Shown: piece after piece, positions 1 to 64,000 of the stretch
How positions within the stretch are numbered: position 1 is the first letter of the stretch
How the letters are laid out: the number at the start of each line of letters is the position of its first letter
DNA from: Escherichia coli
GTDB lineage: Bacteria; Pseudomonadota; Gammaproteobacteria; Enterobacterales; Enterobacteriaceae
NCBI RefSeq assembly: GCF_003991155.1
Contig: NZ_CP031293.1
Strand: one strand, 5' to 3'
Length of the DNA stretch: 64,000 nucleotides
The notes under the pieces: model-generated
Seen by the model: the letters and a program-made list of their open reading frames with translations, nothing else
Database searches by the model: none
Told to the model about the DNA's origin: nothing
Program-made: the position numbers and the translations under genes

Positions 1-11922: not shown

Positions 11923-13158
11923 ATGGAATTTACCACCGGATTGATGTCGCTCGACACCGCGCTTAATGAGATGCTTTCTCGCGTTACCCCACTGACCGCC
12001 CAGGAAACGCTGCCACTGGTTCAGTGTTTTGGTCGTATTCTGGCGAGCGATGTCGTTTCGCCACTGGATGTCCCGGGGTTTGATAACTCCGCTATGGACG
12101 GCTACGCGGTGCGTTTAGCCGATATTGCCTCCGGGCAACCGCTGCCCGTTGCCGGTAAATCCTTTGCCGGTCAGCCGTACCATGGTGAATGGCCTGCGGG
12201 TACCTGCATTCGTATTATGACCGGTGCGCCGGTGCCAGAAGGCTGCGAAGCGGTGGTGATGCAGGAGCAGACTGAACAAACGGACAATGGCGTGCGTTTT
12301 ACTGCTGAAGTGCGTAGCGGGCAAAATATTCGCCGTCGCGGTGAAGATATCTCTGCAGGTGCGGTTGTTTTCCCGGCGGGGACTCGCCTGACTACCGCTG
12401 AACTGCCAGTGATTGCTTCGCTAGGGATTGCCGAAGTTCCGGTGATTCGTAAAGTGCGTGTAGCGCTTTTTTCTACCGGTGATGAACTCCAGTTGCCCGG
12501 TCAGCCGCTGGGCGACGGCCAAATCTACGATACCAACCGTCTCGCCGTACACCTGATGTTAGAACAGTTGGGATGCGAGGTAATCAACTTAGGGATTATC
12601 CGCGACGATCCCCATGCCCTGCGCGCCGCATTTATTGAAGCCGACAGCCAGGCGGATGTAGTGATCAGTTCCGGCGGTGTTTCAGTGGGTGAAGCGGATT
12701 ACACCAAAACGATTCTTGAAGAGCTGGGGGAGATCGCCTTCTGGAAACTGGCGATTAAACCGGGTAAACCGTTCGCGTTCGGTAAACTTTCTAATAGTTG
12801 GTTCTGCGGCCTGCCGGGCAACCCGGTTTCAGCGACGCTGACCTTCTATCAACTGGTACAGCCTTTGCTGGCAAAACTAAGCGGCAATACCGCCATCGGC
12901 CTGCCCGCGCGCCAGCGTGTGCGCACGGCATCGCCTCTGAAGAAATCGCCAGGACGCCTTGATTTCCAGCGCGGCGTGCTGCAACGCAACGCCGATGGCG
13001 AACTGGAAGTGACGACCACCGGACATCAGGGTTCACATATATTTAGCTCCTTTAGCCTCGGCAACTGCTTTATCGTGCTGGAACGCGATCGCGGCAATGT
13101 GGAAGTGGGCGAATGGGTGGAAGTAGAACCGTTTAACGCGTTGTTCGGAGGCCTGTAA
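11923..13158 (+). CDS. moeA: Molybdopterin molybdenumtransferase MoeA
   Basis: 411-aa ORF; recognised MoeA sequence. Confidence 0.92.
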
Positions 13159-13904
13159 TGGCGGAACTCAGCGATCAGGAGATGCTGCGCTACAACCGGC
13201 AAATCATTCTGCGCGGTTTTGATTTTGACGGTCAGGAGGCGCTAAAAGATTCTCGTGTGCTGATCGTCGGCCTCGGTGGACTCGGCTGTGCAGCTTCGCA
13301 GTATCTGGCAAGCGCCGGTGTCGGCAACCTGACGCTGCTCGACTTCGACACGGTTTCGCTCTCGAATCTGCAACGCCAGACTCTGCACAGCGATGCCACG
13401 GTCGGGCAACCGAAGGTGGAATCCGCCCGTGACGCCCTGACGCGGATCAACCCACATATCGCGATTACGCCAGTCAATGCGCTGCTTGATGACGCTGAAC
13501 TTGCTGCGATGATTGCAAAACACGATCTGGTGCTCGACTGTACGGATAACGTTGCAGTACGTAATCAACTGAACGCAGGCTGTTTTGCCGCGAAGGTGCC
13601 GCTGGTTTCCGGCGCGGCAATTCGTATGGAAGGGCAAATCACGGTCTTCACTTATCAGGACGGCGAACCGTGCTATCGCTGCCTTAGCCGTTTGTTTGGC
13701 GAGAACGCGTTAACCTGCGTAGAAGCAGGCGTGATGGCACCGTTGATCGGCGTAATTGGTTCGTTGCAGGCAATGGAAGCGATCAAACTGCTGGCAGGTT
13801 ATGGCAAACCGGCCAGCGGAAAAATCGTGATGTACGATGCGATGACCTGTCAGTTTCGCGAAATGAAACTGATGCGTAATCCGGGGTGTGAGGTGTGCGG
13901 GTAG
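13158..13904 (+). CDS. moeB: Molybdopterin-synthase adenylyltransferase MoeB
   Basis: 248-aa ORF, ThiF/MoeB fold with GLGGLG motif; start overlaps the moeA stop. Confidence 0.92.
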   Translation: MAELSDQEMLRYNRQIILRGFDFDGQEALKDSRVLIVGLGGLGCAASQYLASAGVGNLTLLDFDTVSLSNLQRQTLHSDATVGQPKVESARDALTRINPHIAITPVNALLDDAELAAMIAKHDLVLDCTDNVAVRNQLNAGCFAAKVPLVSGAAIRMEGQITVFTYQDGEPCYRCLSRLFGENALTCVEAGVMAPLIGVIGSLQAMEAIKLLAGYGKPASGKIVMYDAMTCQFREMKLMRNPGCEVCG

Positions 13905-13982
13905 TAACTGCCACCTCCAGGCCAGATAAGACGCGACACTCCGCCACGTCATCAGCAATTTATGAGGATGCAGAACGTCCGG

Positions 13983-14645
13983 TTAAATCGACGTTCTGCC
14001 AAACGCTCCCTGCCAGTCCTGCTCAAACTTCGCCACAGCGGCATCAACCGCCGGATAGCTAATCATCTGTTGTGCCACATCCAGTGGCAGAGTAATTGAT
14101 TCACATCCTGCCAGTAAGCAGTCCAGCGCCTGACGCGGGGTTTTGAAACTCGCGGCTAACACTTTCGCCTGCGGCGCATGCATTTTCAATAACTGGTGTA
14201 AGTCGGTCACAGTCTGAATACCGCTACCGCCCTGAGCATCAATACGATTAACGTAAGGCGCAACATATTCCGCACCTGCCAGCGCCGACAGTAGCCCTTG
14301 TGCTGCGCCATATACCGCGGTTCCCAGCGTCGGAATCCCTTCCGCTTTTAACATCTTAATCGCTGCCAGCCCCTCGGCGGTCACCGGAACTTTCACCACG
14401 ATATCCGCAATAATAGAACGCAGCTTAAGCGCGTCATTCACCATCCCTTCGGCAGTGGTAGCCATTACCTGGGCAAACAGACGCCCCTGACCGCCCATCG
14501 CCTCGTGAAGTTGCGGAAGCACAACCTCCAGCGGTTTTTTACCCGCGGCGATAATGCTTGGGTTAGTGGTCACACCCGCCAGCGGAAAAATACGTGACAG
14601 CGCCTTCACCGCAACAACGTCTGAAGTATCCAGATACAGTTCCAT
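13983..14645 (-). CDS. fsaA: Fructose-6-phosphate aldolase 1 (start at [10 protein letters not shown], 220 aa)
   Basis: Transaldolase-like sequence; the internal ATG has a gaggatgg SD, so the longer ORF (to 14717) is rejected. Confidence 0.88.
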
Positions 14646-14775
14646 AACCATCCTCAAAATGTACTTTTTGTCTGAATGTAGACTATCACGGGAAAACTCT
14701 CTGAACAGTTGACGCACATCAATCTAACTTTCATTCGAAAGTATTTTAATGTTTGAACGAAACAGAGAGGCAACT

Positions 14776-15675
14776 ATGATTTTCAATATTCAGCGCTACT
14801 CGACCCATGATGGCCCCGGTATCCGCACGGTCGTATTTCTTAAAGGCTGTTCGCTGGGCTGCCGCTGGTGTCAGAACCCGGAAAGCCGCGCCCGCACGCA
14901 GGATCTGCTGTATGACCCACGTCTGTGCCTGGAAGGCTGTGAGCTGTGCGCTAAGGCCGCGCCGGACGTGATTGAGCGCGCGTTGAATGGTTTGCTTATT
15001 CATCGGGAAAAGTTAACCCCGGAGCATCTGACGGCGCTAACCGACTGCTGCCCGACACAGGCGTTAACCGTGTGTGGTGAAGTGAAAAGCGTTGAGGAGA
15101 TCATGGCGACCGTTCTGCGCGATAAACCGTTTTACGATCGCAGCGGCGGCGGCTTAACGCTTTCTGGCGGTGAACCGTTTATGCAGCCGGAAATGGCGAT
15201 GGCGCTACTGCAAGCCAGCCACGAGGCTGGCATTCATACTGCGGTAGAAACCTGTCTGCATGTGCCGTGGAAATATATCGCCCCTTCTCTGCCCTATATC
15301 GATCTGTTTCTTGCCGATTTAAAACACGTTGCCGACGCGCCGTTTAAACAGTGGACCGACGGTAACGCCGCCAGAGTGCTGGATAACCTGAAAAAACTCG
15401 CCTCAGCGGGCAAAAAAATCATTATCCGCGTACCGCTGATTCAGGGCTTTAATGCCGACGAAACCTCTGTAAAAGCCATTACCGATTTTGCCGCCGACGA
15501 GCTGCACGTTGGCGAAATTCATTTTCTGCCCTACCACACGCTGGGCATCAACAAATATCACTTACTTAATCTGCCCTATGACGCCCCGGAAAAACCGCTT
15601 GATGCGCCAGAACTGCTCGACTTTGCCCAGCAGTACGCCTGCCAGAAAGGGTTAACCGCGACCTTACGAGGATAA
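14776..15675 (+). CDS. ybiY: Glycyl-radical enzyme activating protein (radical SAM; PflE/YbiY)
   Basis: CxxxCxxC radical SAM cluster motif (CRWCQNPE) plus ferredoxin-like cysteines; start chosen at MIFNIQ because of the gagagg SD; the ORF track start at 14749 is also possible. Confidence 0.88.
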
Positions 15676-15680
15676 CAACC

Positions 15681-18113
15681 ATGACCACACTGAAACTGGA
15701 CACGCTCAGCGACCGCATTAAAGCGCACAAAAATGCGCTGGTGCATATTGTGAAACCACCAGTCTGTACCGAGCGCGCGCAGCACTATACCGAGATGTAT
15801 CAACAACATCTCGATAAGCCGATCCCGGTACGTCGCGCGCTGGCACTGGCGCATCACCTGGCGAATCGCACCATCTGGATCAAGCACGATGAGTTGATCA
15901 TCGGCAACCAGGCAAGCGAGGTTCGCGCCGCGCCGATCTTCCCGGAATATACCGTCTCGTGGATCGAAAAAGAGATTGATGATCTGGCAGATCGTCCGGG
16001 TGCTGGTTTTGCGGTGAGCGAGGAGAACAAACGTGTTCTGCATGAAGTGTGCCCGTGGTGGCGCGGTCAGACGGTACAGGATCGCTGCTACGGCATGTTT
16101 ACCGATGAGCAAAAAGGTCTGCTGGCGACCGGCATCATTAAAGCGGAGGGCAATATGACCTCCGGCGATGCGCACCTGGCGGTGAATTTCCCGCTACTGC
16201 TGGAAAAAGGGCTTGATGGTCTGCGTGAGAAAGTGGCGGAACGTCGCTCGCGCATCAATCTGACGGTACTGGAAGATCTGCACGGCGAGCAATTCCTGAA
16301 AGCGATTGATATCGTGCTGGTGGCAGTCAGTGAACACATTGAACGTTTCGCTGCCCTGGCGCGTGAAATGGCCACGACCGAAACCCGCGAAAGCCGTCGC
16401 GATGAACTGCTGGCGATGGCAGAAAACTGCGATCTTATCGCCCACCAACCGCCGCAGACTTTCTGGCAGGCGCTGCAACTGTGTTACTTCATCCAGTTGA
16501 TATTGCAGATCGAATCTAACGGTCACTCAGTATCTTTTGGTCGTATGGACCAGTATCTCTATCCATACTATCGCCGTGACGTTGAACTGAACCAGACACT
16601 GGATCGCGAACACGCCATCGAGATGCTGCATAGCTGCTGGTTGAAATTGCTGGAAGTGAACAAAATCCGCTCCGGCTCACACTCAAAAGCCTCTGCGGGA
16701 AGTCCGCTGTATCAGAACGTCACCATTGGCGGGCAAAATCTGGTTGATGGTCAACCGATGGACGCGGTAAATCCACTCTCTTATGCGATCCTCGAATCTT
16801 GCGGTCGCCTGCGTTCGACTCAGCCTAACCTCAGCGTGCGTTACCATGCGGGTATGAGTAACGATTTCCTCGACGCCTGTGTTCAGGTGATCCGCTGCGG
16901 CTTCGGGATGCCGGCGTTCAACAACGACGAAATCGTCATCCCGGAATTTATTAAACTCGGTATTGAACCGCAGGACGCTTACGACTATGCAGCGATTGGT
17001 TGTATCGAAACCGCCGTCGGTGGCAAATGGGGCTATCGCTGTACCGGCATGAGCTTTATCAACTTCGCCCGCGTGATGCTGGCGGCGCTGGAAGGCGGTC
17101 GTGATGCCACCAGCGGCAAAGTGTTCCTGCCACAAGAAAAAGCGTTGTCAGCGGGTAACTTCAACAACTTCGATGAAGTAATGGACGCATGGGATACGCA
17201 AATCCGTTACTACACGCGTAAATCAATCGAAATCGAATATGTCGTCGACACCATGCTGGAAGAGAACGTACACGATATTCTCTGCTCGGCGCTGGTGGAT
17301 GACTGTATTGAGCGAGCGAAAAGTATCAAGCAAGGCGGCGCGAAATATGACTGGGTTTCTGGCCTGCAGGTCGGCATTGCTAACCTCGGCAACAGCCTGG
17401 CGGCAGTGAAGAAACTGGTATTTGAACAGGGCGCGATTGGTCAGCAACAGCTGGCTGCCGCACTGGCGGATGACTTCGACGGCCTGACTCACGAGCAGCT
17501 GCGTCAGCGGCTGATTAACGGTGCGCCTAAGTACGGCAACGACGATGATACTGTCGATACGCTGCTGGCTCGCGCTTATCAGACCTATATCGACGAACTA
17601 AAACAGTACCATAACCCGCGCTATGGTCGTGGTCCGGTTGGCGGCAATTATTACGCGGGTACGTCATCTATCTCCGCTAACGTACCCTTTGGCGCGCAGA
17701 CGATGGCAACGCCGGACGGACGTAAAGCGCATACCCCGCTGGCAGAAGGCGCTAGTCCGGCCTCCGGTACTGACCATCTCGGCCCAACGGCGGTCATTGG
17801 CTCAGTGGGTAAACTGCCTACGGCCGCGATTCTCGGCGGCGTGCTGCTCAACCAGAAACTGAATCCAGCAACGCTGGAGAACGAATCTGACAAGCAGAAA
17901 CTGATGATCCTGCTGCGCACCTTCTTTGAAGTGCATAAAGGCTGGCATATTCAGTACAACATCGTTTCCCGCGAGACGCTGCTGGAGGCGAAAAAACATC
18001 CCGATCAGTATCGCGATCTGGTAGTGCGCGTCGCGGGCTATTCCGCCTTCTTCACCGCGCTCTCTCCAGACGCTCAGGACGATATCATCGCCCGTACTGA
18101 ACATATGCTGTAA
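15681..18113 (+). CDS. ybiW: Glycyl radical enzyme, PFL-like (PflF/YbiW), 810 aa
   Basis: Length and the C-terminal glycyl radical region (RVAGYSAFF); paired with the activase directly upstream. Confidence 0.9.
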   Translation: MTTLKLDTLSDRIKAHKNALVHIVKPPVCTERAQHYTEMYQQHLDKPIPVRRALALAHHLANRTIWIKHDELIIGNQASEVRAAPIFPEYTVSWIEKEIDDLADRPGAGFAVSEENKRVLHEVCPWWRGQTVQDRCYGMFTDEQKGLLATGIIKAEGNMTSGDAHLAVNFPLLLEKGLDGLREKVAERRSRINLTVLEDLHGEQFLKAIDIVLVAVSEHIERFAALAREMATTETRESRRDELLAMAENCDLIAHQPPQTFWQALQLCYFIQLILQIESNGHSVSFGRMDQYLYPYYRRDVELNQTLDREHAIEMLHSCWLKLLEVNKIRSGSHSKASAGSPLYQNVTIGGQNLVDGQPMDAVNPLSYAILESCGRLRSTQPNLSVRYHAGMSNDFLDACVQVIRCGFGMPAFNNDEIVIPEFIKLGIEPQDAYDYAAIGCIETAVGGKWGYRCTGMSFINFARVMLAALEGGRDATSGKVFLPQEKALSAGNFNNFDEVMDAWDTQIRYYTRKSIEIEYVVDTMLEENVHDILCSALVDDCIERAKSIKQGGAKYDWVSGLQVGIANLGNSLAAVKKLVFEQGAIGQQQLAAALADDFDGLTHEQLRQRLINGAPKYGNDDDTVDTLLARAYQTYIDELKQYHNPRYGRGPVGGNYYAGTSSISANVPFGAQTMATPDGRKAHTPLAEGASPASGTDHLGPTAVIGSVGKLPTAAILGGVLLNQKLNPATLENESDKQKLMILLRTFFEVHKGWHIQYNIVSRETLLEAKKHPDQYRDLVVRVAGYSAFFTALSPDAQDDIIARTEHML

Positions 18114-18258
18114 TCTTCTCAGCCCGGCGGCGGCGTCGCCGGGCTAAATCATTCACATCATCAATTTCAGCCTCGCTTTCATTCGAAATATAATTTGTGC
18201 TCTGCGTCACATTGTTATTACACTGTTACGGTTTCATTTTCGAGCCAGGAGCACACCT

Positions 18259-19074
18259 ATGAGCGTAAAAGTTATCGTCACAGACATGGACGGTACTTTT
18301 CTTAACGACGCCAAAACGTACAACCAACCACGTTTTATGGCGCAATATCAGGAACTGAAAAAGCGCGGCATTGAGTTCGTTGTCGCTAGCGGTAATCAGT
18401 ATTACCAGCTTATTTCGTTCTTTCCTGAGCTAAAGGATGAGATCTCTTTTGTCGCGGAAAACGGCGCACTGGTTTACGAACATGGCAAGCAGTTGTTCCA
18501 CGGCGAACTGACCCGACATGAATCGCGGATTGTGATTGGCGAGTTGCTAAAAGATAAGCAACTCAATTTTGTCGCCTGCGGTCTGCAAAGTGCATATGTC
18601 AGCGAAAACGCCCCCGAAGCATTCGTCGCACTGATGGCAAAACACTACCATCGCCTGAAACCTGTAAAAGATTATCAGGAGATTGACGACGTACTGTTCA
18701 AGTTTTCGCTCAACCTGCCGGATGAACAAATCCCGTTAGTGATCGACAAACTGCACATAGCGCTCGATGGCATTATGAAACCCGTCACCAGTGGTTTTGG
18801 CTTTATCGACCTGATTATTCCCGGTCTACATAAAGCAAACGGTATTTCGCGGTTACTGAAACGCTGGGATCTGTCACCGCAAAATGTGGTAGCGATTGGC
18901 GACAGCGGTAACGATGCGGAGATGCTGAAAATGGCGCGTTATTCCTTTGCGATGGGCAATGCTGCGGAAAACATTAAACAAATCGCCCGTTACGCTACCG
19001 ATGATAATAATCATGAAGGCGCGCTGAATGTGATTCAGGCGGTGCTGGATAATATCGCTCCTTTCAATAGTTGA
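18259..19074 (+). CDS. ybiV: HAD-superfamily sugar phosphatase (Cof-type) YbiV
   Basis: N-terminal DMDGT(F)L motif and C-terminal GDSGND motif; 271 aa. Confidence 0.9.
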
Positions 19075-19084
19075 TCTTCCCCCT

Positions 19085-19117
19085 GGCCGAAGTGACCACT
19101 TCGGCCTCTCTCCTTTT
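19085..19117 (+). terminator. Rho-independent terminator candidate downstream of ybiV
   Basis: Hairpin ggccgaagtg-acc-acttcggcc followed by a T-rich run (ctctctccttttt). Confidence 0.55.
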
Positions 19118-19225
19118 TGCTCGCTTTGTGCACTGACTCAAGATTTTTATCTTGCGTTAACTTATTTTTAACTTAATGTATCAATCGTAATCATTTTACT
19201 TTCGAATGAAAGAAGCGAGGTTGAT

Positions 19226-20485
19226 ATGACTTTTTCCTGTGAGACGCTGCCCACAGATGCGAAAGCGGCTATCCGAGAGATGAAAGCTGCGCTGCGAGGA
19301 CAGCTCGGTGATGTGCAACAGGTTTTCGATACACTCTCTGCAAAAATCGAAACGCGTGTTGCTGAAATCGATGCCCTAAAAGCGCAAGGGCTGCCGGTTT
19401 GGCCGGAAGTTTCTTATAGTGATATTGCCGCAGGTACAGTAAGCGATGCCACTCGCAATGAAATTAAACGTCGCGGCTGTGCAGTCATAAAAGGCCATTT
19501 CCCTCGCGAGCAGGCGATGGCGTGGGATCGTGCCATGCTCGATTATCTTGATATCAATCATTTTGATGATGTTTATAAAGGCCCTGGCGACAGTTTTTTC
19601 GGCTCGCTGGAGGCTTCTCGTCCCGAAATCTATCCCATTTACTGGTCGCAAGCACAGATGCAGGCGCGGCAGAGCGAAAACATGGCTGCTGTGCAATCTT
19701 TTCTAAACCGACTGTGGACGTCTGAAAGCAACGGCAAACAGTGGTTTAATCCTGATATCAGTGTGATTTATCCAGACAGGATCCGCCGCCGCCCTCCAGG
19801 TACTACATCTAAAGGCCTGGGCGCGCATACCGATTCTGGTGCGCTGGAACGGTGGTTATTACCCGCTTATCAGCGCGTTTTTGCCAATGTGTTTAATGGT
19901 AATTTCGATGATTACGATCCCTGGGATGCAGCACACCGGACCGATGTCGAAGAGTACACGGTAGATAACACTACAAAATGTTCGGTGTTCCGCACGTTTC
20001 AAGGCTGGACGGCGCTCTCTGATATGTTATCGGGTCAGGGATTGTTACATGTGGTGCCTATCCCGGAAGCGATGGCGTATGTTTTATTGCGCCCGCTGCT
20101 GGATGACGTACCGGACGATGAACTGTGCGGGGTTGCACCTGGCAAAGTTCTGCCCATTTCAGAGAAATGGCATCCACTACTGCTTAAAGCGCTGACTTCC
20201 ATTCCCGCGATAACAGCAGGGGATTCCGTCTGGTGGCACTGCGATGTGATTCACTCCGTCGCGCCAGTAGACAATCAACAGGGTTGGGGCAACGTGATGT
20301 ATATCCCTGCTGCGCCAATGTGCGAGAAAAATCGGGCTTATGCACACAAAGTCAAAATGGCGCTGGAAAAAGGCGCATCACCTGGCGACTTCCCGCGGGA
20401 AGATTATGAAGCAAACTGGGAAGGCCGCTTTACGCTGGAGGATCTGAACATTCACGGTAAGCGCGCACTGGGCATGGATGTTTGA
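19226..20485 (+). CDS. ybiU: DUF1479-family protein YbiU
   Basis: 419-aa ORF; recognised sequence and synteny. Confidence 0.88.
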   Translation: MTFSCETLPTDAKAAIREMKAALRGQLGDVQQVFDTLSAKIETRVAEIDALKAQGLPVWPEVSYSDIAAGTVSDATRNEIKRRGCAVIKGHFPREQAMAWDRAMLDYLDINHFDDVYKGPGDSFFGSLEASRPEIYPIYWSQAQMQARQSENMAAVQSFLNRLWTSESNGKQWFNPDISVIYPDRIRRRPPGTTSKGLGAHTDSGALERWLLPAYQRVFANVFNGNFDDYDPWDAAHRTDVEEYTVDNTTKCSVFRTFQGWTALSDMLSGQGLLHVVPIPEAMAYVLLRPLLDDVPDDELCGVAPGKVLPISEKWHPLLLKALTSIPAITAGDSVWWHCDVIHSVAPVDNQQGWGNVMYIPAAPMCEKNRAYAHKVKMALEKGASPGDFPREDYEANWEGRFTLEDLNIHGKRALGMDV

Positions 20486-20567
20486 GAGTTAATGGAAGTG
20501 AATTGATGTGGGATTAAGAAAATCGATTCGACGTTACTCAGATTGCTGACAAATGCGCTTTGTTAAT

Positions 20568-20601
20568 GCCTGATGCGGCGTTAACGCCTTATCCGGCCTA
20601 C
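20568..20601. repeat. REP (repetitive extragenic palindromic) element
   Basis: gcctgatgcggcgttaacgccttatccggcctac matches the E. coli REP consensus. Confidence 0.8.
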
Positions 20602-20636
20602 AAAGTCCTGCAGATTCAATATATTGCAGGTACTGC

Positions 20637-20695
<59 letters not shown>

Positions 20696-20724
20696 GCCAG
20701 ACACAGCGCCGTCAGGCGCTGTTG

Positions 20725-21945
<1,221 letters not shown>

Positions 21946-22004
21946 ATCTTGCGTTTGTCATCAGCCGCCGTCACCCCGACAGTATCGGGCTGACGGATAA
22001 TAAC

Positions 22005-23597
22005 TTACTCGATCCCTTTACTACGCAGGTAATCTTCGTAATTACCGCTAAAGTCGATCACGCGTTCCGGGGTGATTTCCAGAATTCGGGTCGCCAGGGA
22101 GCTTACGAACTCACGGTCGTGTGAAACAAAGATCAGCGTGCCCTGATACAGTTCCAGCGCCATGTTCAGCGACTCAATGGATTCCATATCCAGGTGGTTG
22201 GTCGGTTCGTCCATGATCAGAATGTTCGGCTTCTGCATCATTAACTTACCAAACAGCATCCGCCCTTTTTCCCCACCGGAAAGCACTTTAGCTGGCTTTT
22301 TGATGTCGTCCTGGCTGAACAGCAAACGACCGAGAATGCTGCGTACCGCCTGCTCGTCATCGCCTTCCTGCTTCCACTGGCTCATCCATTCGAACACGGT
22401 CAGATCATTTTCAAACTCATATTCGTGGTCCTGAGCATAGTAACCAATGCGCGCGTTTTCAGACCATTTTACGGTGCCGCTGTCCGGTTGCAGATCGCCC
22501 ACCAGCGTTTTCAACAGCGTTGATTTACCGACGCCGTTGGTACCCAGTACCGCCAGTTTTTCACCGACCTCCAGCAGCAGGTTGAGATTTTTAAACAGCG
22601 GACCGTTATCAAACCCTTTGGTCAGACCTTCCACTTCCAGCGCATTACGGAACAGTTTCTTATCCTGTTCAAAACGGATGAACGGGTTCTGACGGCTGGA
22701 GGCTTTCACCTCTTCCAGTTTGATTTTATCAATCTGGCGCGCGCGCGAAGTTGCCTGGCGAGATTTCGAGGCGTTGGCGCTAAAGCGGCTAACGAAAGAT
22801 TGCAGCTCAGCAATCTGCGCCTTCTTCTTGGCGTTATCAGCCAGCAGACGTTCACGCGCCTGGGTCGCCGCCGTCATGTACTCATCGTAGTTGCCCGGAT
22901 AAACGCGCAGCTCGCCGTAATCCAGATCCGCCATGTGGGTACAAACCATGTTAAGGAAGTGACGGTCGTGCGAGATGATGATCATGGTGCTGTCACGCTC
23001 GTTCAGCACCTGTTCCAGCCAACGAATGGTGTCGATGTCGAGGTTGTTGGTCGGTTCGTCGAGCAGGAGAATGTCCGGATCAGCAAACAGCGCCTGCGCC
23101 AGCAGCACACGCAGCTTCCAGCCAGGAGCAACTTCACTCATCGGGCCGTAGTGTTGTTCCACTGGAATTCCCACGCCAAGCAACAGTTCACCGGCGCGAG
23201 CTTCCGCAGAGTAACCGTCCATTTCGCCGTATTTCACTTCCAGATCGGCCACTTTATAACCGTCTTCTTCGCTCATTTCCGGCAAAGCATAGATACGGTC
23301 GCGCTCCTGCTTCACTTCCCACAACTCTTTATGCCCCATGATCACCGTATCCAGCACGGTGAACTCTTCAAAGGCAAACTGATCCTGACGCAATTTACCA
23401 ATGCGCTCGTTGGGATCGAGGGAAACGTTACCCAGCGTCGGCTCTAAGTCGCCGCCGAGGATCTTCATAAAGGTGGATTTACCACTACCGTTCGCGCCAA
23501 TCAGGCCGTAACGGTTGCCGCCGCCAAACTTGACGGAAATGTTTTCAAACAACGGCTTACTGCCGAACTGCATGGTGACGTTACTGGAAACTAACAC
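22005..23597 (-). CDS. ybiT: ABC-F family ATPase YbiT (two ABC domains, no TM domain)
   Basis: 530-aa ORF with two Walker A motifs ([16 protein letters not shown]). Confidence 0.9.
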
Positions 23598-23815
23598 AGG
23601 CGTATCCTGAAAAGAGATATGACAAACCGCGTATTATGCCATAAGTCTGAAAGAAGATCCTGCTCCTCGCTTAAGGTCTACACTCAAGCCAAAGGCAAAA
23701 AATGTGATTTCGTACACATCTGATTTCACTGTGAGCTGGAATGAACTTATAATGCGCTTCCAATACTCTAATATTCTCAACCCAATGGCCTGCCAGGCAC
23801 AAAATCTCGCTTAAC

Positions 23816-24736
23816 ATGAATATGAAATTGAAAACATTATTCGCAGCGGCCTTCGCTGTTGTCGGCTTTTGCAGTACCGCCTCTGCGGTAACTTATCCTC
23901 TGCCAACCGACGGGAGTCGCCTGGTTGGTCAGAATCAGGTGATCACCATTCCTGAAGGTAACACTCAGCCGCTGGAGTATTTTGCCGCGGAGTACCAGAT
24001 GGGGCTTTCCAATATGATGGAAGCGAACCCGGGTGTGGATACCTTCCTGCCGAAAGGCGGTACTGTACTGAACATTCCGCAGCAGCTGATCCTGCCGGAT
24101 ACCGTTCATGAAGGCATCGTCATTAACAGTGCAGAGATGCGTCTGTATTACTATCCGAAAGGGACCAACACCGTTATCGTGCTGCCGATCGGCATTGGTC
24201 AGTTAGGCAAAGATACGCCTATCAACTGGACCACCAAAGTTGAGCGTAAGAAAGCAGGCCCGACCTGGACGCCGACCGCCAAAATGCACGCAGAGTACCG
24301 CGCTGCGGGCGAACCGCTTCCGGCTGTCGTTCCGGCAGGTCCGGATAACCCGATGGGGCTGTATGCACTCTACATCGGTCGCCTGTACGCTATCCATGGC
24401 ACCAACGCCAACTTCGGTATCGGCCTGCGTGTAAGTCATGGTTGTGTGCGTCTGCGTAACGAAGACATCAAATTCCTGTTCGAGAAAGTGCCTGTCGGTA
24501 CTCGCGTGCAGTTTATTGATGAGCCGGTGAAAGCGACTACCGAACCAGACGGCAGCCGTTACATTGAAGTCCATAACCCGCTGTCTACCACCGAAGCCCA
24601 GTTTGAAGGTCAGGAAATTGTGCCAATTACCCTGACGAAGAGCGTGCAGACAGTGACCGGTCAGCCAGATGTTGACCAGGTTGTTCTTGATGAAGCGATT
24701 AAAAACCGCTCCGGGATGCCGGTTCGTCTGAATTAA
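23816..24736 (+). CDS. ldtB: L,D-transpeptidase LdtB (YbiS)
   Basis: 306-aa ORF with signal peptide, LysM-like region and the YkuD catalytic motif (SHGCVRL). Confidence 0.9.
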
Positions 24737-24756
24737 TCGTCAAAACGTAAAACAAA

Positions 24757-24782
24757 GGCGGACTCATCATCCGCCTTTTTTA
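24757..24782. terminator. Bidirectional rho-independent terminator between convergent ldtB and ybiR
   Basis: Hairpin ggcgga-ctcatca-tccgcc flanked by an A-run upstream and a T-run downstream. Confidence 0.65.
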
Positions 24783-24793
24783 TTTGCCTGACC

Positions 24794-25912
24794 TTACCAG
24801 GCCGGGATCATAACTAACAAAACGTATCCCACCAGCGCCGCCCACAACAGCATCGGTATTGAATAGAGATGGAAACGCCACCAGATGCGGCGATCGTTCG
24901 CCATCCGTAACGCAATCAAATTTGCCAGCGATCCGGGTAATAAACCAAAGCCACCTACGTTTACCGCCCATGCCAATAATAAAGACGGTGGCACATAATT
25001 GAGCAGCAAAATGGTACTCGGCACGTTACTGATCACCTGCGATAAACCGATTGCCGTTAACCATAACCCGGGTTCAGATAAATGACTCACGTTACCCAAC
25101 ACGCCTTGCAACGCTGGAAGCTGGGTCAGTAAATGGACGTCGATAAACATCGCCATAAACACCAGCAGCAGCGTCCAGTCCACACTGAGCACCACGCGAC
25201 GTGCCAGCAGCGCAAAGCCTGCCGCCACAATCACCAGTCCCCACAGCTCTTGTTTGAACTCCAGCGCCGTCAGAAAGACGATATACAGCCCCAGACAACT
25301 CCACACCAGCCGCGGTTTCCACTCCGGCGTTTGCGCCCCCGTATGGTACGGCAGCGCCTTTCCAGGGAAACAACACCAGCACAACAGCAGGAGTGTCAGC
25401 ATCATTGCGCCAGCCAGCGGTGCCATTTGGGCAATAAATCCGGCAAACGAAAGACCAGAACGTCCCCAGATAAGAATATTTTGCGGGTTGCCAATTGGCG
25501 TCAGTAGCGAACCCGCATTGACTGCCAGCGCCTCAAAAATAATCAGCCGATTAACCGGGATCTCACACAGTCTTTTTAGCGTGATAGTCAGCGGAACAAC
25601 TATAAACAGCGCGACATCGTTGGTCAGAAAGGTAGAAAGCAGCGCCGCCGCCAGCACCATAAACATCGCCAGCCGACGCTCCGTAGCAAAGCGGCGCACC
25701 ATTTTGCGCCCCAGCACATCAAAATAGCCGCTTAACTCCACACCTTTGGTCAGCAGCATCAGGCCGCTTAAGGTGATGATGGTGTGCCAGTCGATAGCAG
25801 CAGGCCATGATTTCGGTGCAAAGGGCACGAAAAAGCTTAATCCGATACCAACAAGAATTAATAACTGAAAAAAACGATCGCCTTGCAGCGTGCGTAAAAA
25901 AGGCAGGCTCAT
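24794..25912 (-). CDS. ybiR: Inner-membrane transporter YbiR (ArsB/NhaD-type permease family)
   Basis: 372-aa polytopic membrane ORF; start overlaps the mntR stop (operon). Confidence 0.88.
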
Positions 25913-26376
25913 TTGGCACCGTGTTTCTGGGTAAACAAACGAAAAGCGTCGAGCGTCTCTTCACTAACATGGTGCTCCATGCCTTCCGCGTCGCGACGGG
26001 CGATTTCCGGACTGACGCCCAACACCAACAAGAAATTTTCGACTATCTGATGTCGCTCGCGGCTTTCCTGCGCCAGCTTCTCTCCTTCTGCCGTTAAAAA
26101 CACGCCACGCCAGGGGATCATTTCAATCAGCCCCATGGTTGCCAGTCGCTTAAGCATTTTAGCCACCGTCGGTTGCGAAACTCCCAAACGAGCAGCCATG
26201 TCTACCTGACGAGCTTCCCCCACTTCCCTGATCAAGTCAGAAATCAGCTCAACGTAATCATCAATAAGCTCGCGCCGATGCGCCTCTCTGACCTGGCGGA
26301 ACCCTTCAACGTGCTCTTCCACGTTCACTAACTGCGTCACTTTTTTTGCTGTTGGCGTACCTGCGCGACGACTCAT
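25909..26376 (-). CDS. mntR: Manganese-responsive transcriptional regulator MntR (DtxR family)
   Basis: 155-aa ORF; DtxR-type HTH and metal-binding region. Confidence 0.9.
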
Positions 26377-26477
26377 TGTGCTTCCTCATTATGGTGACGC
26401 ATACCTAGCGTTCTCATTTCGTGCGCACATTGTAAACCAGAGTTGCGAAGGTACAAAAAATTAACGTTTTAGCAATA

Positions 26478-26492
26478 GCTATATAATATAGC
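26478..26492. promoter_or_regulatory. 15-bp palindrome gctatataatatagc containing a TATAAT hexamer; candidate MntR operator / mntS promoter
   Basis: Read directly, about 70 bp upstream of the mntS ATG in the mntR-mntS divergent region. Assignment to MntR is inference. Confidence 0.4.
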
Positions 26493-26561
26493 CTGTGCTA
26501 TATCTGTATGTAATGCAATCATCCCTCAAGGATCGACGGGATTAGCAAGTCAGGAGGTCTT

Positions 26562-26690
26562 ATGAATGAGTTCAAGAGGTGTATGCGCGTGTTTAGTCAT
26601 TCTCCCTTTAAAGTACGGTTAATGCTGCTCTCTATGTTGTGCGATATGGTCAACAACAAACCGCAGCAAGATAAACCTTCCGATAAATAG
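26562..26690 (+). CDS. mntS: Small protein MntS (42 aa; manganese homeostasis)
   Basis: Not in the ORF track (under 60 aa). Translation MNEFKRCMRVFSHSPFKVRLMLLSMLCDMVNNKPQQDKPSDK matches MntS as I recall it; SD caggagg precedes the ATG. Confidence 0.85.
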   Translation: MNEFKRCMRVFSHSPFKVRLMLLSMLCDMVNNKPQQDKPSDK

Positions 26691-26961
26691 CGGCGTCGCG
26701 GTACGCCGCTTCACTCCTGCTTTTATGCAGGCACAACGCGTTTTGGTCTGAAAAACCCCACTTTTTGTCGGATTTGCAATCCCCTTCGCAAAAGATTTGT
26801 TCGTCAGTAGTTGACCTGAACGGCGGCTCGCTCTATCTTCTTGCAGCCCTGCGTATATTGCGGCTCGCGGATGCGGACCCCTTTCCCCTCTCCACGCACT
26901 CTTGCAGGTATTGACCCTTGACGCCAGGGTAAGCACATGGCGTTTGTTACGATAGTGGCAT

Positions 26962-28545
26962 ATGAATTTAACCCTCAAAGAATCGCTTGTTACCCGTAGC
27001 CGGGTATTTAGCCCGTGGACTGCGTTCTACTTTTTACAGTCGCTATTAATTAACCTCGGCTTAGGTTATCCCTTCAGTTTGCTCTACACCGCTGCGTTTA
27101 CGGCTATTTTGCTTTTGCTATGGCGAACATTGCCTCGCGTACAAAAAGTTCTGGTCGGTGTCAGTTCGCTGGTGGCGGCTTGTTATTTCCCTTTTGCTCA
27201 GGCCTACGGCGCGCCTAATTTCAATACATTGCTGGCATTGCACTCCACCAATATGGAAGAGTCGACCGAAATCCTGACGATTTTTCCGTGGTACAGCTAC
27301 CTGGTCGGCTTATTTATTTTTGCGCTCGGCGTAATAGCAATCAGGCGAAAAAAAGAGAATGAAAAAGCGCGCTGGAATACCTTCGACAGCCTGTGTCTGG
27401 TATTCAGTGTGGCGACATTTTTTGTTGCTCCCGTGCAAAACCTGGCCTGGGGCGGCGTATTTAAACTGAAAGATACTGGCTATCCGGTATTTCGTTTTGC
27501 TAAGGATGTCATCGTCAATAATAACGAGGTGATTGAAGAGCAAGAACGGATGGCAAAACTTTCCGGAATGAAAGATACCTGGACGGTCACTGCCGTTAAG
27601 CCGAAGTATCAGACCTATGTGGTGGTGATCGGTGAAAGCGCGCGTCGCGATGCCCTCGGTGCCTTTGGCGGTCACTGGGACAATACCCCGTTTGCCAGCA
27701 GCGTTAACGGTTTGATATTTGCTGACTACATTGCCGCCAGTGGCTCCACGCAGAAATCGCTTGGCTTAACGCTCAATCGCGTTGTCGATGGCAAACCACA
27801 GTTTCAGGATAACTTTGTCACCCTGGCAAATCGCGCGGGCTTCCAGACCTGGTGGTTTTCCAACCAGGGCCAAATCGGCGAATACGATACCGCCATCGCC
27901 AGCATCGCCAAACGTGCAGATGAAGTGTACTTCCTGAAAGAAGGTAATTTTGAAGCAGATAAAAACACGAAAGACGAAGCGTTACTGGATATGACCGCTC
28001 AAGTGCTGGCGCAAGAGCACTCGCAACCGCAGCTGATTGTTCTACATCTGATGGGCTCGCATCCGCAGGCCTGCGACAGGACACAAGGCAAATACGAAAC
28101 CTTTGTGCAATCAAAAGAAACGTCGTGCTATCTCTATACCATGACGCAAACGGACGATTTACTGCGCAAACTGTACGATCAGTTACGCAACAGCGGCAGC
28201 AGCTTCTCGCTGGTTTACTTTTCTGACCACGGTCTGGCCTTTAAAGAGCGCGGTAAAGACGTGCAATACCTTGCCCATGATGATAAGTATCAGCAAAATT
28301 TCCAGGTGCCTTTTATGGTCATTTCCAGCGACGATAAAGCGCATCGGGTGATTAAAGCCCGCCGCTCAGCCAATGACTTCTTAGGTTTTTTCTCCCAGTG
28401 GACGGGAATTAAAGCGAAGGAAATTAACATCAAATACCCGTTTATATCTGAGAAGAAAGCCGGGCCGATATACATCACCAACTTCCAGTTACAGAAGGTA
28501 GATTACAACCATCTCGGAACCGATATTTTCGACCCGAAACCTTAA
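26962..28545 (+). CDS. opgE: Phosphoethanolamine transferase OpgE (YbiP)
   Basis: 527-aa ORF with N-terminal TM helices and a sulfatase-like domain. Confidence 0.88.
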   Translation: MNLTLKESLVTRSRVFSPWTAFYFLQSLLINLGLGYPFSLLYTAAFTAILLLLWRTLPRVQKVLVGVSSLVAACYFPFAQAYGAPNFNTLLALHSTNMEESTEILTIFPWYSYLVGLFIFALGVIAIRRKKENEKARWNTFDSLCLVFSVATFFVAPVQNLAWGGVFKLKDTGYPVFRFAKDVIVNNNEVIEEQERMAKLSGMKDTWTVTAVKPKYQTYVVVIGESARRDALGAFGGHWDNTPFASSVNGLIFADYIAASGSTQKSLGLTLNRVVDGKPQFQDNFVTLANRAGFQTWWFSNQGQIGEYDTAIASIAKRADEVYFLKEGNFEADKNTKDEALLDMTAQVLAQEHSQPQLIVLHLMGSHPQACDRTQGKYETFVQSKETSCYLYTMTQTDDLLRKLYDQLRNSGSSFSLVYFSDHGLAFKERGKDVQYLAHDDKYQQNFQVPFMVISSDDKAHRVIKARRSANDFLGFFSQWTGIKAKEINIKYPFISEKKAGPIYITNFQLQKVDYNHLGTDIFDPKP

Positions 28546-28549
28546 AAAC

Positions 28550-28579
28550 AAAAATCCGCCCCGAGAGGCGGATTTTTTA
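28550..28579. terminator. Bidirectional rho-independent terminator between convergent opgE and ompX
   Basis: aaaaacaaaa-atccgcc-ccgaga-ggcggat-ttttttat: hairpin flanked by an A-run and a T-run. Confidence 0.75.
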
Positions 28580-28593
28580 TATCACCGAAGTGA

Positions 28594-29109
28594 TTAGAAG
28601 CGGTAACCAACACCGGCAATCCAGGTGCCTACGTCAACGCTACGAATACGGCTCTGCTCGTAAGAGAAGTCCAGAGCAACGTTTTCCATCGGGTTGAACT
28701 GCAGACCAGCACCGTAGGAGAAACCGTAGTCGCTGGTGTCGTGTTTGTAGGTCGGGTATTCAGTGGTCTGGAATTTACCATAACCCACACCCACTACACC
28801 GTAGATGCTTGCCCAGTCGTTAATGCGGTAAGCCGGACCAGCAGTGATGCCGTAGTACTGGTTTTTGTTGTAGTCACCAGAGCTTGCAGTACGGCTTTTC
28901 TCGGTGTAAGTGAAAGAACCGATCACACCCAGCGGGCTGTTGTCTTCTTCATAGCGGTATTTCAGGTTGAAACCGCCCATTTTGTTCATTTGGCCCTGAG
29001 CGTCGCTCTGTGCGTAACCGCCAGTTACAGTAGAAGTCGCAGCTACGGAAGTACCTGCGGTGAAAGCCAGAACTGCGGCCAGTGCTGAAAGACATGCAAT
29101 TTTTTTCAT
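28594..29109 (-). CDS. ompX: Outer membrane protein OmpX (8-strand beta-barrel), start at MKKIACLS
   Basis: Recognised OmpX sequence ending ...GVGYRF. Confidence 0.92.
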   Translation of the reverse strand: MKKIACLSALAAVLAFTAGTSVAATSTVTGGYAQSDAQGQMNKMGGFNLKYRYEEDNSPLGVIGSFTYTEKSRTASSGDYNKNQYYGITAGPAYRINDWASIYGVVGVGYGKFQTTEYPTYKHDTSDYGFSYGAGLQFNPMENVALDFSYEQSRIRSVDVGTWIAGVGYRF

Positions 29110-29461
29110 AACCACCTCAAATGTGATTCAAATAAGTCCTAAGTTTTAAATATATCAAAAATTAATGGGAAACTCTTCGCGATTTATGATGTCTAACGGG
29201 CCATTTCATGTAACAGAACGTTTCCATACACCGCTATCCATCTAAATTTAAATCACTTTTTCAGAGAACTGCGTAAGTATTACGCATGTTTTCCCTGTCA
29301 TTCATCCAGATTATTCCTAATCACCAGACTAATGATTCCATCAATCCTGGCGCATTTTAGTCAAAACGGGGGAAAATTTTTTCAACAAATGCTCAACCAG
29401 CATTGGGTATATCCAGTACACTCCACGCTTTACTTAGGTTTAGATATTTGTGGGAGAAAGG

Positions 29462-30349
29462 ATGCCTGGTTCATTACGTAAAATGCCGGTCTGGTTACCA
29501 ATAGTCATATTGCTCGTTGCCATGGCGTCTATTCAGAGTGGAGCCTCGTTAGCTAAGTCACTTTTTCCTCTGGTGGGCGCACCGGGGGTCACTGCGCTGC
29601 GTCTGGCATTAGGCACGCTGATCCTCATCGCGTTCTTTAAGCCATGGCGACTGCGCTTTGCCAAAGAGCAGCGGTTACCGCTGTTGTTTTACGGCGTTTC
29701 GCTGGGGGGGATGAATTATCTTTTTTATCTTTCTATTCAGACGGTACCGCTGGGTATTGCGGTGGCGCTGGAGTTCACCGGACCACTGGCGGTGGCGCTG
29801 TTCTCTTCTCGTCGCCCGGTAGATTTCGTCTGGGTTGTTCTGGCGGTTCTTGGTCTGTGGTTCCTGCTACCGCTGGGGCAAGACGTTTCCCATGTCGATT
29901 TAACCGGCTGTGCGCTGGCTCTGGGGGCCGGGGCTTGTTGGGCTATTTACATTTTAAGTGGGCAACGCGCAGGAGCGGAACATGGCCCTGCGACGGTGGC
30001 AATTGGTTCGTTGATTGCAGCGTTAATTTTCGTGCCAATTGGAGCGCTTCAGGCTGGTGAAGCACTCTGGCACTGGTCGGTTATTCCATTGGGTCTGGCG
30101 GTCGCTATTCTCTCGACCGCTCTGCCTTATTCGCTGGAAATGATTGCCCTCACCCGTTTGCCAACACGCACATTTGGTACGCTAATGAGCATGGAACCTG
30201 CGCTGGCTGCCGTTTCCGGGATGATTTTCCTCGGAGAAACACTGACACCCATACAGCTGCTGGCGCTCGGCGCTATCATCGCCGCTTCAATGGGTTCTAC
30301 GCTGACAGTACGCAAAGAGAGCAAAATAAAAGAATTAGACATAAATTAA
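29462..30349 (+). CDS. rhtA: Threonine/homoserine exporter RhtA (DMT superfamily), start at MPGSLRK
   Basis: 295-aa polytopic membrane protein; synteny with ompX and dps. Confidence 0.88.
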   Translation: MPGSLRKMPVWLPIVILLVAMASIQSGASLAKSLFPLVGAPGVTALRLALGTLILIAFFKPWRLRFAKEQRLPLLFYGVSLGGMNYLFYLSIQTVPLGIAVALEFTGPLAVALFSSRRPVDFVWVVLAVLGLWFLLPLGQDVSHVDLTGCALALGAGACWAIYILSGQRAGAEHGPATVAIGSLIAALIFVPIGALQAGEALWHWSVIPLGLAVAILSTALPYSLEMIALTRLPTRTFGTLMSMEPALAAVSGMIFLGETLTPIQLLALGAIIAASMGSTLTVRKESKIKELDIN

Positions 30350-30359
30350 ATTTACATTA

Positions 30360-30385
30360 CTGCATGGTTATGCATAACCATGCAG
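30360..30385. terminator. 26-bp perfect palindrome ctgcatggttatgcataaccatgcag followed by atttt; likely rhtA terminator
   Basis: Read directly, 11 bp after the rhtA stop; the arms are exact reverse complements. Confidence 0.5.
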
Positions 30386-30474
30386 ATTTTCTCGCTACTT
30401 TTCCTCTACACCGTCTTTATATATCGAATTATGCAAAAGCATATTTATTCCGAAAATTCCTGGCGAGCAAATAA

Positions 30475-31152
<678 letters not shown>

Positions 31153-31190
31153 ATCCATCGCTGATGGTGCAGAACTTTAGTACACGATAA

Positions 31191-31225
31191 AAGCGGCTTC
31201 CTGACAGGAGGCCGTTTTGTTTTGT
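31191..31225 (+). terminator. dps rho-independent terminator candidate
   Basis: Imperfect hairpin cggcttcctg-ac-aggaggccg followed by ttttgtttt. Confidence 0.6.
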
Positions 31226-31383
31226 AGCCCGCCTCAACGCACTTATTTAGTGCATCCATCTGCTATCACCAGCTGGTTAAGTAAATTTTTTGTATCCACA
31301 TCATCACACAATCGTTACATAAAGATTGTTTTTTCATCAGGTTTTACGCTAAATAATCACTGTGTTGAGTGCACAATTTTAGC

Positions 31384-31412
31384 GCACCAGTTTGGTGCCC
31401 CAGAATGGTGCA
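31384..31412. promoter_or_regulatory. Tandem NtrC (NRI) enhancer-like sites upstream of glnH
   Basis: GCACCAgtttGGTGC and overlapping TGCCCCagaaTGGTGCA resemble the NtrC consensus TGCACCA-N3-TGGTGCA. Confidence 0.5.
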
Positions 31413-31485
31413 TCTTCAGGGTATTGCCCTATAAATCGTGCATCACGTTTTTGCCGCATCTCGAAAAATCAATGAGTTGCAAAAC

Positions 31486-31502
31486 TGGCACGATTTTTTC
31501 AT
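31486..31502 (+). promoter_or_regulatory. Sigma-54 promoter candidate (glnHp2): TGGCAC-N5-TTTCA
   Basis: -24 TGGCAC element with a -12-like element 5 bp downstream, about 55 bp upstream of the glnH ATG. Confidence 0.5.
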
Positions 31503-31540
31503 ATATGTGAATGTCACGCAGGGGATCGTCCCGTGGATAG

Positions 31541-32302
<762 letters not shown>

Positions 32303-32334
32303 TAACGCTACGCCTGTAAGGCGCACTGGCAGTT

Positions 32335-32380
32335 CCCTCTCCCCTCTGGGGAGAGGATTAGGGTGAGGGGCGCAAACCCG
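32335..32380. repeat. Structured GC-rich intergenic element between glnH and glnP (hairpin ctctcccctctggggagag plus gggtgaggggcg)
   Basis: Inverted repeat read directly; resembles recurring E. coli intergenic repeat motifs, but the class is not assigned. Confidence 0.4.
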
Positions 32381-32440
32381 CTCCGGGGCCATTAATTACC
32401 CTGAATTTGATTATTTACACCACGGTAACAGGAACAACAT

Positions 32441-33100
32441 ATGCAGTTTGACTGGAGTGCCATCTGGCCTGCCATTCCGCTTCTGATTGAAGGTGCCAAA
32501 ATGACCCTGTGGATCTCGGTCCTCGGTCTGGCTGGCGGCCTGGTGATCGGATTGCTGGCAGGTTTTGCACGCACCTTCGGTGGTTGGATAGCCAACCACG
32601 TCGCGCTGGTCTTTATTGAAGTGATCCGCGGCACACCTATCGTCGTCCAGGTGATGTTTATCTATTTCGCCCTGCCGATGGCGTTTAACGACTTACGCAT
32701 CGACCCGTTTACTGCGGCGGTGGTCACCATCATGATCAACTCCGGCGCGTACATTGCGGAAATCACGCGTGGTGCGGTGCTGTCTATTCACAAAGGTTTT
32801 CGTGAAGCAGGACTGGCGCTCGGTCTTTCACGTTGGGAAACCATTCGCTACGTCATTTTACCGCTGGCACTGCGTCGTATGCTGCCACCGCTGGGTAACC
32901 AGTGGATCATCAGCATTAAAGACACCTCGCTGTTTATTGTTATCGGCGTGGCGGAACTGACCCGTCAGGGGCAAGAAATTATTGCCGGTAACTTCCGCGC
33001 CCTTGAGATCTGGAGCGCCGTGGCGGTGTTCTATCTGATTATTACCCTGGTGCTGAGCTTTATTCTGCGTCGTCTGGAAAGAAGGATGAAAATCCTGTGA
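32441..33100 (+). CDS. glnP: Glutamine ABC transporter permease GlnP
   Basis: 219-aa ORF; polar amino-acid ABC permease. Confidence 0.93.
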
Positions 33101-33819
33101 TTGAATTTAAAAACGTCTCCAAGCATTTTGGTCCAACCCAGGTGCTGCACAATATCGATTTGAACATTGCTCAGGGCGAAGTCGTGGTGATTATCGGGCC
33201 GTCCGGTTCCGGTAAATCGACCCTGCTGCGCTGCATCAACAAACTGGAAGAAATCACTTCCGGCGATCTGATTGTCGATGGCCTGAAGGTTAACGATCCG
33301 AAAGTTGACGAGCGCCTGATTCGCCAGGAAGCAGGTATGGTGTTCCAGCAGTTTTACCTCTTCCCGCATCTGACGGCGCTGGAAAACGTCATGTTTGGTC
33401 CGCTACGCGTGCGTGGCGCGAACAAAGAAGAGGCGGAAAAACTGGCGCGTGAGCTGCTGGCGAAAGTCGGTCTGGCAGAACGTGCACATCACTACCCTTC
33501 CGAACTTTCTGGTGGTCAACAGCAGCGTGTGGCGATCGCACGCGCGCTGGCGGTGAAGCCGAAAATGATGCTGTTTGATGAACCGACTTCCGCTCTTGAC
33601 CCGGAACTGCGCCATGAAGTGCTGAAGGTTATGCAGGATCTGGCTGAAGAAGGGATGACGATGGTGATCGTGACACACGAAATCGGTTTTGCCGAGAAAG
33701 TAGCTTCGCGCCTGATCTTTATCGACAAAGGCCGGATTGCGGAAGATGGCGATCCGCAGGTGTTGATCAAGAACCCACCGAGCCAGCGCTTGCAGGAATT
33801 TTTGCAGCACGTCTCTTAA
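33097..33819 (+). CDS. glnQ: Glutamine ABC transporter ATP-binding protein GlnQ
   Basis: 240-aa ORF with Walker [10 protein letters not shown]; overlaps the glnP stop. Confidence 0.93.
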
Positions 33820-33827
33820 CTTCTCAG

Positions 33828-33850
33828 CCTCCCTTTCCCCGAAAGGGAGG
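33828..33850 (+). terminator. Hairpin after glnQ (cctcccttt-ccccg-aaagggagg), weak U-tract
   Basis: Read directly. Confidence 0.35.
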
Positions 33851-33934
33851 CACACCAGATTCCTCTCATTTAAAATCGCTCCTCCCCCAGCATCTATACT
33901 TATCTTTTTGCTCTGTTTTCTCACTGGAGGAGTC

Positions 33935-36160
33935 ATGCGGTGGATCCTGTTCATCCTCTTCTGCCTGCTGGGCGCACCTGCCCACGCGGTATCCATACCC
34001 GGCGTTACAACCACAACGACAACGGACTCAACGACTGAACCGGCCCCGGAACCGGATATCGAACAAAAAAAAGCGGCCTATGGCGCACTGGCGGATGTGC
34101 TGGATAATGACACCTCGCGTAAAGAGTTGATCGACCAGTTGCGCACCGTCGCCGCGACGCCCCCGGCAGAACCCGTACCGAAGATCGTGCCGCCGACGCT
34201 GGTTGAAGAGCAAACCGTGCTGCAAAAGGTCACCGAAGTCAGCCGCCATTATGGTGAAGCCCTTTCCGCCCGCTTCGGGCAACTTTATCGCAATATCACC
34301 GGCTCCCCGCATAAGCCGTTTAATCCACAAACCTTCAGCAATGCGTTGACCCATTTTTCAATGTTAGCGGTATTAGTGTTTGGTTTTTACTGGCTGATTC
34401 GCCTGTGCGCACTTCCGCTGTATCGCAAAATGGGCCAGTGGGCGCGGCAAAAAAATCGTGAGCGCAATAACTGGTTGCAGCTTCCGGCGATGATTATCGG
34501 GGCGTTTATTATCGACCTTCTGTTACTGGCACTGACATTATTTGTCGGTCAGGTTTTAAGCGACAACCTGAATGCGGGCAGTCGCACCATCGCTTTCCAA
34601 CAAAGTTTGTTTCTCAACGCCTTTGCCCTGATTGAATTTTTCAAAGCCGTACTACGCCTGATTTTTTGCCCAAACGTGGCGGAACTGCGCCCGTTCACGA
34701 TTCATGACGAGACCGCCCGTTACTGGAGTCGTCGCCTGAGCTGGTTAAGCAGCCTGATTGGCTATGGTCTGATTGTGGCTGTGCCGATTATCTCTAATCA
34801 GGTGAATGTACAGATAGGTGCGCTGGCGAACGTCATCATTATGCTGTGCATGACGGTCTGGGCGCTGTACCTGATCTTTCGTAATAAAAAAGAGATTACC
34901 CAGCATTTGCTCAACTTCGCGGAGCATTCGCTGGCCTTTTTCAGCCTGTTTATCCGCGCCTTTGCGCTGGTGTGGCACTGGCTGGCAAGCGCCTATTTTA
35001 TCGTGCTGTTTTTCTTTTCGTTGTTCGATCCGGGCAACAGCCTGAAATTTATGATGGGTGCAACGGTGCGCAGCCTGGCGATTATTGGTATCGCAGCATT
35101 TGTTTCCGGTATGTTTTCCCGCTGGCTGGCGAAAACCATCACCCTCTCGCCACATACTCAGCGTAACTATCCCGAGCTGCAAAAACGGCTGAATGGATGG
35201 CTTTCGGCGGCACTGAAAACAGCGCGTATTCTGACAGTCTGCGTGGCGGTAATGCTGCTGTTGAGCGCATGGGGATTGTTCGATTTCTGGAACTGGCTGC
35301 AAAACGGCGCGGGGCAGAAAACCGTAGATATCCTGATCCGTATCGCACTCATTCTTTTCTTCTCGGCGGTTGGCTGGACAGTGCTCGCCAGTTTGATCGA
35401 AAACCGGCTGGCTTCGGATATTCATGGCCGCCCGCTACCCAGCGCCCGTACGCGTACCCTGCTGACGCTGTTTCGTAACGCGCTGGCGGTGATTATCAGT
35501 ACCATCACCATCATGATTGTGTTGTCGGAAATCGGCGTTAATATCGCGCCATTGCTGGCAGGTGCCGGGGCATTAGGTCTGGCTATCTCGTTTGGTTCGC
35601 AAACGCTGGTGAAAGATATTATCACCGGGGTATTTATTCAGTTTGAAAACGGCATGAACACTGGAGATTTGGTGACTATCGGGCCGTTGACCGGCACTGT
35701 GGAACGGATGTCGATTCGCTCCGTGGGCGTGCGTCAGGATACCGGGGCGTATCACATCATTCCGTGGTCTTCGATAACTACCTTTGCTAACTTCGTCCGC
35801 GGCATTGGTTCGGTGGTGGCAAATTACGATGTTGATCGCCATGAAGATGCTGATAAAGCCAATCAGGCACTGAAAGATGCGGTAGCGGAATTAATGGAAA
35901 ACGAAGAAATTCGCGGGCTGATTATTGGTGAACCGAATTTTGCCGGGATTGTCGGCTTAAGCAATACCGCGTTTACACTGCGTGTTTCGTTCACCACGCT
36001 GCCACTCAAACAGTGGACGGTCCGCTTTGCCCTCGACAGCCAGGTGAAAAAACATTTCGACCTGGCGGGCGTTCGCGCGCCAGTGCAGACTTATCAGGTG
36101 CTGCCTGCTCCGGGCGCGACCCCGGCTGAACCGTTGCCGCCGGGGGAACCAACGCTTTAA
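33935..36160 (+). CDS. ybiO: Mechanosensitive channel YbiO (MscS family), start at MRWILFIL
   Basis: About 741 aa with signal-like N-terminus, multiple TM helices and an MscS-like C-terminal domain. Confidence 0.88.
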
Positions 36161-37083
36161 CGCTGGCGATTGACAAAACGGCGGCGCTGCTCGTCGTTCA
36201 TAAAGGTCCAGGCTATAAAGCGGCTCTGCTTTTGCCCCTGGGCCATCTCTTTTTTGACCACTTTCACCGCGCCCACGTCCGTCAGAGCACGATACAACGG
36301 CGGTAAGTTTTCGCCACGAGATACCAGCGAGGTAAACCACATCACCTGCTTCGCGAAGCCTTTGCTCTCTTCAATCATCTTTTTAATAAAAGCGACTTCA
36401 CCGCCTTCACACCACAACTCCTGTTGCTGACCACCAAAATTCAGTGCATCGTCTTTGTTTAGCCCCAGGTTACGGCGTTTACGTTCACTACCTGCCCGTG
36501 CCGCAGCGGCGGAATCGTGGAATGGCGGGTTACACAAGGTCGCGTCGTATTGCTCGTTTTTATGGATGATGCCGTTAAAAATCGCCCCACTCTCTTTTTG
36601 CCGACGCAGACGAATGGCGCGGTTAAGCCCCGGATTAGCACTGATGATCGCCTGCGCACTGCTTAACGCCTGGCTGCTGGTTTCACTACCAGTAAAACGC
36701 CAGCCATATTCATGTACGCCAATCAGCGGATAAATACAGTTCGCACCAACGCCGATATCCAGAATGCTGGCATTAGCTGGAATTGATCCTGTTGCTTCTG
36801 CCAGTAAATCGGCAAGGTGATGAATATAATCCGCCCGGCCCGGTACTGGTGGGCAGAGAAAACCGTCGGGGATATCCCAGTTCGCTACGGCGTAAAAATG
36901 GGCCAGCAACGCCTTATTGAGCGCCTTCACCGCCAGCGGATTGGCAAAGTCTACGCTTTGCTCCCCGGCGGGTGTAAGCGTGAGGAATTGCCTGAGTTCA
37001 GGATTGACCTGACAAAGTGTGGCGAGATCGTAGCTGCTGTGATGACGGTTGCGCGGATGCAACCCCGGTTTCTGGGCGGACAT
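36157..37083 (-). CDS. rlmF: 23S rRNA m6A1618 methyltransferase RlmF (start at [12 protein letters not shown])
   Basis: SAM-dependent methyltransferase; its 3' end overlaps the convergent ybiO stop by 4 nt. Confidence 0.88.
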
Positions 37084-37358
37084 AGCATTCTCCTTTAAGC
37101 AGCGGCGTAAGATACCCGCATAACGCGACAGGGTAAATATCTGGCTGCGTTTATCATTTCTAAAAACCTTCACATGGCTATGGTTTATGGCAATTCACCA
37201 TAAAAATCATCATCATGCATGTCATTGATTTGTCTTATTTTGTAAAAATATATCGTTCAAAAAATAAGCGCATCTCTGTCAATTTTTTGCGTCATTTTCA
37301 TCGCCCAGGCGACCTACACTTATCAGGCACTACCCGTTGTATTTATGAGGATGTCATT

Positions 37359-37619
37359 ATGAAAAAGTGCCTCACACTACTGATTGCCACCGTCCTGAGC
37401 GGAATCTCTCTCACGGCTTATGCCGCGCAACCGATGAGTAACCTGGACAGCGGTCAGCTACGGCCCGCCGGTACCGTTTCGGCAACTGGCGCATCAAACC
37501 TAAGCGATCTGGAGGATAAACTGGCAGAAAAAGCGCGCGAACAAGGCGCGAAAGGTTATGTCATTAATTCCGCAGGCGGAAATGACCAGATGTTCGGTAC
37601 TGCAATCATCTACAAATAA
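37359..37619 (+). CDS. mcbA: YdgH/BhsA/McbA-family (DUF1471) periplasmic protein McbA (YbiM), 86 aa
   Basis: Signal peptide plus the DUF1471 C-terminal motif (GAKGYVINSA...GTAIIYK). Confidence 0.85.
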   Translation: MKKCLTLLIATVLSGISLTAYAAQPMSNLDSGQLRPAGTVSATGASNLSDLEDKLAEKAREQGAKGYVINSAGGNDQMFGTAIIYK

Positions 37620-37753
37620 CCCCACCAACGTAACTGCATTCGCCTCTGGATGCAGTTTTCGTCCGATTTGTAAGCAAAAAACATCAAATATGAACGCAAT
37701 GTAAATAAATGTATTTCTTTTTCGCGCAATGGGTGATAGAAAAACGCGCCAAG

Positions 37754-37780
37754 TGATAATGCTTATCAAAATTATTATCA
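37754..37780. promoter_or_regulatory. Fur box candidate upstream of fiu
   Basis: gataatgcttatcaaaattattatcac resembles the Fur consensus GATAATGATAATCATTATC; about 100 bp upstream of the fiu start. Confidence 0.55.
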
Positions 37781-37883
37781 CTTGCACGAACGCTATCACG
37801 AGATTAACAGTGGCATCGCATCCGCAGAGATGCTTTCTCGTGGCAGTGAAAATTTCAACATATAAGAAAAAGTCACCTGCAAA

Positions 37884-40166
37884 ATGGAAAACAATCGCAA
37901 TTTCCCTGCCAGACAATTTCATTCGCTCACGTTCTTTGCTGGTCTTTGTATTGGCATCACGCCTGTGGCTCAGGCTCTCGCCGCCGAAGGGCAAACTAAC
38001 GCGGATGACACGCTGGTTGTCGAAGCATCAACGCCTTCGCTTTATGCGCCACAACAATCTGCCGATCCGAAATTCTCGCGTCCGGTAGCGGATACTACCC
38101 GCACGATGACGGTGATTTCTGAACAAGTGATTAAAGATCAGGGCGCAACCAACCTTACCGACGCGCTCAAAAACGTCCCCGGAGTGGGTGCGTTTTTTGC
38201 TGGTGAGAACGGTAACTCCACCACTGGCGACGCCATTTATATGCGCGGTGCCGATACTTCTAACAGTATTTATATTGATGGCATTCGCGATATCGGCAGC
38301 GTCTCGCGCGACACCTTCAATACCGAGCAGGTCGAAGTAATTAAAGGGCCGTCCGGCACCGACTACGGGCGCAGCGCGCCGACGGGCTCGATCAATATGA
38401 TCAGCAAGCAGCCGCGCAATGATTCCGGCATTGACGCCTCCGCGAGTATTGGCAGCGCCTGGTTCCGCCGCGGCACGCTGGACGTCAATCAGGTCATTGG
38501 TGATACCACTGCGGTGCGCCTGAATGTGATGGGTGAAAAAACGCACGATGCCGGACGCGACAAAGTTAAAAATGAGCGTTACGGCGTCGCCCCTTCTGTC
38601 GCTTTTGGCCTTGGCACAGCGAATCGTTTGTATCTTAATTATCTGCATGTCACCCAGCACAACACGCCAGACGGCGGCATTCCGACCATCGGTTTACCGG
38701 GTTATTCTGCCCCATCTGCGGGAACGGCGGCCCTGAATCATTCCGGAAAAGTTGATACTCATAACTTTTACGGCACGGATTCCGATTACGACGATTCGAC
38801 CACCGACACCGCTACCATGCGTTTTGAGCACGACATCAACGATAACACCACCATTCGCAATACTACCCGTTGGTCGCGCGTGAAGCAGGATTACCTGATG
38901 ACGGCGATTATGGGCGGGGCGTCGAATATTACCCAGCCCACCAGCGATGTGAATAGCTGGACCTGGTCACGCACGGCGAATACTAAAGATGTGAGTAATA
39001 AAATTCTCACCAACCAGACCAACCTGACCTCGACGTTCTATACCGGTTCTATCGGTCATGATGTCAGTACCGGCGTGGAATTTACCCGTGAAACGCAGAC
39101 TAACTACGGCGTTAATCCGGTGACGTTACCTGCGGTAAATATTTATCATCCTGACAGCAGCATTCATCCCGGCGGCCTGACGCGCAACGGCGCAAACGCC
39201 AATGGTCAGACGGATACCTTCGCAATTTACGCCTTCGATACGCTGCAAATCACCCGTGATTTTGAGCTGAACGGCGGGATCCGTCTGGATAATTATCATA
39301 CTGAATATGACAGTGCCACCGCCTGCGGCGGCAGCGGACGCGGTGCCATCACCTGCCCTGCTGGCGTGGCAAAAGGTTCTCCGGTCACCACCGTCGATAC
39401 CGCCAAGTCGGGCAATCTGGTGAACTGGAAAGCCGGGGCGCTGTATCACCTGACGGAAAACGGCAATGTCTATATTAACTATGCCGTTTCCCAGCAGCCT
39501 CCGGGCGGCAACAACTTCGCCCTTGCGCAGTCTGGCAGCGGTAACAGTGCCAACCGCACCGATTTTAAACCGCAAAAAGCCAACACCAGCGAGATTGGCA
39601 CCAAATGGCAGGTTCTGGATAAACGCCTGCTACTTACCGCCGCGCTGTTCCGTACTGATATTGAAAATGAAGTTGAGCAAAATGATGACGGGACTTATTC
39701 GCAATATGGTAAGAAACGTGTCGAAGGCTATGAGATATCCGTGGCCGGGAATATCACCCCCGCGTGGCAGGTGATTGGCGGCTATACCCAGCAAAAAGCA
39801 ACCATCAAAAACGGCAAAGATGTTGCCCAAGATGGTTCCTCATCGCTGCCCTATACGCCGGAGCACGCCTTTACCTTATGGAGCCAATATCAGGCAACCG
39901 ATGATATTTCCGTTGGTGCGGGCGCACGGTATATCGGCAGTATGCATAAAGGTTCTGACGGCGCGGTGGGAACGCCAGCGTTTACCGAAGGTTATTGGGT
40001 CGCCGACGCTAAACTGGGGTATCGGGTTAATCGCAATCTCGACTTCCAGCTAAACGTCTACAACCTGTTTGATACCGATTACGTCGCCTCAATCAACAAG
40101 AGCGGCTACCGTTATCACCCGGGCGAGCCAAGAACCTTCTTGCTCACGGCCAATATGCATTTCTGA
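37884..40166 (+). CDS. fiu: TonB-dependent catecholate siderophore receptor Fiu
   Basis: 760-aa ORF with plug and beta-barrel regions and a C-terminal aromatic residue. Confidence 0.92.
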
Positions 40167-40207
40167 TTCAGATGTGGGGCGCAGGCCCCATTTTTTGGAG
40201 AACTTGT

Positions 40208-40885
40208 ATGATGTACCACATTCCCGGCGTGCTATCGCCAAAGGACGTCGCCCGGTTTCGCGAACAACTGGAACAAGCCGAATGGGTGGATGGACGCGTC
40301 ACCACCGGCGCACAAGGTGCGCAAGTTAAGAACAATCAACAGGTAGACACCCGCAGCACGTTATACGCCGCCCTGCAAAATGAGGTGCTGAACGCGGTTA
40401 ATCAACATGCTTTGTTCTTTGCCGCGGCCTTGCCGCGTACCCTTTCCACGCCGCTGTTTAATCGCTATCAGAACAATGAAACCTATGGTTTCCATGTGGA
40501 TGGCGCAGTACGCAGCCATCCACAAAACGGCTGGATGCGCACTGACCTTTCTGCCACGCTGTTTTTAAGCGATCCAGAAAGCTACGACGGCGGCGAACTG
40601 GTCGTTAATGACACCTTCGGGCAACATCGGGTAAAACTCCCGGCAGGCGATCTGGTGTTGTATCCCTCCAGCAGCCTGCATTGCGTGACACCCGTAACCC
40701 GCGGCGTGCGAGTGGCATCATTTATGTGGATCCAGTCGATGATCCGCGATGATAAAAAGCGCGCCATGCTGTTTGAACTGGACAACAATATTCAGTCGCT
40801 GAAAAGCCACTACGGCGAAAGTGAAGAGATCCTGTCGCTGCTCAATCTTTATCATAATCTGCTGCGGGAATGGTCGGAGATCTGA
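40208..40885 (+). CDS. ybiX: Fe(II)/2-oxoglutarate-dependent hydroxylase YbiX (PKHD-type), start at [10 protein letters not shown]
   Basis: 225 aa with HxD...H motif context; sits downstream of fiu as in the K-12 operon. Confidence 0.88.
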
Positions 40886-40958
40886 CGCTTGAACTGCCCG
40901 AGTTCGTCCCTATATTAGCTACACTTAGCTGTACAAGCATTGATATGGGGAGGACGAT

Positions 40959-41225
40959 ATGGCATCCGGTTGGGCTAATGATGACGCCGTCAACGAACAG
41001 ATCAACAGTACAATTGAAGATGCGATTGCCCGCGCTCGGGGTGAAATTCCGCATGGCGAAAGCCTGTATGAATGTGAAGAGTGCGGTGCCCCTATCCCGC
41101 AGGCCCGTCGGGAAGCCATTCCTGGCGTGCGCTTATGCATTCATTGTCAGCAGGAGAAAGATTTACAAAAACCAGCTTATACAGGATATAATCGCAGAGG
41201 TTCGAAAGACAGCCAGTTACGTTAA
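40959..41225 (+). CDS. ybiI: DksA/TraR-family C4-type zinc-finger protein YbiI
   Basis: 88-aa ORF with CxxC...CxxC (CEECGAPI...CIHCQ). Confidence 0.88.
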   Translation: MASGWANDDAVNEQINSTIEDAIARARGEIPHGESLYECEECGAPIPQARREAIPGVRLCIHCQQEKDLQKPAYTGYNRRGSKDSQLR

Positions 41226-41489
41226 CTACAACTGGCGGGATGTATAGCGAGTATAATTTGTATTTTGCGTGGCATTCCGTGCCTTTAACGCTGTCGTGAC
41301 TGCCACGCTGCATAAAACAAGTCCATAAGTTCAACAAATAAATGGATTATCAGTATGTTAGATATCAATCAATTTATTTGAACAAGGCGGTCAATTCTCT
41401 TCGATTTTATCTCTCGTAAAAAAACGTGATACTCATCACATCGACGAAACAACGTCACTTATACAAAAATCACCTGCGAGAGATTAATT

Positions 41490-41750
41490 ATGAAAACTAT
41501 CAATACTGTTGTTGCTGCTATGGCTCTTTCAACTCTGTCATTTGGCGTGTTTGCCGCGGAACCGGTAACGGCATCCCAGGCACAGAACATGAATAAAATC
41601 GGCGTGGTTTCTGCCGATGGCGCATCCACCCTCGATGCCCTGGAAGCGAAACTGGCTGAGAAAGCTGCGGCAGCTGGGGCGAGTGGATACAGCATCACTT
41701 CTGCCACCAACAACAATAAATTAAGCGGTACTGCGGTAATTTATAAGTAA
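41490..41750 (+). CDS. ybiJ: DUF1471-family periplasmic protein YbiJ
   Basis: 86 aa with signal peptide and the C-terminal SGTAVIYK motif. Confidence 0.88.
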   Translation: MKTINTVVAAMALSTLSFGVFAAEPVTASQAQNMNKIGVVSADGASTLDALEAKLAEKAAAAGASGYSITSATNNNKLSGTAVIYK

Positions 41751-41861
41751 TTCGTAAGCCGGATCAGGCGTTTACGCTACGTCCAGCACAAGTATTTCCC
41801 TGTCTGTTTGCCGACAGACGCATATGCTCTAACCCTCATTGATCCTATGTTACCCTTGTTT

Positions 41862-41889
41862 GCCCGTCCGCCACTGGACGGGCTTTTTT

Positions 41890-41890
<1 letters not shown>
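41862..41890 (+). terminator. Rho-independent terminator downstream of ybiJ
   Basis: gcccgtcc-gccact-ggacgggc followed by tttttttt; abuts the ybiC stop codon. Confidence 0.7.
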
Positions 41891-43109
<1,219 letters not shown>

Positions 43110-43115
43110 AAAGAA

Positions 43116-44078
<963 letters not shown>

Positions 44079-44105
44079 TTACGACTCCTTACCTGACTCA
44101 CATCA

Positions 44106-46256
44106 TTAACGCCGCCGACGGCGTGGGGATTTCGTTTTTTCTTTCTTTTTAACTATACCTTCAGGGACTTCCGGTTGCTCTATCGGAAATACCGGTAATG
44201 CATCCAGTAGCCGCTTGCCGTAGTTTTTGGTGAGCAAGCGTTTATCGTAAATCACCACTTCGCCCCAGCAACCGTGGCTTCGAATCAGTCGCCCAACCTG
44301 CTGAATCAGGTTAAACGAGGCGCTCGGCAGGCTTTGCACCTCAAACGGATAGCGGTTGAGGCTTTTCAGCCATTCCCCTTCGGTGATCACCACGGGGCTG
44401 TCGATGGGCGGAAAAGCGATTTTGTGGATATGCACCTGGCTGAGCAGATCGCCTTTCAGATCAAGCCCTTCGGCAAATGACTGTAAGCCCACCAGCACGC
44501 TGCGCTCACCGTTGGCGACGCGTTTGCGGTGCAGTTCAACTAAACGGTAACGCGGCTGATCGCCCTGCACCAGCAACATCAGACGTAAATCCGTCACATA
44601 GTCGAGAAAGCGCTGCATCGCCCGTCCGCTGGCAAACAGTACCAACATACCGAGATGTTTTTTGCTCTCCACCTGCTTACGGAAAAAGGCCGCCATTTCG
44701 GCAATATGCTGCTCTTCGTTGTCGAGGGAAGGCTCAACGCGCATCCGGGGAATAACAATTTTGCCCTGTTCGCAGTGGTTAAAGGGGGAATCCAGCGCCA
44801 CAAAACGGTCGCCCGCTTTCTCTTTCAGCCCACTCATCTCCTGCAAACGCGAAAAACTGTTCAGCGAACGCAAGGTTGCGGAGGTAACAATAATGTGCGG
44901 AATACTGCGCCACAGCAGCCTTTCCAGTTGGTCGCTAACACGAATACCCACACAGTGAAACCAGAGATGCAGCTGCCCTTCGCGCTCTTCCCGCGTCGCC
45001 CATTTGGTCACCGGCGCACCGGAAGATTGCGCCAGAGACGCCAGCCGCCAGAGTTTGCTTTGCGCCTCGAACATCCCCAACGCGCGGTTCATCTGCAAAA
45101 TCAACCGATGCAGGCGTACAATGTCATGGCTGCCGGTTTTCTCACTTAAATCGTTAAGAAATAACTCCGCCAGGCCACGCAGCATCTCGGTGAGTTTTGC
45201 CAGCCGCTGGCAGATCTCCAGTACTTCATCAGGCAGTTCGCCCATCGCAAAACGGTGCTCTGCCTCCTGCCCGGCAGGCATGTAGAGGTTGAGAATGTTG
45301 TTTAACGAGGCGATAAGCTCATACAACTCTTCACAATGGGCATTCAAACGTTCAGGGATCGCCAGCGGCGGGATGGTCTTCGGGCGAAACTGCTCCATGC
45401 AGGTAGCGACCAGTTTCGTGAACAAGTCCAGCTGTAGCCGATACCACGGTGCGGTGATTTCTGCACTCATCTCCAGCGCATCCCGCGCCACATCCGGCAG
45501 GTGATGACCTTCGTCCAGCACCAGCAGTAAATTTTTCGGGTCAGGCAATACGGCTTCGCTTTCCATCGCCGCCATCACCAGCGCATGGTTTGCCACCACC
45601 ACTTCCGCTTCCTGAATCTCCCGACGAGCGACAAAAAACGGGCATTCGCGATAGTAATAACAGTTGCGGTTAAGGCAACTGGCCTTGTCGGTGCTCAAAC
45701 GACGCCAGAGATCGTCATCTATAGCGATATCAGTATGATCACGCAGACCATCCCATTTATAAGTGTCGAGATCGCCCTTCAGCTTCGCACAACGTTTTTG
45801 TTCTTCCTGATTGTTCGGCGTCAGTTCGTCGTCAAGAAACGCCAGCAAATCCTGTTGCGTGGGTTCAGTGCTGGCGAGCGCCGTCAGATTACGCGGACAA
45901 ACGTAGCGCCCACGCCCAAAAGCGGCAGTGAATTTAAGATCGGGAATGATCTTTTTCAGCAGCGGTAAATCTTTACTGTAGATCTGATCCTGCAATGCCA
46001 CGTTGGCGGTACTCACCACCAGCGTTTTTTGCTCTTCGCGGGCAATGGCGATGCCAGGGATCAAATAGGAGAGCGTTTTCCCAACGCCAGTGGGGGCTTC
46101 AATCGCCAGATGCCGCCCTTCTTCTCCGGCCAGCGTTTTGGCGACGTCCGCAATCATCTGCCGCTGCGGCGCACGGGGAATAAAGTCGGGGATCTGTTCC
46201 TGAAGCGCCTTATACCAGGCGGCAATTTGCGCTTTAAGCGCGGCGGTTAATGCCAT
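44106..46256 (-). CDS. dinG: ATP-dependent DNA helicase DinG (Fe-S, superfamily 2)
   Basis: 716-aa ORF with Walker A GVGKTLSYL, DEGHH box and Fe-S cysteines. Confidence 0.93.
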   Translation of the reverse strand: MALTAALKAQIAAWYKALQEQIPDFIPRAPQRQMIADVAKTLAGEEGRHLAIEAPTGVGKTLSYLIPGIAIAREEQKTLVVSTANVALQDQIYSKDLPLLKKIIPDLKFTAAFGRGRYVCPRNLTALASTEPTQQDLLAFLDDELTPNNQEEQKRCAKLKGDLDTYKWDGLRDHTDIAIDDDLWRRLSTDKASCLNRNCYYYRECPFFVARREIQEAEVVVANHALVMAAMESEAVLPDPKNLLLVLDEGHHLPDVARDALEMSAEITAPWYRLQLDLFTKLVATCMEQFRPKTIPPLAIPERLNAHCEELYELIASLNNILNLYMPAGQEAEHRFAMGELPDEVLEICQRLAKLTEMLRGLAELFLNDLSEKTGSHDIVRLHRLILQMNRALGMFEAQSKLWRLASLAQSSGAPVTKWATREEREGQLHLWFHCVGIRVSDQLERLLWRSIPHIIVTSATLRSLNSFSRLQEMSGLKEKAGDRFVALDSPFNHCEQGKIVIPRMRVEPSLDNEEQHIAEMAAFFRKQVESKKHLGMLVLFASGRAMQRFLDYVTDLRLMLLVQGDQPRYRLVELHRKRVANGERSVLVGLQSFAEGLDLKGDLLSQVHIHKIAFPPIDSPVVITEGEWLKSLNRYPFEVQSLPSASFNLIQQVGRLIRSHGCWGEVVIYDKRLLTKNYGKRLLDALPVFPIEQPEVPEGIVKKKEKTKSPRRRRR

Positions 46257-46270
46257 GAGAAAACCTGAAA

Positions 46271-46290
46271 TACTGTATAAACAGCCAATA
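46271..46290. promoter_or_regulatory. LexA (SOS) box candidate of dinG, non-canonical (tattggctgtttatacagta on the dinG strand)
   Basis: Plus-strand tactgtataaacagccaata lies 15 bp upstream of the dinG start; it contains CTGT...ACAG half-sites in an unusual arrangement that matches what I recall for dinG. Confidence 0.6.
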
Positions 46291-46426
46291 TTGTGGCATT
46301 TTTCGGTTTTCAGGGGTAATGGTTTTTCTGTTTCTGGAAAGCGGCTCGCAATAACGTTTTCTGGCTGTGGGGTTTTCTCGCAACAGAAGAAACATCATTG
46401 CGTAGTAAAAGACAATGCACGCAGGC

Positions 46427-46708
46427 TTATTGCGCTGGTGGCCATTGCAGGGCGGTATGTAAAACACGCAGTACCGAGAGCGTATCGCCCTCCACTTGGT
46501 AGATCAGCACATAATGCGGCCTGACAACGGCTTCATGTGTACCAGCGACTCGTCCGGCCCGGTACATCTCCGGGCGTTCACAGGCCTGTTCCGCAATGGC
46601 TTCAAATTGATTATCAAGGGCTATTGCCGCTAGCGGATTATCTTTACTGATGTATTCCATGATTTGCTCCCTGTCAGACAGGGACATTGGCTTCCATTCC
46701 AGACGCAT
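46427..46708 (-). CDS. ParE/RelE-superfamily toxin, 93 aa
   Basis: Translation MRLEWKPMSLSDREQIMEYISKDNPLAA...PEMYRAGRVAGTHEAVVRPHYVLIYQVEGDTLSVLRVLH has the ParE-like layout; the start overlaps the upstream gene's stop (TAATG). Confidence 0.75.
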   Translation of the reverse strand: MRLEWKPMSLSDREQIMEYISKDNPLAAIALDNQFEAIAEQACERPEMYRAGRVAGTHEAVVRPHYVLIYQVEGDTLSVLRVLHTALQWPPAQ

Positions 46709-47148
46709 TAATCCCCCTTCAGCAAGGCTTTTTTACGGGCAGCAAATAGACTTTTGGCCTCTTCATGAGAGAGCGCCGGGCGTGGATCGTCAATGGCGGC
46801 CTGTACCTGTTCACGAAACCAGGCGTCATACGCGGCAGCTTCATGAGCTCGTTTTAATGCCTCTGCCCTGTCTGGTCGGGTCGTTTTCTTCTGACCGTCC
46901 GGGTCGTAATGAGAGGCGTCGACTTCAAACCGGGCAATACCAACATCTTTCAGGTAGTTGACAACCGTTTCCAGCCGTTTAAACAAGCGAATTTGCCGAC
47001 TGCGTTGTGCTGCAAGAGGCCGTTCAGTGTGGCCGTATTTCACGGTCAACGACCAGCCTCCCTGGGTGCCAATAACGTGTGCTGCATCCACTACGCCAGA
47101 TTCAACCAGTTTATGTAAGGTTGAGTGATCGATCGTTTCTGGTGCCAT
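46708..47148 (-). CDS. Putative cognate antitoxin / DNA-binding partner of the ParE-like toxin, atypical 146 aa; family unresolved
   Basis: Translationally coupled directly upstream of the toxin. The C-terminal segment (AAYDAWFREQVQAAIDDPRPALSHEEAKSLFAARKKAL) looks like a toxin-neutralising tail; the N-terminal ~90 aa do not show an obvious RHH, AbrB or HTH signature to me. Confidence 0.6.
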   Translation of the reverse strand: MAPETIDHSTLHKLVESGVVDAAHVIGTQGGWSLTVKYGHTERPLAAQRSRQIRLFKRLETVVNYLKDVGIARFEVDASHYDPDGQKKTTRPDRAEALKRAHEAAAYDAWFREQVQAAIDDPRPALSHEEAKSLFAARKKALLKGD

Positions 47149-47304
47149 AATGCGCTAACCTCTTTGTATACGGCATGCAATTTATAATTAAAGATAGCGC
47201 AATTAATAATAAATTGCAGCACCTTAATCGTAAATTGCCCAGGATAAAATTGCGGTAGAAAGAGATTTGTTGCGAATATGCCGGGCATCGCCCGGCATAA
47301 AAGA

Positions 47305-48669
47305 TTACTGCGCAGCGGCAGGTTTACGCGGACGGCGACGGCGTTGTTGTTCGCCTGCCGGTTTGGCATCACCAAGACGACGAGATGTTTTTTCTGCGGG
47401 CTTCGCGCTAGCTGATTTCGCACCACCTTCTCCACGGCGTGGTTGCTGTTGACCGCGACCACCACCTTGCCCACGACCGCCGCCGCCACGTTGCTGGCGA
47501 CCATTCTGGATTGGTTCCGCTTTGATTGACGGGTCCGGCTCATAGCCAGGAATCGCAATGCGCGGGATCTCTTTTTTCAGCAGTTTTTCGATATCACGCA
47601 GCAGTTTGTGTTCATCAACACACACCAGCGACAACGCTTCACCGGTAGCAGCCGCACGACCGGTACGCCCGATACGGTGGACATAATCTTCCGGTACGTT
47701 TGGCAGTTCATAGTTGACCACGTGCGGCAGCTCTTCAATATCCAGGCCGCGCGCAGCGATGTCAGTTGCCACCAGTACACGAATATCGCCCGATTTAAAA
47801 TCAGCCAGCGCACGGGTACGCGCACCTTGCGATTTATTGCCGTGGATCGCCGCACTGCGGATGCCATCTTTATTGAGCTGTTCAGCCAGATGGTTAGCGC
47901 CATGTTTGGTACGGGTAAACACCAGCACCTGCTGCCAGTTCCCTTTCCCAATCATATGCGACAGCAATTCGCGTTTGCGTTTCTTATCAACAAAGTGAAC
48001 ATGCTGGGTCACCTGATCAGACGCGGTATTGCGGCGTGCCACTTCGATTTCCAGCGGGTTGTGCAACAGTTTTTCCGCCAGGGCTTTAATATCGTCAGAG
48101 AAGGTCGCGGAGAACAACAGGTTCTGGCGCTTCGCTGGCAATTTTGTTAACACGCGACGGATATCGTGGATAAAGCCCATGTCGAGCATGCGGTCAGCTT
48201 CATCAAGGACGAGGATTTCAACCTGATCCAGCTTCACCGCATTCTGATGTTCCAGGTCCAGCAGACGTCCCGGCGTTGCCACCAGCACATCAACGCCGCC
48301 GCGCAACTTCATCATCTGCGGGTTAATGCTGACACCGCCAAACACCACCAGCGAACGGATATTCAGGTATTTGCTGTAATCACGGACGTTTTCGCCAATC
48401 TGCGCCGCCAGTTCACGGGTTGGGGTAAGAATGAGCGCACGTACCGGACGACGCCCTTTGGCGTGCGGCTGGCGAGTGATCAGGTGTTGCAACAGCGGCA
48501 GCGTAAAGCCCGCTGTTTTGCCGGTACCGGTCTGGGCGCTGGCCATCAGGTCGCGGCCTTCCAGCACCGCAGGGATCGCCTGCTGCTGAATAGGGGTGGG
48601 TTCACGGTAACCCTGCTCGGCAACGGCGCGCAGGATATCAGGGCTTAAACCCAAAGAATCGAAAGACAT
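47305..48669 (-). CDS. rhlE: ATP-dependent DEAD-box RNA helicase RhlE
   Basis: 454-aa ORF with Q-motif, Walker A (AQTGTGKT), DEAD box and a basic Gly/Arg-rich C-terminal tail. Confidence 0.93.
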
Positions 48670-48897
48670 AACTACTCCGAACCGCCCCGACCGTTACCGG
48701 TGTAGTTTTCAGGGAGATACTGAAAAGGAAAATGACAAAAACCACAATGTCATGAGGGAGCGGAGTGTAGCAGTTTTTGTGACGCAGCGCATAAATTATC
48801 CCTGTGACTGGCGTAGCTAAAATTCTTAGCCATACTGGACAACTCCCCTATGGAGTCATAATCTTAATCAATCATTTGATTAAGAATGGACTGTGCG

Positions 48898-52288
<3,391 letters not shown>

Positions 52289-52296
<8 letters not shown>

Positions 52297-53422
52297 TCCG
52301 ATCCTGTCCTGGCGTCGCGTGCGGGCACTGTGCGTCAAAGAGACGCGGCAGATCGTTCGCGATCCGAGTAGCTGGCTGATTGCGGTGGTGATCCCGCTGC
52401 TACTGCTGTTTATTTTTGGTTACGGCATTAACCTCGACTCCAGCAAGCTGCGGGTCGGGATTTTACTGGAACAGCGTAGCGAAGCGGCGCTGGATTTCAC
52501 CCACACCATGACCGGTTCGCCCTACATCGACGCCACCATCAGCGATAACCGTCAGGAACTGATCGCCAAAATGCAGGCGGGGAAAATTCGCGGTCTGGTG
52601 GTTATTCCGGTGGATTTCGCCGAACAGATGGAGCGCGCCAACGCCATTGCACCGATTCAGGTGATCACCGACGGCAGTGAGCCGAATACCGCTAACTTTG
52701 TGCAGGGGTATGTCGAAGGGATCTGGCAGATCTGGCAAATGCAGCGCGCGGAGGATAACGGGCAGACTTTTGAACCGCTTATTGATGTACAAACCCGCTA
52801 CTGGTTTAACCCGGCGGCGATAAGCCAGCACTTTATTATCCCCGGTGCGGTGACTATTATCATGACGGTCATCGGTGCGATTCTCACCTCGCTGGTGGTG
52901 GCGCGAGAATGGGAACGCGGCACCATGGAGGCTTTGCTCTCTACGGAGATTACCCGCACGGAGCTGCTGCTGTGTAAGCTGATCCCTTATTACTTTCTCG
53001 GGATGCTGGCGATGTTGCTGTGTATGCTGGTGTCGGTGTTTATTCTCGGCGTGCCGTATCGCGGGTCGCTGCTGATTCTGTTTTTTATCTCCAGCCTGTT
53101 TTTACTCAGTACCCTGGGGATGGGGCTACTGATTTCCACAATTACCCGCAACCAGTTCAACGCCGCTCAGGTTGCCCTGAACGCGGCTTTTCTGCCGTCG
53201 ATTATGCTTTCCGGCTTTATATTTCAGATAGACAGTATGCCCGCGGTGATCCGCGCGGTGACGTACATTATTCCCGCACGTTATTTCGTCAGCACCCTGC
53301 AAAGCCTGTTCCTCGCCGGGAATATTCCGGTGGTACTGGTGGTGAACGTGCTGTTTTTGATCGCTTCGGCGGTGATGTTTATCGGCCTGACGTGGCTGAA
53401 AACCAAACGTCGGCTGGATTAG
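52289..53422 (+). CDS. ybhS: ABC-2 type transporter permease YbhS
   Basis: 377-aa membrane protein; overlaps the ybhF stop. Confidence 0.88.
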
Positions 53423-53432
53423 GGAGAAGAGC

Positions 53433-54539
53433 ATGTTTCATCGCTTATGGACGTTAATCCGCAAAGAGTTGCAGTCGCTGCTGCGCGAACCGCAAACCCG
53501 CGCAATTCTGATTTTACCCGTGCTGATTCAGGTGATCCTGTTCCCGTTCGCCGCCACGCTGGAAGTGACCAACGCCACCATCGCCATCTACGATGAAGAT
53601 AACGGCGAGCATTCGGTGGAACTTACTCAACGTTTTGCCCGCGCCAGCGCCTTTACCCATGTGCTGCTGCTGAAAAGCCCGCAGGAGATCCGCCCAACCA
53701 TCGACACACAAAAGGCATTACTCCTGGTGCGTTTCCCGGCTGACTTCTCGCGCAAACTGGATACCTTCCAGACCGCGCCGTTGCAGTTGATCCTCGACGG
53801 GCGCAACTCCAACAGTGCGCAAATTGCCGCCAACTACCTGCAACAGATCGTCAAAAATTATCAGCAGGAGCTGCTGGAAGGAAAACCGAAACCCAACAAC
53901 AGCGAGCTGGTGGTACGCAACTGGTATAACCCGAATCTCGACTACAAATGGTTTGTGGTGCCGTCGCTGATCGCCATGATCACCACTATCGGCGTAATGA
54001 TCGTCACTTCACTTTCCGTCGCCCGCGAACGTGAACAAGGTACGCTCGATCAGTTACTGGTTTCGCCGCTCACCACCTGGCAGATATTCATCGGCAAGGC
54101 CGTACCGGCATTAATTGTCGCCACCTTCCAGGCCACCATTGTGCTGGCGATTGGTATCTGGGCGTATCAAATCCCCTTCGCCGGATCGCTGGCGCTGTTC
54201 TACTTTACGATGGTGATTTACGGTTTATCGCTGGTAGGCTTCGGTCTGTTGATTTCATCACTCTGTTCAACACAACAGCAGGCGTTTATCGGCGTGTTTG
54301 TCTTTATGATGCCCGCCATTCTCCTTTCCGGTTACGTTTCGCCGGTGGAAAACATGCCAGTGTGGCTGCAAAATCTGACGTGGATTAACCCTATTCGCCA
54401 CTTTACGGACATTACCAAGCAGATTTATTTGAAGGATGCGAGTCTGGATATTGTGTGGAATAGTTTGTGGCCGCTACTGGTGATAACGGCCACGACAGGG
54501 TCAGCGGCGTACGCGATGTTTAGACGTAAGGTGATGTAA
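53433..54539 (+). CDS. ybhR: ABC-2 type transporter permease YbhR
   Basis: 368-aa membrane protein, paralogous to YbhS. Confidence 0.88.
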
Positions 54540-54911
54540 CTTCTTATCTTTCGCCAGCAAAGACACCACCGCCGGGCCGGCAAGGATTGCCAGCCCTGCA
54601 ATTGCCAGCAAAAAGTTGTTTTCCAGTACGCGGGACAACAGCCACAGCACAATCAGCGCTGCGCCAAAATACCAGGTCGTGGTCAGCTCTTCCAGCACGT
54701 CTGCCACCTCACGCCAGCGTTGCTCGGGGTGGCGCTGAAACACCAGCATCATCACTACCGTGACACAATACAGTGCGCATAATCCCACGCCGACGTGAAC
54801 CAGAGTCTTACTCATCCAGCCCACCACCAGCAGCGCCACTACCAGTAAATGCAACATACTCTGCCAGCAACTTAGGCCAGTTGCGACACGAACACGTTGT
54901 TGCCACTTCAT
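54501..54911 (-). CDS. ybhQ: Inner membrane protein YbhQ
   Basis: 136-aa hydrophobic ORF; its 3' end overlaps the convergent ybhR 3' end by 39 nt. Confidence 0.8.
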
Positions 54912-55043
54912 GGCTTCTCTCCTGAAGAATTTATCTCTACTTATTCAGAGTACCGAACTTTACGGAAAATTCCGTAAGACCGCACCTTTTTGTGACGCCG
55001 ACTACACTATTTCAATGAGATAAGAGGCAAAGACAGGAAAATT

Positions 55044-55805
55044 ATGCCCGATCAAACACAACAATTTTCGTTCAAGGTGCTCACCATCAATATTCACAAA
55101 GGCTTTACCGCGTTTAACCGACGCTTCATTTTGCCGGAACTTCGCGACGCCGTGCGTACCGTCAGTGCCGATATTGTTTGCCTGCAGGAAGTGATGGGCG
55201 CGCACGAAGTTCATCCGCTGCATGTGGAAAACTGGCCCGATACCTCGCACTACGAGTTTCTCGCCGACACCATGTGGAGCGATTTCGCCTACGGTCGCAA
55301 TGCCGTATACCCGGAAGGACATCACGGTAATGCGGTTCTTTCACGTTATCCCATTGAACATTATGAGAATCGTGATGTTTCGGTCGATGGTGCGGAAAAG
55401 CGCGGCGTGCTCTACTGCCGCATTGTGCCGCCGATGACCGGAAAAGCGATTCATGTAATGTGCGTACATTTGGGCCTGCGTGAGGCGCACCGTCAGGCGC
55501 AGCTTGCGATGCTCGCCGAATGGGTGAATGAGCTACCGGACGGCGAACCGGTATTGGTGGCGGGTGATTTCAATGACTGGCGGCAAAAAGCTAATCATCC
55601 GTTAAAAATGCAGGCCGGACTGGATGAGATTTTTACCCGCGCCCACGGACGCCCGGCGCGCACGTTTCCGGTGCAATTTCCTCTACTACGACTGGACAGG
55701 ATCTACGTCAAAAATGCCAGCGCCAGCGCGCCAACCGCGTTGCCGCTGCGGACATGGCGACACCTTTCTGATCATGCCCCTTTAAGTGCGGAGATTCATT
55801 TATGA
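55044..55805 (+). CDS. ybhP: Endonuclease/exonuclease/phosphatase-family protein YbhP
   Basis: 253-aa ORF; recognised family. Confidence 0.88.
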
Positions 55806-57043
55806 AATGTAGCTGGCGCGAAGGCAATAAGATCCAGTTGCTGGAAAACGGCGAGCAATATTATCCCGCGGTGTTTAAGGCGATTGGCGAGGCGCAAGAA
55901 CGCATCATTCTTGAAACGTTTATCTGGTTTGAGGATGACGTCGGCAAACAGCTGCATGCGGCGCTACTGGCAGCAGCGCAACGCGGGGTGAAAGCGGAAG
56001 TCTTGCTGGATGGCTACGGTTCGCCGGATCTCAGCGATGAGTTTGTCAATGAACTGACGGCAGCTGGCGTGGTATTTCGCTACTACGATCCCCGCCCGCG
56101 CCTTTTTGGTATGCGCACCAATGTGTTTCGCCGGATGCATCGCAAAATTGTGGTGATCGACGCGCTTATCGCCTTTATTGGCGGGCTGAATTACTCCGCC
56201 GAGCATATGTCCAGCTACGGTCCAGAGGCCAAACAGGATTACGCGGTACGCCTTGAAGGGCCGATTGTTGAAGATATCCTCCAGTTTGAACTGGAAAATC
56301 TGCCAGGACAGAGCGCGGCCCGACGCTGGTGGCGACGTCATCACAAAGCGGAAGAAAATCGCCAGCCGGGAGAAGCGCAGGTATTGCTGGTCTGGCGCGA
56401 TAACGAAGAACATCGCGATGATATCGAACGTCACTATCTGAAAATGCTCACTCAGGCGCGGCGGGAAGTGATTATCGCCAACGCCTACTTCTTCCCCGGC
56501 TATCGTTTTTTACACGCCTTGCGTAAAGCGGCACGGCGCGGGGTGCGGATCAAACTGATCATTCAGGGCGAACCGGATATGCCGATTGTCAGAGTCGGCG
56601 CACGTTTGCTGTATAACTATCTGGTTAAAGGCGGCGTTCAGGTGTTTGAGTACCGCCGCCGCCCACTCCACGGCAAAGTAGCATTGATGGACGATCACTG
56701 GGCGACAGTAGGGTCCAGTAATCTCGATCCGCTCAGTTTGTCACTGAATCTCGAAGCAAATGTCATCATCCACGATCGTCATTTTAACCAGACGCTGCGC
56801 GATAATCTGAACGGCATCATCGCCGCAGATTGTCAGCAGGTCGATGAGACCATGCTGCCGAAACGCACCTGGTGGAATCTGACCAAAAGCGTGCTGGCCT
56901 TCCACTTTTTACGCCACTTCCCGGCGCTGGTCGGCTGGCTTCCGGCACACACGCCACGTCTGGCGCAGGTTGACCCGCCCGCTCAGCCGACAATGGAAAC
57001 GCAGGATCGGGTAGAAACTGAAAACACGGGGGTAAAACCCTGA
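55802..57043 (+). CDS. clsB: Cardiolipin synthase B (phospholipase D family) ClsB
   Basis: 413-aa ORF with two HKD motifs ([16 protein letters not shown]); overlaps the ybhP stop. Confidence 0.9.
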
Positions 57044-57999
57044 TGAGTAAATCACACCCGCGCTGGCGCTTAGCAAAGAAGATCCTCACCTGGCTGTTTT
57101 TTATCGCGGTGATTGTGTTGTTGGTGGTCTACGCCAAAAAGGTGGACTGGGAAGAGGTCTGGAAGGTCATCCGCGACTACAATCGCGTTGCGCTGCTCAG
57201 TGCGGTCGGGCTGGTGGTCGTCAGTTATCTGATTTACGGCTGCTATGACCTGCTCGCCCGCTTCTACTGCGGTCACAAACTGGCGAAGCGCCAGGTGATG
57301 CTGGTGTCGTTTATCTGCTATGCCTTCAACCTGACGCTCAGTACCTGGGTCGGCGGGATTGGTATGCGCTATCGCCTGTACTCCCGTCTGGGATTGCCGG
57401 GCAGCACCATTACGCGGATTTTCTCGCTCAGTATTACCACCAACTGGCTGGGATATATTTTACTGGGCGGGATTATTTTTACCGCAGGCGTGGTAGAGCT
57501 ACCGGACCACTGGTATATCGATCAAACCACGCTGCGCTTTCTCGGCATTGGGCTGCTTTTGATAATCGCCGTCTATTTATGGTTTTGCGCCTTTGCTAAA
57601 CACCGCCACATGACCGTTAAAGGGCAAAAACTGGTACTCCCGTCGTGGAAGTTCGCCCTGGCACAGATGCTGATTTCCAGTGTTAACTGGATGGCAATGG
57701 GCGCGATGATCTGGCTGCTGCTGGGGCAGAACGTGAACTATTTCTTTGTGCTGGGCGTATTGTTGGTCAGTAGTATCGCCGGTGTGATTGTGCATATTCC
57801 GGCGGGGATTGGTGTGCTGGAAGCGGTGTTTATCGCGCTACTGGCTGGGGAGCATACATCCAAGGGCACAATTATCGCCGCCCTACTCGCTTACCGTGTG
57901 CTGTATTACTTTATCCCGCTGCTGCTGGCGCTGGTTTGCTATCTGGTACTGGAAAGCCAGGCGAAGAAGCTGCGGGCGAAAAATGAAGCGGCGATGTGA
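57043..57999 (+). CDS. ybhN: Inner membrane protein YbhN (lysylphosphatidylglycerol-synthase-like TM domain)
   Basis: 318-aa polytopic membrane ORF; overlaps the clsB stop. Confidence 0.85.
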   Translation: MSKSHPRWRLAKKILTWLFFIAVIVLLVVYAKKVDWEEVWKVIRDYNRVALLSAVGLVVVSYLIYGCYDLLARFYCGHKLAKRQVMLVSFICYAFNLTLSTWVGGIGMRYRLYSRLGLPGSTITRIFSLSITTNWLGYILLGGIIFTAGVVELPDHWYIDQTTLRFLGIGLLLIIAVYLWFCAFAKHRHMTVKGQKLVLPSWKFALAQMLISSVNWMAMGAMIWLLLGQNVNYFFVLGVLLVSSIAGVIVHIPAGIGVLEAVFIALLAGEHTSKGTIIAALLAYRVLYYFIPLLLALVCYLVLESQAKKLRAKNEAAM

Positions 58000-58034
58000 A
58001 GTATAGTTAAGTTCTTTAGTATGTGCATTTACGG

Positions 58035-58748
58035 CTAATGAAAAAACCGCGTATGCCTTTGCCAGACAAGCGTTATAGCTATAGCGGCAAGAATCCCAAA
58101 GAAGCCGATAAAATAGTAATAGAGTGTTAATGCACCTATAAAAGCACAACGAACCGGACTCCATAATTCTTCACTATGGCATTTTCCTGCCAGTTCAAGG
58201 AGCTTATTTCGTCCATGCGAGATAATGCCTGACCATAAGACAATCATTAAGCAACTTATTACCCAAATGGGTCGTTCACTCATTAATGTGGCATTCACGA
58301 TGATTACCAGGGCCAACCCTGTCAACGTCATCATAATGGTAAAACGGTGAGAGCCAGGATCAACATTGAATAATAAACCAGCCAGCATACTGATAAAAAA
58401 CATCGCGCCCGCTGTGCTGAATACGACGATAATGGCAGATACAGGCGCTAAACTCGCAACGACAATCGCCACCAAAGAGATTAAAAACAAATATATTACG
58501 CCCGCGATGGCGGTATTTATCTTGTTGATATCTTTACTTAAGCCATACATAGAAAGTAATAATAATCCTATAGCAATATACATTTCCGGTGAATCATATT
58601 TTGTTGCCGTAATTTCGAGATACTTAGCGCCCCAGGCCAGCCCTGCGGTTGCCACCAAACCCAAAGCGGTAATGAGCCATATGCCGTTTAATATCCTGGC
58701 TTCGTGCTGAAAATCTAATTTATTGCTATTTTGCGAGAATGATTCCAT
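58035..58748 (-). CDS. ybhM: BAX inhibitor-1/YccA-family inner membrane protein YbhM (start at MESFSQNS)
   Basis: 237-aa, 7-TM-type hydrophobic profile. Confidence 0.82.
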   Translation of the reverse strand: MESFSQNSNKLDFQHEARILNGIWLITALGLVATAGLAWGAKYLEITATKYDSPEMYIAIGLLLLSMYGLSKDINKINTAIAGVIYLFLISLVAIVVASLAPVSAIIVVFSTAGAMFFISMLAGLLFNVDPGSHRFTIMMTLTGLALVIIVNATLMSERPIWVISCLMIVLWSGIISHGRNKLLELAGKCHSEELWSPVRCAFIGALTLYYYFIGFFGILAAIAITLVWQRHTRFFH

Positions 58749-58908
58749 TCTTTTAGTTGTCCTTAGAAAAAAAACATTAATATTCACCATCAATAAATTT
58801 AAAACCACGCATACAAAATACTTTTGCATTTATGGATACAGAAAACGCTTCCGCTCGTCCATAAGGCATATTTTATACCTGGTACTTGTTAAGTGTCGTT
58901 TTTAGTAA

Positions 58909-58936
58909 GAAAAAAATCCCGACACATGGCCGGGAT
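58909..58936 (-). terminator. Rho-independent terminator downstream of ybhL
   Basis: On the minus strand: hairpin atcccggc-catgtg-tcgggat followed by ttttttt. Confidence 0.6.
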
Positions 58937-58955
58937 ATTGATGGTGAAAAAAGAA

Positions 58956-59660
58956 TTAACGGCGGTTGCCGAAGATCCGCAGCAACATCAGGAACAGGTT
59001 GATGAAGTCCAGATACAAGGTCAACGCGCCAAGAATGGAATATTTGCGCAGGTTCGACGTGTCGCGGGTATCAATCTGCTCACCCATATTTTTCAGTTTC
59101 TGGGTGTCATACGCCGTCAATCCGACAAAGACAATCACGCCGATGTAGGTAACTGCCCACATCAACGCTTCGCTTTTCAGCCAGAAGTTGACCAGCGATG
59201 CCAGCACAATGCCGATCAACGCCATAAACAGCATATTGCCGAAACCACTTAGATCGCGCTTCGTGGTGTAACCGTACAGGCTCATTGCGCCGAACATCCC
59301 GGCAGTAACGACGAAAGTACTGGCGATAGAAGCAGCGGTATAGACAATGAAAATACTGGAAAGCGTCAGGCCAGTCAGCGCGGAATAAAGCATAAAGAGC
59401 ATCGTCGTTACACCTGCGCTCAGCTTTTGAATCATCGCTGATAACACAATAACCAGAGCTAATTGTGCTATTACCAGACCAATTAAAAAGATGCGGTTGG
59501 TGAATAATAGCTCCATAACGGCCGCGGAATTAGCCGCATACCAGGCAACAAACGCAGTAAGCAGCAAGCCTACTGTCATCCAGCCATAGACCTGTGCCAT
59601 ATAGGTTTGCAGGCCAGTTCGGGTTTGTACGATTGAATCAGAACGTGGGAATCTGTCCAT
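58956..59660 (-). CDS. ybhL: BAX inhibitor-1/YccA-family inner membrane protein YbhL (start at MDRFPRSD)
   Basis: 234-aa paralogue of the preceding gene. Confidence 0.85.
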   Translation of the reverse strand: MDRFPRSDSIVQTRTGLQTYMAQVYGWMTVGLLLTAFVAWYAANSAAVMELLFTNRIFLIGLVIAQLALVIVLSAMIQKLSAGVTTMLFMLYSALTGLTLSSIFIVYTAASIASTFVVTAGMFGAMSLYGYTTKRDLSGFGNMLFMALIGIVLASLVNFWLKSEALMWAVTYIGVIVFVGLTAYDTQKLKNMGEQIDTRDTSNLRKYSILGALTLYLDFINLFLMLLRIFGNRR

Positions 59661-59758
59661 GACGATCTCCTGAAGATATAAGGAATATCTTAAGGATACT
59701 GCAAAATGATGAGGCTGTGCATCGACGCAGCGTAAACGCATATACTGAGCGGTGAAAT

Positions 59759-59786
59759 TGCCGGACGCAGCGGTGCCTTATCCGGC
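59759..59786. repeat. REP-like palindromic element downstream of moaE
   Basis: gccggacgcagcggtgccttatccggc resembles the REP consensus (GCCGGATG...CCTTATCCGGC). Confidence 0.45.
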
Positions 59787-59796
59787 TAACAAAAAA

Positions 59797-60249
59797 CTAC
59801 CAGCGTTTTGCCGCCTGCTGATCGCTCTCCCGAGCTTCGACCCAGCGGTCGCCTTCCGGCGTGGCTTCGCGCTTCCAGAACGGTGCGCGGGTTTTGAGAT
59901 AATCCATAATAAACTGCCCGGCTTCAAACGCACTGCTGCGATGCGCACTGGTGACACCGACAAAAACGATTTCATCGCCCGGCCATAATTCCCCGATGCG
60001 GTGAATCACCGTGACGCGCCCCAGCGGCCAGCGGTTACGCGCTTCATCGACAATTTCTGCCAGTGCTTTTTCAGTCATCCCCGGATAGTGTTCGAGGGTT
60101 AATGCTTTGACGCTGTCGCCAAGGTTATGGTTGCGCACCTTACCGGTAAAGGTGACTACCGCACCGTCTTCATCACGCTCCGCCAGCCACGGATACTCTT
60201 CTCCTACGCTGAACGGCTGCGGGCCGACAACAATTTTGGTTTCTGCCAT
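59797..60249 (-). CDS. moaE: Molybdopterin synthase catalytic subunit MoaE
   Basis: 150-aa ORF; recognised sequence. Confidence 0.93.
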   Translation of the reverse strand: MAETKIVVGPQPFSVGEEYPWLAERDEDGAVVTFTGKVRNHNLGDSVKALTLEHYPGMTEKALAEIVDEARNRWPLGRVTVIHRIGELWPGDEIVFVGVTSAHRSSAFEAGQFIMDYLKTRAPFWKREATPEGDRWVEARESDQQAAKRW

Positions 60250-60250
60250 C

Positions 60251-60496
60251 TTAACCTCCGGTTACCGGCGGGAAGAAAGCCACTTCGTCGCCGTCAGTCA
60301 GCGGATGGTCAAAACTCACCAGCGTCTGGTTGACGGCAGCCAGCAATTTGCCATCTTCCAGCGCCAGCGCCCAGCGATCGCTCTGCGCAGCCAGGTGCTG
60401 GCGTAACGCTTCAACGGTTGGGAAATCCGCAGCTACTTCGGTTGCATCTGTTCCTACCAACTCGCGCACCTGGGCGAAAAAAAGAACTTTAATCAT
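60251..60496 (-). CDS. moaD: Molybdopterin synthase sulfur-carrier subunit MoaD (81 aa, C-terminal GG)
   Basis: Ends ...FFPPVTGG; start at MIKVLFFAQ. Confidence 0.92.
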
Positions 60497-60974
60497 CCGC
60501 TTCCACCTTAAAGTCACCTGATTTGCCGCCACTCTTTGCCAGCAAACGTACCGGACCAATCACCATATCTTTTTGCACCGCTTTGCACATGTCATAAATG
60601 GTCAGCGCCGCCACGGAGGCCGCGGTTAATGCTTCCATTTCGATACCGGTTTTCCCGGTCAGGCGGCATAAGGTTTCTATACGTACCCGATTGTGCTCCG
60701 GCTCAGCCTGTAAATTGACTTCAACTTTGCTGAGCATCAGCGGGTGACACAGCGGGATCAGATCCCAGGTGCGTTTTGCCGCCTGAATACCGGCAATACG
60801 CGCAGTGGCAAATACGTCGCCTTTGTGGTGGCGACCATCAATAATCATCGCCAGCGTCTCGCTGCGCATGGTAACAAAGGCTTCGGCGCGCGCTTCACGC
60901 ACGGTTTCCGCTTTGGCGGAGACATCCACCATGTGCGCTTCGCCAGCGGCGTTGATATGGGTCAGTTGCGACAT
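60489..60974 (-). CDS. moaC: Cyclic pyranopterin monophosphate synthase MoaC
   Basis: 161-aa ORF; recognised sequence. Confidence 0.93.
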
Positions 60975-60976
60975 AC

Positions 60977-61489
60977 TTATTTCTTCAAATGTGGATGGAA
61001 ATTACACGGACGCGTACGGGCATCCAGCTGCGGCGCAATGATATTTTCCCATGCGGTACGGCACGCTTTGGTCGAACCCGGCATGGCGAAAATCAGCGTT
61101 TTGTTAGCGACGCCCGCTACCGCACGAGATTGCAACGTGGAAGTGCCAATCTCTTCGAACGACAACATCCGGAACACTTCACCAAAACCTTCAACTTCAC
61201 GGTCGAACAACGGCAGCAGCGCTTCGGGAGCCTGATCTCCTTCCGTCAGGCCAGTCCCCCCCGTAATCAATACCACTTGTACATCGTCGCTGGCGATCCA
61301 CGCAGATACCTGAGCGCGAATAGCGTAGCGGTTTTCTTTCACAATGGCTTTATCGACAACGTGATGGCCCGCTTCTTGCGCCGAGTCGCGCAGATAGTGA
61401 CCGGAGGTATCGTCTTCTTCACCGCGACGATTAGAAACCGTAAGAATAGCAATACGGGTCGGGATAAATTCAGTGCTTACCTGACTCAT
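60977..61489 (-). CDS. moaB: Molybdenum cofactor biosynthesis protein MoaB
   Basis: 170-aa ORF, MogA/MoaB fold. Confidence 0.93.
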
Positions 61490-61510
61490 CTGATCTCTCC
61501 TTTTGACGTT

Positions 61511-62500
61511 TTAGCCGCCAATGTACGATAAGTTTTGCGTAATACCGGTGTTGTTTTGATGCAGGAAATGGGTCTGTTTCTTCTCCCGCAGCGCCGCTGA
61601 AATACGCGCTTCCAGCGCCTGTTGCTGGGTATCGTCTTCCAGCAGATCGCGCAGGTTAACGCCGCCTTCACCAAACAGGCAGAGATGGAGTTTACCAATG
61701 GAGGAAACGCGCAGGCGGTTGCAAGTGGCGCAGAAGTCTTTTTCATACGGCATGATAAGGCCAATCTCTCCGGCGTAATCCGGATGACAAAAGACTTGCG
61801 CGGGACCGTCGCTGCGTTGACGTAATTGGTGGATCCAGCCGCGACGCAGTAACTCGTCACGCAGAACCTGACCAGAGATGTGATGCTTACGGAAGAGCTC
61901 GCTGCCCTCGCCCGTCTCCATCAGTTCGATGAAACGCAGCTGGATGGGACGATGCTGGATCCAGTTCAGAAAGGTGTCGAGCTGATGATGATTAACATCA
62001 CGCATCAGCACGGTATTGACTTTGACCTTCTCAAAACCGGCCTCAAATGCAGCATCGATTCCTGCCATGACCTGGTTGAATTTATCCTGCCCGGTAATGG
62101 CATGAAACTGGCGGGCGTCCAGACTATCAACGCTGACGTTGATGCCAGTAAGTCCAGCATCGCGCCAGTTCGCCACATCGCGTTCCAGACGGTAACCATT
62201 GGTGGTGACCGCAATCTGGCGGATAGCGTCGTTTTCTCGCACAGCGGCGATGATATCGGTAAAGTCGCGGCGTAAAGACGGCTCACCGCCCGTCAGACGG
62301 ACTTTTTCGGTGCCCAGACTGGCGAAGGCGCGCGTAACCCGGCGAATTTCATCGACGGTAAGAAAGCCTTTATTGGTGACGCCGCTCGGTTTGTAGCCAT
62401 CCGGCAGGCAGTAGGTGCAACGAAAGTTACACACATCGGTAATCGACAGGCGCAAGTAGTAAAACTTACGCGCAAATGCATCAGTCAGTTGTGAAGCCAT
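61511..62500 (-). CDS. moaA: GTP 3',8-cyclase MoaA (radical SAM), start at MASQLTDAF
   Basis: CNFRCTYC cluster motif; 329 aa. Confidence 0.93.
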
Positions 62501-62504
62501 GTAC

Positions 62505-62645
62505 ACCTTTCCAGATACGGGAGGCGAAGTCATTTCTTCCTTCGCCCTGGTGGCAATCTTTACGAGCATTGTCACGGCCAAAGCACCGTATCAGTTGACC
62601 CAGGTGCAGAGGCTAGAGTGTTTAGTGGTTAAGCCGATACTAGCG
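62505..62645 (-). ncRNA. Molybdenum cofactor (Moco) riboswitch candidate in the moaA 5' leader; ends approximate
   Basis: Established knowledge that the E. coli moaABCDE leader carries the Moco RNA motif. The leader here is about 140 nt, structured and GC-rich, and ends in a GCCUCCC segment near the RBS. Not verified with a covariance model. Confidence 0.55.
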
Positions 62646-62836
62646 TGTAAATGAGATTTTTACCATCCACACTTTCGCTATGTAATCATGTATATAGCGT
62701 CATGATCGTGCTATTTCGCTACAGAATAAGGGAAAATGGCGGTTTTACTTTGATATACATCATCAGGAAGGCATAGCGTACATCGTCCTTTAGAGGTAGA
62801 AGAAAATAGTTTGTATCCTCAATATTGGCAGGTTAA

Positions 62837-63805
<969 letters not shown>

Positions 63806-63842
63806 CACGAAGCCGGAAGAATATTCCGGCTTCGTCATCTTG

Positions 63843-64000
63843 TCACGACGCGGCAATAAACAAATCACGCAACTGATGCAACTGGTCACGAATTTGCGCC
63901 GCTTCTTCGAACTCCAGATTCTGCGCGTGTTGCATCATCAACCCTTCCAGTTCATGGATCTTCTGCTGCAACGCTTTAGGCGACATATCCATCGGCACAT
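63843..64000 (-). CDS. uvrB: Excinuclease ABC subunit B (UvrB), C-terminal ~52 codons; remainder outside the window
   Basis: Minus-strand translation ends ...[47 protein letters not shown], the UvrB C-terminal UvrC-interaction region. Confidence 0.85.

Follow-up and report, generated by a model that had tools for sequence, protein, structure and literature searches.

The 42-codon open reading frame at 26562..26690 (+) is mntS, a real translated gene that lies on the RybA transcript and next to the repressor gene mntR. Throughout, "the window" denotes the whole stretch of Escherichia coli DNA that was analyzed (64,000 nucleotides). We consider it highly probable that, in this divergent mntR/mntS (rybA) pair, repression acts through two MntR boxes, A and B, built on the inverted repeat ATAGC-N4-GCTAT, and that a 15-bp palindrome over the -10 hexamer is a by-product of their layout. 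The mntS/rybA gene, its repression by MntR and the action of its product on MntP have already been published, and the gene is annotated by RefSeq; nothing here is new biologically, and the refinement of the operator register at the palindrome is the one small addition to what was already known.

The mntS frame, as given in a listing of open reading frames, runs from an ATG at 26562 to a TAG ending at 26690 (42 codons plus stop). Its 42-aa product (MNEFKRCMRVFSHSPFKVRLMLLSMLCDMVNNKPQQDKPSDK) matched the NCBIfam equivalog model NF033226 (small_MntS) over residues 1-39, with a score of 96 bits (cut-off, 36; E = 6.3e-28), and is 100% identical to MntS of K-12. A local Pfam-A search with the 42-aa query returned no family. 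PF26599 is a precomputed Pfam label on MntS homologues, and the discrepancy between this label and the empty local result is probably due to a difference in library version. A Shine-Dalgarno sequence, AGGAGG, can be read at 26552..26557 (+), with 4 nt between it and the ATG. This hexamer was found no more than 12 nt from the mntS ATG in 78 of 79 distinct upstream sequences, and GGAGG in all 79. The initial annotation had proposed a small 42-codon frame with a strong Shine-Dalgarno at this place and had recognized its product as MntS; the frame is indeed there, and the identification is borne out by the NF033226 score, the RefSeq annotation, the identity to the K-12 protein and the selective constraint described below.

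The comparison with K-12, which had been suggested as a check, gave the same answer. In the MG1655 annotation, mntS (b4705) is placed inside the ncRNA gene rybA (b4416, 852725..853064). The K-12 and window DNA are identical over 26406..26723, an interval that takes in the promoter, the 5' UTR, the coding sequence and the hairpin after the stop codon. Eight SNPs were counted across the 1.1 kb compared, every one of them outside the promoter and coding sequence, and both share the gene order ybiR-mntR / mntS-opgE-ompX. Of 5426 complete E. coli genomes, 5421 contain a 701-bp stretch around the locus, for which the listed RefSeq records carry mntS, mntR and opgE annotations.

Conservation of the 42-aa frame was the other check that had been proposed, and it too came out in favor of a protein-coding gene. 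A protein search for MntS homologues yielded 136 clusters, all of 38-72 aa and called MntS where named, from about 20 enterobacterial genera that include Escherichia, Citrobacter, Salmonella, Klebsiella, Enterobacter, Kosakonia, Kluyvera and Trabulsiella. We then compared 80 loci, one per species, together with the window (81 sequences). The mntS frame is intact in all 81, with a length of 41-43 codons, and pN/pS is 0.18 (mean pN 0.088, mean pS 0.498). Over the first 34 codons, the numbers of variable columns at codon positions 1, 2 and 3 are 16, 8 and 29, respectively, and in almost every sequence both the +1 and the +2 frame are closed. The low pN/pS, the excess of third-position variation and the intact frame together indicate that the MntS protein is under purifying selection. 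Expression of the protein has also been described in the literature. In an alignment of 21 MntS sequences, 15 residues are invariant (M1, N2, E3, K5, R6, C7, V10, F11, H13, S14, P15, F16, V18, R19 and L20); the MntS of the window has every one of them, within an N-terminal core that reads MNEFKRC..VF(S/T)HSPFKVRL.

On the opposite strand, a 119-aa frame (26619..26978, -) overlaps the 3' part of mntS. It had no match in Pfam or NCBIfam and is unannotated in RefSeq. The stop-free stretch that contains it spans 135 aa in the window compared with a median near 53 aa across the 80 other species. We rejected this frame as a real gene on both counts, in line with the earlier view that it is spurious. 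Thus, at mntS, a 60-aa threshold for open reading frames hides a real, functional small gene while a spurious antisense frame appears instead. We also noted that RefSeq, for the matching strain, annotates yliM (21 aa, about 29162..29227, -) between ompX and rhtA, and that this frame likewise falls below the 60-aa threshold.

The neighbor of mntS, at 25909..26376 (-), encodes a 155-aa Mn-sensing regulator of the DtxR family. It matched the MntR model NF008273 (269 bits; cut-off, 153), contains the Pfam domains Fe_dep_repress and Fe_dep_repr_C, and is annotated as mntR in RefSeq (b0817 in K-12). The gene is divergent from mntS, as had been described from the sequence, and lies 185 nt from the mntS ATG; in other genera, too, the region upstream of mntS contains the start of mntR and its Shine-Dalgarno.

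Mn-bound MntR is known to repress mntS/rybA (PMC4361602; PMC4207228), and the literature on this repression concerns the identical K-12/BL21 sequence (PMC4361602, PMC4207228, PMC9806134). In particular, a PmntS:egfp reporter was repressed by Mn, and the response was lost in an mntR deletion strain and regained on complementation (PMC9806134). The primers given in the supplement of that study map exactly onto the window, at 26419..26437 and 26513..26532, so the reporter carries the fragment 26419..26532 (+). This fragment holds both boxes as well as the palindrome, and does not separate the registers discussed below.

The known MntR-regulated promoters offer a motif with which the mntS promoter can be compared. 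The box at the K-12 mntH promoter reads AAACATAGCAAAGGCTATGTTT, the two boxes at the K-12 mntP promoter read ACATAGCTTAGGCTAT and TTAGCCAAAGCTAT, and the dps box, which lies in the same window at 30586..30599, reads ATAGCTGGTGCTAT. The core common to the mntH, mntP and dps promoters is ATAGC-N4-GCTAT, and both this core and the flanks, (A/C)AT...AT(G/A)T, are common with the mntS boxes. Exact copies of the core occur twice in the window, against 0.03 expected, at dps and at 26488..26501; both copies are in promoters of MntR-regulated genes. The latter, which we designate box B (ATAGCCTGTGCTAT, 26488..26501), is the proposed main operator. It is centered on 26495, the annotated transcription start, and extends to a 7+4+7 inverted repeat at 26486..26503 (ATATAGC-CTGT-GCTATAT). 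A second copy with one mismatch, box A (TTAGCAATAGCTAT, 26469..26482), is the proposed auxiliary operator; it lies upstream of the -10 hexamer and overlaps its first base. The hexamer itself, TATAAT at 26482..26487 (+), is placed 7 nt upstream of the annotated start and would be the -10 element of the mntS/rybA promoter. The two boxes are 19 bp apart from center to center with the -10 between them, a layout that creates the extra 15-bp palindrome. The mntP promoter resembles that of mntS in combining an exact box with a TTAGC-N4-GCTAT variant; it differs in that the starts of its two boxes are 40 bp apart and, according to the literature, MntR activates at mntP and represses at mntS.

Box B is present in all 79 distinct orthologous promoters, with its exact sequence in 74, although for this box a comparison of spacer with half-sites says little, the spacer being nearly constant too. 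Box A is retained as [A/T]TAGC-N4-GCTAT in 73 of the 79 and as the exact ATAGC-N4-GCTAT in 13, and its spacers are of six kinds (CATA in 43, AATA in 25, CGTA in 6, CTTG in 2, and others). The whole block from 26456 to 26514 is highly conserved, which limits the power of a phylogenetic footprint to separate the registers. In two Citrobacter loci (L012 and L026), the DNA preceding the -10 bears no relation to that of the other loci, at about 95-115 nt before the mntS ATG; box A is missing there, and box B and the rest of the promoter are intact. Given these two loci, box A may be dispensable.

We also scanned the 64 kb with a 22-nt weight matrix trained on the mntH box, the two mntP boxes and the dps box in both orientations, with mntS left out of training. 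Box B (26484..26505) ranked first with 23.7 bits, above the dps training site itself (22.3 bits), and box A ranked fourth with 10.0 bits; the training sites had been chosen by the ATAGC-N4-GCTAT pattern, and only the flanking positions therefore count as independent evidence in these scores. The third-best match (AAATATAATTTGTGCTCTGCGT, 18186..18207, +, 11.9 bits) is probably due to chance. A full-text literature search for the literal box sequences returned no match. Both boxes carry the inverted repeat ATAGC-N4-GCTAT, the palindrome-centered register does not, and on the strength of the motif common to mntH, mntP and dps together with the conservation in 79 promoters we assigned boxes A and B as MntR operators; from these sequence comparisons we infer that they are the physical binding sites of MntR.

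The initial annotation had pointed to a palindrome with TATAAT about 70 bp upstream of mntS as a candidate MntR operator. A 15-bp palindrome (GCTATATAATATAGC) is present exactly, at 26478..26492, with TATAAT inside it at 26482..26487 and its end 69 nt before the mntS ATG; its reading as an MntR operator in that register is probably wrong. It is made up of GCTAT, the right half-site of box A, followed by five bases of the -10 and by ATAGC, the left half-site of box B. The idea that its symmetry alone is statistically unusual was rejected after a count of perfect 7+1+7 palindromes in the 64-kb window (7 observed, 5.0 +/- 2.5 expected from first-order Markov simulations). The exact 15 bp are kept in only 23 of the 79 distinct orthologous promoters. 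Its central five bases vary in the manner of a -10 hexamer (ATAAT, AAAAT, ACAAT, GTAAT, AAAAC and others), and the -10 as a whole has the conservation pattern usual for such an element, with a variable third position.

Several other readings of this region were weighed against the two-box arrangement. That the palindrome itself, GCTAT-N5-ATAGC centered on 26485, is the operator, with one MntR dimer covering the -10, is very unlikely in our judgment. The palindrome is perfect, covers the -10, sits within the 26419..26532 fragment that gives Mn- and MntR-dependent repression (PMC9806134), and has its 5-bp arms kept in 73 of 79 orthologous promoters. Yet these arms point outwards, the spacer differs from that of the known boxes, and the mntH, mntP and dps promoters contain no GCTAT-N5-ATAGC. 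Registers centered on the palindrome scored -18.3 and -15.0 bits, which is at background level (window mean, -19.4), and palindromes of this type occur at chance frequency. Symmetry also fails where the palindrome would need it: the five outer pairs are kept in 77-79 of the 79 promoters, whereas the innermost pair is symmetric in only 32 and the next in only 64. Lastly, an operator confined to the palindrome does not explain why the half-sites outside it are conserved, namely GCTAT at 26497..26501 in 79 of 79 and [A/T]TAGC at 26469..26473 in 73 of 79. Taken at the level of sequence, the palindrome is thus probably not an operator itself, and probably a by-product of the place where two MntR boxes and a -10 meet.

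The AT-rich center of the palindrome could alternatively consist of overlapping divergent -10 elements, TATAAT (+) for mntS and TATATT (-) for mntR, with the MntR boxes repressing both genes and mntR being autoregulated. We regard this as unlikely. A consensus scan did find ATTACA-18-TATATT on the - strand (26514..26485), which puts a divergent -10 inside the palindrome; both hexamers occupy alignment columns with hardly any variation between genera, and a divergent promoter would explain the invariant block at 26504..26514. The pair is nevertheless a consensus match only, its -10 hexamer reads TATGTT in 10 of 62 sequences, and the transcription start and transcript-map supplements that we searched contained no mntR start, the rybA RNA-seq interval being the only entry found. 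Moreover, a better-placed candidate lies nearer to mntR. Amid a variable intergenic stretch, CATTGTA at 26428..26434 forms a conserved island that reads TACAAT on the - strand (26434..26429), and TTGTAC (26456..26451, -) lies 16 nt upstream of it. This island is a candidate mntR promoter, back to back with that of mntS and, judged as a promoter match, at least as good as the one at 26514..26485. A more elaborate reading takes the four alternating half-sites, TTAGC-N4-GCTAT-N5-ATAGC-N4-GCTAT, whose dyads can be drawn in three overlapping registers, together with the invariant block at 26502..26514 as one composite operator on which two cooperative MntR dimers co-regulate mntS and mntR, or else takes the block as an undescribed additional regulatory element in the mntS leader; we find this quite improbable. 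Least credible of all is that the transcript is mainly a regulatory sRNA, RybA, in which the mntS frame is incidental. rybA is annotated as an ncRNA in K-12, an annotation that rests on experimental grounds, and RybA is reported, in Gerstle et al. (2012) as described in PMC4361602, to regulate aromatic amino acid genes under peroxide stress. Against this, mntS shows conservation of the protein type (its pN/pS, third-position variation and intact frame), the overproduction phenotypes were assigned to the MntS protein and are independent of Hfq (PMC4361602), and the RNA has neither an Rfam family nor a fold better than that of shuffled sequences. A dual function, as both sRNA and protein, is compatible with the evidence gathered here.

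The transcript itself was mapped from K-12. The annotated rybA interval (852725..853064) corresponds to 26495..26834 (+) in the window, encloses mntS and has its annotated 5' end at 26495. In an RNA-seq map, the rybA interval corresponds to 26510..26746 (PMC4681348, supplement), so the two reported 5' ends are 15 nt apart. We observed that a block just downstream of the annotated start (ATCTGTATGTAAT, 26502..26514) hardly varies among about 20 genera; its constancy is not accounted for by the ATAGC-N4-GCTAT core, and the RNA-seq 5' end at 26510 falls inside the block. An Rfam scan of 25800..27200 at E <= 1 found no RybA family and a single chance match to a snoRNA, and the 340-nt transcript had no excess fold stability over its shuffles (z = 0.07). 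The sole covarying structure found in RybA is a hairpin in the mntS 5' UTR (UCCCUC / GACGGG, 26522..26540, +; RNAalifold consensus), in which 26522..26527 pairs with 26535..26540. Across 25 genera and species, 91% of its cells are paired, and four of the six pairs have compensatory changes. A second hairpin, GCGGCGU-CGCGGU-ACGCCGC (26690..26709, +), shares its first base with the end of the mntS stop codon. Its 5' motif (GCGGCGTCGCGG) is found in 64 of 80 loci, and it lies near the 3' end of a RybA species of about 205 nt, such a 205-nt transcript having been reported (PMC4361602). A terminator scan after mntS found no canonical intrinsic terminator, and this hairpin is without a T-run.

Returning to the two-box arrangement, we propose the following course of events. 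With ample manganese, MntR dimers carrying Mn would occupy boxes A and B. With the start site inside box B, the -10 directly adjoining that box and the first base of the -10 shared with box A, the simplest reading is occlusion: MntR on the boxes would deny RNA polymerase access to the mntS promoter. As manganese falls, MntR would leave the DNA and MntS would be made, consistent with reports that MntS is made when Mn is scarce. MntS would then inhibit MntP, and the cell would keep its manganese. A block of the exporter MntP by MntS was earlier proposed on genetic grounds (PMC4361602), and MntS has since been reported to bind and inhibit MntP, and to self-associate with Mn present (bioRxiv 10.1101/2023.06.02.543501). 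According to the same report, MntS appears to be derived from the SitA signal peptide: homology to MntR-associated SitA signal peptides, functional substitution and an inherited association with mntR were described. Unlike SitA, MntS is encoded by a stand-alone frame without sitABCD downstream.

The other exact box in the window, at 30586..30599 (+), is situated about 50 nt before the dps ATG (30650) and overlaps a -10-like hexamer, TATACT. Since dps is listed among the MntR-repressed genes (PMC4207228, PMC5553809), the exact boxes at mntS and dps point to two MntR-regulated promoters in one 64-kb window.

Follow-up and report, generated by a model that had tools for sequence, protein, structure and literature searches.

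The 26-bp palindrome that follows the threonine/homoserine exporter gene rhtA in Escherichia coli is very probably the DNA image of a stem-loop in the 3' untranslated region (UTR) that ends the rhtA mRNA upstream of dps. Substitutions among orthologous loci follow a pattern that indicates selection, across the Enterobacteriaceae, on an RNA hairpin of the rhtA-sense strand, and published RNA 3' end data place the primary rhtA terminus of E. coli K-12 just beyond this hairpin. The element is of an ordinary, known kind, already tabulated as the K-12 rhtA 3' terminus (PMC10687069) and already noted as an inverted repeat (PMC5553809). As a single-gene 3'-end hairpin of familiar type it changes little for biology at large, and the modest residue of interest lies in its conserved U-tract-less form and its unusual flanks. 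Because rhtA is engineered for threonine production, the position of its transcript end and the extent of read-through into dps are also of practical use.

A perfect palindrome between rhtA and dps

Positions 30360–30385 of the window, by which we mean the whole 64-kb stretch of E. coli DNA that was analysed, read CTGCATGGTTATGCATAACCATGCAG. This sequence is identical to its own reverse complement, making it an exact 26-bp palindrome with 13-nt arms (30360–30372 and 30373–30385) that are 100% complementary and separated by a spacer of 0 nt, just as an earlier note on this DNA had described it. The palindrome starts 10 nt past the rhtA stop codon (TAA, 30347–30349) on the + strand, and ATTTTCTCGC lies directly 3' of it. 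It is the sole perfect palindrome with arms of at least 8 nt in the 64 kb, the runners-up having 7-nt arms, and of 200 first-order Markov simulations of the window, most had a longest arm of 7–9 nt and one reached 13 nt. The palindrome is real and not a product of chance. The genes that flank it were correctly named in the earlier note: RefSeq annotation of identical and near-identical E. coli loci gives rhtA and dps on the same strand, within the order ompX (-), rhtA (+), dps (+), and glnH (+). The best match to the window is strain 2016C-3878, which is 100% identical, while K-12 is ~97% identical over the rhtA–dps spacer. A sigma-70 promoter scan of 29000–31600 returned 0 sites, leaving a promoter at the palindrome unsupported.

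Folded as RNA, the window sequence forms an 11-bp stem closed by a 4-nt loop (Table 1), with a predicted free energy of -15.1 to -16.2 kcal/mol and a z-score of -4.4 to -4.7, and none of 200 shuffled sequences folded as well. A terminator-pattern scan flags the hairpin on the rhtA strand, and its dimensions fall within those of intrinsic-terminator stem-loops, which have a stem of about 5–14 bp and a loop of 3–8 nt on the coding strand. The palindrome is spacerless in the DNA because the four bases of the loop, UGCA, happen to be self-complementary. This spacerless perfection is an accident of Escherichia.

Table 1. Features of the rhtA–dps locus, in window coordinates.
Feature	Position	Strand	Basis and remarks
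rhtA CDS (threonine/homoserine exporter)	29462..30349	+	ORF list; RefSeq annotation of matching E. coli loci; translation retrieved 80 orthologous loci
Hairpin 5' arm, CUGCAUGGUUA	30360..30370	+	11 pairs, 5 of them G-C; covaries with the 3' arm in 65 orthologues
Loop of 4 nt, UGCA, self-complementary	30371..30374	+	RNA fold
Hairpin 3' arm, UAACCAUGCAG	30375..30385	+	RNA fold and covariation
Tail, AUUUUCUCG	30386..30394	+	30394 is the counterpart of the mapped K-12 rhtA 3' terminus; K-12 has AAUUUCUCG here
C-rich, G-poor stretch, candidate rut-like Rho-loading region	30386..30425	+	12 C and 2 G in 40 nt; composition only
dps CDS, downstream gene, parted from rhtA by the hairpin	30649..31152	+	ORF list and annotation
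dps intrinsic terminator, GC-rich stem followed by UUUUGUUUUG	31190..31218	+	Terminator-pattern scan and fold; canonical control

Palindromic, extragenic sequences can belong to dispersed repeat families, and an IS1 element lies in the same spacer in two strains. Nevertheless, it is hardly credible that this palindrome is a REP- or BIME-like repeat or the remnant of a mobile-element end. REP and BIME elements are multi-copy, but each E. coli genome has one such locus, besides the trivial self-match of the palindrome on the opposite strand, and, with up to 3 mismatches allowed, the window holds no further match to the 26-mer (0 expected). The element occupies the same place relative to rhtA in genera across the family, an Rfam scan of 29000–31600 at E values up to 10 gave no match overlapping 30360–30385, and the IS1 insertions, which are located downstream of the hairpin, are specific to individual strains.

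Compensatory change in the stem across Enterobacteriaceae

With the RhtA protein we collected 80 rhtA loci, one per species, from Escherichia, Citrobacter, Salmonella, Enterobacter, Kosakonia, Buttiauxella, Atlantibacter, Leclercia, Lelliottia, Cedecea, Pantoea, and other genera. In 78 of the 80, dps comes after rhtA on the same strand, with a median spacer of ~300 bp. A perfect stem of at least 8 bp (ΔG below -10 kcal/mol) that starts no more than 20 nt past the stop codon was found in 70 of the set formed by the 80 loci and the window, and the first 60 nt past the rhtA stop codon fold at -10 kcal/mol or better in 79 of 80. Four loci that fail the strict search (L042, L054, L066, and L080) show the hairpin by eye, with a longer loop or one mismatch. 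The 5' arms vary by genus, examples being TTCTGCATGG, TTCAGCATGAGA, TTTACCGTGGTT, TTCCGCATC, and TTTCGCACG, and each has a 3' arm to match it. Outside Escherichia the loops are 3–10 nt long and mostly not self-complementary, and the spacing of the arms varies; the loop is TGCAT in Citrobacter and ATGCATA or GTGCATA in Salmonella, and the loops of other genera are unrelated. Within the species, the earlier note had suggested conservation across E. coli genomes as a check, and the 26-bp core proved to be the same in all nine E. coli sequences that were aligned.

As a separate observation, the strongest hairpin downstream of rhtA in two species of Mangrovibacter (L074:2436-2465 and L077:2422-2455) lies 28–42 nt past the stop codon instead of in the usual place close to it; this hairpin has a high GC content, with UUUCUU or UUUACC after it. 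These hairpins are consistent with the position after rhtA being a terminator slot.

Covariation was assessed in a plain, structure-blind MAFFT alignment of 65 distinct sequences. The loci had been pre-selected for having a hairpin, which inflates the percentage of paired cells but cannot create double-sided changes at aligned columns. RNAalifold recovered the same 11 pairs as the fold of the window, with compensatory changes at every pair. When a 17-pair helix was specified, 84.5% of the cells held standard pairs, compared with 31–47% when the 3' partners were slid by 1–3 columns. Changes on both sides of a pair were found in 174 cells, against 29–53 in the slid controls, with 15 of the 17 pairs showing them. 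The covariation score was 0.465, whereas the slid controls reached at most 0.127 and none of 500 shuffles matched it.

The kind of mismatch that is tolerated distinguishes selection on RNA from selection on DNA. A transition in a stem leaves either a G.T or an A.C combination on a given strand; the corresponding G.U is tolerated in RNA and A.C is not, while in duplex or cruciform DNA both are mismatched. The stem cells contain 54 G.U combinations, spread over many columns and many genera, versus 17 A.C combinations, 8 of which fall at the outermost column and most of the others in three visibly misaligned sequences (L049, L053, and L058). The excess of G.U over A.C, together with the covariation, therefore points to selection on the rhtA-sense transcript and not on a DNA cruciform or operator. 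Compensatory changes with G.U tolerated on the transcribed strand are what a conserved structured RNA is expected to show; the conserved half-sites, fixed spacing, and strand-symmetric tolerance expected of an operator or cruciform were not seen in the alignment.

These comparative results bear on a different view of the same DNA. Melekhov et al. (2015) observed DNase I protection by Dps at ~113 and ~175 bp from primer dps_F1, which lies inside rhtA, so that the protected regions bracket the repeat, and their primer dps_F2 overlaps the 3' arm of the palindrome (PMC4433220). Antipov et al. (2017) noted a 30-bp inverted repeat in the distal Dps contact site and speculated about promoter topology (PMC5553809). 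The repeat in those papers is the same DNA, 30 bp long in K-12 and within 216–281 bp upstream of Pdps, but there it is treated as a structural target for Dps, whereas the comparative evidence presented here points to an RNA hairpin in the rhtA-sense transcript (PMC5553809, PMC4433220). A cruciform-prone inverted repeat that is bound by Dps or another architectural protein and tunes the dps promoter ~240 bp downstream would account for the in vitro footprint (PMC4433220, PMC5553809), and the perfect, spacerless palindrome of Escherichia favours extrusion. We nonetheless consider this improbable. The stem covaries, the asymmetry between G.U and A.C would be meaningless for duplex or cruciform DNA, and the loops outside Escherichia, with their variable length and mostly non-self-complementary sequence, are ill suited to extrusion or to a fixed operator. 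In addition, Dps bound more poorly to the distal fragment, on which the palindrome lies, than to the proximal promoter fragment, and the footprint, obtained in vitro only, required a 5- to 10-fold excess of protein (PMC4433220). The comparative data should temper readings of the repeat as a cruciform or as a site of Dps autoregulation, with the repeat being kept by selection on the rhtA RNA.

Perfect dyad symmetry also suggests a sequence-specific operator for a dimeric transcription factor of rhtA or dps, and the flanking TT...AAT is nearly invariant, at 90% or more of the 65 sequences. However, the cores of the half-sites differ between genera (TTCTGCATGG, TTCAGCATGA, TTTACCGTGG, and TTCCGCATC), the spacing between the conserved flanks varies, and the site, which comes after the rhtA stop codon and precedes the dps start site by ~240 bp, does not coincide with the described sites of dps regulators (PMC5553809). 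We regard an operator as very unlikely, and a search for the palindrome sequence in paper texts found no match. The suggestions in the earlier note of a protein-binding site or a cruciform-prone sequence are thus disfavoured by the covariation of the stem, by the tolerance of G.U but not A.C, and by the confinement of spacerless symmetry to Escherichia; what speaks for them is a weak in vitro footprint of Dps on either side of the repeat (PMC4433220, PMC5553809).

Only in its flanks does the hairpin leave scope for a less ordinary reading. The pattern (TA)TT-stem-AAT(A) is near-invariant across genera (alignment columns 9–12 and 40–44; window 30356–30359 and 30386–30390), although the stem core between these flanks covaries freely. 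At the foot of the helix two base pairs are nearly invariant U-A, in 60 of 65 and 59 of 65 sequences, and the next T is nearly invariant too. The polarity of these flanks, with UAUU before the stem and AAUA after it, is opposite to that of the A-tract and U-tract of a terminator and reads the same on both strands. There is a slim chance that the invariant flanks mark a distinct 3'-end element recognised by a factor, such as a class of terminator that lacks a U-tract or the site of an RNA chaperone or nuclease, or else a Dps-autoregulatory DNA cruciform of the kind on which Antipov et al. speculated.

The rhtA 3' end and the stop of transcription

The earlier note had proposed mapping of the rhtA 3' end as a further check on its terminator reading, and published K-12 data provide it. 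The TRS study (Nat Commun 2023, Supplementary Data 3 and 4) lists a 'Primary' rhtA 3' terminus at NC_000913.3 position 849165 on the minus strand, with a peak at 849163–849170 that is dominated by 849165 and a 3' UTR of 46 nt (PMC10687069). Adjusted p values for this terminus in three LB RNAtag-seq libraries were 0, 0.185, and 0.0028, so that it is not significant in one of them, and the fold given in the study for the rhtA end has the same 13-bp stem, at -18.7 kcal/mol (PMC10687069). The terminus is the G of GCAGAAUUUCUCG, 7 nt beyond the 13-bp stem. It corresponds to window position 30394, reached by counting off 45 nt past the stop codon, the allele measured being that of K-12 and not that of the window. 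A 3' end ~7–9 nt past the stem is expected of an intrinsic terminator, and the literature value for the K-12 allele falls in this range, although a 3' end 7 nt past the stem fits intrinsic termination and exonuclease trimming equally.

The rhtA 3' end was found in one dataset, that from K-12. The Term-seq tables of Adams et al. (2021) lack an entry for rhtA and give no 3' end from 848852(-) to 850273(+), and rhtA is not listed in the TERMITe tables. The gene is weakly expressed, with ~0.05 read starts per nt compared with 15–21 for ompX (PMC10687069). Its low expression, rather than read-through, probably explains its absence from both sets of tables.

The sequence that follows the stem is where the rhtA hairpin differs most from canonical intrinsic terminators, in which a U-rich tract of about 7–9 nt comes directly after the stem and U occupies the proximal positions. 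In the window the tail is AUUUUCUC, with 5 U in 8 nt but A as its first base, and in K-12 it is AAUUUCUC, or UUUCUCGC if two A-U pairs are counted in the stem. The U-tract is thus poor, short, and interrupted, and the base of the stem is rich in A-U pairs. An A-U-rich stem base weakens intrinsic termination. For a comparison across species, we counted U over the 4 nt that follow the outermost G:C pair and used the dps terminators of the same loci as the control. The dps terminators (77 loci) had a mean of 2.96 U in 4 nt, with UUUU in 44 of 77, whereas the rhtA hairpins (69 loci) had a mean of 1.07 U, typically in the sequence AAUA, with a single U in 53 of 69 (Mann-Whitney p ~3e-15, for loci that are not independent of each other). 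Two cruder measures made no such distinction: neither a TransTermHP-style tail score nor the number of U in the 8 nt past the full stem told the rhtA hairpin apart from genuine terminators, the latter measure giving p = 0.16 against the dps terminators. In most orthologues the stem-loop has no U-rich sequence after it, while E. coli has a run of 3–4 U. Since the orthologues are without a U-tract, the ancestral element was a stable hairpin that lacked one, with the short U-run acquired in E. coli. The main reading of the earlier note, a terminator hairpin for rhtA, therefore holds broadly, given the selection on the RNA hairpin across Enterobacteriaceae and the K-12 terminus past its stem; its place at the 3' end of rhtA stands, but it need not be a canonical intrinsic terminator, as orthologues lack a proximal U-tract, and Rho-dependent termination with a protective hairpin is a live alternative.

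In the mechanism that we propose, the transcript would fold past the rhtA stop codon into the 11-bp stem (13 bp in K-12) with its 4-nt loop. This hairpin would set the 3' end of the rhtA message ~7–9 nt downstream, at ~30394, and would shield that end from 3'-to-5' exonucleases. We infer that it would also keep rhtA transcription out of the separately regulated promoter region of dps. On account of its U-run, the window allele, with its stem followed by AUUUUCU, would best be read as a weak-to-moderate intrinsic, Rho-independent terminator, with Rho as a probable backup acting on the C-rich, G-poor untranslated RNA just downstream. In most other enterobacteria, where the hairpin has no U-tract, it would most likely be a purely protective structure at the end of a Rho-terminated transcript.

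A role for Rho draws on the composition of the RNA past the hairpin. Over 150 nt past it, the skew (C-G)/(C+G) is +0.27 to +0.40 in the 69 loci, and it is ~0 in most upstream coding bins. The stretch in which C exceeds G corresponds to window 30386–30535; across the 69 loci G makes up ~10–11% of its sense strand, and parity is regained near the dps core promoter. The RNA directly downstream of the hairpin is thus C-rich and G-poor as at a rut site, a likeness of composition only. Literature searches for bicyclomycin or Rho depletion at the rhtA site, for rhtA with terminator, and for rhtA with dps and terminator returned nothing relevant.

It is quite possible, though we do not hold it to be the probable case, that the element belongs to a Rho-dependent terminator with a protective stem-loop in E. 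coli too. RNA polymerase would then read through the hairpin, Rho would load on the C-rich, G-poor RNA beyond it and stop transcription diffusely, and PNPase and RNase II would trim the transcript back to the hairpin, leaving a sharp 3' end. This alternative differs from our preferred explanation in mechanism only and gives the element the same identity. It would explain why AAUAU, and not a run of U, follows the orthologous hairpins, and it accords with the skew in the 69 loci and with the 12 C against 2 G among the 40 nt that come after the stem in the window. It also fits the description by Dar and Sorek of stable stem-loops without a U-rich tail and with rut sites directly downstream (PMC6061677), and the K-12 3' end 7 nt beyond the stem is compatible with stalling of an exonuclease. 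However, E. coli differs from the other genera in that its stem leads directly into a U-run (UUUCU in the K-12 allele, UUUUCU in the window and 28-bp alleles), and the skew is a matter of composition only, within the upstream regulatory region of dps, where other constraints may have shaped it.

The rhtA hairpin, which we favour as a weak intrinsic terminator in the window allele, shares features with two known kinds of element, besides being the same DNA as the inverted repeat of the Dps literature. Like intrinsic terminators such as that of dps, it has a stable stem of 11–13 bp and a 4-nt loop, lies a few nt past the stop codon on the coding strand, and in E. coli has a short U-run and a 3' end mapped 7 nt past the stem. 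It differs from them in the short or interrupted U-tract (AUUUUCUC in the window and AAUUUCUC in K-12), in the A-U-rich base of the stem, and in the AAUAU of most orthologues, with 1.07 U compared with 2.96 in dps terminators. In contrast to bidirectional terminators, its flanks UAUU and AAUA reverse the A-tract/U-tract polarity. It resembles the protective 3' stem-loops of Rho-terminated transcripts (Dar and Sorek, 2018; PMC6061677) in that most orthologues have no U-rich tail, the 3' end lies just past the stem, and a C-rich, G-poor region follows directly, but the modest U-run of the E. coli alleles sets it apart from these, so that they may terminate intrinsically as well.

Alleles of the hairpin and other elements of the locus

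Three alleles of the hairpin occur in E. coli. In K-12 and O157 the palindrome is extended to 30 bp (TTCTGCATGGTTATGCATAACCATGCAGAA) by two T...A pairs outside the 26-bp core, and TTTCT follows. In a second common allele, found for example in Ecol_656 and in ST131, the palindrome measures 28 bp and TTTTCT comes after it. The window allele, with its 26-bp palindrome followed by A-TTTTCT, is rare: the exact window 65-mer was found in 41 of 5426 complete genomes, the exact K-12 65-mer, representing the 30-bp type, in 4071 of the 5426, and 65-mers with 1–3 mismatches to either, which are of the 28-bp type where sampled, in about 1200–1300 genomes. The stem shortens as the T-run lengthens (30 bp with AATTTCT, 28 bp with ATTTTCT, and 26 bp with ATTTTCT; flanks at 30359 and 30387), and the predicted stability of the hairpin falls from -18.7 kcal/mol in the 30-bp allele of K-12 to -17.8 in the 28-bp allele and -16.2 in the window. 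The longest U-run, in AUUUUCU, belongs to the window and 28-bp alleles, which have given up one or two outer base pairs for it. The rare allele of the window has the most terminator-like tail. The locus is a natural series for testing the effect of the proximal U-run, offering stems of 30, 28, and 26 bp with AAUUUCU or AUUUUCU, and AAUAU in other genera.

Several other elements were observed in the neighbourhood. The dps terminator, which has strong Term-seq 3' ends in K-12 at 848340 (PMC7815308), gave sub-threshold Rfam matches at 31190–31225 to ctRNA_p42d (24.5 bits; gathering score 50), STnc70, and isrD. These matches, which fall within 31135–31225, reflect a generic resemblance among terminator hairpins and are no evidence of a small RNA.

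The IS1 insertions in the rhtA–dps spacer are found in two unrelated E. coli strains, tcmA_3 and 2017-02-1CC. In tcmA_3 (L008:1548-2310; window ~30392) the sequence diverges 7 bp past the palindrome, practically where the rhtA 3' end has been mapped, and in 2017-02-1CC (L004:2738-3460; window ~30487) the insertion lies further downstream, in the distal dps regulatory region. Both insertions would be expected to cut dps off from its distal upstream DNA.

The centre of the palindrome recurs in imperfect form (TTATGCAAAAGCAT compared with TTATGCATAACCAT) 61 bp downstream, at window 30429–30442. This second copy forms a small hairpin of its own in the RNA fold and sits in the distal dps regulatory fragment, in which a weak promoter-like site, 'P3', has been reported (PMC4433220).

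On the other side of rhtA, the divergent ompX–rhtA spacer contains a hairpin, TGCGTAAGTATTACGCA, at window 29270–29286 on both strands, with the small gene yliM annotated close to it. In the tables of Adams et al., an 'orphan' 3' end located 157 nt upstream of ompX, at K-12 850293(+), has the sequence of this hairpin on the ompX-sense strand. The hairpin may be an attenuator or a processing site in the ompX 5' UTR.

Follow-up and report, generated by a model that had tools for sequence, protein, structure and literature searches.

The dps–glnH intergenic region

The 408-bp spacer between dps and glnH in the window (the whole 64 kb stretch of DNA analyzed here) almost certainly contains glnHp2, the sigma-54 promoter through which nitrogen supply controls glnHPQ, the operon for a glutamine ABC transporter, together with the promoter's enhancer (Table 1). 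glnHp2 is already known, and from about 1990 onwards has been a model for sigma-54 promoters with NtrC and IHF. The present analysis contributes the identity with the K-12 promoter, the positions of the motifs, an architecture that is not expected by chance, and a phylogenetic footprint; binding by, and dependence on, sigma-54, NtrC and IHF are taken from the literature. No evidence contradicting the glnHp2 identity was met.

The window region is from E. coli, and at this locus it is 100% identical to B2-type strains, e.g. LF82 and NRG 857C, with glnH annotated (RefSeq) under the 100%-identity matches to E. coli chromosomes. The genes on the + strand run in the order ompX (itself on the − strand), rhtA, dps (30649–31152), glnH, glnP, glnQ and ybiO, which is the K-12 order with K-12 read from the opposite strand, and the promoter region lies directly 5′ of glnHPQ. 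The region is carried by 5421 of 5426 complete E. coli genomes. Compared to K-12 MG1655, the spacer is identical at 401 of 408 positions; two of the seven substitutions fall within the enhancer–promoter segment (T for A at 31391, in the spacer of NtrC site 1, and T for G at 31473, in the IHF spacer), both at positions that the respective consensus leaves unspecified, and the remaining five are elsewhere in the spacer. The element is thus the same as glnHp2 of K-12 (Claverie-Martin & Magasanik 1991; Mao et al. 2007; site OS06 of Bonocora et al. 2015), sharing the sigma-54 17-mer, both NtrC dyads at their specified positions, the core of the IHF site and the spacing to glnH, and it is flanked by the same genes. 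The initial annotation had recognized a glnHp2-like architecture upstream of glnH from the letters of the sequence, and had proposed a comparison with the published promoter; the comparison bears it out, as the 17-mer is that of OS06, the primer coordinates of Mao et al. fit, and the NtrC and RpoN binding peaks lie in the spacer. From this likeness we infer that the B2-type strain would behave like K-12. An Rfam scan of the spacer gave no match above threshold, the dps terminator having only a sub-threshold resemblance to ctRNA and STnc70.

Table 1. Coordinates of features in and around the dps–glnH spacer, and their mean identity to the window among Enterobacteriaceae.
Feature	Position	Strand	Sequence	Mean identity to window	Basis or remarks
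dps terminator	31190–31218
Distal NtrC-like dyad (candidate third NtrC site)	31238–31254	+	CGCACTTATTTAGTGCA		Centre −267 from glnHp2 and about −116 from glnHp1
glnHp1, sigma-70 promoter	31290–31362	+	ttgTATCCacatcaTCACAcaa (CRP site)		Degenerate CRP site at 31290–31311 (PMC1865078); probable start near 31362
NtrC (NRI) dyad 1, upstream member of the overlapping pair	31383–31399	+	CGCACCAGTTTGGTGCC	0.82 (specified positions); 0.23 (own N3 spacer)	2 mismatches to TGCACCANNNTGGTGCA; centre 31391, −122
NtrC (NRI) dyad 2, downstream member of the overlapping pair	31396–31412	+	TGCCCCAGAATGGTGCA	0.86 (specified positions); 0.39 (own spacer)	1 mismatch; centre 31404, −109
NtrC spacers				0.23–0.39
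IHF site	31467–31479	+	AATCAATGAGTTG	0.87 (specified positions)	Consensus match, perfect to WATCAANNNNTTR; about −46 to −34, centre near −40
glnHp2, sigma-54 (−24/−12) promoter	31485–31501	+	CTGGCACGATTTTTTCA	0.93 (specified positions)	Consensus scan, PWM, ChIP-seq identity
glnHp2 +1	31513 (within about 1 nt)	+			Deduced from primer coordinates in PMC1865078
glnH, first gene of glnHPQ, periplasmic glutamine-binding protein (target of the promoter)	31556–32302	+			ORF, RefSeq and K-12 annotation
Rest of dps–glnH spacer (background)				0.41

The sigma-54 element and the start of transcription

The TGGCAC-N5-TTTCA element that had been noticed at the outset is present at 31486–31501, with TGGCAC at 31486–31491 (GG at 31487–31488), GATTT as the N5, and TTTCA at 31497–31501; it departs from TGGCACNNNNNTTGCW at one position, and from the extended consensus YTGGCACGNNNNTTGCW likewise at one. 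The −24 part has the GG, and the −12 part has TC (31499–31500) rather than the canonical GC, with T replacing the G. The initial annotation had described the −12 element as non-consensus, and the departure is a rare one, glnH being the only one of 135 high-stringency E. coli sigma-54 ChIP-seq sites to be without that G (134 have G and one has T). Because glnHp2 is bound in vivo despite this known peculiarity, the −12 consensus is not an absolute requirement for membership of the class. A scan with an RpoN position weight matrix (PWM), proposed with the initial annotation, was done with a matrix built from 40 intergenic ChIP-seq motifs (Bonocora 2015), the two in-window sites being left out; the glnH element is the top match in the window with 16.5 bits, close to the median of 16.2 bits for real sites, and an in silico change of T to G at 31499 would lift it to 22.8 bits.

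The transcription start is positioned by the coordinates of a fragment described as '−289 to +63 of glnHp2', which Mao et al. 2007 amplified with two primers (PMC1865078). These primers map to 31224 and 31575 and give the same +1 from either end, 43 nt upstream of the start codon of glnH; the rule of Bonocora (motif centre plus 19) puts the start at 31512, 44 nt from the ATG. With +1 at 31513 the GG is at −26/−25, and the T replacing the −12 G is at −14.

Further matches to the PWM are present elsewhere in the window. One is a second sigma-54 element, TTGGCAGGTTAATTGCT, at 62825–62841 (+), which scores 13.0 bits and lies 57 bp before the ATG at 62898 (ybhK); its sequence is that of ChIP-seq site OS05, which EcoCyc lists as predicted and not confirmed. 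A molybdenum cofactor (Moco) riboswitch (Rfam RF01055, 103 bits) is found nearby at 62488–62632 (−), presumably upstream of a moaA gene divergent from ybhK. Four other matches of 13.7–15.0 bits, at 5784–5800 (+), 12853–12869 (+), 61364–61380 (+) and 16039–16055 (−), e.g. CTGGCACCAATACTGCG, are absent from the 135 high-stringency K-12 ChIP-seq sites and are therefore probably chance matches.

The NtrC enhancer and the IHF site

The tandem NtrC-like sites are two dyads that overlap by 4 bp, on the + strand within 31383–31412 where the initial annotation had seen them, and are the only matches with two or fewer mismatches to TGCACCANNNTGGTGCA in the 64 kb, dyad 2 being the best in the window. Measured from centre to centre, they precede the sigma-54 motif by 102 and 89 bp, for which the earlier estimate of about 90 bp was fair. 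The region thus has at least two dyads of the TGCACC-N5-GGTGCA type roughly 70–150 bp 5′ of a sigma-54 promoter, which is the arrangement of an NtrC enhancer. A weaker third match, TGCACAATTTTAGCGCA at 31370–31386 with three mismatches, abuts the pair. The NtrC sites of glnHp2 described by Claverie-Martin and Magasanik in 1991 are reportedly centred at −109 and −122, and the dyad centres here agree with these positions.

Binding in this region has been seen by more than one method. NtrC ChIP-seq gives a 75-fold peak, annotated as 'direct binding', that maps to about 31442–31522 (PMC4066584), and genomic SELEX places both an 87% NtrC peak and a peak of RpoN-holoenzyme in the dps–glnH spacer at ~31421 in window coordinates (PMC8743547); the resolution of the ChIP-seq and genomic SELEX peaks is about 100 bp, at which the individual dyads are not separated.

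An IHF consensus lies between the enhancer and the promoter, inside the interval covered by the initial annotation although it was not mentioned there. Dependence of glnHp2 on an IHF-induced bend is stated in the literature (PMC2709558, citing primary work). Two further observations concern NtrC-type and IHF sequences. First, an isolated GTGCA, an NtrC-type half-site with no matching left half, is located between the enhancer and the IHF site at 31438–31442 (−75 to −71) and is about 90% conserved; by analogy with glnAp2, it might be a low-affinity site of the 'governor' type. Secondly, the window as a whole contains eight perfect IHF matches compared to 2.3 expected, a number reached in 1 of 100 shuffles, and two of them form an overlapping palindromic pair at 48866–48881.

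Conservation across Enterobacteriaceae

One glnH locus was taken from each of 80 Enterobacteriaceae species and the 420 bp upstream were aligned, giving 81 sequences including the window. The sigma-54 match in the orthologous loci was searched for at 40–100 bp from the ATG; taking the best match with no such restriction was tried and rejected, as it gave spurious far-upstream sites in six species. Several patterns emerge (Table 1). First, the positions specified by the sigma-54, IHF and NtrC consensus sequences stand well above the background, and the spacers within the NtrC dyads do not; the GCAC core of dyad 1 and the GTGC core of dyad 2 are conserved in every sequence. Secondly, TGGCA is invariant at −24, with 58 sequences having the hexamer TGGCAC and the other 23 having TGGCAT, and the element is 68–71 bp from the ATG in all of the sequences but one, in which it is 74 bp away. 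Thirdly, 80 of the 81 sequences have TTTCAT as their −12 hexamer and none has TTGCA; this family-wide conservation of a defective −12 suggests that weakness of the promoter may have been selected. Fourthly, 70 of 81 sequences keep the CAA-N4-TTG core of the IHF site at a constant −19 from TGGCAC. The form in most genera is AAACAA-N4-TTG, and at least 68 of 81 have an IHF match with one mismatch; the perfect ATCAA form, which is due to the T at 31469, is found in three of the 81, the window among them.

The 5′ leader of glnH (31513–31555) is also well conserved, with a mean identity of 0.84 over the 80 species that is above that of the NtrC sites, and is too conserved for covariation analysis. 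A hairpin in this 5′UTR is not thermodynamically distinctive (z = −0.44). The leader segment CGUGGAUAGA at 31532–31541 is complementary to nucleotides 52–61 of the sRNA MgrR, with a value of −19.2 kcal/mol in a test of the seed region that was equalled in 20 of 1000 shuffles, and both RIL-seq and TRIC-seq name glnH among the partners of MgrR (bioRxiv 10.1101/2025.09.11.675593). A reading of the GGA-rich leader as a CsrA target was also considered and set aside, the literature search having given it no support.

The upstream promoter glnHp1 and a distal dyad

The sequence of the CRP site of glnHp1, and its centre at −61.5, have been reported (PMC1865078), and from that centre we infer a +1 near 31362. 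The glnHp1 region has a mean identity of 0.68 over the 80 species compared to the background of 0.41. A scan of 31100–31600 with a simple sigma-70 consensus gave no good match, which is consistent with a weak glnHp1.

A further NtrC-like dyad is located beyond glnHp1 as seen from glnH, 20 bp downstream of the dps terminator and 145 bp upstream of the NtrC pair. It has four mismatches to the NtrC consensus in E. coli and two to three in most genera, and 69 of 81 sequences retain its GCAC-N7-GTGC pattern, with the offset from TGGCAC fixed at −247 to −250; the two cores are 0.99 and 0.97 conserved, and the spacer 0.34. No mention of this dyad was found in the literature searched, and it is the only item in the region that is possibly new.

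With a glnHp1 start at about 31362, the proximal NtrC dyads lie inside the p1 transcript, at about +22 to +51 of glnHp1. This raises the question of whether they act, in addition to their role as an enhancer, as a repressor or roadblock for glnHp1, perhaps aided by the distal dyad through looping. The p1-specific RT-PCR primer that has been published anneals at 31401–31421 (PMC1865078), such that p1 transcripts cross the NtrC sites; a conserved NtrC-like dyad is present on the other side of glnHp1, and the layouts of the glnH and glnA promoters have been described as very similar. However, no report of NtrC repression of glnHp1 was found in the literature searched, the distal dyad has the four mismatches noted above in E. 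coli and is not resolved by the binding data, and the proximal pair is in any case an established enhancer. We therefore consider a second, repressive role of the proximal dyads to be conceivable but doubtful. A related proposal is that the distal dyad is an undescribed third NtrC site, which together with the proximal pair would bracket and loop out glnHp1, or would feed the assembly of the NtrC oligomer; this seems unlikely, and we put it forward as speculation.

Activity of the sigma-54 element and the role of chance

The −12 peculiarity of glnHp2 also bears on whether the sigma-54 element is productive at all, or is instead like the many intragenic sigma-54 sites that are not, with glnHPQ driven by sigma-70 only. 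The near-invariant G is missing, the promoter is described in the literature as weak, and the occupancy of OS06 is modest, with a fold-above-threshold (FAT) of 6 in the ChIP-seq data (PMC4591121). The 17-mer CTGGCACGATTTTTTCA, however, is exactly that of OS06 at K-12 glnH, a promoter that EcoCyc classes as confirmed, and glnH is one of only five genes that are up-regulated on overexpression of sigma-54 (Bonocora 2015, PMC4591121). Transcription from glnHp2 depends on sigma-54 and phosphorylated NtrC, and its transcripts have been detected by primer extension (PMC1865078). In Salmonella with a promiscuous activator, wild-type cells express glnHPQ at a level 7.1-fold above that of an rpoN deletion strain. 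Taken with the near-constant distance of the element from the ATG in all 81 sequences, these observations make a non-productive site very improbable, and favor a weak, functional glnHp2.

The individual motifs are no commoner than expected. There are three one-mismatch sigma-54 matches in the 64 kb compared to 3.3 expected, and four NtrC matches at three mismatches compared to 3.8 expected, neither of which is above chance when taken alone; of 200 shuffles of the 64 kb, 28 (14%) contain a PWM match of at least 16.5 bits, and the sigma-54 element is thus convincing only with its context. Because single-motif counts that equal chance are uninformative, the joint architecture was tested instead, using dinucleotide-preserving shuffles and asking for a sigma-54 site with at least two NtrC sites 60–200 bp upstream and an IHF consensus between them. 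The full arrangement was found in none of 1000 shuffles, and even one NtrC site upstream of a sigma-54 site in only six of 1000. Although the single-motif counts and the PWM score would allow it, a coincidence of motifs with no regulatory role has a negligible probability given the joint test, the strong contrast between half-sites and spacers over 80 species, and the direct binding seen by ChIP-seq and genomic SELEX.

A model for glnHp2 and its relationship to other promoters

In NtrC/sigma-54 systems phosphorylated NtrC binds to an enhancer, oligomerizes, contacts the closed complex and opens the promoter by ATP hydrolysis. For glnHp2, nitrogen limitation would lead to binding of phosphorylated NtrC (NRI) dimers to the overlapping dyads at −122 and −109, followed by oligomerization, and IHF bound at about −40 would sharply bend the intervening DNA. 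The bend would allow the NtrC oligomer to meet the closed complex of sigma-54 RNA polymerase on TGGCAC-N5-TTTCA, and ATP hydrolysis by NtrC would then open the promoter, with transcription starting at ~31513. In other conditions expression would be provided by glnHp1, a weak, CRP-assisted sigma-70 promoter about 150 bp upstream. Because a T takes the place of the −12 G that is found in all other mapped sigma-54 sites of E. coli, glnHp2 would be intrinsically weak, which could account for its reported low strength and for its dependence on correctly placed NtrC and on IHF. In K-12, replacement of this T by G reportedly increases the occupancy by the closed complex and makes the promoter less dependent on IHF and on the NtrC sites.

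The closest comparison within E. coli is with glnAp2, the glutamine synthetase promoter, which is similarly the second of a tandem pair (a CRP-activated sigma-70 p1 and an NtrC-activated sigma-54 p2) with NtrC dyads about 100–140 bp upstream. There are a few differences, however. First, glnAp2 has a consensus-type −12, TTTCGCT, with GC. Secondly, it has no obvious IHF site and functions without IHF in vitro (PMC2709558). Thirdly, the strong NtrC sites of glnA overlap p1, whereas those of glnH are downstream of the p1 start. In the placement of an IHF site between enhancer and promoter, glnHp2 resembles nifH and nifU of Klebsiella pneumoniae and Pu of Pseudomonas putida, all of which require an IHF-induced bend for productive looping (PMC2709558), although these respond to the activators NifA and XylR and belong to other regulons. 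The glnH promoter of Salmonella Typhimurium (STM0830), TGGCATGATTTTTTCATT, is an orthologue that is NtrC-regulated and sigma-54-bound and has the same TTTCAT at −12; its −24 is TGGCAT and not TGGCAC, the variant found in 23 of the 81 sequences.

Implications

As a discovery these observations carry little weight, but they show that a reader given only the sequence can recognize a bacterial enhancer–promoter unit. The comparative data make a small addition, in that no other mapped E. coli sigma-54 site has the defective TTTCA at −12, which is nevertheless kept throughout nearly all of the Enterobacteriaceae sequences, and the distal dyad upstream of glnHp1 is conserved as well as the two known NtrC sites. 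If the distal dyad is indeed a third NtrC site, looping of glnHp1 could shift the operon from p1 to p2 when nitrogen is limiting and, together with the family-wide defective −12, the combination of a weak promoter and an extended enhancer would be a selected design rather than a quirk of E. coli.

Follow-up and report, generated by a model that had tools for sequence, protein, structure and literature searches.

The glutamine transport operon of Escherichia coli poses a question at its glnH-glnP spacer: what is the GC-rich element located there, and what does it do to the message of the genes on either side? We analyzed it in a window of 64,000 nucleotides of DNA, the plus strand of which carries the dps-glnHPQ-ybiO region, its glnHPQ genes in agreement with the K-12 annotation (b0811-b0809). 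The open reading frame list and the RefSeq annotation of the identical K-12 locus place glnH, encoding the periplasmic glutamine-binding protein, at 31556-32302, the permease gene glnP at 32441-33100 and, 3' of the latter, glnQ at 33097-33819. These genes, as well as the spacer features described below, are all on the plus strand. The element lies inside the spacer of 138 nt that separates glnH from glnP. K-12 RefSeq annotates no feature in this spacer, repeats and REPs included, and a glnPQ promoter inside it is not indicated by any sigma-70-like site across 31300-34100. The initial annotation, which was made from the sequence alone, quoted two pieces of the element, ccctctcccctctggggagagg and gggtgaggggcgcaaacccgctccgggg. 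Both are present, at 32335-32356 and 32361-32388, respectively, and the end proposed for the element, 32380, truncates the second piece.

The repeat family of this element has been described as being of unknown role since 1992, and one of its names, PIT, is said to come from Hoyne and Maher. Judged by its sequence, it is a slightly degenerate copy of the motif named first BoxC, then PIT (potential intrastrand triplex) and now TMECO, with 23 copies tabulated in K-12 (Holder et al. 2015, PMC4666352). The core, CCCTCTCCCCTCTGGGGAGAGGATTAGGGTGAGGGG (32335-32370), is composed of the C block CCCTCTCCC, the G block GGGAGAGGA, a TTA loop, the G block GGGTGAGGG and a last G. It is identical in 34 of 36 positions to the type A consensus CCCTCGCCCCTCTGGGGAGAGGGTTAGGGTGAGGGG (PMC4666352 Table 1), type A being the commonest TMECO type (PMC4666352), and carries the TTA loop of this type. 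The two differences are G6T and G23A. The former removes an internal mismatch of the hairpin, so that the stem becomes perfect. As a result of the latter, the second G block reads GGGAGAGGA in both the window and K-12, and the strict TMECO pattern CCCTCNCCC-N3-6-GGGNGAGGG-N3-GGGNGAGGG does not match; hence the absence of this copy from the 23-copy K-12 table, where there is no entry near 847 kb (PMC4666352). Such a one-base degenerate state was described by Holder et al. for many loci (PMC4666352). When we compared it with 11 further copies from E. coli and 10 from Enterobacter and Leclercia, shared tails became apparent around the core, approximately gCGCACnGnaCGGTC on the left and AAcAGnCCnGCAC on the right, in which GCGCAC..CAGT and C.CA..CC.GC, respectively, are common to the adk, gntP, yihR and Enterobacter copies. 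About 14 nt on either side of the core belong to the repeat, yielding a unit at about 32321-32384 (left tail GCGCACTGGCAGTT, 36-nt core, right tail CGCAAACCCGCTCC), in line with the 56 bp given for BoxC in the older literature. The second piece quoted in the initial annotation consists of the third G block and the right tail of this same repeat and, thus, is not a separate element.

The suggestion that the element resembles recurring intergenic motifs of E. coli was correct, and the genome search proposed along with it returned further copies. A 53-nt query built on a sister copy and searched against 5426 complete E. coli genomes detected the family in 5425 of them, with a median of 19 places per genome (range 2-34) and 21 places in one K-12 MG1655 record. 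Nearly all of these places are chromosomal (95,714 of 95,783). Older counts for K-12 amount to about 33 BoxC copies when degenerate ones are included. The element itself, used as a query against the same 5,426 genomes, likewise matched several places per genome, the window containing a single copy of the repeat. All nine K-12 MG1655 copies that we inspected and one copy from SK1402 are intergenic. Among about 0.9 Mb of loci from 80 species, obtained by a GlnP scan with one genome per species, core copies were confined to Escherichia, Enterobacter and Leclercia, consistent with the published host range of TMECO, which includes E. coli/Shigella and Enterobacter, but not Salmonella (PMC4666352). 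Other identities were considered and rejected. A search of Rfam 15 at a permissive E-value gave no match at the gathering score; the only overlapping family, whalefall-1 (15.2 bits versus 37, E = 2.3), is a chance match. A REP identity was rejected because neither the palindrome GCCGGATG... nor the GCCCGGTGGCG...ACCGGGC of the relatives occurs in the E. coli spacer.

The survey also brought up several arrangements of BoxC elsewhere. Upstream of fabI, a BoxC copy (L003 5205-5240, minus strand) is accompanied by a degenerate inverted partner, ACCCTCTCCCTGAAAGAGCGAGGGGG (L003 5395-5420). In K-12, this partner lies in the ycjD-fabI spacer (NC_000913 ~1351394-1351419), where it overlaps the ycjD (DUF559) stop codon; the 23-copy table does not include it. 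A BoxC-like copy is conserved about 3.9 kb upstream of glnP in five Enterobacter/Leclercia loci (L053, L064, L067, L073 and L083, ~2070-2170, minus strand), whereas in one species an inverted pair of type A and type B copies is found just 3' of glnQ (L055 7385-7461). In the window itself, an antisense open reading frame of 166 aa (31892-32392, minus strand) starts within the BoxC unit (MAPERVCAPHPNPLPRGERE...) and continues backwards across glnH. This frame, which is almost certainly spurious, illustrates how BoxC copies can seed false gene calls with PLP.GER-like peptides.

Strong secondary structure had been claimed for both quoted pieces. The claim holds for the first, which forms hairpin 1 at 32336-32356: the 9-bp arms CCTCTCCCC/GGGGAGAGG are a perfect inverted repeat around a 3-nt loop (RNA dG of -18.3 kcal/mol). 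It does not hold for the second, which is weak, is not conserved and has a polymorphic 5' arm: hairpin 2 (32367-32384), made of the end of the core and the right tail of the repeat, contains 6 bp, one of them G-U, between 32367-32372 and 32379-32384 (GGGGCG/CGCTCC). Taken as a whole, the 63-nt stretch does not fold significantly better than its own shuffles (z = -1.5). The fold z-scores against shuffles are modest (-1.5 and -2.3) because GC-rich shuffles fold too, and the count of perfect inverted repeats is a more useful chance test for hairpin 1. Three perfect GC-rich 9-bp inverted repeats are present in the 64-kb window, against a mean of 0.33 and a maximum of 2 in 100 dinucleotide shuffles. 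The other two, at 18121-18145 (AGCCCGGCG, 7-nt loop) and 47278-47298 (ATGCCGGGC, 3-nt loop), are probably terminators or REP-type hairpins. Downstream of the repeat lies a stretch specific to the E. coli lineage, GGGGCCATTAATTACCCTGAA (32385-32405), which is missing in the orthologous spacers of other species. Within it, TTACCCTGA is complementary to TTAGGGTGA of the BoxC core (32358-32366), and a 9-bp long-range stem is predicted. This stem is followed by AUUUGAUUAUUU and has a terminator-like look. However, the predicted composite of the stem (32358-32404) and a U-rich tail was discarded as a candidate, since no RNA 3' end is found after it in two public data sets.

Public transcript data provide an answer to the Term-seq check that had been proposed for a glnH-only RNA. 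Instead of uniform coverage across glnH and glnP, 3' ends are found just after hairpin 1. Term-seq in several conditions places an end at K-12 position 847200 on the minus strand (Adams et al. 2021, PMC7815308), with scores of 30332 and 130459, versus 89018 and 681605 for the dps terminator (PMC7815308), so that they reach between about one-fifth and one-third of the values of this neighbour. TRS data (Supplementary Data 2 and 3, PMC10687069) contain two termini, 847199 (R 0.93) and 847196 (R 0.78), both of which reach significance in every replicate and are classified for glnH as 'alternative primary in transcription unit' (PMC10687069). The three positions correspond to 32360, 32361 and 32364 of the window, 4-8 nt past the last paired base of hairpin 1, and neither the Term-seq nor the TRS tables list another 3' end in the spacer. 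Furthermore, SMRT-Cappable-seq reports a unit of b0811 alone from the transcription start site 848198, labelled 'ShorterEnd' relative to the glnHPQ operon of RegulonDB. Hairpin 1 is not an intrinsic terminator, as there is no T run within 0-2 nt of the GC-rich hairpin; the stem runs into ATTAGGGTG, and a terminator scan found no plus-strand site at 32336-32370.

The neighbourhood contains further RNA ends. A strong 'orphan' Term-seq 3' end maps to about 31503 (K-12 848057, minus strand), 53 nt upstream of the glnH start codon and at the sigma-54-like sequence TGGCACGATTTTTTCAT (31486-31502). Transcripts that start at the distal promoter, 848198, may end prematurely here. The strongest 3' end of the neighbourhood, 848340, is at the intrinsic terminator of dps (31190-31225). 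Sub-threshold Rfam matches to ctRNA_p42d (24.5 bits) and STnc70 (20.3 bits) at this terminator reflect only the resemblance of a hairpin with a U-tract.

Sister copies of BoxC show how transcription behaves at the repeat. At adk, gntP and tusA, BoxC is read through and the RNA ends at the next hairpin downstream, namely, at an intrinsic terminator for adk (497941), past a REP for gntP (4549783) and at 3608646 for tusA. If no other strong hairpin comes after BoxC, 3' ends follow it by 4-17 nt (mostly 4-12), in both orientations. Such ends are found for pstA (3908485), which is also within an ABC operon, hemB (388660 and 388647), tldD (3390499) and frlR (3504903), and the aaeR end (3390541) belongs to the same BoxC copy as that of tldD, on the opposite strand. 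In total, six of the nine BoxC-flanking genes with a listed 3' terminus end at the BoxC hairpin and three at a hairpin further downstream. Dar and Sorek (2018), in the account given in PMC6061677, described stable stem-loops without U tracts that have steady-state 3' ends immediately after them and protect the RNA from PNPase and RNase II, which they arrest after termination farther downstream. The pattern of BoxC, in which the last hairpin carries the end and earlier ones are read through, matches this class, and the glnH-glnP copy displays its features: a stem of -18.3 kcal/mol with the mapped ends just past it and no U tract.

Collectively, these observations suggest that the BoxC hairpin probably acts as a REP-like roadblock to 3' exonucleases, which preserves glnH mRNA independently of glnPQ. 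According to this model, RNA polymerase would transcribe through the BoxC element, and the glnHPQ transcript would be ended or cut farther downstream. A candidate for the cut is RNase E acting in the AU-rich glnP leader, possibly with the help of GlnZ and Hfq; Rho-dependent termination would be the alternative. Exonucleases trimming the RNA in the 3'-to-5' direction would then be arrested by the 9-bp GC hairpin, leaving a stable glnH-only mRNA with its end 4-8 nt past the stem. The glnH message would outlast that of glnPQ, decay directed at glnP would be kept out of glnH, and the outcome would help the binding protein to exceed the membrane subunits. We infer two points here: that the 3' end arises by trimming and not by termination at the hairpin, and that the protein ratio is affected. 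The former is favoured because there is no T-run, the terminator scan is silent, sister copies are read through, ends occur at BoxC in either orientation, the hairpin resembles the stem-loops of Dar and Sorek, and reporter tests were negative. Of the two roles proposed in the initial annotation, RNA stability with a bearing on the ratio of the proteins fits the glnH-only unit and its 3' ends, whereas an attenuator in the sense of a terminator is not supported.

The last 35 nt of the spacer, the leader of glnP (32406-32440, TTTGATTATTTACACCACGGTAACAGGAACAACAT), comprise the Shine-Dalgarno sequence and the published pairing region of the sRNA GlnZ, which according to two papers pairs beside the ribosome-binding site of glnP and represses this gene. 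In a comparison of 79 Enterobacteriaceae species, this is the only part of the spacer that is conserved, the remainder being lineage-specific. In Salmonella, glnP and glnQ dropped more than 4-fold upon a pulse of GlnZ and the affected genes named there do not include glnH, which weakly supports uncoupling of glnH from glnPQ. Some observations speak against the exonuclease roadblock. A distance of 4-8 nt past a hairpin is also where hairpin-driven termination would be expected to stop; an exonuclease arriving from the 3' side should encounter the weaker structure beyond hairpin 1 first, but the maps show no ends at that structure. In addition, earlier tests of PIT elements showed no effect on transcription, and Holder et al. 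found no general link of TMECO to gene regulation (PMC4666352).

The latter two results are also compatible with a different explanation, in which the repeat is a passenger without a selected role, the 3' end is a by-product that any stable hairpin would leave and glutamine transport is not meaningfully affected. The copies of the family are scattered, and the genes next to them show no functional bias; BoxC is missing in Salmonella and many relatives, where glnHPQ works regardless; and the glnH-glnP copy shows drift in its third G block and in hairpin 2. Among the sequences compared, from eight strains of E. coli and the cryptic-clade genome L007, the third G block and the 5' arm of hairpin 2 are polymorphic: some strains have G to A changes and O157:H7 a 1-nt deletion. 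By contrast, the stems of hairpin 1 are invariant across the nine Escherichia variants while the loop varies (TCT, TAT, GCC). Because the stems hardly vary, covariation is uninformative for the repeat family and within E. coli, leaving just the loop variation and one compensatory pair change in hairpin 2 of L007. The copy is also nearly fixed, being present in 5401 of 5426 complete E. coli genomes (presence was called when a genome covered at least 80% of a 141-nt spacer query), despite reports that BoxC loci are unusually unstable. In one genome without the copy, E. coli FORC_042 (L098 3157-4001), an IS26 copy stands in place of the final glnH codons, the entire spacer and glnP; the end of glnH is altered there and glnQ is left without its permease partner. 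The copy was already there before a lineage with only 92% identity to the window split off, since L007, a genome labelled E. coli E69 (92.3% identity), carries it with the canonical second block GGGAGAGGG. At the same slot, a REP-like hairpin instead of BoxC is found in SCPM-O-B-8794 (labelled E. coli, 92.3% identical), E. whittamii and E. albertii.

A local hairpin stabler than its own shuffles is present in all 79 orthologous spacers of Enterobacteriaceae. In 75 of them it reaches -15 kcal/mol or stronger, with a median of -22 versus -14.3 for the shuffles. The sequences of these hairpins are unrelated between species and are REP-like (E. albertii, E. whittamii, Citrobacter, Enterobacter, S. 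enterica arizonae), simple GC hairpins (for example, the plain CAGGGGCG...CGCCCCTG stem of Kosakonia, Cedecea and Buttiauxella) or BoxC. The universal presence of a hairpin could partly reflect the tendency of repeats to settle in spacers. The glnH-glnP spacer of Intestinirhabdus alba (L033) has expanded to 466 nt and is crowded with several unrelated GC hairpins, as if repeats had accumulated there. Nevertheless, near-fixation of the copy, invariant stems and the retention of some strong hairpin in every species argue against pure neutrality, and we consider it unlikely that the repeat is only a passenger.

Partial termination at the BoxC hairpin, with or without NusA, NusG or Rho, would leave glnPQ transcribed less than glnH and would place the 3' end at about the distance from a strong GC stem that is observed. 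The existence of glnH as a primary transcript of its own fits such an attenuator, and part of the literature ties REP/BIME elements to Rho-dependent attenuation. Moreover, in some species, for example, Kluyvera, Enterobacter and Atlantibacter, the hairpin at the same spot is directly followed by a T-rich tract and, from its sequence, looks like a true intra-operon terminator. Such a tract does not follow the hairpin in E. coli, where AUUAGGGUG comes after the stem. Copies of BoxC in the same orientation after adk and gntP are transcribed through, with RNA ends at downstream hairpins, and PIT elements had neither terminator nor promoter activity in earlier reporter tests, as these are summarised in PMC4666352. 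Partial termination is therefore, in our assessment, an improbable source of the glnH-only RNA.

Finally, it is highly doubtful that the element acts at the DNA level, through an intrastrand triplex of the G-rich strand that perturbs replication or recombination and causes local genome instability, as proposed for TMECO: a consensus oligonucleotide does form a stable triplex in vitro and TMECO loci vary more between strains than control loci, but no triplex was found in duplex DNA and in vivo DMS footprinting was negative (PMC4666352), the glnH-glnP locus is stable across 5401 genomes, RNA ends are associated with BoxC in both orientations, which a G-strand triplex leaves unexplained, and the second G block ending in A (G23A) together with the polymorphic third block weakens the register, which suggests a weaker triplex in this copy. 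Both a true attenuator and a role of a DNA triplex are thus less likely than the exonuclease roadblock.

The roadblock would give the operon a concrete physical basis for the presence of more GlnH than GlnPQ, and the hairpin may explain how GlnZ could lower glnP and glnQ more than glnH. More generally, and tentatively, the BoxC family might represent a second REP-like class of orientation-independent protectors of mRNA 3' ends, and the glnH-glnP spacer a slot in which hairpin modules (REP, BoxC, plain GC) are swapped. We propose that swapping occurs because any strong stem would uncouple the binding-protein mRNA from the sRNA-targeted permease mRNA. BoxC has taken the place of REP at a single conserved slot, a clean natural example of structure being kept while sequence is not. 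The BoxC family also gains a candidate role at the RNA level that can be tested, where earlier work, devoted mainly to DNA triplexes and termination in reporters, came up empty. The signal was already contained in public 3'-end tables, as 'orphan' or 'alternative primary in TU' ends, without being tied to the repeat. The repeat family itself has been known since the 1990s and the proposed job is of a well-known kind, so that a specialist in bacterial mRNA decay would find nothing surprising here. Modestly new are the degenerate copy absent from the latest catalogue, the coincidence of BoxC copies with mapped RNA 3' ends at several loci, and the filling of one spacer slot with different hairpin modules in different lineages.

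The element can be compared with four known systems. With BoxC/PIT/TMECO it shares the 34/36 core, the type A loop, the tails, the intergenic site, the number of about 20 copies per genome and the host range. It departs from this family in failing the strict pattern (GGGAGAGGA in place of GGGNGAGGG), in the hairpin without the internal mismatch that most type A copies have, and in the stability of its locus, TMECO loci being variable. REP/BIME elements are found between binding-protein and permease genes of ABC transporter operons, as in malE-malF and hisJ-hisQ, and are reported to have been described in such operons by Newbury et al. in 1987. The position in the same kind of operon and a stable hairpin without a U tract, just past which the mRNA of the upstream gene ends, are the same in both cases, and REP-like hairpins fill exactly this spacer in the relatives of E. 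coli listed above. However, BoxC has no sequence similarity to REP, no REP is annotated at the K-12 site, and we know of no link between BoxC and a REP-associated transposase (RAYT). Intrinsic terminators and attenuators likewise have a GC-rich hairpin and an RNA end a few nucleotides after it; unlike these, BoxC has no U tract and its sister copies let transcription pass. Although the BoxC hairpin of glnH-glnP is located inside the operon and not at its end, it shares with the protective stem-loops that Dar and Sorek (PMC6061677) described for Rho-terminated transcripts a stable stem-loop, a precise 3' end directly downstream and the absence of a uridine tract.

Follow-up and report, generated by a model that had tools for sequence, protein, structure and literature searches.

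The locus raises two questions: whether the sequence in front of the siderophore receptor gene fiu is a functional Fur operator, and whether the short distance to the following gene, ybiX, means that the two genes are transcribed together, both of which had been proposed in the initial annotation of the window (the whole 64-kb stretch of DNA analysed here). Taken as a whole, the evidence is best explained, almost certainly in our judgement, by a Fur operator of the fiu promoter at 37749–37785, which would act by occlusion, together with leaky read-through of transcription into ybiX. The window runs in the reverse orientation to K-12, and the genes around fiu were annotated through the near-identical strain 2016C-3878 (2 mismatches in 43.8 kb and 0 in a further 18 kb), giving the following arrangement.

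33908–36160, plus strand: ybiO.
36157–37173, minus strand: rlmF.
End at 37619, plus strand: mcbA.
37884–40166, plus strand: fiu, a TonB-dependent catecholate siderophore receptor of 760 aa.
40197–40885, plus strand: ybiX, a PKHD-type Fe(II)/2-oxoglutarate hydroxylase of 225 aa, with the ribosome-binding site GGAG at 40197–40200 and the coding sequence at 40208–40885.

The identity of fiu is given by a full-length match to NCBIfam NF007349 (1508 bits) and is also backed by the RefSeq annotation of identical strains. YbiX matches NF003972 (516 bits) in an equivalog alignment that starts at residue 13 of a longer open reading frame, and the true start of ybiX is therefore placed at 40208; all the orthologues begin with MMYHIP. 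Fiu is an entry route of the siderophore antibiotic cefiderocol, which lends some practical relevance to its regulatory parts.

The 27-mer first singled out as the Fur box, gataatgcttatcaaaattattatcac, occurs once in the 64-kb window, at 37755–37781; it had been placed one base too early, at 37754–37780, where the sequence reads TGATAATGCTTATCAAAATTATTATCA. The proposal that it matches the Fur consensus at most positions holds for both descriptions of the motif. The best match to the 19-bp consensus GATAATGATAATCATTATC is 15/19 on the minus strand at 37755–37773, with 14/19 on the plus strand at 37755 and again, 6 bp further on, at 37761, and the 7-1-7 motif TGATAATnATTATCA is matched at 13/14 positions at 37754–37768, the top match in the whole 64 kb, and at 12/14 positions at 37766–37780. 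Together with the matrix scores given below, the matches define an array with the following parts.

37749–37785, no strand assigned: Fur operator of four overlapping 19-bp sites in 6-bp register, starting at 37749, 37755, 37761, and 37767.
37754–37760 and 37774–37780: outer inverted repeat of the operator, TGATAAT and ATTATCA.
37754–37768 and 37766–37780: the two 7-1-7 motifs of the operator.

Two palindromic 19-bp weight matrices were trained on 18 other Fur-regulated K-12 promoter regions (fepA-fes, fepD-entS, fepB-entC, fhuA, cirA, fecI, fecA, tonB, exbB, fhuE, fhuF, feoA, ryhB, sufA, mntH, nrdH, yncD-yncE, and bfd), fiu being left out. The consensus-seeded matrix converged to GATAATGATAATCATTATC, and the best-scoring of 400 random-seed de novo runs reached the same motif with a 3-bp shift, AATGATAATAATTATCATT. 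The former scores 9.2, 11.8, 14.5, and 14.7 bits at 37749, 37755, 37761, and 37767, respectively, and the latter 13.1, 16.0, and 17.6 bits at 37752, 37758, and 37764, so that the exact 6-bp register is kept throughout by both. These values are within the span seen for validated sites: scored leave-one-out, the training sites give 6.2 to 25.3 bits (median ~19). Adding up three sites phased by 6 bp yields 41.0 and 46.8 for the two matrices, respectively, at fiu, the maximum of the window, with the next locus at 25.9 and 25.7. In dinucleotide-preserving shuffles of the intergenic region (264 bp, 40% G+C), the observed cluster score was reached in 0 of 5000, and shuffles of the whole window gave at most 29.3 and 29.9. 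The array resembles the classical E. coli Fur boxes (fepA-fes, fepB-entC, fhuA, cirA, fecI, fhuF, ryhB, and others) in its overlapping GATAATGATAATCATTATC-type palindromes 6 bp apart, in its overlap with the core promoter, and in its scores; clustered copies phased by 6 bp have been described for footprinted Fur sites (Chen et al. 2007). It differs from them in having no near-perfect 19-mer (15/19 at best), its strength coming instead from the 37-bp array.

Occupancy of the array in vivo is evident from published ChIP-exo data (Gao et al. 2023 supplement, PMC10164565). The MG1655 Fur peak assigned to fiu-ybiX (840869–840893 in U00096.2 coordinates, converted to NC_000913.3 with an offset of +777 that was verified against the position that Kim et al. 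2012 give for fiu) falls at 37745–37769 of the window. The W3110 peak (842081–842093) falls at 37744–37756, and the two KO11FL peaks at 37745–37757 and 37779–37791 bracket the predicted array (PMC10164565). The narrow peaks of W3110 and KO11FL thus lie at the edges of the array, off its centre, and we interpret them as exonuclease borders. In the binding-site table of nine strains, fiu is entered nine times and belongs to the core Fur regulon (PMC10164565); no Fur site has been mapped elsewhere in the fiu promoter. The expression data agree with the occupancy. Upon deletion of fur, RNA-seq shows increases of 5.47 log2 for fiu and 5.21 log2 for ybiX in MG1655, and of 10.0 and 7.1 log2, respectively, in W3110, with no change in mcbA, the gene upstream (+0.40 log2) (PMC10164565). 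A fiu-lacZ fusion is repressed by Fur (Beauchene et al. 2015, PMC4676285), the fiu::lacZ strain H1780 serves as a Fur reporter strain (PMC3050691), and the fiu promoter has been said to hold 'four overlapping binding sites' for Fur (PMC5126674, citing Newman & Shapiro 1999). The rise of fiu by 5.5–10 log2 in fur deletions bears out the iron-regulated receptor expression to which the box had been related.

The published data transfer directly to this strain. The 35-bp core at 37750–37784 is base-for-base identical in K-12 MG1655, the promoter with which a comparison had been suggested, and its distance to the fiu ATG is unchanged, so that the published peaks, transcription starts, and RNA 3′ ends can be placed on the window; the differences from K-12 are flanking SNPs (e.g., at 37744 and 37748 on the upstream side and from 37784 onward on the downstream side) and the U-tract of the intergenic terminator (U6 in the window versus CU5 in K-12). 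Of 5426 complete E. coli genomes, at least 4650 also carry the core unchanged; this count is a minimum, since the search depends on an exact word of 28 bases. Beyond the species, a scan with the Fiu protein over one genome per species returned 44 loci, among which 30 full loci from nine genera (Escherichia, Citrobacter, Klebsiella, Raoultella, Silvania, Leclercia, Enterobacter, Pseudocitrobacter, and Pantoea) have their best Fur cluster 117 to 138 bp upstream of the ATG, with scores of 34–60. In an alignment of the upstream regions of 17 species, the mean column identity is just 61%, yet the arms TGATAA...TTAT.A are invariant. The sole change in length is found in the Pantoea-type sequences, from two Pantoea species and from a contig carrying the label E. 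ludwigii, where exactly 6 bp, one hexamer unit, are missing from the centre of the array; the outer arms TGATAAT and ATTATCA are accordingly 13 nt apart in the window and 7 nt apart in Pantoea. Matrix score, identity to K-12, ChIP-exo, fur-deletion expression, and conservation thus all agree on a Fur box at fiu, and every feature of a Fur operator that could be tested was found. The operator is the same as that of K-12 and is already known, fiu being among the oldest Fur reporters and its operator catalogued; its recovery carries little weight as a discovery. The call made from the sequence alone was accurate, and the exact coordinates of the array are now given for this strain.

How Fur would repress from this position depends on the promoter, for which there are two candidates.

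37734–37752, plus strand: candidate promoter P1, with an extended −10 (TGaTAGAAA) at 37734–37742 and published starts at 37749 (C) and 37752 (A).
37733–37760, plus strand: alternative sigma-70 promoter P2, with a −35 (GTGATA) at 37733–37738, a 16-bp spacer, and a −10 (GATAAT) at 37755–37760.

Kim et al. 2012 (PMC3415461, supplement) list the two starts of P1, each supported by 5 reads. Because of these low counts, and because fiu was probably repressed in those cultures, the promoter used upon derepression is uncertain. The hexamer assignment of P1 is inferred; T37734, G37735, A37738, and A37741 are invariant in the 17 species. In a consensus scan P2 is the better sigma-70 match (9/12 consensus positions), with a predicted start at ~37767; the Fur box opens with its −10 hexamer, which lies inside the array, where TGATAA (37754–37759) is invariant in the 17 species. 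No experimental start was found for P2 in the available data, which are from cultures with fiu probably repressed, and the Cappable-seq supplement has no transcription-start entry near the fiu locus. The array begins 0–3 bp from the mapped starts 37749/37752, extending from about −3 to +37 relative to P1, or from −18 to +19 relative to P2. Since it covers either promoter, overlapping the mapped starts and the second −10, exclusion or blocking of RNA polymerase by bound Fur would be the natural mechanism of repression.

It is thus proposed that, when iron is plentiful, Fe2+-Fur dimers would bind the overlapping 19-bp sites on different helix faces with a 6-bp spacing and would keep RNA polymerase from the starts at 37749/37752 and from the −10 and predicted start of P2. 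When iron is scarce, Fur would leave and fiu would be transcribed; about one-fifth of the transcripts would then pass a leaky terminator at 40174–40196 into ybiX, leaving receptor and hydroxylase co-regulated at a ratio of roughly 5:1. An Rfam scan of 37500–41200 at E ≤ 1 gave no match. For the fiu 5′ UTR, compared across 17 species, RNAalifold returned 0 pairs and so no conserved structure, which leaves a terminator-like hairpin at 37818–37833 from a pattern scan unsupported as a conserved element. Published Term-seq data also place an RNA 3′ end within fiu, at 37961 (77 nt inside the coding sequence), where no terminator hairpin is obvious; processing or premature termination could account for it.

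The gap between fiu and ybiX is exactly 41 bp (40167–40207), as had been noted together with the suggestion that it implies co-transcription. It reads UUCAGAU-GUGGGGC-GCAG-GCCCCAU-UUUUU-GGAGAACUUGU-AUG, and contains the following element.

40174–40196, plus strand: intrinsic terminator found by pattern scan, with the stem GUGGGGC/GCCCCAU, the loop GCAG, and then U6.

The 7-bp G+C-rich stem (fold energy, −17.7 kcal/mol; z-score, −2.5) and the U-tract are directly followed by the ribosome-binding site of ybiX, and the 'primary' fiu 3′ end determined by Term-seq (NC_000913.3 position 839219; Adams et al. 2021) maps to 40196, the last U of the tract. The hairpin is found in all 17 species compared. 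Because the MAFFT alignment was out of structural register here, base pairs were counted after anchoring on the GGGG/CCCC core, which is kept in 16 of the 17 species (one Pantoea has CUCC). The C-G pair closing this core is kept in every species for which it could be counted. Covariation is seen one pair further out, with U-A in 10 species and C-G in 6, and the pair beyond is G-C, G-U, or A-U in 15/17. The U-tract ranges from strong in Escherichia to absent in Leclercia. The gap measures 40–51 bp in 17 of 20 loci, the other three having 80 or 212 bp with REP-like insertions: in Escherichia sp. MOD1-EC7003 (L020) and E. whittamii (L021), ~170 bp of REP-like palindromes lie between the arms of the terminator hairpin in a 212-bp spacer, and in Pseudocitrobacter (L030) a REP-like hairpin takes the place of the usual one in an 80-bp spacer.

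The suggestion drawn from the spacing therefore stands in part. Same strand, short gap, and conserved gene order speak for one unit; published transcription-unit tables give fiu-ybiX, sometimes with ybiI (PMC10164565, PMC4676285), and the table of Kim et al. 2012 (PMC3415461) has no ybiX transcription start, while fiu and ybiI have entries. Against plain co-transcription, the spacer holds a terminator, which appears to be leaky rather than absolute. The ybiX/fiu mRNA ratio is 0.17–0.24, in wild type and fur mutants alike (PMC10164565). With ybiX at about one-fifth of fiu and a mapped 3′ end at 40196, we infer that ybiX is co-transcribed with fiu through ~20% read-through; unequal mRNA stability could also contribute to the ratio.

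The alternative that survives best, although we consider it unlikely, is that fiu and ybiX are separate units, divided by an efficient terminator in the spacer, with ybiX under its own Fur-controlled promoter. Such an arrangement would account for a hairpin with U6 and a mapped 'primary' 3′ end between the genes, and for the five-fold lower level of ybiX mRNA, and the promoter could conceivably lie within the 3′ end of fiu. However, the 41-bp spacer is wholly taken up by the terminator and the ribosome-binding site, no Fur matrix match lies in or near it among the top window matches listed, and the listed part of the binding-site table has no separate Fur peak between the two genes. Moreover, the lack of a recorded ybiX start where fiu and ybiI have theirs, the constant ratio of ~0.2 and the nearly equal fold derepression (5.47 versus 5.21 log2 in MG1655), and the pairing of the genes with a gap of 40–51 bp in most loci all argue for co-transcription by partial read-through. 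The short gap is thus not a sign of plain co-transcription; a conserved leaky terminator within it would set the relative dose of receptor and hydroxylase. The hairpin may be a tuned leaky terminator, or a stabiliser, that fixes this ratio at ~5:1. PiuA-PiuC of Pseudomonas and CciT-CciO of Caulobacter have the same order of a Fiu-family receptor gene followed by a YbiX-family dioxygenase gene, both Fur-controlled (PMC12004947), a likeness that concerns gene pairing and Fur control, the intergenic terminator having been examined in Enterobacterales only. Further along the strand, a Term-seq 3′ end lies at 40552, inside ybiX; ybiI has its own transcription starts, located inside ybiX; and the induction in fur mutants falls stepwise from fiu (5.5 log2) and ybiX (5.2) to ybiI (3.0) and ybiJ (1.2), the last two genes lying at 40886–41750.

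Upstream of the promoter, the alignment revealed a second conserved element.

37698–37722, no strand assigned: conserved A/T-rich block ATGTAAATAAATGTATTTCTTTTTC, 27–51 bp upstream of the mapped start.

Within this block, GTAAA (37701–37705), GT (37711–37712), and TT (37714–37715) are invariant in the 17 species. Its conservation is as strong as that of the Fur box, and the Fur matrices give it just 4–6 bits; it could be UP-element-like promoter DNA or the site of a second regulator. An ArcA ChIP peak has been reported at fiu with its centre at ~37706–37713 of the window (Park et al. 2013). We nevertheless rejected an ArcA reading of the block, in which TGTAA (37700) and TGTAT (37710) are 10 bp apart instead of the canonical 11 and for which Park et al. 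called no motif. Expression of fiu varies with oxygen even in fur mutants (Beauchene et al., PMC4676285), and the block may be the site of this otherwise unexplained, Fur-independent control. That the spacer hairpin and the block are both undescribed regulatory parts of the fiu-ybiX unit is a tentative proposal, which we regard as possible but rather doubtful.

The ArcA peak and the oxygen effect, together with CRP being given as an annotated regulator of fiu (Park et al. 2013), might be taken to mean that the element at 37749–37785 is chiefly the operator of another regulator (ArcA, CRP, or H-NS), Fur being secondary. We consider this highly improbable: the centre of the ArcA peak is ~45 bp upstream, off the box, fiu expression in the arcA mutant is essentially unchanged (5.65 versus 5.96; Park et al. 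2013), and deletion of fur alone brings about 40- to 1000-fold derepression, all of which favours Fur as the main regulator acting at the array. Least credible of all, with a probability close to negligible, is that the Fur-like match is incidental to A/T-rich core promoter DNA and that fiu owes its iron regulation to another source or to an indirect effect: the same bases can be read as the sigma-70 −10 GATAAT beside the −35-like GTGATA, and A/T-rich DNA does lift Fur matrix scores (the A/T-rich genes of the window contain several coding-region matches of 14–16 bits), but the shuffles of the same intergenic region never reached the cluster score, ChIP-exo puts Fur exactly at the array in the three mapped strains, and the inverted-repeat arms are, beyond their A/T content, invariant across genera with a single 6-bp unit as the sole length change.

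The remaining matrix matches in the window illustrate that such scores are fallible when taken alone. The high matches at 6184, 4985, 4487, 2154, and 1034 lie within coding sequences (gsiD, pdeI, dgcI, and a toxin gene) and were set aside as chance matches in A/T-rich background. A 15.2-bit match at 19180–19198, 28–46 bp upstream of ybiU (ATG at 19226), coincides with an ArcA motif of Park et al. and is probably an ArcA site rather than a Fur site, the A/T-rich motifs of the two regulators being alike. The top single de novo match in the window (20.5 bits) is the near-perfect palindrome AATAAGAATTGTTCTTATT at 30474–30492, in the rhtA-dps intergenic region, 157–175 bp upstream of the dps ATG (30649). 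A Fur peak is recorded there in one strain's table only: the MG1655 table has no such dps peak between fiu and ybiT-ybiU, and a KO11FL Fur ChIP-exo peak assigned to dps maps to 30483–30495, the K-12 and KO11FL sequences being the same there. Elsewhere, as annotated in 2016C-3878, the window differs from K-12 by an IS621 transposase gene between ybiU and ybiT (~20745–21725), a RelE/ParE toxin gene with a hypothetical gene between dinG and rhlE (~46427–47148), a second pair of RelE/ParE and HTH genes between dgcI and rimO (~860–1566), and a frameshifted dgcI (~1635–2952).

Follow-up and report, generated by a model that had tools for sequence, protein, structure and literature searches.

The asymmetric LexA operator of dinG and the neighbouring toxin-antitoxin module in an Escherichia coli genome

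Is an odd-looking LexA box in front of dinG, next to a ParE-type toxin gene, a feature peculiar to the strain that carries it, or is it the dinG operator already known from E. coli K-12 in a different neighbourhood? This question is raised by 20 bases at positions 46271-46290 of the E. coli DNA analyzed here (the window, a single stretch of 64 kb), which read TATTGGCTGTTTATACAGTA on the minus strand, the strand of dinG, and TACTGTATAAACAGCCAATA on the plus strand. The original prediction described these bases as a non-canonical LexA box with half-sites in an unusual spacing, overlapping the dinG promoter and directly abutting a toxin-antitoxin (TA) module from which transcription might run on towards dinG. 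We conclude that they are almost certainly the LexA operator (SOS box) of the dinG-ybiB operon, that is, the same site that has been characterized in E. coli K-12, and as such already known.

The genes around the site follow one another on the minus strand in the order rhlE, an open reading frame (ORF) of 146 amino acids (aa), an ORF of 93 aa, dinG and ybiB, with rhlE located at 47305-48669 according to the ORF list and annotation. Positions 46150-47350 of the window are 100% identical to the E. coli isolate ECCNB12-2 (NZ_CP033635.1), and the RefSeq annotation of this record, together with the ORF, identifies dinG as the gene for an ATP-dependent DNA helicase of 716 aa (44106-46256, minus strand). 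By annotation, ybiB lies downstream of dinG on the same strand (43116-44078), and its co-transcription with dinG has been reported. From the end of the box at 46271 to the A of the dinG start codon at 46256, the offset is 15, with 14 nt in between, which agrees with the distance of 15 bp that had been predicted. The distance predicted for the adjacent toxin gene was right as well: its 3' end at 46427 is 170 nt away from the dinG ATG and, with the stop codon counted as part of the gene, 136 nt away from the box. A probable dinG ribosome binding site, AGG, is located at 46264-46266 (minus strand), 7 nt before the ATG, and corresponds to the conserved columns 25-27 of the ortholog alignment. Elsewhere in the window, an island of ~26.5 kb (about 5700-32200) is located between glnH and glnP and splits the glnHPQ operon as annotated in the identical record. 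Its gene content includes a tyrosine integrase at one end, fragments of IS elements and of sitA, antirestriction and radC genes, and a yeeU/cbtA type IV toxin-antitoxin pair.

A comparison with the K-12 dinG promoter, named as a check in the original prediction, was run and yielded complete identity: the 99 bp upstream of the dinG ATG are 100% identical, base for base, to those of E. coli K-12 (DH10B), at 99/99 positions. The 20-mer is the published "asymmetric" dinG SOS box, which has been experimentally characterized (Lewis & Mount, J Bacteriol 1992, as cited in PMC8265657), and Table 4 of PMC3009722 lists the same 20-mer for dinG among the SOS boxes of UV-induced genes. Known since 1992, the operator appears in every list of E. 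coli SOS boxes. Furthermore, dinG is listed among the genes with a known SOS box (PMC6590174), ybiB has been reported as a member of the LexA-regulated dinG operon (PMC10123104), and Salmonella dinG has a single box 14 nt from its start and shows 10.6-fold induction by nalidixic acid (PMC8072944). The dinG operator has also been transplanted into the recA promoter, in a study that reports a deviating base pair 18 in this operator, at the outer end of the conserved CAG trimer, and counts dinG, with its low UV ED50, among the early SOS promoters (PMC5999292). Thus, LexA binding and damage induction are known from the literature for K-12 and Salmonella, and we infer that both extend to the strain analyzed here. 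The comparison does not support a site that is strain-specific or linked to the TA module, given that K-12, with ybiA as the neighbour, has the same box within the same 99 bp of upstream DNA.

What, then, makes the box non-canonical? We scored it with a symmetrized position weight matrix (PWM) derived from the sequences of 17 further E. coli SOS boxes (Table 4 of PMC3009722), with dinG excluded. In this leave-one-out setting, the dinG box scores 14.75 bits, at the low end of the range spanned by the training boxes (13.6-28.6 bits), and it is the sole register with a positive PWM score in the dinG upstream region. Because of this score and of the assignment in the literature, the operator register is taken to be TTG-N10-CAG, with a right half that follows the consensus (CAGTA) and a left half that has TTG in place of CTG. 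Chance sites with such a score are expected ~0.2 times per 64 kb and ~3e-4 times per given 100-nt upstream region. Two sites of at least 14.5 bits are present in the 64-kb window, namely, the dinG box and a site within the rlmF coding sequence, and the PWM score by itself would not prove function, given that an equal-scoring site sits inside rlmF. The rlmF-internal LexA-type site (36675-36694, TACTGGTAGTGAAACCAGCA) is a canonical-looking CTG-N10-CAG with 14.8 bits, for which a chance origin is quite possible at the expected frequency.

The label "non-canonical" is apt. A search of the window for the pattern CTG-N10-CAG gave no match at the dinG box, where the right trimer is CAG and the left one TTG, and a search with the 20-bp LexA consensus, with up to three mismatches allowed, gave no match there either, the site carrying five mismatches. 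The oddity consists of one wrong base in the left trimer, at a normal trimer spacing of 10 bp. With a hypothetical C at box position 3, the PWM score would be 20.7 bits, a gain of ~6 bits, and the site would be an ordinary SOS box. The dinG box stays among the validated LexA sites despite failing the strict rule, its deviation being the published hallmark of the dinG operator; searches that demand CTG-N10-CAG overlook validated LexA sites such as this one. We also counted CTG-N10-CAG in the whole window and found 27 occurrences, against 12.8 +/- 3.4 in dinucleotide shuffles. Because CTG and CAG are very frequent E. coli codons, which dinucleotide shuffles do not preserve, this excess is probably an effect of codon usage and not a sign of LexA sites.

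The box is conserved far beyond this strain. Of the 5426 complete E. coli genomes, 5408 contain an exact match to a 28-30-mer that covers the box. The dinG start and upstream DNA were also collected from 80 Enterobacteriaceae species, closely related to one another and including members of Escherichia, Citrobacter, Salmonella, Klebsiella, Enterobacter, Kosakonia and Kluyvera, which yielded 71 distinct sequences. Across the 80 species, there is hardly any variation in a block of ~45 bp that starts ~12 bp ahead of the box and extends to the ribosome binding site, whereas the DNA farther upstream varies freely. Within the box, each of positions 1-2 and 4-19 has the same base in 69 or more of the 71 distinct upstream sequences, and position 20 is A in 60 and G in 11 of them. 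Position 3 (window 46288), for which the consensus base is C, is G in 69 of the 71 distinct sequences and never C; T is found at this position only in Escherichia (E. coli, E. albertii and Escherichia sp. MOD1-EC7003), and A in E. whittamii. The alignment thus indicates that the asymmetry of the operator is family-wide and that the E. coli TTG is derived from GTG, and the weak left half-site appears to be maintained across Enterobacteriaceae. Since at least 80 enterobacterial species do without the C in the left half-site, in an otherwise frozen box, the weakness of the operator appears to be kept by selection, perhaps as a trade-off against a promoter element.

The predicted overlap between the box and the dinG promoter is suggested by the reading of the hexamers and by conservation, insofar as two candidate promoters can be drawn and both overlap the box. 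The first is a candidate extended -10 element, TGcCACAAT (46290-46298, minus strand), suggested by conservation, the last base of which is box position 1. Among the 71 distinct sequences, the stretch (A/G)TGnCACAAT upstream of the box (46290-46299) has an invariant or nearly invariant T, G and CACAAT and a variable n, and the base preceding the TG is a purine in every sequence. Under this reading, the transcription start would fall inside the left half of the operator. The alternative candidate, ATGCCA-16-TACAGT (46272-46299, minus strand), comprises a -35 hexamer at 46299-46294, a 16-bp spacer and a -10 hexamer at 46277-46272, with 4/6 matches of each hexamer to its consensus; here, the operator would cover the spacer and the -10 element. 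A consensus promoter scan with a threshold of 9/12 called nothing at the dinG box, both candidates being below this threshold, and there is no entry for a dinG transcription start in the supplements of the Cappable-seq, Shigella dRNA-seq and SMRT-Cappable-seq studies.

On this basis, we propose that a LexA dimer would occupy the 20-bp site with its two subunits on the right half, ATACAGTA, and on the degenerate left half, TATTGG, respectively. Bound LexA would then cover the core promoter, either the end of the -10 element and the start or the spacer and the -10 element, and keep RNA polymerase off. Upon DNA damage, RecA filaments would trigger the self-cleavage of LexA, and dinG would be derepressed. 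Because one half-site is poor, the operator is expected to be weak, and dinG would therefore be released early, at low damage doses.

LexA might not be the only force that shapes the operator. A second constraint, additive to the repression by LexA, is conceivable, and we put it forward tentatively, as the less probable case. In one variant, position 3, which sits 2 nt downstream of the extended -10 TGnCACAAT, would act as a discriminator contacted by sigma region 1.2, with G as the best and C as the worst base. Work attributed to Haugen et al. in 2006 reportedly found that sigma region 1.2 prefers G and disfavours C at the discriminator position. This variant would explain why the C that suits LexA best is never used. 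In the other variant, GCCAC-AATA-GTGGC, a perfect palindrome in most genera, would be the site of another regulator. A second constraint is favoured by the G at position 3 in 69 of the 71 sequences and the complete avoidance of C, even though C would add 6 bits to the LexA score; it is also favoured by the succession of TG, variable n and CACAAT, with a purine always before the TG, which is the exact conservation pattern of an extended -10 element, and by the invariance of box positions 6-9, which do not follow the LexA consensus. However, the sequence is equally compatible with the ATGCCA-16-TACAGT promoter, C would also be kept out if a weak operator were itself selected for, and the sample consists of 80 closely related species. 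The palindrome itself, a 5-4-5 arrangement from -6 to +8 relative to the box (equivalent to 46283-46297), spans the putative promoter element and the left LexA half, and it is broken in E. coli by the G-to-T change at box position 3. It could be the site of another factor or a by-product of other constraints.

Beyond position -99, the DNA upstream of dinG differs among E. coli strains. The shared dinG upstream block of 99 bp (46257-46355, minus strand) is identical in all E. coli alleles examined, with the junction at 46355/46356. Besides the TA module, which is present in the rhlE-dinG interval of 324 of 5426 E. coli genomes (~6%), the interval can contain ybiA in divergent orientation, as in K-12, a truncated ybiA pseudogene, or the type III effector gene espX2, and in all four alleles the transition to the common dinG block falls within the same 5 bp, 95-99 bp before the ATG. 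On the rhlE side, the last sequence shared with K-12, as seen from the alignment with K-12 and an inverted repeat, is the rhlE terminator hairpin (47277-47299, minus strand); all alleles begin to differ just past this hairpin, and the allele-specific DNA of the window covers 46356-47277. The module had been described as directly abutting the box, which is correct to the extent that it adjoins the dinG regulatory region, but the junction 99 bp upstream of dinG leaves both promoter and operator untouched. We also considered whether insertion of the module had altered the dinG promoter, and rejected this idea, given that the junction is at -99 and that the same junction, within 5 bp, is found in three other alleles. 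The rhlE-dinG interval is a replaceable-cassette site, the fixed boundary of which, 95-99 bp upstream of dinG, delimits the DNA needed for dinG regulation.

The assignment of the module to the ParE type was corroborated by a Pfam match and by the ParE2-PaaA2 complex of E. coli O157 as the closest structure. The toxin gene (46427-46708, minus strand; 93 aa) matches PF05016 ParE_toxin with E = 1.1e-13, above the curated cutoff, and among the chains with a solved structure, ParE2 of E. coli O157 comes closest (5cw7_B, E = 1e-6). NCBIfam (RelE_StbE subfamily, mRNA interferase) and RefSeq name the toxin RelE/StbE, whereas Pfam and PDB favour ParE; the sequence thus leaves room for either biochemical target, and gyrase poisoning is a prediction. 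The antitoxin gene (46708-47148, minus strand; 146 aa) has a stop codon that overlaps the toxin ATG by one base, at 46708, and its product matches PF21217 PaaA2 over residues 104-130 (39.9 bits, cutoff 27) as well as the PaaA2 chains 3zbe/5cw7 in the PDB (E = 2e-4). The N-terminal ~80 aa of the antitoxin resemble ParC-family partition-associated proteins (NF041544, residues 6-83, below the curated cutoff). Annotated as a "hypothetical protein," the antitoxin combines a ParC-like N-terminal domain with a PaaA2-type toxin-neutralizing C-terminus. The characterized PaaA2 is described, in PMC8630535, as having no DNA-binding domain and depending on a separate regulator, PaaR2. Relatives of the module, with ~70% DNA identity, are found on Klebsiella, Salmonella and Yersinia plasmids.

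Upstream of the antitoxin gene, we identified a probable promoter/operator region of the TA operon (47176-47238, minus strand), with a promoter-like site TTTACG-17-TATTAT at 47234-47206 and inverted and direct repeats of the GCAATTTA type. The repeat cluster includes 16 nt at 94% complementarity and a third copy of the repeat, and the GCAATTTA-type repeats are probably autoregulatory operators. Control of the TA module by the SOS response was also considered and was rejected, the best LexA PWM score in 47141-47300 being 0.99 bits.

Could transcription of the TA operon nonetheless reach dinG, as the original prediction had conceived? Were the PaaA2-like/parE operon transcribed on into dinG where the TA allele is present, LexA-independent expression of dinG-ybiB would be added. 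Such readthrough is possible because a terminator scan and folding found no hairpin-plus-U-tract terminator between the toxin gene and dinG. The scan gave one weak 5-pair candidate at the toxin stop, and the candidates in the region were no more numerous than those in shuffled sequences; the hairpin at the toxin stop is about as stable as shuffled sequence (z = -0.18). A stable hairpin is present in the spacer at 46345-46405 (minus strand; -21 kcal/mol, z = -4.1), where it straddles the allele junction, and is followed by AGCCGCUUUCC, not by a U-tract. In strain 144, the allele of which is 97% identical, one base of this stem is changed without compensation, and no part of the allele diverges more than this 71-bp stretch. 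We rejected the 46345-46405 hairpin as a terminator or a conserved RNA element on the grounds of the lacking U-tract, the uncompensated stem change in strain 144 and the divergence of the stretch. One arm of the hairpin falls within the DNA that forms the ybiA leader in K-12. A search of 46100-47500 against Rfam returned nothing credible, the sole match being a miRNA model with E = 0.12.

Readthrough from the TA operon into dinG is further favoured by the arrangement of both on the same strand, 170 nt apart, and by the nature of the two structures in between, a weak terminator-like site at the toxin stop and a stable hairpin that lacks a U-tract; moreover, the weak dinG operator should be a poor roadblock, as can be argued from its early-promoter class (PMC5999292). 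However, promoters of type II TA systems are normally tightly autorepressed, and with operator-like repeats present, a low flux is to be expected, while Rho-dependent termination could act in the untranslated 170-nt spacer. The spacer is also the least conserved part of the allele, which argues against selected coupling, and ybiA, in divergent orientation, or espX2 occupies the same position elsewhere in front of an identical dinG promoter, so that the juxtaposition looks incidental. Taken together, LexA-independent expression through readthrough appears unlikely, and a meaningful contribution of it to dinG expression would be slightly more so. The most far-reaching version, in which, in the ~6% of E. 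coli that possess the module, the unterminated TA operon is read through the weak LexA operator and loss of the antitoxin derepresses the TA promoter and thereby directly raises DinG-YbiB levels, is more doubtful again. If it were true, a predicted gyrase-poisoning toxin would be coupled, without any need for LexA cleavage, to a helicase that resolves conflicts between replication and transcription.

The half-sites singled out in the original prediction deserve separate consideration. The CTGT and ACAG motifs are present (CTGT-TTAT-ACAG), but their spacing is not what makes the box non-canonical: in the TTG-N10-CAG register of the operator, the inner CTGT falls within the spacer. It could be proposed that this inner palindrome (CTG-N6-CAG) is itself functional, with LexA or another protein bound to half-sites at an unusually short spacing. 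In line with this, CTGT and ACAG are invariant in nearly all of the 71 orthologous sequences, and box positions 6-9 (GCTG) are off the LexA consensus and yet conserved, for which LexA contacts alone offer no obvious explanation. Conservation, however, does not separate the inner palindrome from TTG-N10-CAG, because the whole 45-bp block is invariant. Every register other than TTG-N10-CAG is PWM-negative, and the N10 spacing is found in 17/17 of the other E. coli boxes used. In the LexA-DNA crystal structure attributed to Zhang et al. in 2010, the geometry of the dimer is said to fix the spacing of the half-sites. The literature (PMC8265657) assigns the operator as TTG-N10-CAG, and the deviation of dinG has been placed at position 18 of the conserved trimer (PMC5999292), which corresponds to the canonical register. 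A functional inner palindrome is therefore very improbable.

Finally, the site might resemble a LexA box by chance and have no function, as could be argued from a score at the low end of real sites and from the equal-scoring site within the rlmF coding region. This reading is effectively refuted by conservation and the literature, the 20-mer being identical to an experimentally characterized operator, present in 5408/5426 E. coli genomes and near-invariant in 80 species while the DNA farther upstream varies freely, with only ~3e-4 hits expected per 100-nt upstream region.

To the known dinG operator, the present work adds the family-wide avoidance of C at box position 3, the conservation pattern that resembles an extended -10 element, and the cassette polymorphism between rhlE and dinG. 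How the locus relates to known systems can be summarized at four levels. Relative to the K-12 dinG SOS box, there is no difference in the 20-mer, the 99-bp upstream flank, the distance to the ATG or the dinG-ybiB genes that follow; the two differ only beyond -99, where K-12 has the divergent ybiA and the strain analyzed here has the ParE/PaaA2-like TA module on the same strand as dinG. With the canonical gammaproteobacterial LexA box, TACTG(TA)5CAGTA, as found at recA, sulA and umuD, the dinG box shares the length of 20 bp, the outer TA...TA, the right half-site ATACAGTA, the 10-bp trimer spacing and the promoter-proximal position, but its left trimer is TTG instead of CTG and its spacer is GCTGTTTATA instead of alternating TA. 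The dinG operators of other Enterobacteriaceae (such as Salmonella, Citrobacter, Klebsiella, Enterobacter and Kosakonia) are embedded in the same block, 13-15 nt before the ATG, and differ in the left half, which is TAGTGG (GTG) in these bacteria, TATTGG (TTG) in E. coli and has ATG in E. whittamii.

The closest known counterpart of the neighbouring module is PaaA2-ParE2 of the E. coli O157:H7 prophage CP-933P (5cw7), with which it has in common a ParE-fold toxin, a PaaA2-type segment and a pair of neighbouring genes in which the antitoxin precedes the toxin. The resemblance is remote (E = 1e-6 and 2e-4), however, and in contrast to the O157:H7 system, the module described here has an additional ParC-like domain of ~80 aa, no separate paaR2-type gene between rhlE and the module, and a chromosomal location at the rhlE-dinG site.

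Follow-up and report, generated by a model that had tools for sequence, protein, structure and literature searches.

The interval between rhlE and dinG on the chromosome of this Escherichia coli strain carries two overlapping genes which are, as judged from sequence, a real two-gene ParE toxin-antitoxin operon. We consider it probable that this cassette is a chromosomal type II operon of the PaaA2-ParE2 class, in which the antitoxin bears, in front of a PaaA2-type toxin-neutralising region, a ParC-like domain predicted to bind a dyad in the operon's own promoter. The pair was analysed within a window of 64,000 nucleotides, by which we mean the whole stretch of DNA examined. An initial annotation of this window had singled out the rhlE-dinG pair as an atypical ParE-family system, and that reading is supported as essentially correct, with the amendments given below.

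Both open reading frames lie on the minus strand, the gene for the 146-aa antitoxin (46708..47148) upstream and that for the 93-aa toxin (46427..46708) downstream and co-oriented with it. The ORF listing and the sequence agreed exactly with the coordinates, lengths and TAATG overlap originally claimed for the pair, base 46708 being common to the TAA stop of the longer frame and the ATG start of the shorter one, a one-base overlap which reads TAATG on the minus strand. The features of the interval and its flanks are as follows.

47305..48669, minus strand, rhlE, from the ORF listing
47277..47299, minus strand, rhlE terminator hairpin with 10-bp perfect arms, kept in the K-12 alignment and marking the left junction
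47159..47165, minus strand, Shine-Dalgarno sequence AAAGAGG, 10 nt before the antitoxin ATG, read from the sequence
46708..47148, minus strand, gene of the predicted 146-aa two-domain antitoxin (ParC-like plus PaaA2), from the ORF and the PF28031/PF21217 matches of its homologues
46879..47148, minus strand, ParC-like N-terminal domain, codons 1-90, comprising helix a1, a three-stranded sheet, helix a2 and a short strand
46714..46875, minus strand, predicted PaaA2-type toxin-neutralising region, codons 92-145, comprising two helices, 92-120 and 128-145
46427..46708, minus strand, gene of the 93-aa ParE-family toxin, from the ORF, profile matches and pN/pS
46271..46290, minus strand, dinG LexA (SOS) box, an exact match to TATTGGCTGTTTATACAGTA, within conserved sequence on the downstream side of the cassette
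44106..46256, minus strand, dinG, from the ORF listing

Over 46200-47350 the sequence, which is chromosomal, is shared at 100% identity with SMS-3-5 and many further strains. The sequence TATTGGCTGTTTATACAGTA is the experimentally characterised SOS box of dinG (PMC8265657), and its presence at 46271-46290 bears out the claimed adjacency of the pair to the SOS-regulated dinG promoter. The box lies 137 bp downstream of the toxin stop codon on the same strand. Between the two there is only a weak terminator-like hairpin, and transcriptional read-through from the toxin-antitoxin operon into dinG is possible.

The partner of the toxin had been described as over-long, with a C-terminal tail resembling a toxin-binding segment. 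At 146 aa it is about twice the usual antitoxin length, and its residues 104-130 were matched by the Pfam family PaaA2 (PF21217) at 4.2e-10. A longer segment, residues 82-139, aligned to the PaaA2 structures 3zbe and 5czf, at 2e-4 when the single sequence was used and at 1.5e-6 with a profile. The model NF050103 (RelB family antitoxin) covered residues 102-131 only and, at 47.1 bits, fell short of its cutoff of 50. Two long helices in the AlphaFold model, 92-120 and 128-145, match the PaaA2 region, and newer RefSeq annotations name the protein 'antitoxin PaaA2 family protein'. Residues ~92-145 are predicted to form a PaaA2-type toxin-neutralising domain, the two helices of which would wrap around the toxin and neutralise it, as PaaA2 does.

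The N-terminal ~90 residues had been said to show no RHH, AbrB, Phd or HTH signature, and Pfam-A and NCBIfam profile searches with the 146-aa protein indeed returned no match to RHH, HTH, AbrB/SpoVT or Phd/YefM families. There is no usual DNA-binding fold, but the region can be classified as PF28031, 'ParC-like'. Residues 1-~90 had no match in the Pfam-A library searched, which was without PF28031. Residues 6-83 covered 77 of the 80 positions of the NCBIfam model NF041544 (ParC partition-associated) with an E-value of 4.4e-8; the score of 32.7 bits lies far below the equivalog cutoff of 95, and the protein is thus not assigned as a ParC equivalog. Precomputed annotation places PF28031 on the N-terminal region of a cluster of 99% identity (P0001) and of nearly all 120 listed homologues, the architecture of the homologues being PF28031 followed by PF21217. 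On these matches, the N-terminal ~90 residues are a member of this recently defined Pfam family.

Structure prediction for the 146-aa protein alone gave the same division into a ParC-like domain and a PaaA2 tail. The AlphaFold model was built with an alignment of 129 sequences, and a single-sequence model (pLDDT 47) was set aside. The alignment-based model had a mean pLDDT of 91.4, with values of 92-98 over residues 1-80 and lower confidence in the linker between the N-domain and the C-terminal helices. Within the N-domain, a helix (8-17) is followed by strands 20-28, 31-38 and 41-46, a second helix (59-69) and a short strand (75-77), giving a confidently predicted alpha-beta3-alpha-beta fold. 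No solved relative and no known DNA-binding domain was found to match this predicted fold.

Homologues of the antitoxin are widespread. The full-length protein recovered 895 clusters at E<=1e-3, the best 120 of them at 61-99% identity, and the N-domain alone recovered 433 representative clusters. Among the best 150 N-domain matches, about one third carried a PaaA2-like tail, and most of the others were stand-alone proteins of 80-125 aa. A locus scan was made with one genome per species, using patterns from the narrower of two alignments as the broader one was too diverse, and it yielded 80 loci from Enterobacterales, Pseudomonas, Burkholderiales, Rhizobiales and others. The 80 loci span alpha-, beta- and gamma-proteobacteria, and 77 of them have the gene of a homologue of the 93-aa ParE toxin as the next one downstream. 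The atypical pair is thus present at rhlE-dinG, as had been noted, but it is not peculiar to that locus.

Copies of the pair were also found on plasmids, in Klebsiella (IncFIA, 76.6% identity) and on pXCAW58 of Xanthomonas citri, where it adjoins repA, and the pair belongs to a large conserved two-domain antitoxin/ParE family of the chromosomes and plasmids of Proteobacteria. Stand-alone ParC-like genes on plasmids adjoin parA, parB and trfA, in plasmid maintenance regions. In the neighbourhoods of the homologous loci and plasmid copies, no other regulator gene was conserved beside the pair. Neither protein had a match among the anti-phage defence systems of PADLOC, the PHROGs matches were to families of unknown function only, with the exception of one marginal RelE-like toxin match, and phage carriage was seen for the stand-alone N-domain in only nine Burkholderia phages. 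The TA6 system of the P. syringae plasmid pPsv48C has an antitoxin annotated as a 'stability determinant' with no predicted domain, which might be a relative. The family is already represented in Pfam and in newer RefSeq annotations. A literature search for the fused ParC-like/PaaA2 family, for PF28031 antitoxins and for these E. coli proteins returned nothing, experimental characterisation included.

The region upstream of the antitoxin gene holds a putative promoter and a set of inverted repeats, which are listed here from the distal to the proximal end.

47248..47253, no strand assigned, extra half-site AATTGC, the most distal, from an inverted-repeat scan
47233..47238, no strand assigned, extra half-site AATTGC, upstream of the -35 hexamer
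47214..47219, minus strand, putative -35 hexamer CTGCAA (TTGCAA in the family consensus), located by aligning the region with that consensus
47199..47217, no strand assigned, core dyad GCAATTAATAATAAATTGC, a putative operator, an inverted repeat spanning the -35 hexamer and the spacer
47191..47196, minus strand, inferred -10 hexamer TATCTT, 17 nt after the -35 hexamer, with the consensus TAnnAT directly after the right arm
47177..47182, no strand assigned, extra half-site GCAATT, between the -10 hexamer and the Shine-Dalgarno sequence

An automated promoter scan gave another pair of hexamers 15 bp upstream (-35 TTTACG, 47234..47229; -10 TATTAT, 47211..47206), and the dyad overlaps the promoter in either placement. 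Five GCAATT/AATTGC hexamers fall within the 129 bp from the rhlE terminator to the antitoxin start, against 0.09 expected from the window-wide rate, and half-sites equivalent to that at 47177..47182 are present in the Enterobacterales loci L006-L009, L011 and L014.

When the homologous loci were compared, 57 out of 81 had a GCRA-N10-12-TYGC dyad in the 160 nt before the start codon, where chance would give 0.06 per 160 bp. In nearly all copies its spacer is 11 nt and its distance from the start codon 48-77 nt; the core form is the 19-bp GCAA-N11-TTGC. The consensus of 52 unique sites is TTGCAATcTAttATTaATTGCgTA..AT, its left arm coinciding with a -35-like TTGCAA and its right arm immediately followed by the -10 element TAnnAT. 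The interval thus has what is looked for in an autoregulated type II operon, namely an inverted repeat which overlaps the -35 and -10 elements and is conserved among homologues. We know of no conserved element in the spacer of sigma-70 promoters, and our main argument for a protein-binding site, rather than a promoter alone, is that the right arm of the dyad sits in this spacer. The arm, TTGC(R), is held at the fixed distance of 11 nt across three proteobacterial classes. On two different Aeromonas plasmids the same dyad (GCAAGATGRCTTGTTTTGC) precedes, by 73 nt, a ParC-like gene that stands alone without a PaaA2 tail, and for this reason we tie it to the N-domain and not to the PaaA2 tail or to the toxin. 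The dyad thereby points to autoregulation via the ParC-like N-domain. We infer that this alpha/beta domain binds GCAA-N11-TTGC, probably as a dimer, at a site extending from the -35 hexamer as far as the border of the -10, to which E. coli adds three half-sites, and that antitoxin bound at the dyad would repress the operon's own promoter.

The pair might also be of the PaaA2-ParE type with a ParC-like domain that is not an operator binder but serves in oligomerisation, in protease or partner recognition or in a partition-related role, the upstream element being a strong promoter that a host factor might read. We regard this as unlikely, though it has several observations behind it. As the left arm coincides with the -35-like TTGCAA, part of the conservation of the dyad may be that of a mere promoter; no significant covariation was seen between the inner positions of the arms (21/36 for the best pair, with 15.9 expected; 261/5000 shuffles), and the dyad was absent upstream of the more distant stand-alone ParC-like genes of Herbaspirillum, X. 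campestris and a Burkholderia phage. The absence of a known DNA-binding domain matching the N-domain fold, the parA, parB and trfA neighbours of stand-alone ParC-like genes on plasmids and the lack of a demonstrated activity for the ParC of IncP-9 plasmids (PMC12421886) are on the same side. Against it, a promoter alone would not account for a right arm kept in the spacer at constant distance in three classes, the three further E. coli half-sites lie outside the core promoter, the dyad accompanies a stand-alone N-domain gene as well, and the pair has no other conserved regulator gene beside it. Binding of the dyad by the ParC-like domain is thus the reading that we prefer.

The assignment of the 93-aa protein to the ParE/RelE superfamily, made at the outset, was upheld by a match to the Pfam family ParE_toxin (PF05016) with an E-value of 1.2e-13, and among solved structures the single sequence was closest to ParE2 of E. 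coli O157 (5cw7_B, 1.2e-6). A family profile of 19 toxins from homologous loci was then searched against the PDB. ParE2 again ranked first (6.5e-16), and was followed in order by the Mesorhizobium ParE (5ceg, 6.8e-7), 6x0a (9e-6), 6xrw of Pseudomonas (3.5e-4), the Shewanella toxin 7etr, Caulobacter ParE1 and M. tuberculosis ParE1, with 3kxe scoring 0.03. ParE2 and five other ParE structures outranked every RelE/YafQ chain, and YafQ/RelE-like chains appeared only as partial alignments over residues 50-82 with E>=0.24. Since the profile ranks ParE structures above the YafQ/RelE-like chains, we place the toxin in the ParE branch, closer to ParE than to RelE, YoeB, YafQ or HigB proteins in this search. 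Its conserved C-terminal motif LRVLH..Q.WP also aligns with ParE2. By homology to ParE2, the toxin would most likely interfere with DNA topoisomerase/gyrase and not cleave mRNA.

ParE and RelE have one superfamily fold, and many genomes carry this protein under the RefSeq product name 'mRNA interferase toxin, RelE/StbE family'. It scored 38.3 bits with TIGR02385 (RelE/StbE), above the cutoff of 27.9, and an RNase activity is for that reason possible. That the toxin is a ribosome-dependent RelE/StbE-type mRNA interferase, and not a ParE-type topoisomerase poison, nevertheless seems to us quite improbable, for all its significant solved relatives are ParE proteins, the short alignments to RelE/YafQ-like chains stay at E>0.2, the C-terminal motif is shared with ParE2 and the partner domain is the one that neutralises ParE2. 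The RefSeq label is probably too specific, and we retain the toxin as a predicted ParE.

The initial annotation had held that the pair replaces ybiA, which in K-12 lies between rhlE and dinG on the opposite strand. In a BLAST comparison, K-12 homology ended at 47278 on the side of the rhlE terminator (90% over 164 bp) and resumed at 46355 on the side of dinG (99.6%), from which it follows that a 922-bp cassette (46356..47277) stands in place of the 707-bp REP and ybiA segment of K-12 (832264-832970). A tblastn search of all 64 kb gave no YbiA-like sequence (best E = 1.2), in keeping with the replacement. Neither terminal repeats nor transposon ends nor a target duplication were found to flank the cassette. 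Of 5426 complete E. coli genomes, 324 (~6%) have it, always chromosomal and in single copy, as two allele groups, 67 genomes at >=99% identity and 257 at about 97.8%. The K-12-type ybiA was found in 3432 genomes, and much of the remainder, for example LF82, has a 198-bp NADAR pseudogene remnant. E. whittamii has the cassette at this site too, as part of 6 kb of collinear sequence that is 93.4% identical.

Between the E. coli alleles and E. whittamii, pS was 0.06-0.20 and pN/pS 0.00-0.21 across the two genes; among Escherichia alleles the antitoxin gene gave 0.00-0.09 and the toxin gene 0.08-0.21. These values show that both genes are under purifying selection, and with the copy at the same site in E. 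whittamii they lead us to view the cassette as old in Escherichia and selectively maintained; a recent insertion was rejected on the same grounds. Although chromosomal toxin-antitoxin loci often decay and only 324 of the 5426 genomes have this one, it is barely credible that it is an inactive, decaying remnant without present function, given the low pN/pS at appreciable pS, the E. whittamii copy, the retained promoter and dyad, and the two ORFs, which are intact in every allele examined.

The nearest known system is the paaR2-paaA2-parE2 module of the E. coli O157:H7 prophage CP-933P, reportedly described by Hallez in 2010 and Sterckx in 2016. The rhlE-dinG operon resembles it in the closest solved relative of its toxin, which is ParE2, in the C-terminal ~55 residues of its antitoxin, which match PaaA2, and in having the antitoxin gene first. 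In the O157 system, however, PaaA2 is a protein of 63 aa without a DNA-binding domain, the operon has three genes, requires the separate HTH regulator PaaR2 and resides in a prophage immunity region (PMC8630535). Here, in contrast, there are two genes and no paaR, an extra ParC-like domain of ~90 residues and a core-chromosome intergenic site. The three-component paaR-paaA-parE order was not found, as rhlE and its terminator come next upstream, with no intervening ORF for a regulator. ParE2 has been shown to co-localise with the nucleoid and to induce SOS, its precise target being stated as unresolved, and the same authors ask whether an ancestral DNA-binding domain of PaaA2 has decayed (PMC8630535).

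Canonical parDE systems (RK2, Caulobacter, Vibrio cholerae, M. tuberculosis) likewise combine a ParE toxin with an antitoxin made up of an ordered N-domain and a toxin-wrapping C-terminal region, and their autoregulation via an operator overlapping the promoter is the logic expected here too. The N-domain of ParD, however, is a ribbon-helix-helix, whereas the present antitoxin has no RHH signature and a predicted alpha-beta3-alpha-beta fold, and the similarity of the toxin to the canonical ParE proteins is weak (E = 0.03-0.13). The N-domain finds its counterpart in the ParC proteins of the IncP-9 plasmids NAH7/pWW0, by the alignment to NF041544 and the PF28031 matches mentioned above. IncP-9 ParC is a stand-alone protein of ~80 aa encoded in a parABRC cluster, in contrast to the present domain, which is fused to a PaaA2 tail and has no adjacent par genes. 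It has no known function, is dispensable for plasmid stability and caused no change in the transcription of the genes tested (PMC12421886).

For E. coli, these findings make the rhlE-dinG interval a three-state polymorphism of intact ybiA, ybiA remnant and cassette. They also put a predicted ParE-type toxin operon in the same orientation as dinG and a short distance upstream of its SOS-controlled promoter, where it could matter for dinG expression. For the family, a wider proposal can be made, the odds of which we judge to be about even: that ParC-like domains are a new sequence-specific DNA-binding class, with an eL38-like alpha/beta fold, which recognises GCAA-N11-TTGC on behalf of a large antitoxin family, and that the two-domain protein is the complete form of the PaaA2 lineage, the O157 PaaA2 having lost the domain and become dependent on PaaR2. 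The type II antitoxins that have been characterised draw on only a few DNA-binding folds (RHH, HTH, AbrB/SpoVT and Phd/YefM), and if the ParC-like domain binds the dyad, a structurally different operator-binding module would be added to that set. Such binding would be relevant, too, to the question raised for PaaA2-ParE2 of whether a DNA-binding domain was lost from an ancestor (PMC8630535). Finally, it would suggest a function for the ParC proteins encoded in plasmid partition clusters (PMC12421886), and thus the first testable one for these orphans of IncP-9 and other plasmids.

The rhlE-dinG interval of E. coli was found to be a three-state polymorphism, being occupied by an intact ybiA, by the toxin-antitoxin (TA) cassette or by the remnant of a NADAR pseudogene. 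Among complete genomes of the species, ybiA was intact in 3432 of 5426 and the cassette was present in 324, while much of the remainder, as exemplified by strain LF82, carried a pseudogene remnant of 198 bp in a shorter interval. The same cassette was also observed at the same site in Escherichia whittamii, within a block collinear with the window at 93.4% identity, the antitoxin being 98% and the toxin 96% identical at the protein level to their counterparts in the window.

Features of the rhlE-dinG interval
Window 46356-47277: TA cassette; K-12 counterpart, 832264-832970
Window 47278-47441: rhlE 3' end and terminator
Window 46419-46435, (-) strand: weak terminator-like hairpin, 5-bp stem
L088 (strain LF82) 764-961: NADAR pseudogene remnant
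L006 (E. whittamii, NZ_JACSQI010000012.1) 150-6149: block holding the cassette

The two flanks of the cassette differed in their relationship to K-12. While the dinG-side flank was 99.6% identical, the 164 bp bordering the cassette towards rhlE (window 47278-47441) showed only 90% identity, a disparity which suggests either that divergent DNA arrived with the cassette or that the C-terminal repeat region of rhlE is hypervariable. At the other end, a terminator-like but weak hairpin with a 5-bp stem overlapped the toxin stop codon, and no strong terminator was found between the TA operon and the dinG promoter.

RefSeq names for identical copies of both proteins were inconsistent across E. coli genomes. 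For the 93-aa toxin, some records gave 'RelE/ParE family toxin' and others 'mRNA interferase toxin, RelE/StbE family', while the 146-aa antitoxin was named 'hypothetical protein' or 'antitoxin PaaA2 family protein'; some relatives in UniProt/AFDB carried the label 'Phd antitoxin'.

The ParC-like domain was also encountered outside the cassette. Small Aeromonas plasmids encoded it as a stand-alone protein of 89 aa, with the same dyad (GCAA-N11-TTGC) upstream of the gene. In one plasmid this gene was followed, after 258 bp, by a separate relB/relE-type pair, and in another it had parA directly downstream. In nine related Burkholderia phages, an unannotated ORF with this domain (36% identity over residues 6-93) was located between the integrase and cytosine methyltransferase genes.

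ParC-like genes outside the cassette
L002 (Aeromonas salmonicida pY47-2) 2998-3267 and 3525-4047: ParC-like gene and relB/relE-type pair
L095 (other Aeromonas plasmid) 1198-1467: ParC-like gene
L094 (Burkholderia phage vB_SR4) about 1198-1510: ParC-like ORF

A further arrangement was represented by P0130, a 171-aa family member from the representative library, in which the ParC-like domain and linker apparently run directly and in-frame into the C-terminal half of a ParE-like toxin, a fusion that is probably the product of a deletion.

Follow-up and report, generated by a model that had tools for sequence, protein, structure and literature searches.

Between dinG and rhlE, on the minus strand of a 64,000-nucleotide stretch of the Escherichia coli contig NZ_CP031293.1 (this whole stretch is referred to as the window), two small genes are preceded by an intergenic region in which GCAATT-type sequences are repeated in both orientations. 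This raises the question of whether the repeats serve as a regulatory site for the two genes and, if so, which protein would read them. From the comparative evidence presented here, we estimate a probability of about three in four that positions 47176–47218 form a combined operator and promoter for a two-gene toxin-antitoxin (TA) cassette of the ParE type, autorepressed by its antitoxin.

A two-gene ParE-type cassette between dinG and rhlE

An earlier note on this DNA had proposed a ParE-type module at this position, and such a module is indeed present, consisting of an antitoxin with a PaaA2-type tail and a 93-aa toxin of the ParE/RelE family (Table 1). The two genes form an antitoxin-first bicistron, in which the start of the toxin gene overlaps the stop of the antitoxin gene by one base, and the 922-bp cassette comprises these two genes only, without a third gene. 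For the toxin, the nearest solved structure was ParE2 of E. coli O157 (5cw7_B, E 1e-6). The antitoxin matched the Pfam family PaaA2 over residues 104–130 (E 4e-10) and the solved PaaA2 chains (PDB 3zbe and 5czf) over residues 102–145 (E about 1e-7), while residues 6–83 gave a weak match to the NCBIfam entry ParC (NF041544; E 4e-8), with 32.7 bits against a cut-off of 95. The Pfam families PF28031 ('ParC-like') and PF21217 are recorded on close homologues, the former as a precomputed assignment for most of them, among them protein P0001 with its 99% identity. Close homologues of the antitoxin number approximately 900, nearly all of them 143–160 aa long and with the same two-domain make-up, and they are annotated in the databases as 'hypothetical protein' or 'antitoxin PaaA2 family protein'. 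In 67 of the loci that we examined, the gene immediately after the antitoxin homologue encodes a ParE homologue. Relatives of the antitoxin were also present on 232 plasmids (80 of Rhizobium, 53 of Aeromonas and 25 of Xanthomonas among them), all annotated as 'hypothetical protein', and small ColE1-type plasmids of Aeromonas and E. coli encoded the N-terminal domain only, with a length of about 80–90 aa.

According to our alignments, the equivalent of the cassette in K-12 is the N-glycosidase gene ybiA together with a REP element, while UPEC 26-1 carries a third allele of the dinG–rhlE interval with nothing but a ybiA remnant. The cassette was found in 324 of 5426 complete E. coli genomes (~6%), in every one of them on the chromosome and at the same site, and E. 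whittamii has it as well. Its right edge is a GC-rich hairpin located 3' of the rhlE stop codon, which is common to K-12. At the other end of the operon, a weak terminator-like hairpin (46419–46435, minus strand) overlaps the toxin stop codon and may end the TA transcript ahead of the dinG promoter. Immediately upstream of dinG, at about 46272–46287 of the window, there is a LexA-box-like CTG-N10-CAG sequence, TACTGTATAAACAGCC, which is identical in K-12 and corresponds to the known SOS box of dinG.

Table 1. Features of the dinG–rhlE interval, in positions of the window, and upstream elements of the antitoxin family
Feature	Position	Strand	Remarks
dinG	44106-46256	minus	
TA cassette, ~922 bp (promoter, antitoxin and toxin)	about 46356-47277		from the alignment with K-12 and UPEC 26-1
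ParE-family toxin gene, 93 aa	46427-46708	minus	Pfam ParE_toxin, E 1e-13
Antitoxin gene, 146 aa	46708-47148, ATG at 47148	minus	residues ~1-100 ParC-like N-domain, ~102-145 PaaA2-type helices
Shine-Dalgarno-like AAGAGG	47159-47164	minus	10 nt before the antitoxin ATG, read from the sequence
Inverted repeat I1, distal arm, TTAATTATAAATTGCA on the gene's strand	47176-47191		contains the third half-site, ATTGC at 47181-47177
Candidate -10, TATCTT	47191-47196	minus	17 nt after CTGCAA, directly after HS2; predicted
Core palindrome, 19 bp, GCAATTAATAATAAATTGC; on the gene's strand GCAATTTATTATTAATTGC	47199-47217		half-sites HS1 47217-47213 and HS2 47203-47199
Inverted repeat I1, proximal arm, TGCAATTTATTATTAA on the gene's strand	47203-47218		overlaps HS1 and the palindrome centre
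Alternative promoter	47206-47234	minus	-35 TTTACG 47234-47229, 17-nt spacer, -10 TATTAT 47211-47206; 9/12, consensus scan
Candidate -35, CTGCAA	47214-47219	minus	overlaps HS1; position of the family-wide TTGCAA; predicted
R2, upstream copy, GCAATTTA	47232-47239 (GCAATT 47233-47238)	minus	21 bp upstream of HS1; I2 and D3
R1, upstream copy, GCAATTTT	47247-47254 (GCAATT 47248-47253)	minus	D4
GC-rich hairpin, TATGCCGGGC-gat-GCCCGGCATA	47277-47299	minus	repeat search and K-12 alignment
rhlE	47305-48669	minus	stop codon 47305-47307
Upstream element, E. coli			TGCAATTTATTATTAATTGCG
Upstream element, Serratia			CGCAATCTATAGTAAATTGCA
Upstream element, Pseudomonas			TTGCAAACTATTATTGATTGCG
Upstream element, Rhodoferax			TTGCAATTTATTGTTAATTGCG
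Upstream element, a Rhizobiales genome			TTGCAAATTATAATTGATTGCA

A palindrome upstream of the antitoxin and its relatives

On the plus strand, positions 47177–47217 read GCAATTTATAATTAAAGATAGCGCAATTAATAATAAATTGC. The repeats gcaattta and taaattgc that the earlier note had reported are present exactly as written, at the start and the end of this sequence, and they do lie upstream of the 146-aa gene, 29–69 nt from its ATG. In the repeat search they were part of the inverted repeat I1, whose arms of 16 nt each are complementary at 15 of 16 positions (94%) and stand 11 nt apart. Within the 128-bp intergenic region (47149–47276; 34% G+C), none of 1000 dinucleotide-preserving shuffles reached an inverted repeat with 15 matches. 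Five copies of GCAATT/AATTGC are spread over 47177–47253, and five or more were reached in 2 of 20,000 shuffles of the same 128 bp (P ~1e-4). Direct repeats of 22 bp and 21 bp were also detected in the region. The inverted repeats are beyond chance.

Between the two outer repeats, in what the earlier note had called an AT-rich segment, lies a 19-bp palindrome, GCAATTAAT-A-ATAAATTGC. Its exact form, GCAAT-N9-ATTGC, occurs once in the 64-kb window, namely here. The distal copy ATTGC at 47181–47177 is a direct repeat (D2) of the right half of this palindrome, situated 22 bp downstream of it between the -10 and the Shine-Dalgarno-like sequence; together with the upstream copy R2 it makes up an outer inverted repeat that is concentric with the 19-bp palindrome.

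The palindrome was then sought across the antitoxin family in a scan of one genome per species, comprising 78 loci from Gamma-, Beta- and Alphaproteobacteria (377 kb), in which a stretch of 150 nt in front of every full-length homologue was inspected for matches of at least 9/10 to GCAAT-N9-ATTGC. Such matches were present in 38 of 54 upstream regions, where most of them end 29–57 nt before the start codon, although many of the loci are related to one another. Over the entire 377 kb there were 54 matches at this threshold, 41 just upstream of an antitoxin homologue and 13 elsewhere, the latter against approximately 11 expected at random (by arithmetic, 31/4^10 per position). In Escherichia, Erwinia, Pantoea, Serratia, Photorhabdus, Pseudomonas, Rhodoferax, Propionivibrio, Curvibacter, a Rhizobiales genome and plasmids of Rhizobium and Klebsiella, the sequence (T)TGCAAT-N9-ATTGC precedes the antitoxin homologue by 30–60 nt (examples in Table 1). 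Among the plasmids, Rhizobium etli p42e and a Klebsiella plasmid have a 9/10 match, and a Rhizobium leguminosarum plasmid has, in the same place, only a degenerate palindrome with the right half AATCC. Some Photorhabdus loci carry inserted DNA between palindrome and gene: a GC-rich repeat-like element in L013 and L055, where 172 nt separate the palindrome from the antitoxin start, and an insertion in L022 that brings the distance to ~440 nt. Another copy of the palindrome is present in L013, ~1 kb further upstream.

For an analysis by column we used 18 lineage representatives, picked by eye, whose flanking sequences could not be aligned. In these, the palindrome columns carried 1.2–1.9 bits of information compared with ~0.1 bit in the flanks, and conservation extended to columns outside those that anchored the alignment (A8 in 18/18, T12 in 17/18 and the T preceding G1 in 15/18). 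The dyad pairs 1–19, 2–18, 3–17 and 4–16 were complementary in 16–18 of the 18 representatives, and positions 6 and 14 covaried, being T/A in eight and C/G in four. Mirror complementarity combined with paired changes is characteristic of sites that a symmetric dimer recognises. The same comparisons show that the palindrome is conserved at a fixed place relative to promoter-like hexamers and to the antitoxin start.

The third half-site had a narrower distribution. When one mismatch was allowed, 9 of 22 representatives had an ATTGC-like half-site at the exact +22 bp offset, namely E. coli, E. whittamii, two Erwinia species, Pantoea, Serratia, Photorhabdus, the Klebsiella plasmid and Curvibacter; in Pseudomonas and most other members of this set it was not found. 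In the inverted repeat of the earlier note, a third half-site restricted to one clade is thus matched with the farther half of a universal palindrome. The proposal that the repeats are a plausible autoregulatory operator gains support from the family-wide comparison, but its core is the inner 19-bp palindrome and not the outer pair.

Within Escherichia, we compared six alleles of the intergenic region, which differ at ~16 true variable sites in 47149–47276, none of them in the palindrome or in the arm with the third half-site; by arithmetic, the chance of such avoidance is ~0.006, or (93/128)^16. Five palindrome columns that had appeared as variable in the raw count were a MAFFT artefact of a 22-bp duplication in E. 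coli GF43. The upstream copy R1 (GCAATTT) is intact in all six alleles and absent from the representatives outside Escherichia. R2 is mutated to ACAAT in E. coli GF43 and to AGAAT in E. whittamii, and no conservation of it was found outside Escherichia among the representatives compared. Since both copies are unconserved beyond Escherichia, and R2 is mutated in two of its alleles, we set them aside as uncertain candidates for further operator sites. The duplication in GF43 (L086, NZ_CP172127.1) is a tandem one, TAATTGCGCTATCTTTAATTAT, at the equivalent of window positions 47177–47205; between the palindrome, which is intact, and the third half-site it places an extra ATTGC half-site and a second TATCTT. 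Slippage on the direct repeat of 22 bp is its probable origin, and it would represent a natural operator variant.

Promoter candidates and competing explanations

Two candidate promoters could be read in the region (Table 1). The pair CTGCAA/TATCTT is, judged by its hexamers, a weak promoter, with a degraded -35 in E. coli that matches at 3 of 6 positions. Across the 18 representatives, the base next to the palindrome is T in 15 and the one preceding it is T in 13, which gives TTGCAA at this place, and nearly all lineages have a TAnnnT-like hexamer at motif positions 20–27 (for example TAGCAT, TATCAT, TACAAT, TATAAT, TATCCT or AATAAT). The consensus scan preferred TTTACG/TATTAT, the -10 of which lies inside the palindrome. 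The earlier note mentions -10-like hexamers, and two, TATTAT and TATCTT, do exist on the strand of the gene; TATAAT (47183–47188) is on the wrong one. Both promoters are consensus predictions and both are overlapped by the palindrome, so a protein bound to it would occlude RNA polymerase in either case; the third half-site would lie near the predicted transcription start.

The mechanism that we propose runs as follows. A dimer of the 146-aa antitoxin would use its ParC-like domain at the N-terminus to recognise both GCAAT half-sites, with the left half over the -35, the right half abutting the -10-like hexamer and the third half-site 22 bp, or about two helical turns, downstream. Further copies of the antitoxin could settle on the third half-site and possibly on the upstream copies. 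Occupancy by the antitoxin would occlude RNA polymerase and shut the operon off, while the C-terminal PaaA2-type helices would hold the ParE toxin, which may in turn tune the repression. The identity of the binder, the contact by the N-domain, the repression and its modulation by the toxin are all parts that we infer.

Could the conserved sequence instead be a promoter and nothing else, composed of the -35 TTGCAA, an AT-rich spacer and an extended -10 with TG, so that the palindrome would be a by-product without a dedicated repressor? The conservation of TTGCAA at the -35 and of a -10-like hexamer after the motif would fit this explanation, as would the right half-site of the enterobacterial sequences, which yields a TG just upstream of AATAAT-type hexamers. 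In most lineages, however, this TG is displaced by one base from where an extended -10 would have it. In sigma-70 promoters the sequence of the spacer is unconstrained, but here strong conservation extends to the columns of the spacer, which form a mirror image of the -35 half (pairs 1–19 to 4–16, A8 and T12), and neither the third half-site at +22 bp nor the repeats specific to subfamilies are promoter features. We therefore regard a promoter without an operator as unlikely. Less likely again is a palindrome bound by a regulator of the host or another unlinked protein. Such a regulator would be in keeping with an antitoxin N-domain that has no known DNA-binding fold, but the site moves with the two-gene 922-bp cassette across three proteobacterial classes, on chromosomes as well as plasmids, the exact motif is unique in the window and occurs outside the module at the random rate in the loci scanned, and the type of repeat changes with the antitoxin subfamily.

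A further possibility is that the outer inverted repeat acts at the level of RNA, as a hairpin in the 5' leader that controls translation or mRNA stability. The 74-nt leader can fold at -16.6 kcal/mol with both arms paired, yet this is no better than for shuffled sequences (z = -1.09; 32 of 200 shuffles were equally or more stable), Rfam returned a sub-threshold miRNA match only, and most lineages have the palindrome ahead of the -10, where it would not be transcribed, and lack the third half-site, all of which makes an RNA hairpin very improbable. Finally, the repeats might have arisen by chance, since the intergenic region has 34% G+C and DNA of such composition is often rich in short AT-rich repeats; this idea is contradicted by the local dinucleotide shuffles (0/1000 and 2/20,000) and decisively rejected by the conservation across lineages, and we give it next to no credence. 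An operator read by the antitoxin thus remains the explanation that we prefer.

The ParC-like domain as presumed DNA reader

Several lines of evidence point to the N-terminal domain of the antitoxin as the binder of the palindrome. PaaA2 needs the separate protein PaaR2, and the cassette has no third gene while its antitoxin has ~100 extra residues. The site also accompanies the module through three proteobacterial classes and on both chromosomes and plasmids. In addition, a sister subfamily of antitoxins (155–161 aa, N-terminus MHTLTLEQLRATT) carries another repeat in the corresponding position, TTAATTGTTA, 13–14 nt, TAACAATTAA. Members of this subfamily (loci L066–L079) come from Photorhabdus, Pseudomonas, Bordetella, Burkholderia, Caulobacter and Xanthomonas; the arms of their repeat (TTGCAyGTTAATTGTTA, 13–14 nt, TAACAATTAA) flank a -10-like hexamer, and its CAATT core is oriented opposite to that of the E. 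coli family.

Some standalone ParC-like genes without a toxin carry related palindromes on their promoters, and this too argues for the ParC-like domain as the reader. The proteins in question, of 100–118 aa, have the ParC-like domain including an invariant RPDR..ALKR motif. In Achromobacter, the gene is preceded by GCGCAAT-GATA-ATTGCGC followed by TATCAT, in Ramlibacter by GCGATTAATGTTAGATTTG followed by TAGAAT, and in a metagenomic operon by TTGCAAATATTTGGTATTTGCG. Palindromes of the GCAAT/ATTGC type were thus seen at three standalone loci (L062, L076 and L092), in one of them with a spacing of 4 nt as opposed to 9 nt, and were not found at four others (L061, L063, L093 and L084).

To what fold the N-domain belongs was approached by structure prediction. 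An AlphaFold2 model from 22 close homologues reached a pLDDT of 52 and was discarded; with a 109-sequence alignment from an exhaustive profile search the pLDDT was 94.8. In the latter model, the N-domain consists of a helix (8–17), three strands (20–29, 31–38 and 41–46), a basic loop at 47–58 (AQRSRQIRLFKR), a second helix (59–69) and a strand at 75–77, and the PaaA2-type helices are predicted at 94–120 and 128–145. R54 is invariant and R91-P92-D93 nearly invariant among 109 diverse members of the family, which counts 1173 cluster representatives at E < 1e-3. Foldseek searches with the N-domain model returned nothing below E 1e-3, the best PDB matches being eL38 and the FtsH N-domain. Searches of viral models gave matches to unnamed proteins only, searches of PHROGs gave families of unknown function only, and no ribbon-helix-helix (RHH) match from Pfam or NCBIfam was found in the antitoxin. 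The N-domain is not of the ribbon-helix-helix, helix-turn-helix, AbrB or Phd/YefM type. Our literature search found no characterised fusion antitoxin of the ParC-like/PaaA2 kind and no function for the ParC-like domain, nor did it find binding, footprint or transcription-start data for the module or any homologue. On balance, we lean slightly towards the view that PF28031 is a previously unrecognised sequence-specific DNA-binding alpha/beta fold, similar to eL38 and the FtsH N-domain and marked by the conserved basic loop and the RPDR..ALKR motif, that reads GCAAT half-sites and acts as the autoregulatory module of a large family of ParE antitoxins and of standalone ParC-like proteins.

The name of the family calls for a comparison with other ParC proteins. 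Residues 6–83 of the antitoxin resemble the ParC-like proteins of PF28031 and of NF041544 ('ParC family partition-associated protein'), the latter at the 32.7 bits given above against its cut-off of 95. ParC of the Myxococcus plasmid pMF1 is an all-helical protein (PMC7843461), and we dismissed it as an unrelated protein rather than a relative of the N-domain. For plasmid pRA2, parC has been reported as probably non-coding (PMC3235114).

Among characterised TA systems, the closest in its proteins is paaR2-paaA2-parE2 of the E. coli O157:H7 prophage CP-933P. Like the cassette described here, it has a ParE2-type toxin and the antitoxin gene ahead of the toxin gene, and the ParE2-binding helices of PaaA2 align with the C-terminal 45 residues of the 146-aa antitoxin (E 1e-7). 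PaaA2 itself, the prototype, has no domain for DNA binding; its regulation falls to a distinct repressor of the helix-turn-helix type, PaaR2, the sites of which are 18-bp palindromes of the GTTTAGTAA type (PMC8630535). The two systems differ in several respects: PaaA2 is 63–71 aa long, whereas the present antitoxin has 146 aa with an extra domain of ~100 residues; the known system has three genes and this one two; and the putative operator here is GCAAT-N9-ATTGC. The cassette thus lacks what defines a three-component PaaR-PaaA-ParE system, namely a separate paaR gene next to an antitoxin devoid of a DNA-binding domain.

Autorepression through a palindrome that overlaps the promoter is textbook TA biology. 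Operators of the classical parDE type resemble the one proposed here in preceding an antitoxin-first operon and in having palindromic or repeated half-sites over the -35, the -10 and the transcription start, the latter elements being predicted in our case. In these classical type II systems, an antitoxin of the RHH, helix-turn-helix, AbrB or Phd type binds a palindrome over its own promoter, as documented for ParD of RK2 and ParD2 of Vibrio cholerae (PMC10776004). Their DNA-binding folds are established, in contrast to the module predicted here, which has none of them, and the N-terminal ribbon-helix-helix that marks the antitoxin of a ParD/ParE system is likewise not present. The element itself is therefore ordinary; what is new is an uncharacterised ParC-like fold, presumed to be the DNA reader, fused to a PaaA2-type tail.

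In E. coli, ~6% of complete genomes have the cassette in place of ybiA, as a polymorphism. For the family, the comparison yields a precise operator consensus, TTGCAAT-N9-ATTGC, for a widespread and uncharacterised group of ParE antitoxins, whose DNA-recognition module, as we infer it, would be a domain without structural precedent among antitoxins. The cassette also stands as a two-gene counterpart of the three-gene PaaR-PaaA-ParE systems, and a comparison of the two could reveal how modules for regulation and for neutralisation are shuffled. If the ParC-like domain does read the palindrome, it would add a new class to the few DNA-binding domains of antitoxins and would link the split PaaR/PaaA arrangement to a fused one.

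Follow-up and report, generated by a model that had tools for sequence, protein, structure and literature searches.

Convergent overlapping genes, in which two real coding sequences (CDSs) on opposite strands have common 3' ends, are a well-described arrangement (Rogozin et al. 2002; Palleja et al. 2008, PMC2478687; Huvet & Stumpf 2014, PMC4161906). In Escherichia coli 75 convergent overlapping pairs have been counted, and the class accounts for about 7% of well-characterised overlaps (PMC2478687, PMC4161906); most long convergent overlaps are conserved in very close species only (Palleja et al. 2008, PMC2478687). We analysed a stretch of 64,000 nucleotides from E. coli (contig NZ_CP031293.1; hereafter the window) that holds two pairs of this kind, ybhR/ybhQ and ybiO/rlmF. 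Each has what defines the class, namely real CDSs, common 3' ends that include the stops and conservation in orthologs, the last for ybiO/rlmF within Escherichia, Salmonella and Citrobacter only. At 39 nt, the ybhR/ybhQ overlap is longer than typical convergent overlaps and, unlike the long overlaps of Palleja et al., it is kept in over 15 genera, where constraint from both reading frames can be measured.

Several described systems offer comparisons for the transcripts of such pairs. Excludons (Sesto et al. 2013; PMC12288877) likewise consist of adjacent opposite-strand genes with overlapping transcripts, and their function is mutually exclusive expression through interference or RNase III, whereas the overlap here follows automatically from that of the CDSs. 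Dar & Sorek (2018, PMC6061677) described Rho-dependent transcripts whose 3' ends closely follow a stable stem-loop that lacks a U-tract, rut sites coming directly after. The ybhQ end resembles this class in its U-tract-less stem-loop, a 3' end a few nucleotides downstream, a bicyclomycin-sensitive region downstream and perhaps, judging by the first 50 nt, C-rich and G-poor RNA directly after the stem-loop; it differs in that the stem-loop lies in the CDS of the convergent gene, where it is kept by synonymous rare codons, and not in a spacer. Bidirectional terminators (Ju et al. 2019; Wang et al. 2022, doi 10.1101/2022.10.23.513370) likewise involve a convergent pair and a shared palindromic hairpin without a U-tract, but they are described as Rho-independent and sit between genes, whereas at ybhR/ybhQ Rho sensitivity is seen on both strands and the hairpin precedes the ybhR stop.

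Most of this is known: public annotation and papers already contain the two pairs, their overlapping transcripts and the mapped end of ybhQ mRNA. The modest addition of the present analysis is the conservation depth, the two-frame constraint and a ybhQ hairpin written in ybhR codons. We favour a structural reading, to which we assign a probability of roughly 0.7: the overlap is frozen because the ends of both proteins are under selection, and Rho together with a protective hairpin sets the ybhQ 3' end.

The last gene of cecR-ybhGFSR is ybhR, which ends in TAA at 54537-54539; ybhQ ends in TGA, the complement of 54501-54503. Their codons lie in register, so that third positions in either gene face first positions in its partner. 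The sequence-only reading had described a 39-nt tail-to-tail overlap of ybhR with ybhQ and a 4-nt overlap of ybiO with rlmF, and both were recovered (Table 1), the former from open reading frames (ORFs), the PGAP annotation and the MG1655 record, the latter from ORFs and annotation. All four genes have identical ends in MG1655 and in the PGAP annotation of strain 2016C-3878, with which the window has 99.9% identity, and the region was found in 5423 of 5426 complete genomes. The longest mechanical ORFs start at 33908 (TTG) for ybiO and at 37173 (GTG) for rlmF, which lengthens the annotated genes by 27 and 90 nt at their 5' ends, and some database entries use longer RlmF forms (335 and 338 aa).

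Table 1. Features of the two convergent overlaps and their transcripts, in window coordinates.
Feature	Position	Strand	Evidence and description
ybhR CDS	53433..54539	+	ORF, Pfam PF12698 E=3.8e-51, PGAP; ABC-2 permease
ybhQ CDS	54501..54911	-	ORF, Pfam PF11076 E=2.7e-72; YbhQ-family inner-membrane protein, 136 aa
39-nt dual-coding overlap	54501..54539	both	YbhR S357-M368 + stop opposite YbhQ L125-R136 + stop
11-bp hairpin GUGGCCGUUAU-CACCA-GUAGCGGCCAC	54467..54493	-	RNA folding; ybhQ 3' untranslated RNA, ybhR codons L344-T354
ybhQ mRNA primary Term-seq 3' end	54461 (MG1655 825080)	-	Adams et al. 2021 supp. file 1 (PMC7815308), two condition sheets
Rho termination peak, ybhQ-sense RNA	54359 (MG1655 825182)	-	Adams et al. 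2021 supp. file 2, score 3.95, p=5e-7
Rho termination peak, ybhR-sense RNA	54612 (MG1655 824929)	+	Adams et al. 2021 supp. file 2, score 3.85, p=2.2e-7
ybiO CDS	33935..36160 (annotated start)	+	ORF, Pfam, annotation; MscS-family mechanosensitive channel
rlmF CDS	36157..37083 (annotated start)	-	ORF, Pfam, annotation; 23S rRNA m6A1618 methyltransferase
4-nt overlap TTAA	36157..36160	both	ybiO and rlmF TAA stops with common bases
Candidate ybiO intrinsic terminator inside rlmF	36205..36255	+	Stem 36205-36244 (dG -20.8), AUCUC, UUUUUU 36250-36255

Because the reading frame fixes the stop codons, an overlap could be removed only if a gene were false. That one gene per pair might be unreal or mis-framed, making the overlap spurious, is suggested by the frequency of 3' misannotation in long convergent overlaps (124 of 178 above 60 bp; Palleja et al. 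2008, PMC2478687) and by ybhQ being small and uncharacterised. Against such an annotation artefact, the overlap of 39 nt is shorter than the 60 bp above which artefacts prevail, and all four genes have strong Pfam matches (ABC2_membrane_3 in YbhR; a PF11076 match spanning residues 1-132 of 136 in YbhQ; MscS domains in YbiO; Methyltransf_10 in RlmF, E=2.3e-153). The partner genes have hundreds to thousands of homologs, with a codon-position conservation pattern that fits coding. YbhQ itself has 814 homologs, mostly of 136 aa, and both its length and its C-terminal KHR.R motif are kept across genera. Its stop is selected: the ybhR Ser codon at this point could take six forms, yet 66 of 68 sequences have TCA. 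The artefact explanation is already refuted by these conservation data and retains next to no probability. A shorter ybhQ with a misassigned stop, the case that the sequence-only reading had named as removing the overlap, is excluded as well: no earlier in-frame stop exists and the TGA is under selection.

Phylogenetic depth was assessed in ybhQ loci from one genome per species (80 Enterobacteriaceae loci), with both stops located in each. The 39-nt overlap, of the same length and in the same register, was present in 64 of these across more than 15 genera, including Escherichia, Salmonella, Citrobacter, Leclercia, Kluyvera, Yokenella, Phytobacter, Atlantibacter, Siccibacter, Superficieibacter, Pseudocitrobacter and some Kosakonia; in K. 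cowanii the overlap is 48 nt. Four of the 80 loci (L021, L033, L043 and L080) have the overlap DNA unchanged but ybhR frameshifted, and in E. coli UTAK-1 the genes ybhF, ybhS and ybhR are pseudogenes beside an intact ybhQ; the efflux operon could be truly decaying in these cases, or the assemblies could contain indel errors. In 11 of the 80 loci (Raoultella, a Kosakonia subgroup, P. gergoviae and other isolates) the genes are separated by a real gap, of 2-206 nt, and about 11 lineages are without the overlap yet have both genes.

In these gap lineages the YbhQ tail is different and longer, the spacer contains hairpin or repeat DNA, and the former tail-coding sequence remains opposite the end of ybhR. 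The longest spacers, both in Raoultella (L063:2936-3121 and L069:2936-3147, with ybhQ on the + strand), carry one or two ERIC-like copies with cores GTGACNGGGGTGAG and GAATCCCCNGGAGC, which we take to be ERIC-type core motifs from their likeness to the ERIC primers. The new C-terminus of Raoultella YbhQ (...NP.KHR) and its stop codon come from this repeat-associated DNA, and the Kosakonia subgroup has a YbhQ tail similar to that of Raoultella. Since the old tail-coding sequence still lies opposite the ybhR end, the 39-nt overlap is most simply interpreted as ancestral, and would have been split later by insertion.

The unchanged recurrence of the overlap is more than chance, given that the four-fold sites of ybhR are near saturation (median entropy 1.2 bits). 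Directly upstream of the overlap, the ybhR third positions 54494, 54497 and 54500 reach 1.65, 1.48 and 1.87 bits among the 64 species. Opposite the YbhQ stop and last codons, position 54503 is A and 54506 is G in all 64, and G is found at 54509 in 59 and at 54515 in 58. Third-position constraint is thus a property of the half nearest the ybhQ stop (54501-54521); the other half (54522-54539) varies freely, at 1.4-1.8 bits, and there YbhQ residues 125-130 track the synonymous changes of ybhR. A change of ybhR TTT to TTC turns YbhQ K131 into E. Entropy of 0.3 bits or less was seen at just 6 of 143 conserved ybhR four-fold sites, among them 54473 and 54503, the latter being the complement of a base within the ybhQ TGA. 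The sequence-only reading had suggested checking that the annotated stops are conserved; that of ybhQ is conserved and under selection (54503 is invariant, with low four-fold entropy). Purifying selection acts on the YbhR C-terminus (AY.MFRR) and on the basic end of YbhQ (KHR[V/I]R[R/H] plus stop), and such constraint on the two termini would suffice by itself to hold the overlap fixed.

All transcript data considered here come from MG1655 rather than from the window strain; the local sequence is identical, coordinates were converted, and the sequence flanking MG1655 825080 matches the window exactly. Adams et al. 2021 (PMC7815308) classed the 825080 (+) end as primary for ybhQ and antisense to ybhR. 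The distance from the ybhQ stop (825040) is 40 nt, which places the end 79 nt inside ybhR and 6 nt beyond the base of the hairpin. Bicyclomycin DirectRNA-seq in the same study (PMC7815308) defined Rho regions on both strands, whose peak positions are coarse because the scores were computed from 800-nt windows; the ybhR-sense peak falls 73 nt past the ybhR stop, antisense to ybhQ. Together these data bear out, in MG1655, the earlier claim that each transcript of the ybhR/ybhQ pair extends antisense into its neighbour, and an ExcludonFinder listing from MG1655 RNA-seq extends the antisense overlap to both pairs, ybiO/rlmF included. A separate Term-seq 3' end at window position 54851 (- strand; MG1655 824690), 60 nt inside the ybhQ ORF, has an intrinsic-terminator score of 4.9 and a Rho score of 0.6 (Adams et al. 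2021) and may mark premature termination or attenuation of ybhQ.

Our consensus terminator scan detected nothing canonical after the stop of any of the four genes; the terminator and promoter matches that scanning did return all fall within coding sequence ahead of the stops, and we did not consider them further. The sequence-only reading had gone further in stating that the overlaps leave no room for terminators, which is too strong, as 3'-end-forming elements are embedded in the partner's CDS: a conserved hairpin plus Rho for ybhQ, and a plausible stem plus U6 for ybiO.

The ybhQ hairpin begins 8 nt past the stop when ybhQ-sense RNA is folded, with a dG of -17.0 kcal/mol against -11.7 on ybhR-sense RNA. 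It is followed by AAACUAUUCC in place of a U-tract, and so does not have the form of an intrinsic terminator for ybhQ. Pairing is retained in 90.7% of cells, compared with 24-59% in slid controls, and 10 or 11 of the 11 pairs are kept in most genera. When synonymous codons were drawn for the YbhR peptide with ybhR's own codon usage, 7.3 pairs were expected, against an observed mean of 9.9, and the 11/11 pairing of the E. coli type arose in 3 of 5000 resamples. The stem relies on the rare codons CTA (4% of Leu) and ATA (6% of Ile), and the four-fold site 54473 within it has an entropy of 0.10. We relied on explicit pair counts and codon resampling because an RNAalifold consensus of 78 sequences gave a 4-bp core alone. 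A search for short inverted repeats across the window yielded no useful hairpin background, being uninformative here since the E. coli stem depends on G.U pairs.

Other measures of the hairpin are less distinctive. In a sliding window over ybhR, the dip in third-position entropy at the hairpin is moderate (0.59-0.65 against about 1.0), and a comparable dip at 53964-53982 means that the hairpin is no unique outlier by this measure. Raoultella retains the hairpin although its ybhQ stop is 56-206 nt distant, and in Kosakonia the hairpin has decayed with or without the overlap, so it is not strictly tied to the overlap. Pairing favours ybhQ-sense RNA in 43 loci and ybhR-sense RNA in 16, an asymmetry that is weak evidence because one closing U.G pair and related lineages dominate it.

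The palindrome might have nothing to do with 3'-end formation of ybhQ, being instead a by-product of the WPLLVIAAT peptide and codon bias, an element acting in ybhR mRNA or a DNA- or protein-binding site. About 10 bp can form on both strands in most species, the G+C-rich core is built from the common codons CCG, GCG and GCC, true covariation is sparse (5 cells in 2 pairs) and the Raoultella hairpin persists although ybhQ ends far off, all of which would fit such an origin. We nevertheless think it unlikely, as the excess of pairs over resampled codons and the need for rare CTA and ATA argue against a by-product, and the mapped 3' end lies just downstream of the hairpin. The strands also differ: all 16 one-sided changes in pairs 24-42, 25-41 and 27-39 are C-to-U, which keeps U.G on ybhQ-sense RNA and yields A.C on ybhR-sense RNA, and the E. 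coli stem is 5 kcal/mol stabler on the ybhQ side. We regard a ybhQ 3' hairpin embedded in the ybhR CDS under codon constraint as modestly new.

Under the structural reading, YbhR and YbhQ would both be made in full, up to the stops annotated for them, and each mRNA would end inside the other gene because there is no intergenic DNA between them. The ybhQ transcript would run past its stop into antisense ybhR, where Rho most likely terminates it on C-rich, G-poor untranslated RNA; the first 50 nt after the hairpin contain 15 C and 3 G, although the C-minus-G skew over 80 nt is just at the 69th percentile of the window. Exonuclease trimming back to the hairpin, in ybhR codons 344-354, would then give the 3' end 40 nt past the stop. 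This is consistent with the combination seen at ybhQ, a stable stem-loop without a U-tract, a 3' end just downstream and, in the published data at 800-nt resolution, readthrough that rises on Rho inhibition. In the other direction, the ybhR operon transcript probably goes about 70 nt or more into antisense ybhQ and would also be limited by Rho, and translating ribosomes should keep the palindromic hairpin unfolded. We infer the trimming to the hairpin, the masking by ribosomes and the absence of strong regulation as parts of this structural reading.

A collision-type bidirectional terminator offers a Rho-independent account, in which the hairpin would pause polymerases from both sides and head-on and trailing collisions would release them. 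The convergent pair, the palindromic hairpin, the lack of a U-tract and the sharp 3' end are as in that model, yet bicyclomycin-sensitive readthrough occurs on both strands, and the data show neither Rho independence nor a single hairpin with transcript ends from both strands around it. Were polymerases arriving from ybhR to terminate at the hairpin, the ybhR message would be cut 44 nt short of the stop codon, and Adams et al. 2021 (PMC7815308) list no ybhR-sense Term-seq end there. Both genes also appear weakly expressed (about 70-100 reads per 800 nt), a range in which the model predicts poor efficiency. We consider collision-driven release very unlikely at this locus.

A 4-nt overlap in which the two stops share TTAA is the classic minimal convergent case, and ybiO/rlmF has this minimal shared-stop form, which is evolutionarily labile. 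The same overlap occurs in Salmonella and C. koseri and is limited to Escherichia, Salmonella and Citrobacter. In K. quasipneumoniae, ybiO and rlmF abut and the overlap is absent; in Raoultella and Enterobacter they lie 52 and 47 nt apart, respectively, and either spacer has its own hairpin; and in Kluyvera ybiO is absent and a canonical terminator follows rlmF. The candidate ybiO terminator, a stem followed by AUCUCUUUUUUG 45-95 nt past the stop and within rlmF, matches the intrinsic-terminator pattern by sequence, its stem having been missed by the consensus scan. We rejected conservation of this stem and U6 as functional evidence, as it is equal in Kluyvera, which has no ybiO; the stem is conserved because it mirrors a conserved 16-residue motif of RlmF. 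Published 3'-end data were found for neither rlmF nor ybiO, including at the candidate terminator, and the TERMITe supplements make no mention of these genes. Two further structures were noted here: a hairpin CCAGCGUUAAAGCGUUGG at 36149-36166, centred on the shared TTAA stops, and an unusually stable fold of the rlmF-sense RNA downstream (36040-36170, - strand; -63.5 kcal/mol, z=-4.1), which is antisense to the Pro-rich C-terminal tail of ybiO.

Both pairs belong to the published MG1655 excludome: ExcludonFinder (Sanmartin et al. 2025, PMC12288877) placed ybhQ-ybhR and rlmF-ybiO among 165 convergent excludons (its Table 1), each detected in at least half of 58 MG1655 RNA-seq sets. The antisense transcript overlap that excludons require is therefore on record for them (PMC12288877), as is the Term-seq end antisense to ybhR. 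Two genes whose CDSs overlap will trivially be called an excludon whenever both are expressed, and their listing is no evidence of regulation. We regard the antisense RNA overlap as a structural consequence of gene layout, and regulatory interference between the convergent partners, which the sequence-only reading took this layout to allow, as possible.

A selected excludon would go further, in that the overlap would be kept because antisense pairing or polymerase collision gives mutual repression, with RNase III cleaving the duplex, pairing the CecR-controlled ybhGFSR efflux operon with ybhQ and likewise ybiO with rlmF. Beyond the excludome entries, this accords with the higher synteny reported for excludon pairs (PMC12288877), the unusually deep retention of ybhR/ybhQ and transcripts on both strands that reach well past the 39 nt. 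It is nevertheless unlikely in our judgement: the listing follows from CDS overlap, purifying selection on both protein ends suffices to freeze the overlap, and about 11 lineages dropped it and kept both genes. As for the second pair, Klebsiella, Enterobacter and Raoultella do not have the rlmF/ybiO overlap, and Kluyvera lacks ybiO; the literature yielded no anticorrelation, dsRNA, RNase III or phenotype data for either pair. A more specific version, on which the hairpin and the frozen 39-nt overlap would form a selected cis-antisense module across Enterobacteriaceae, with an RNA duplex of at least 79 nt coupling the YbhFSR pump to ybhQ, is quite doubtful. The same low standing applies to its details, in which coupling would act through RNase III cleavage or polymerase interference and the excludon would be embedded in CDS and kept by rare codons.

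Across the window, 2 of 10 convergent junctions overlap, and the other eight have gaps of 13-259 nt. The convergent fsa-moeB junction (about 13904-13983; 78-nt gap) is also on the ExcludonFinder list, so that 3 of the 10 junctions are published excludons. An IS621 (IS110-family) transposase gene at 20745-21725 (- strand) lies between ybiT and a DUF1479 gene, an insertion to which the window owes its widest convergent gap (259 nt). Upstream of moaA is a known and annotated molybdenum cofactor riboswitch (62488-62632, - strand; Rfam RF01055, 103 bits). Two annotated RelE/ParE-type toxin-antitoxin pairs are located beside rimO (861-1566, + strand) and between rhlE and dinG (46427-47148, - strand), and dgcI, encoding a diguanylate cyclase (1636-2953, - strand), has the annotation of a frameshifted pseudogene in 2016C-3878, the nearly identical strain.

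Beyond giving a clean example of a known arrangement, these overlaps have little wider importance. If interference were true, it would link the antibiotic-efflux operon cecR-ybhGFSR to an uncharacterised membrane protein. The ybhQ 3' end indicates that a 3'-end-forming hairpin can be written into a neighbour's CDS by synonymous rare codons, which calls for caution in codon optimisation or recoding of ybhR-like genes and in methods that take synonymous sites as neutral. The ybhR/ybhQ pair serves as an example of a convergent CDS overlap frozen over the long term by selection on both protein ends.
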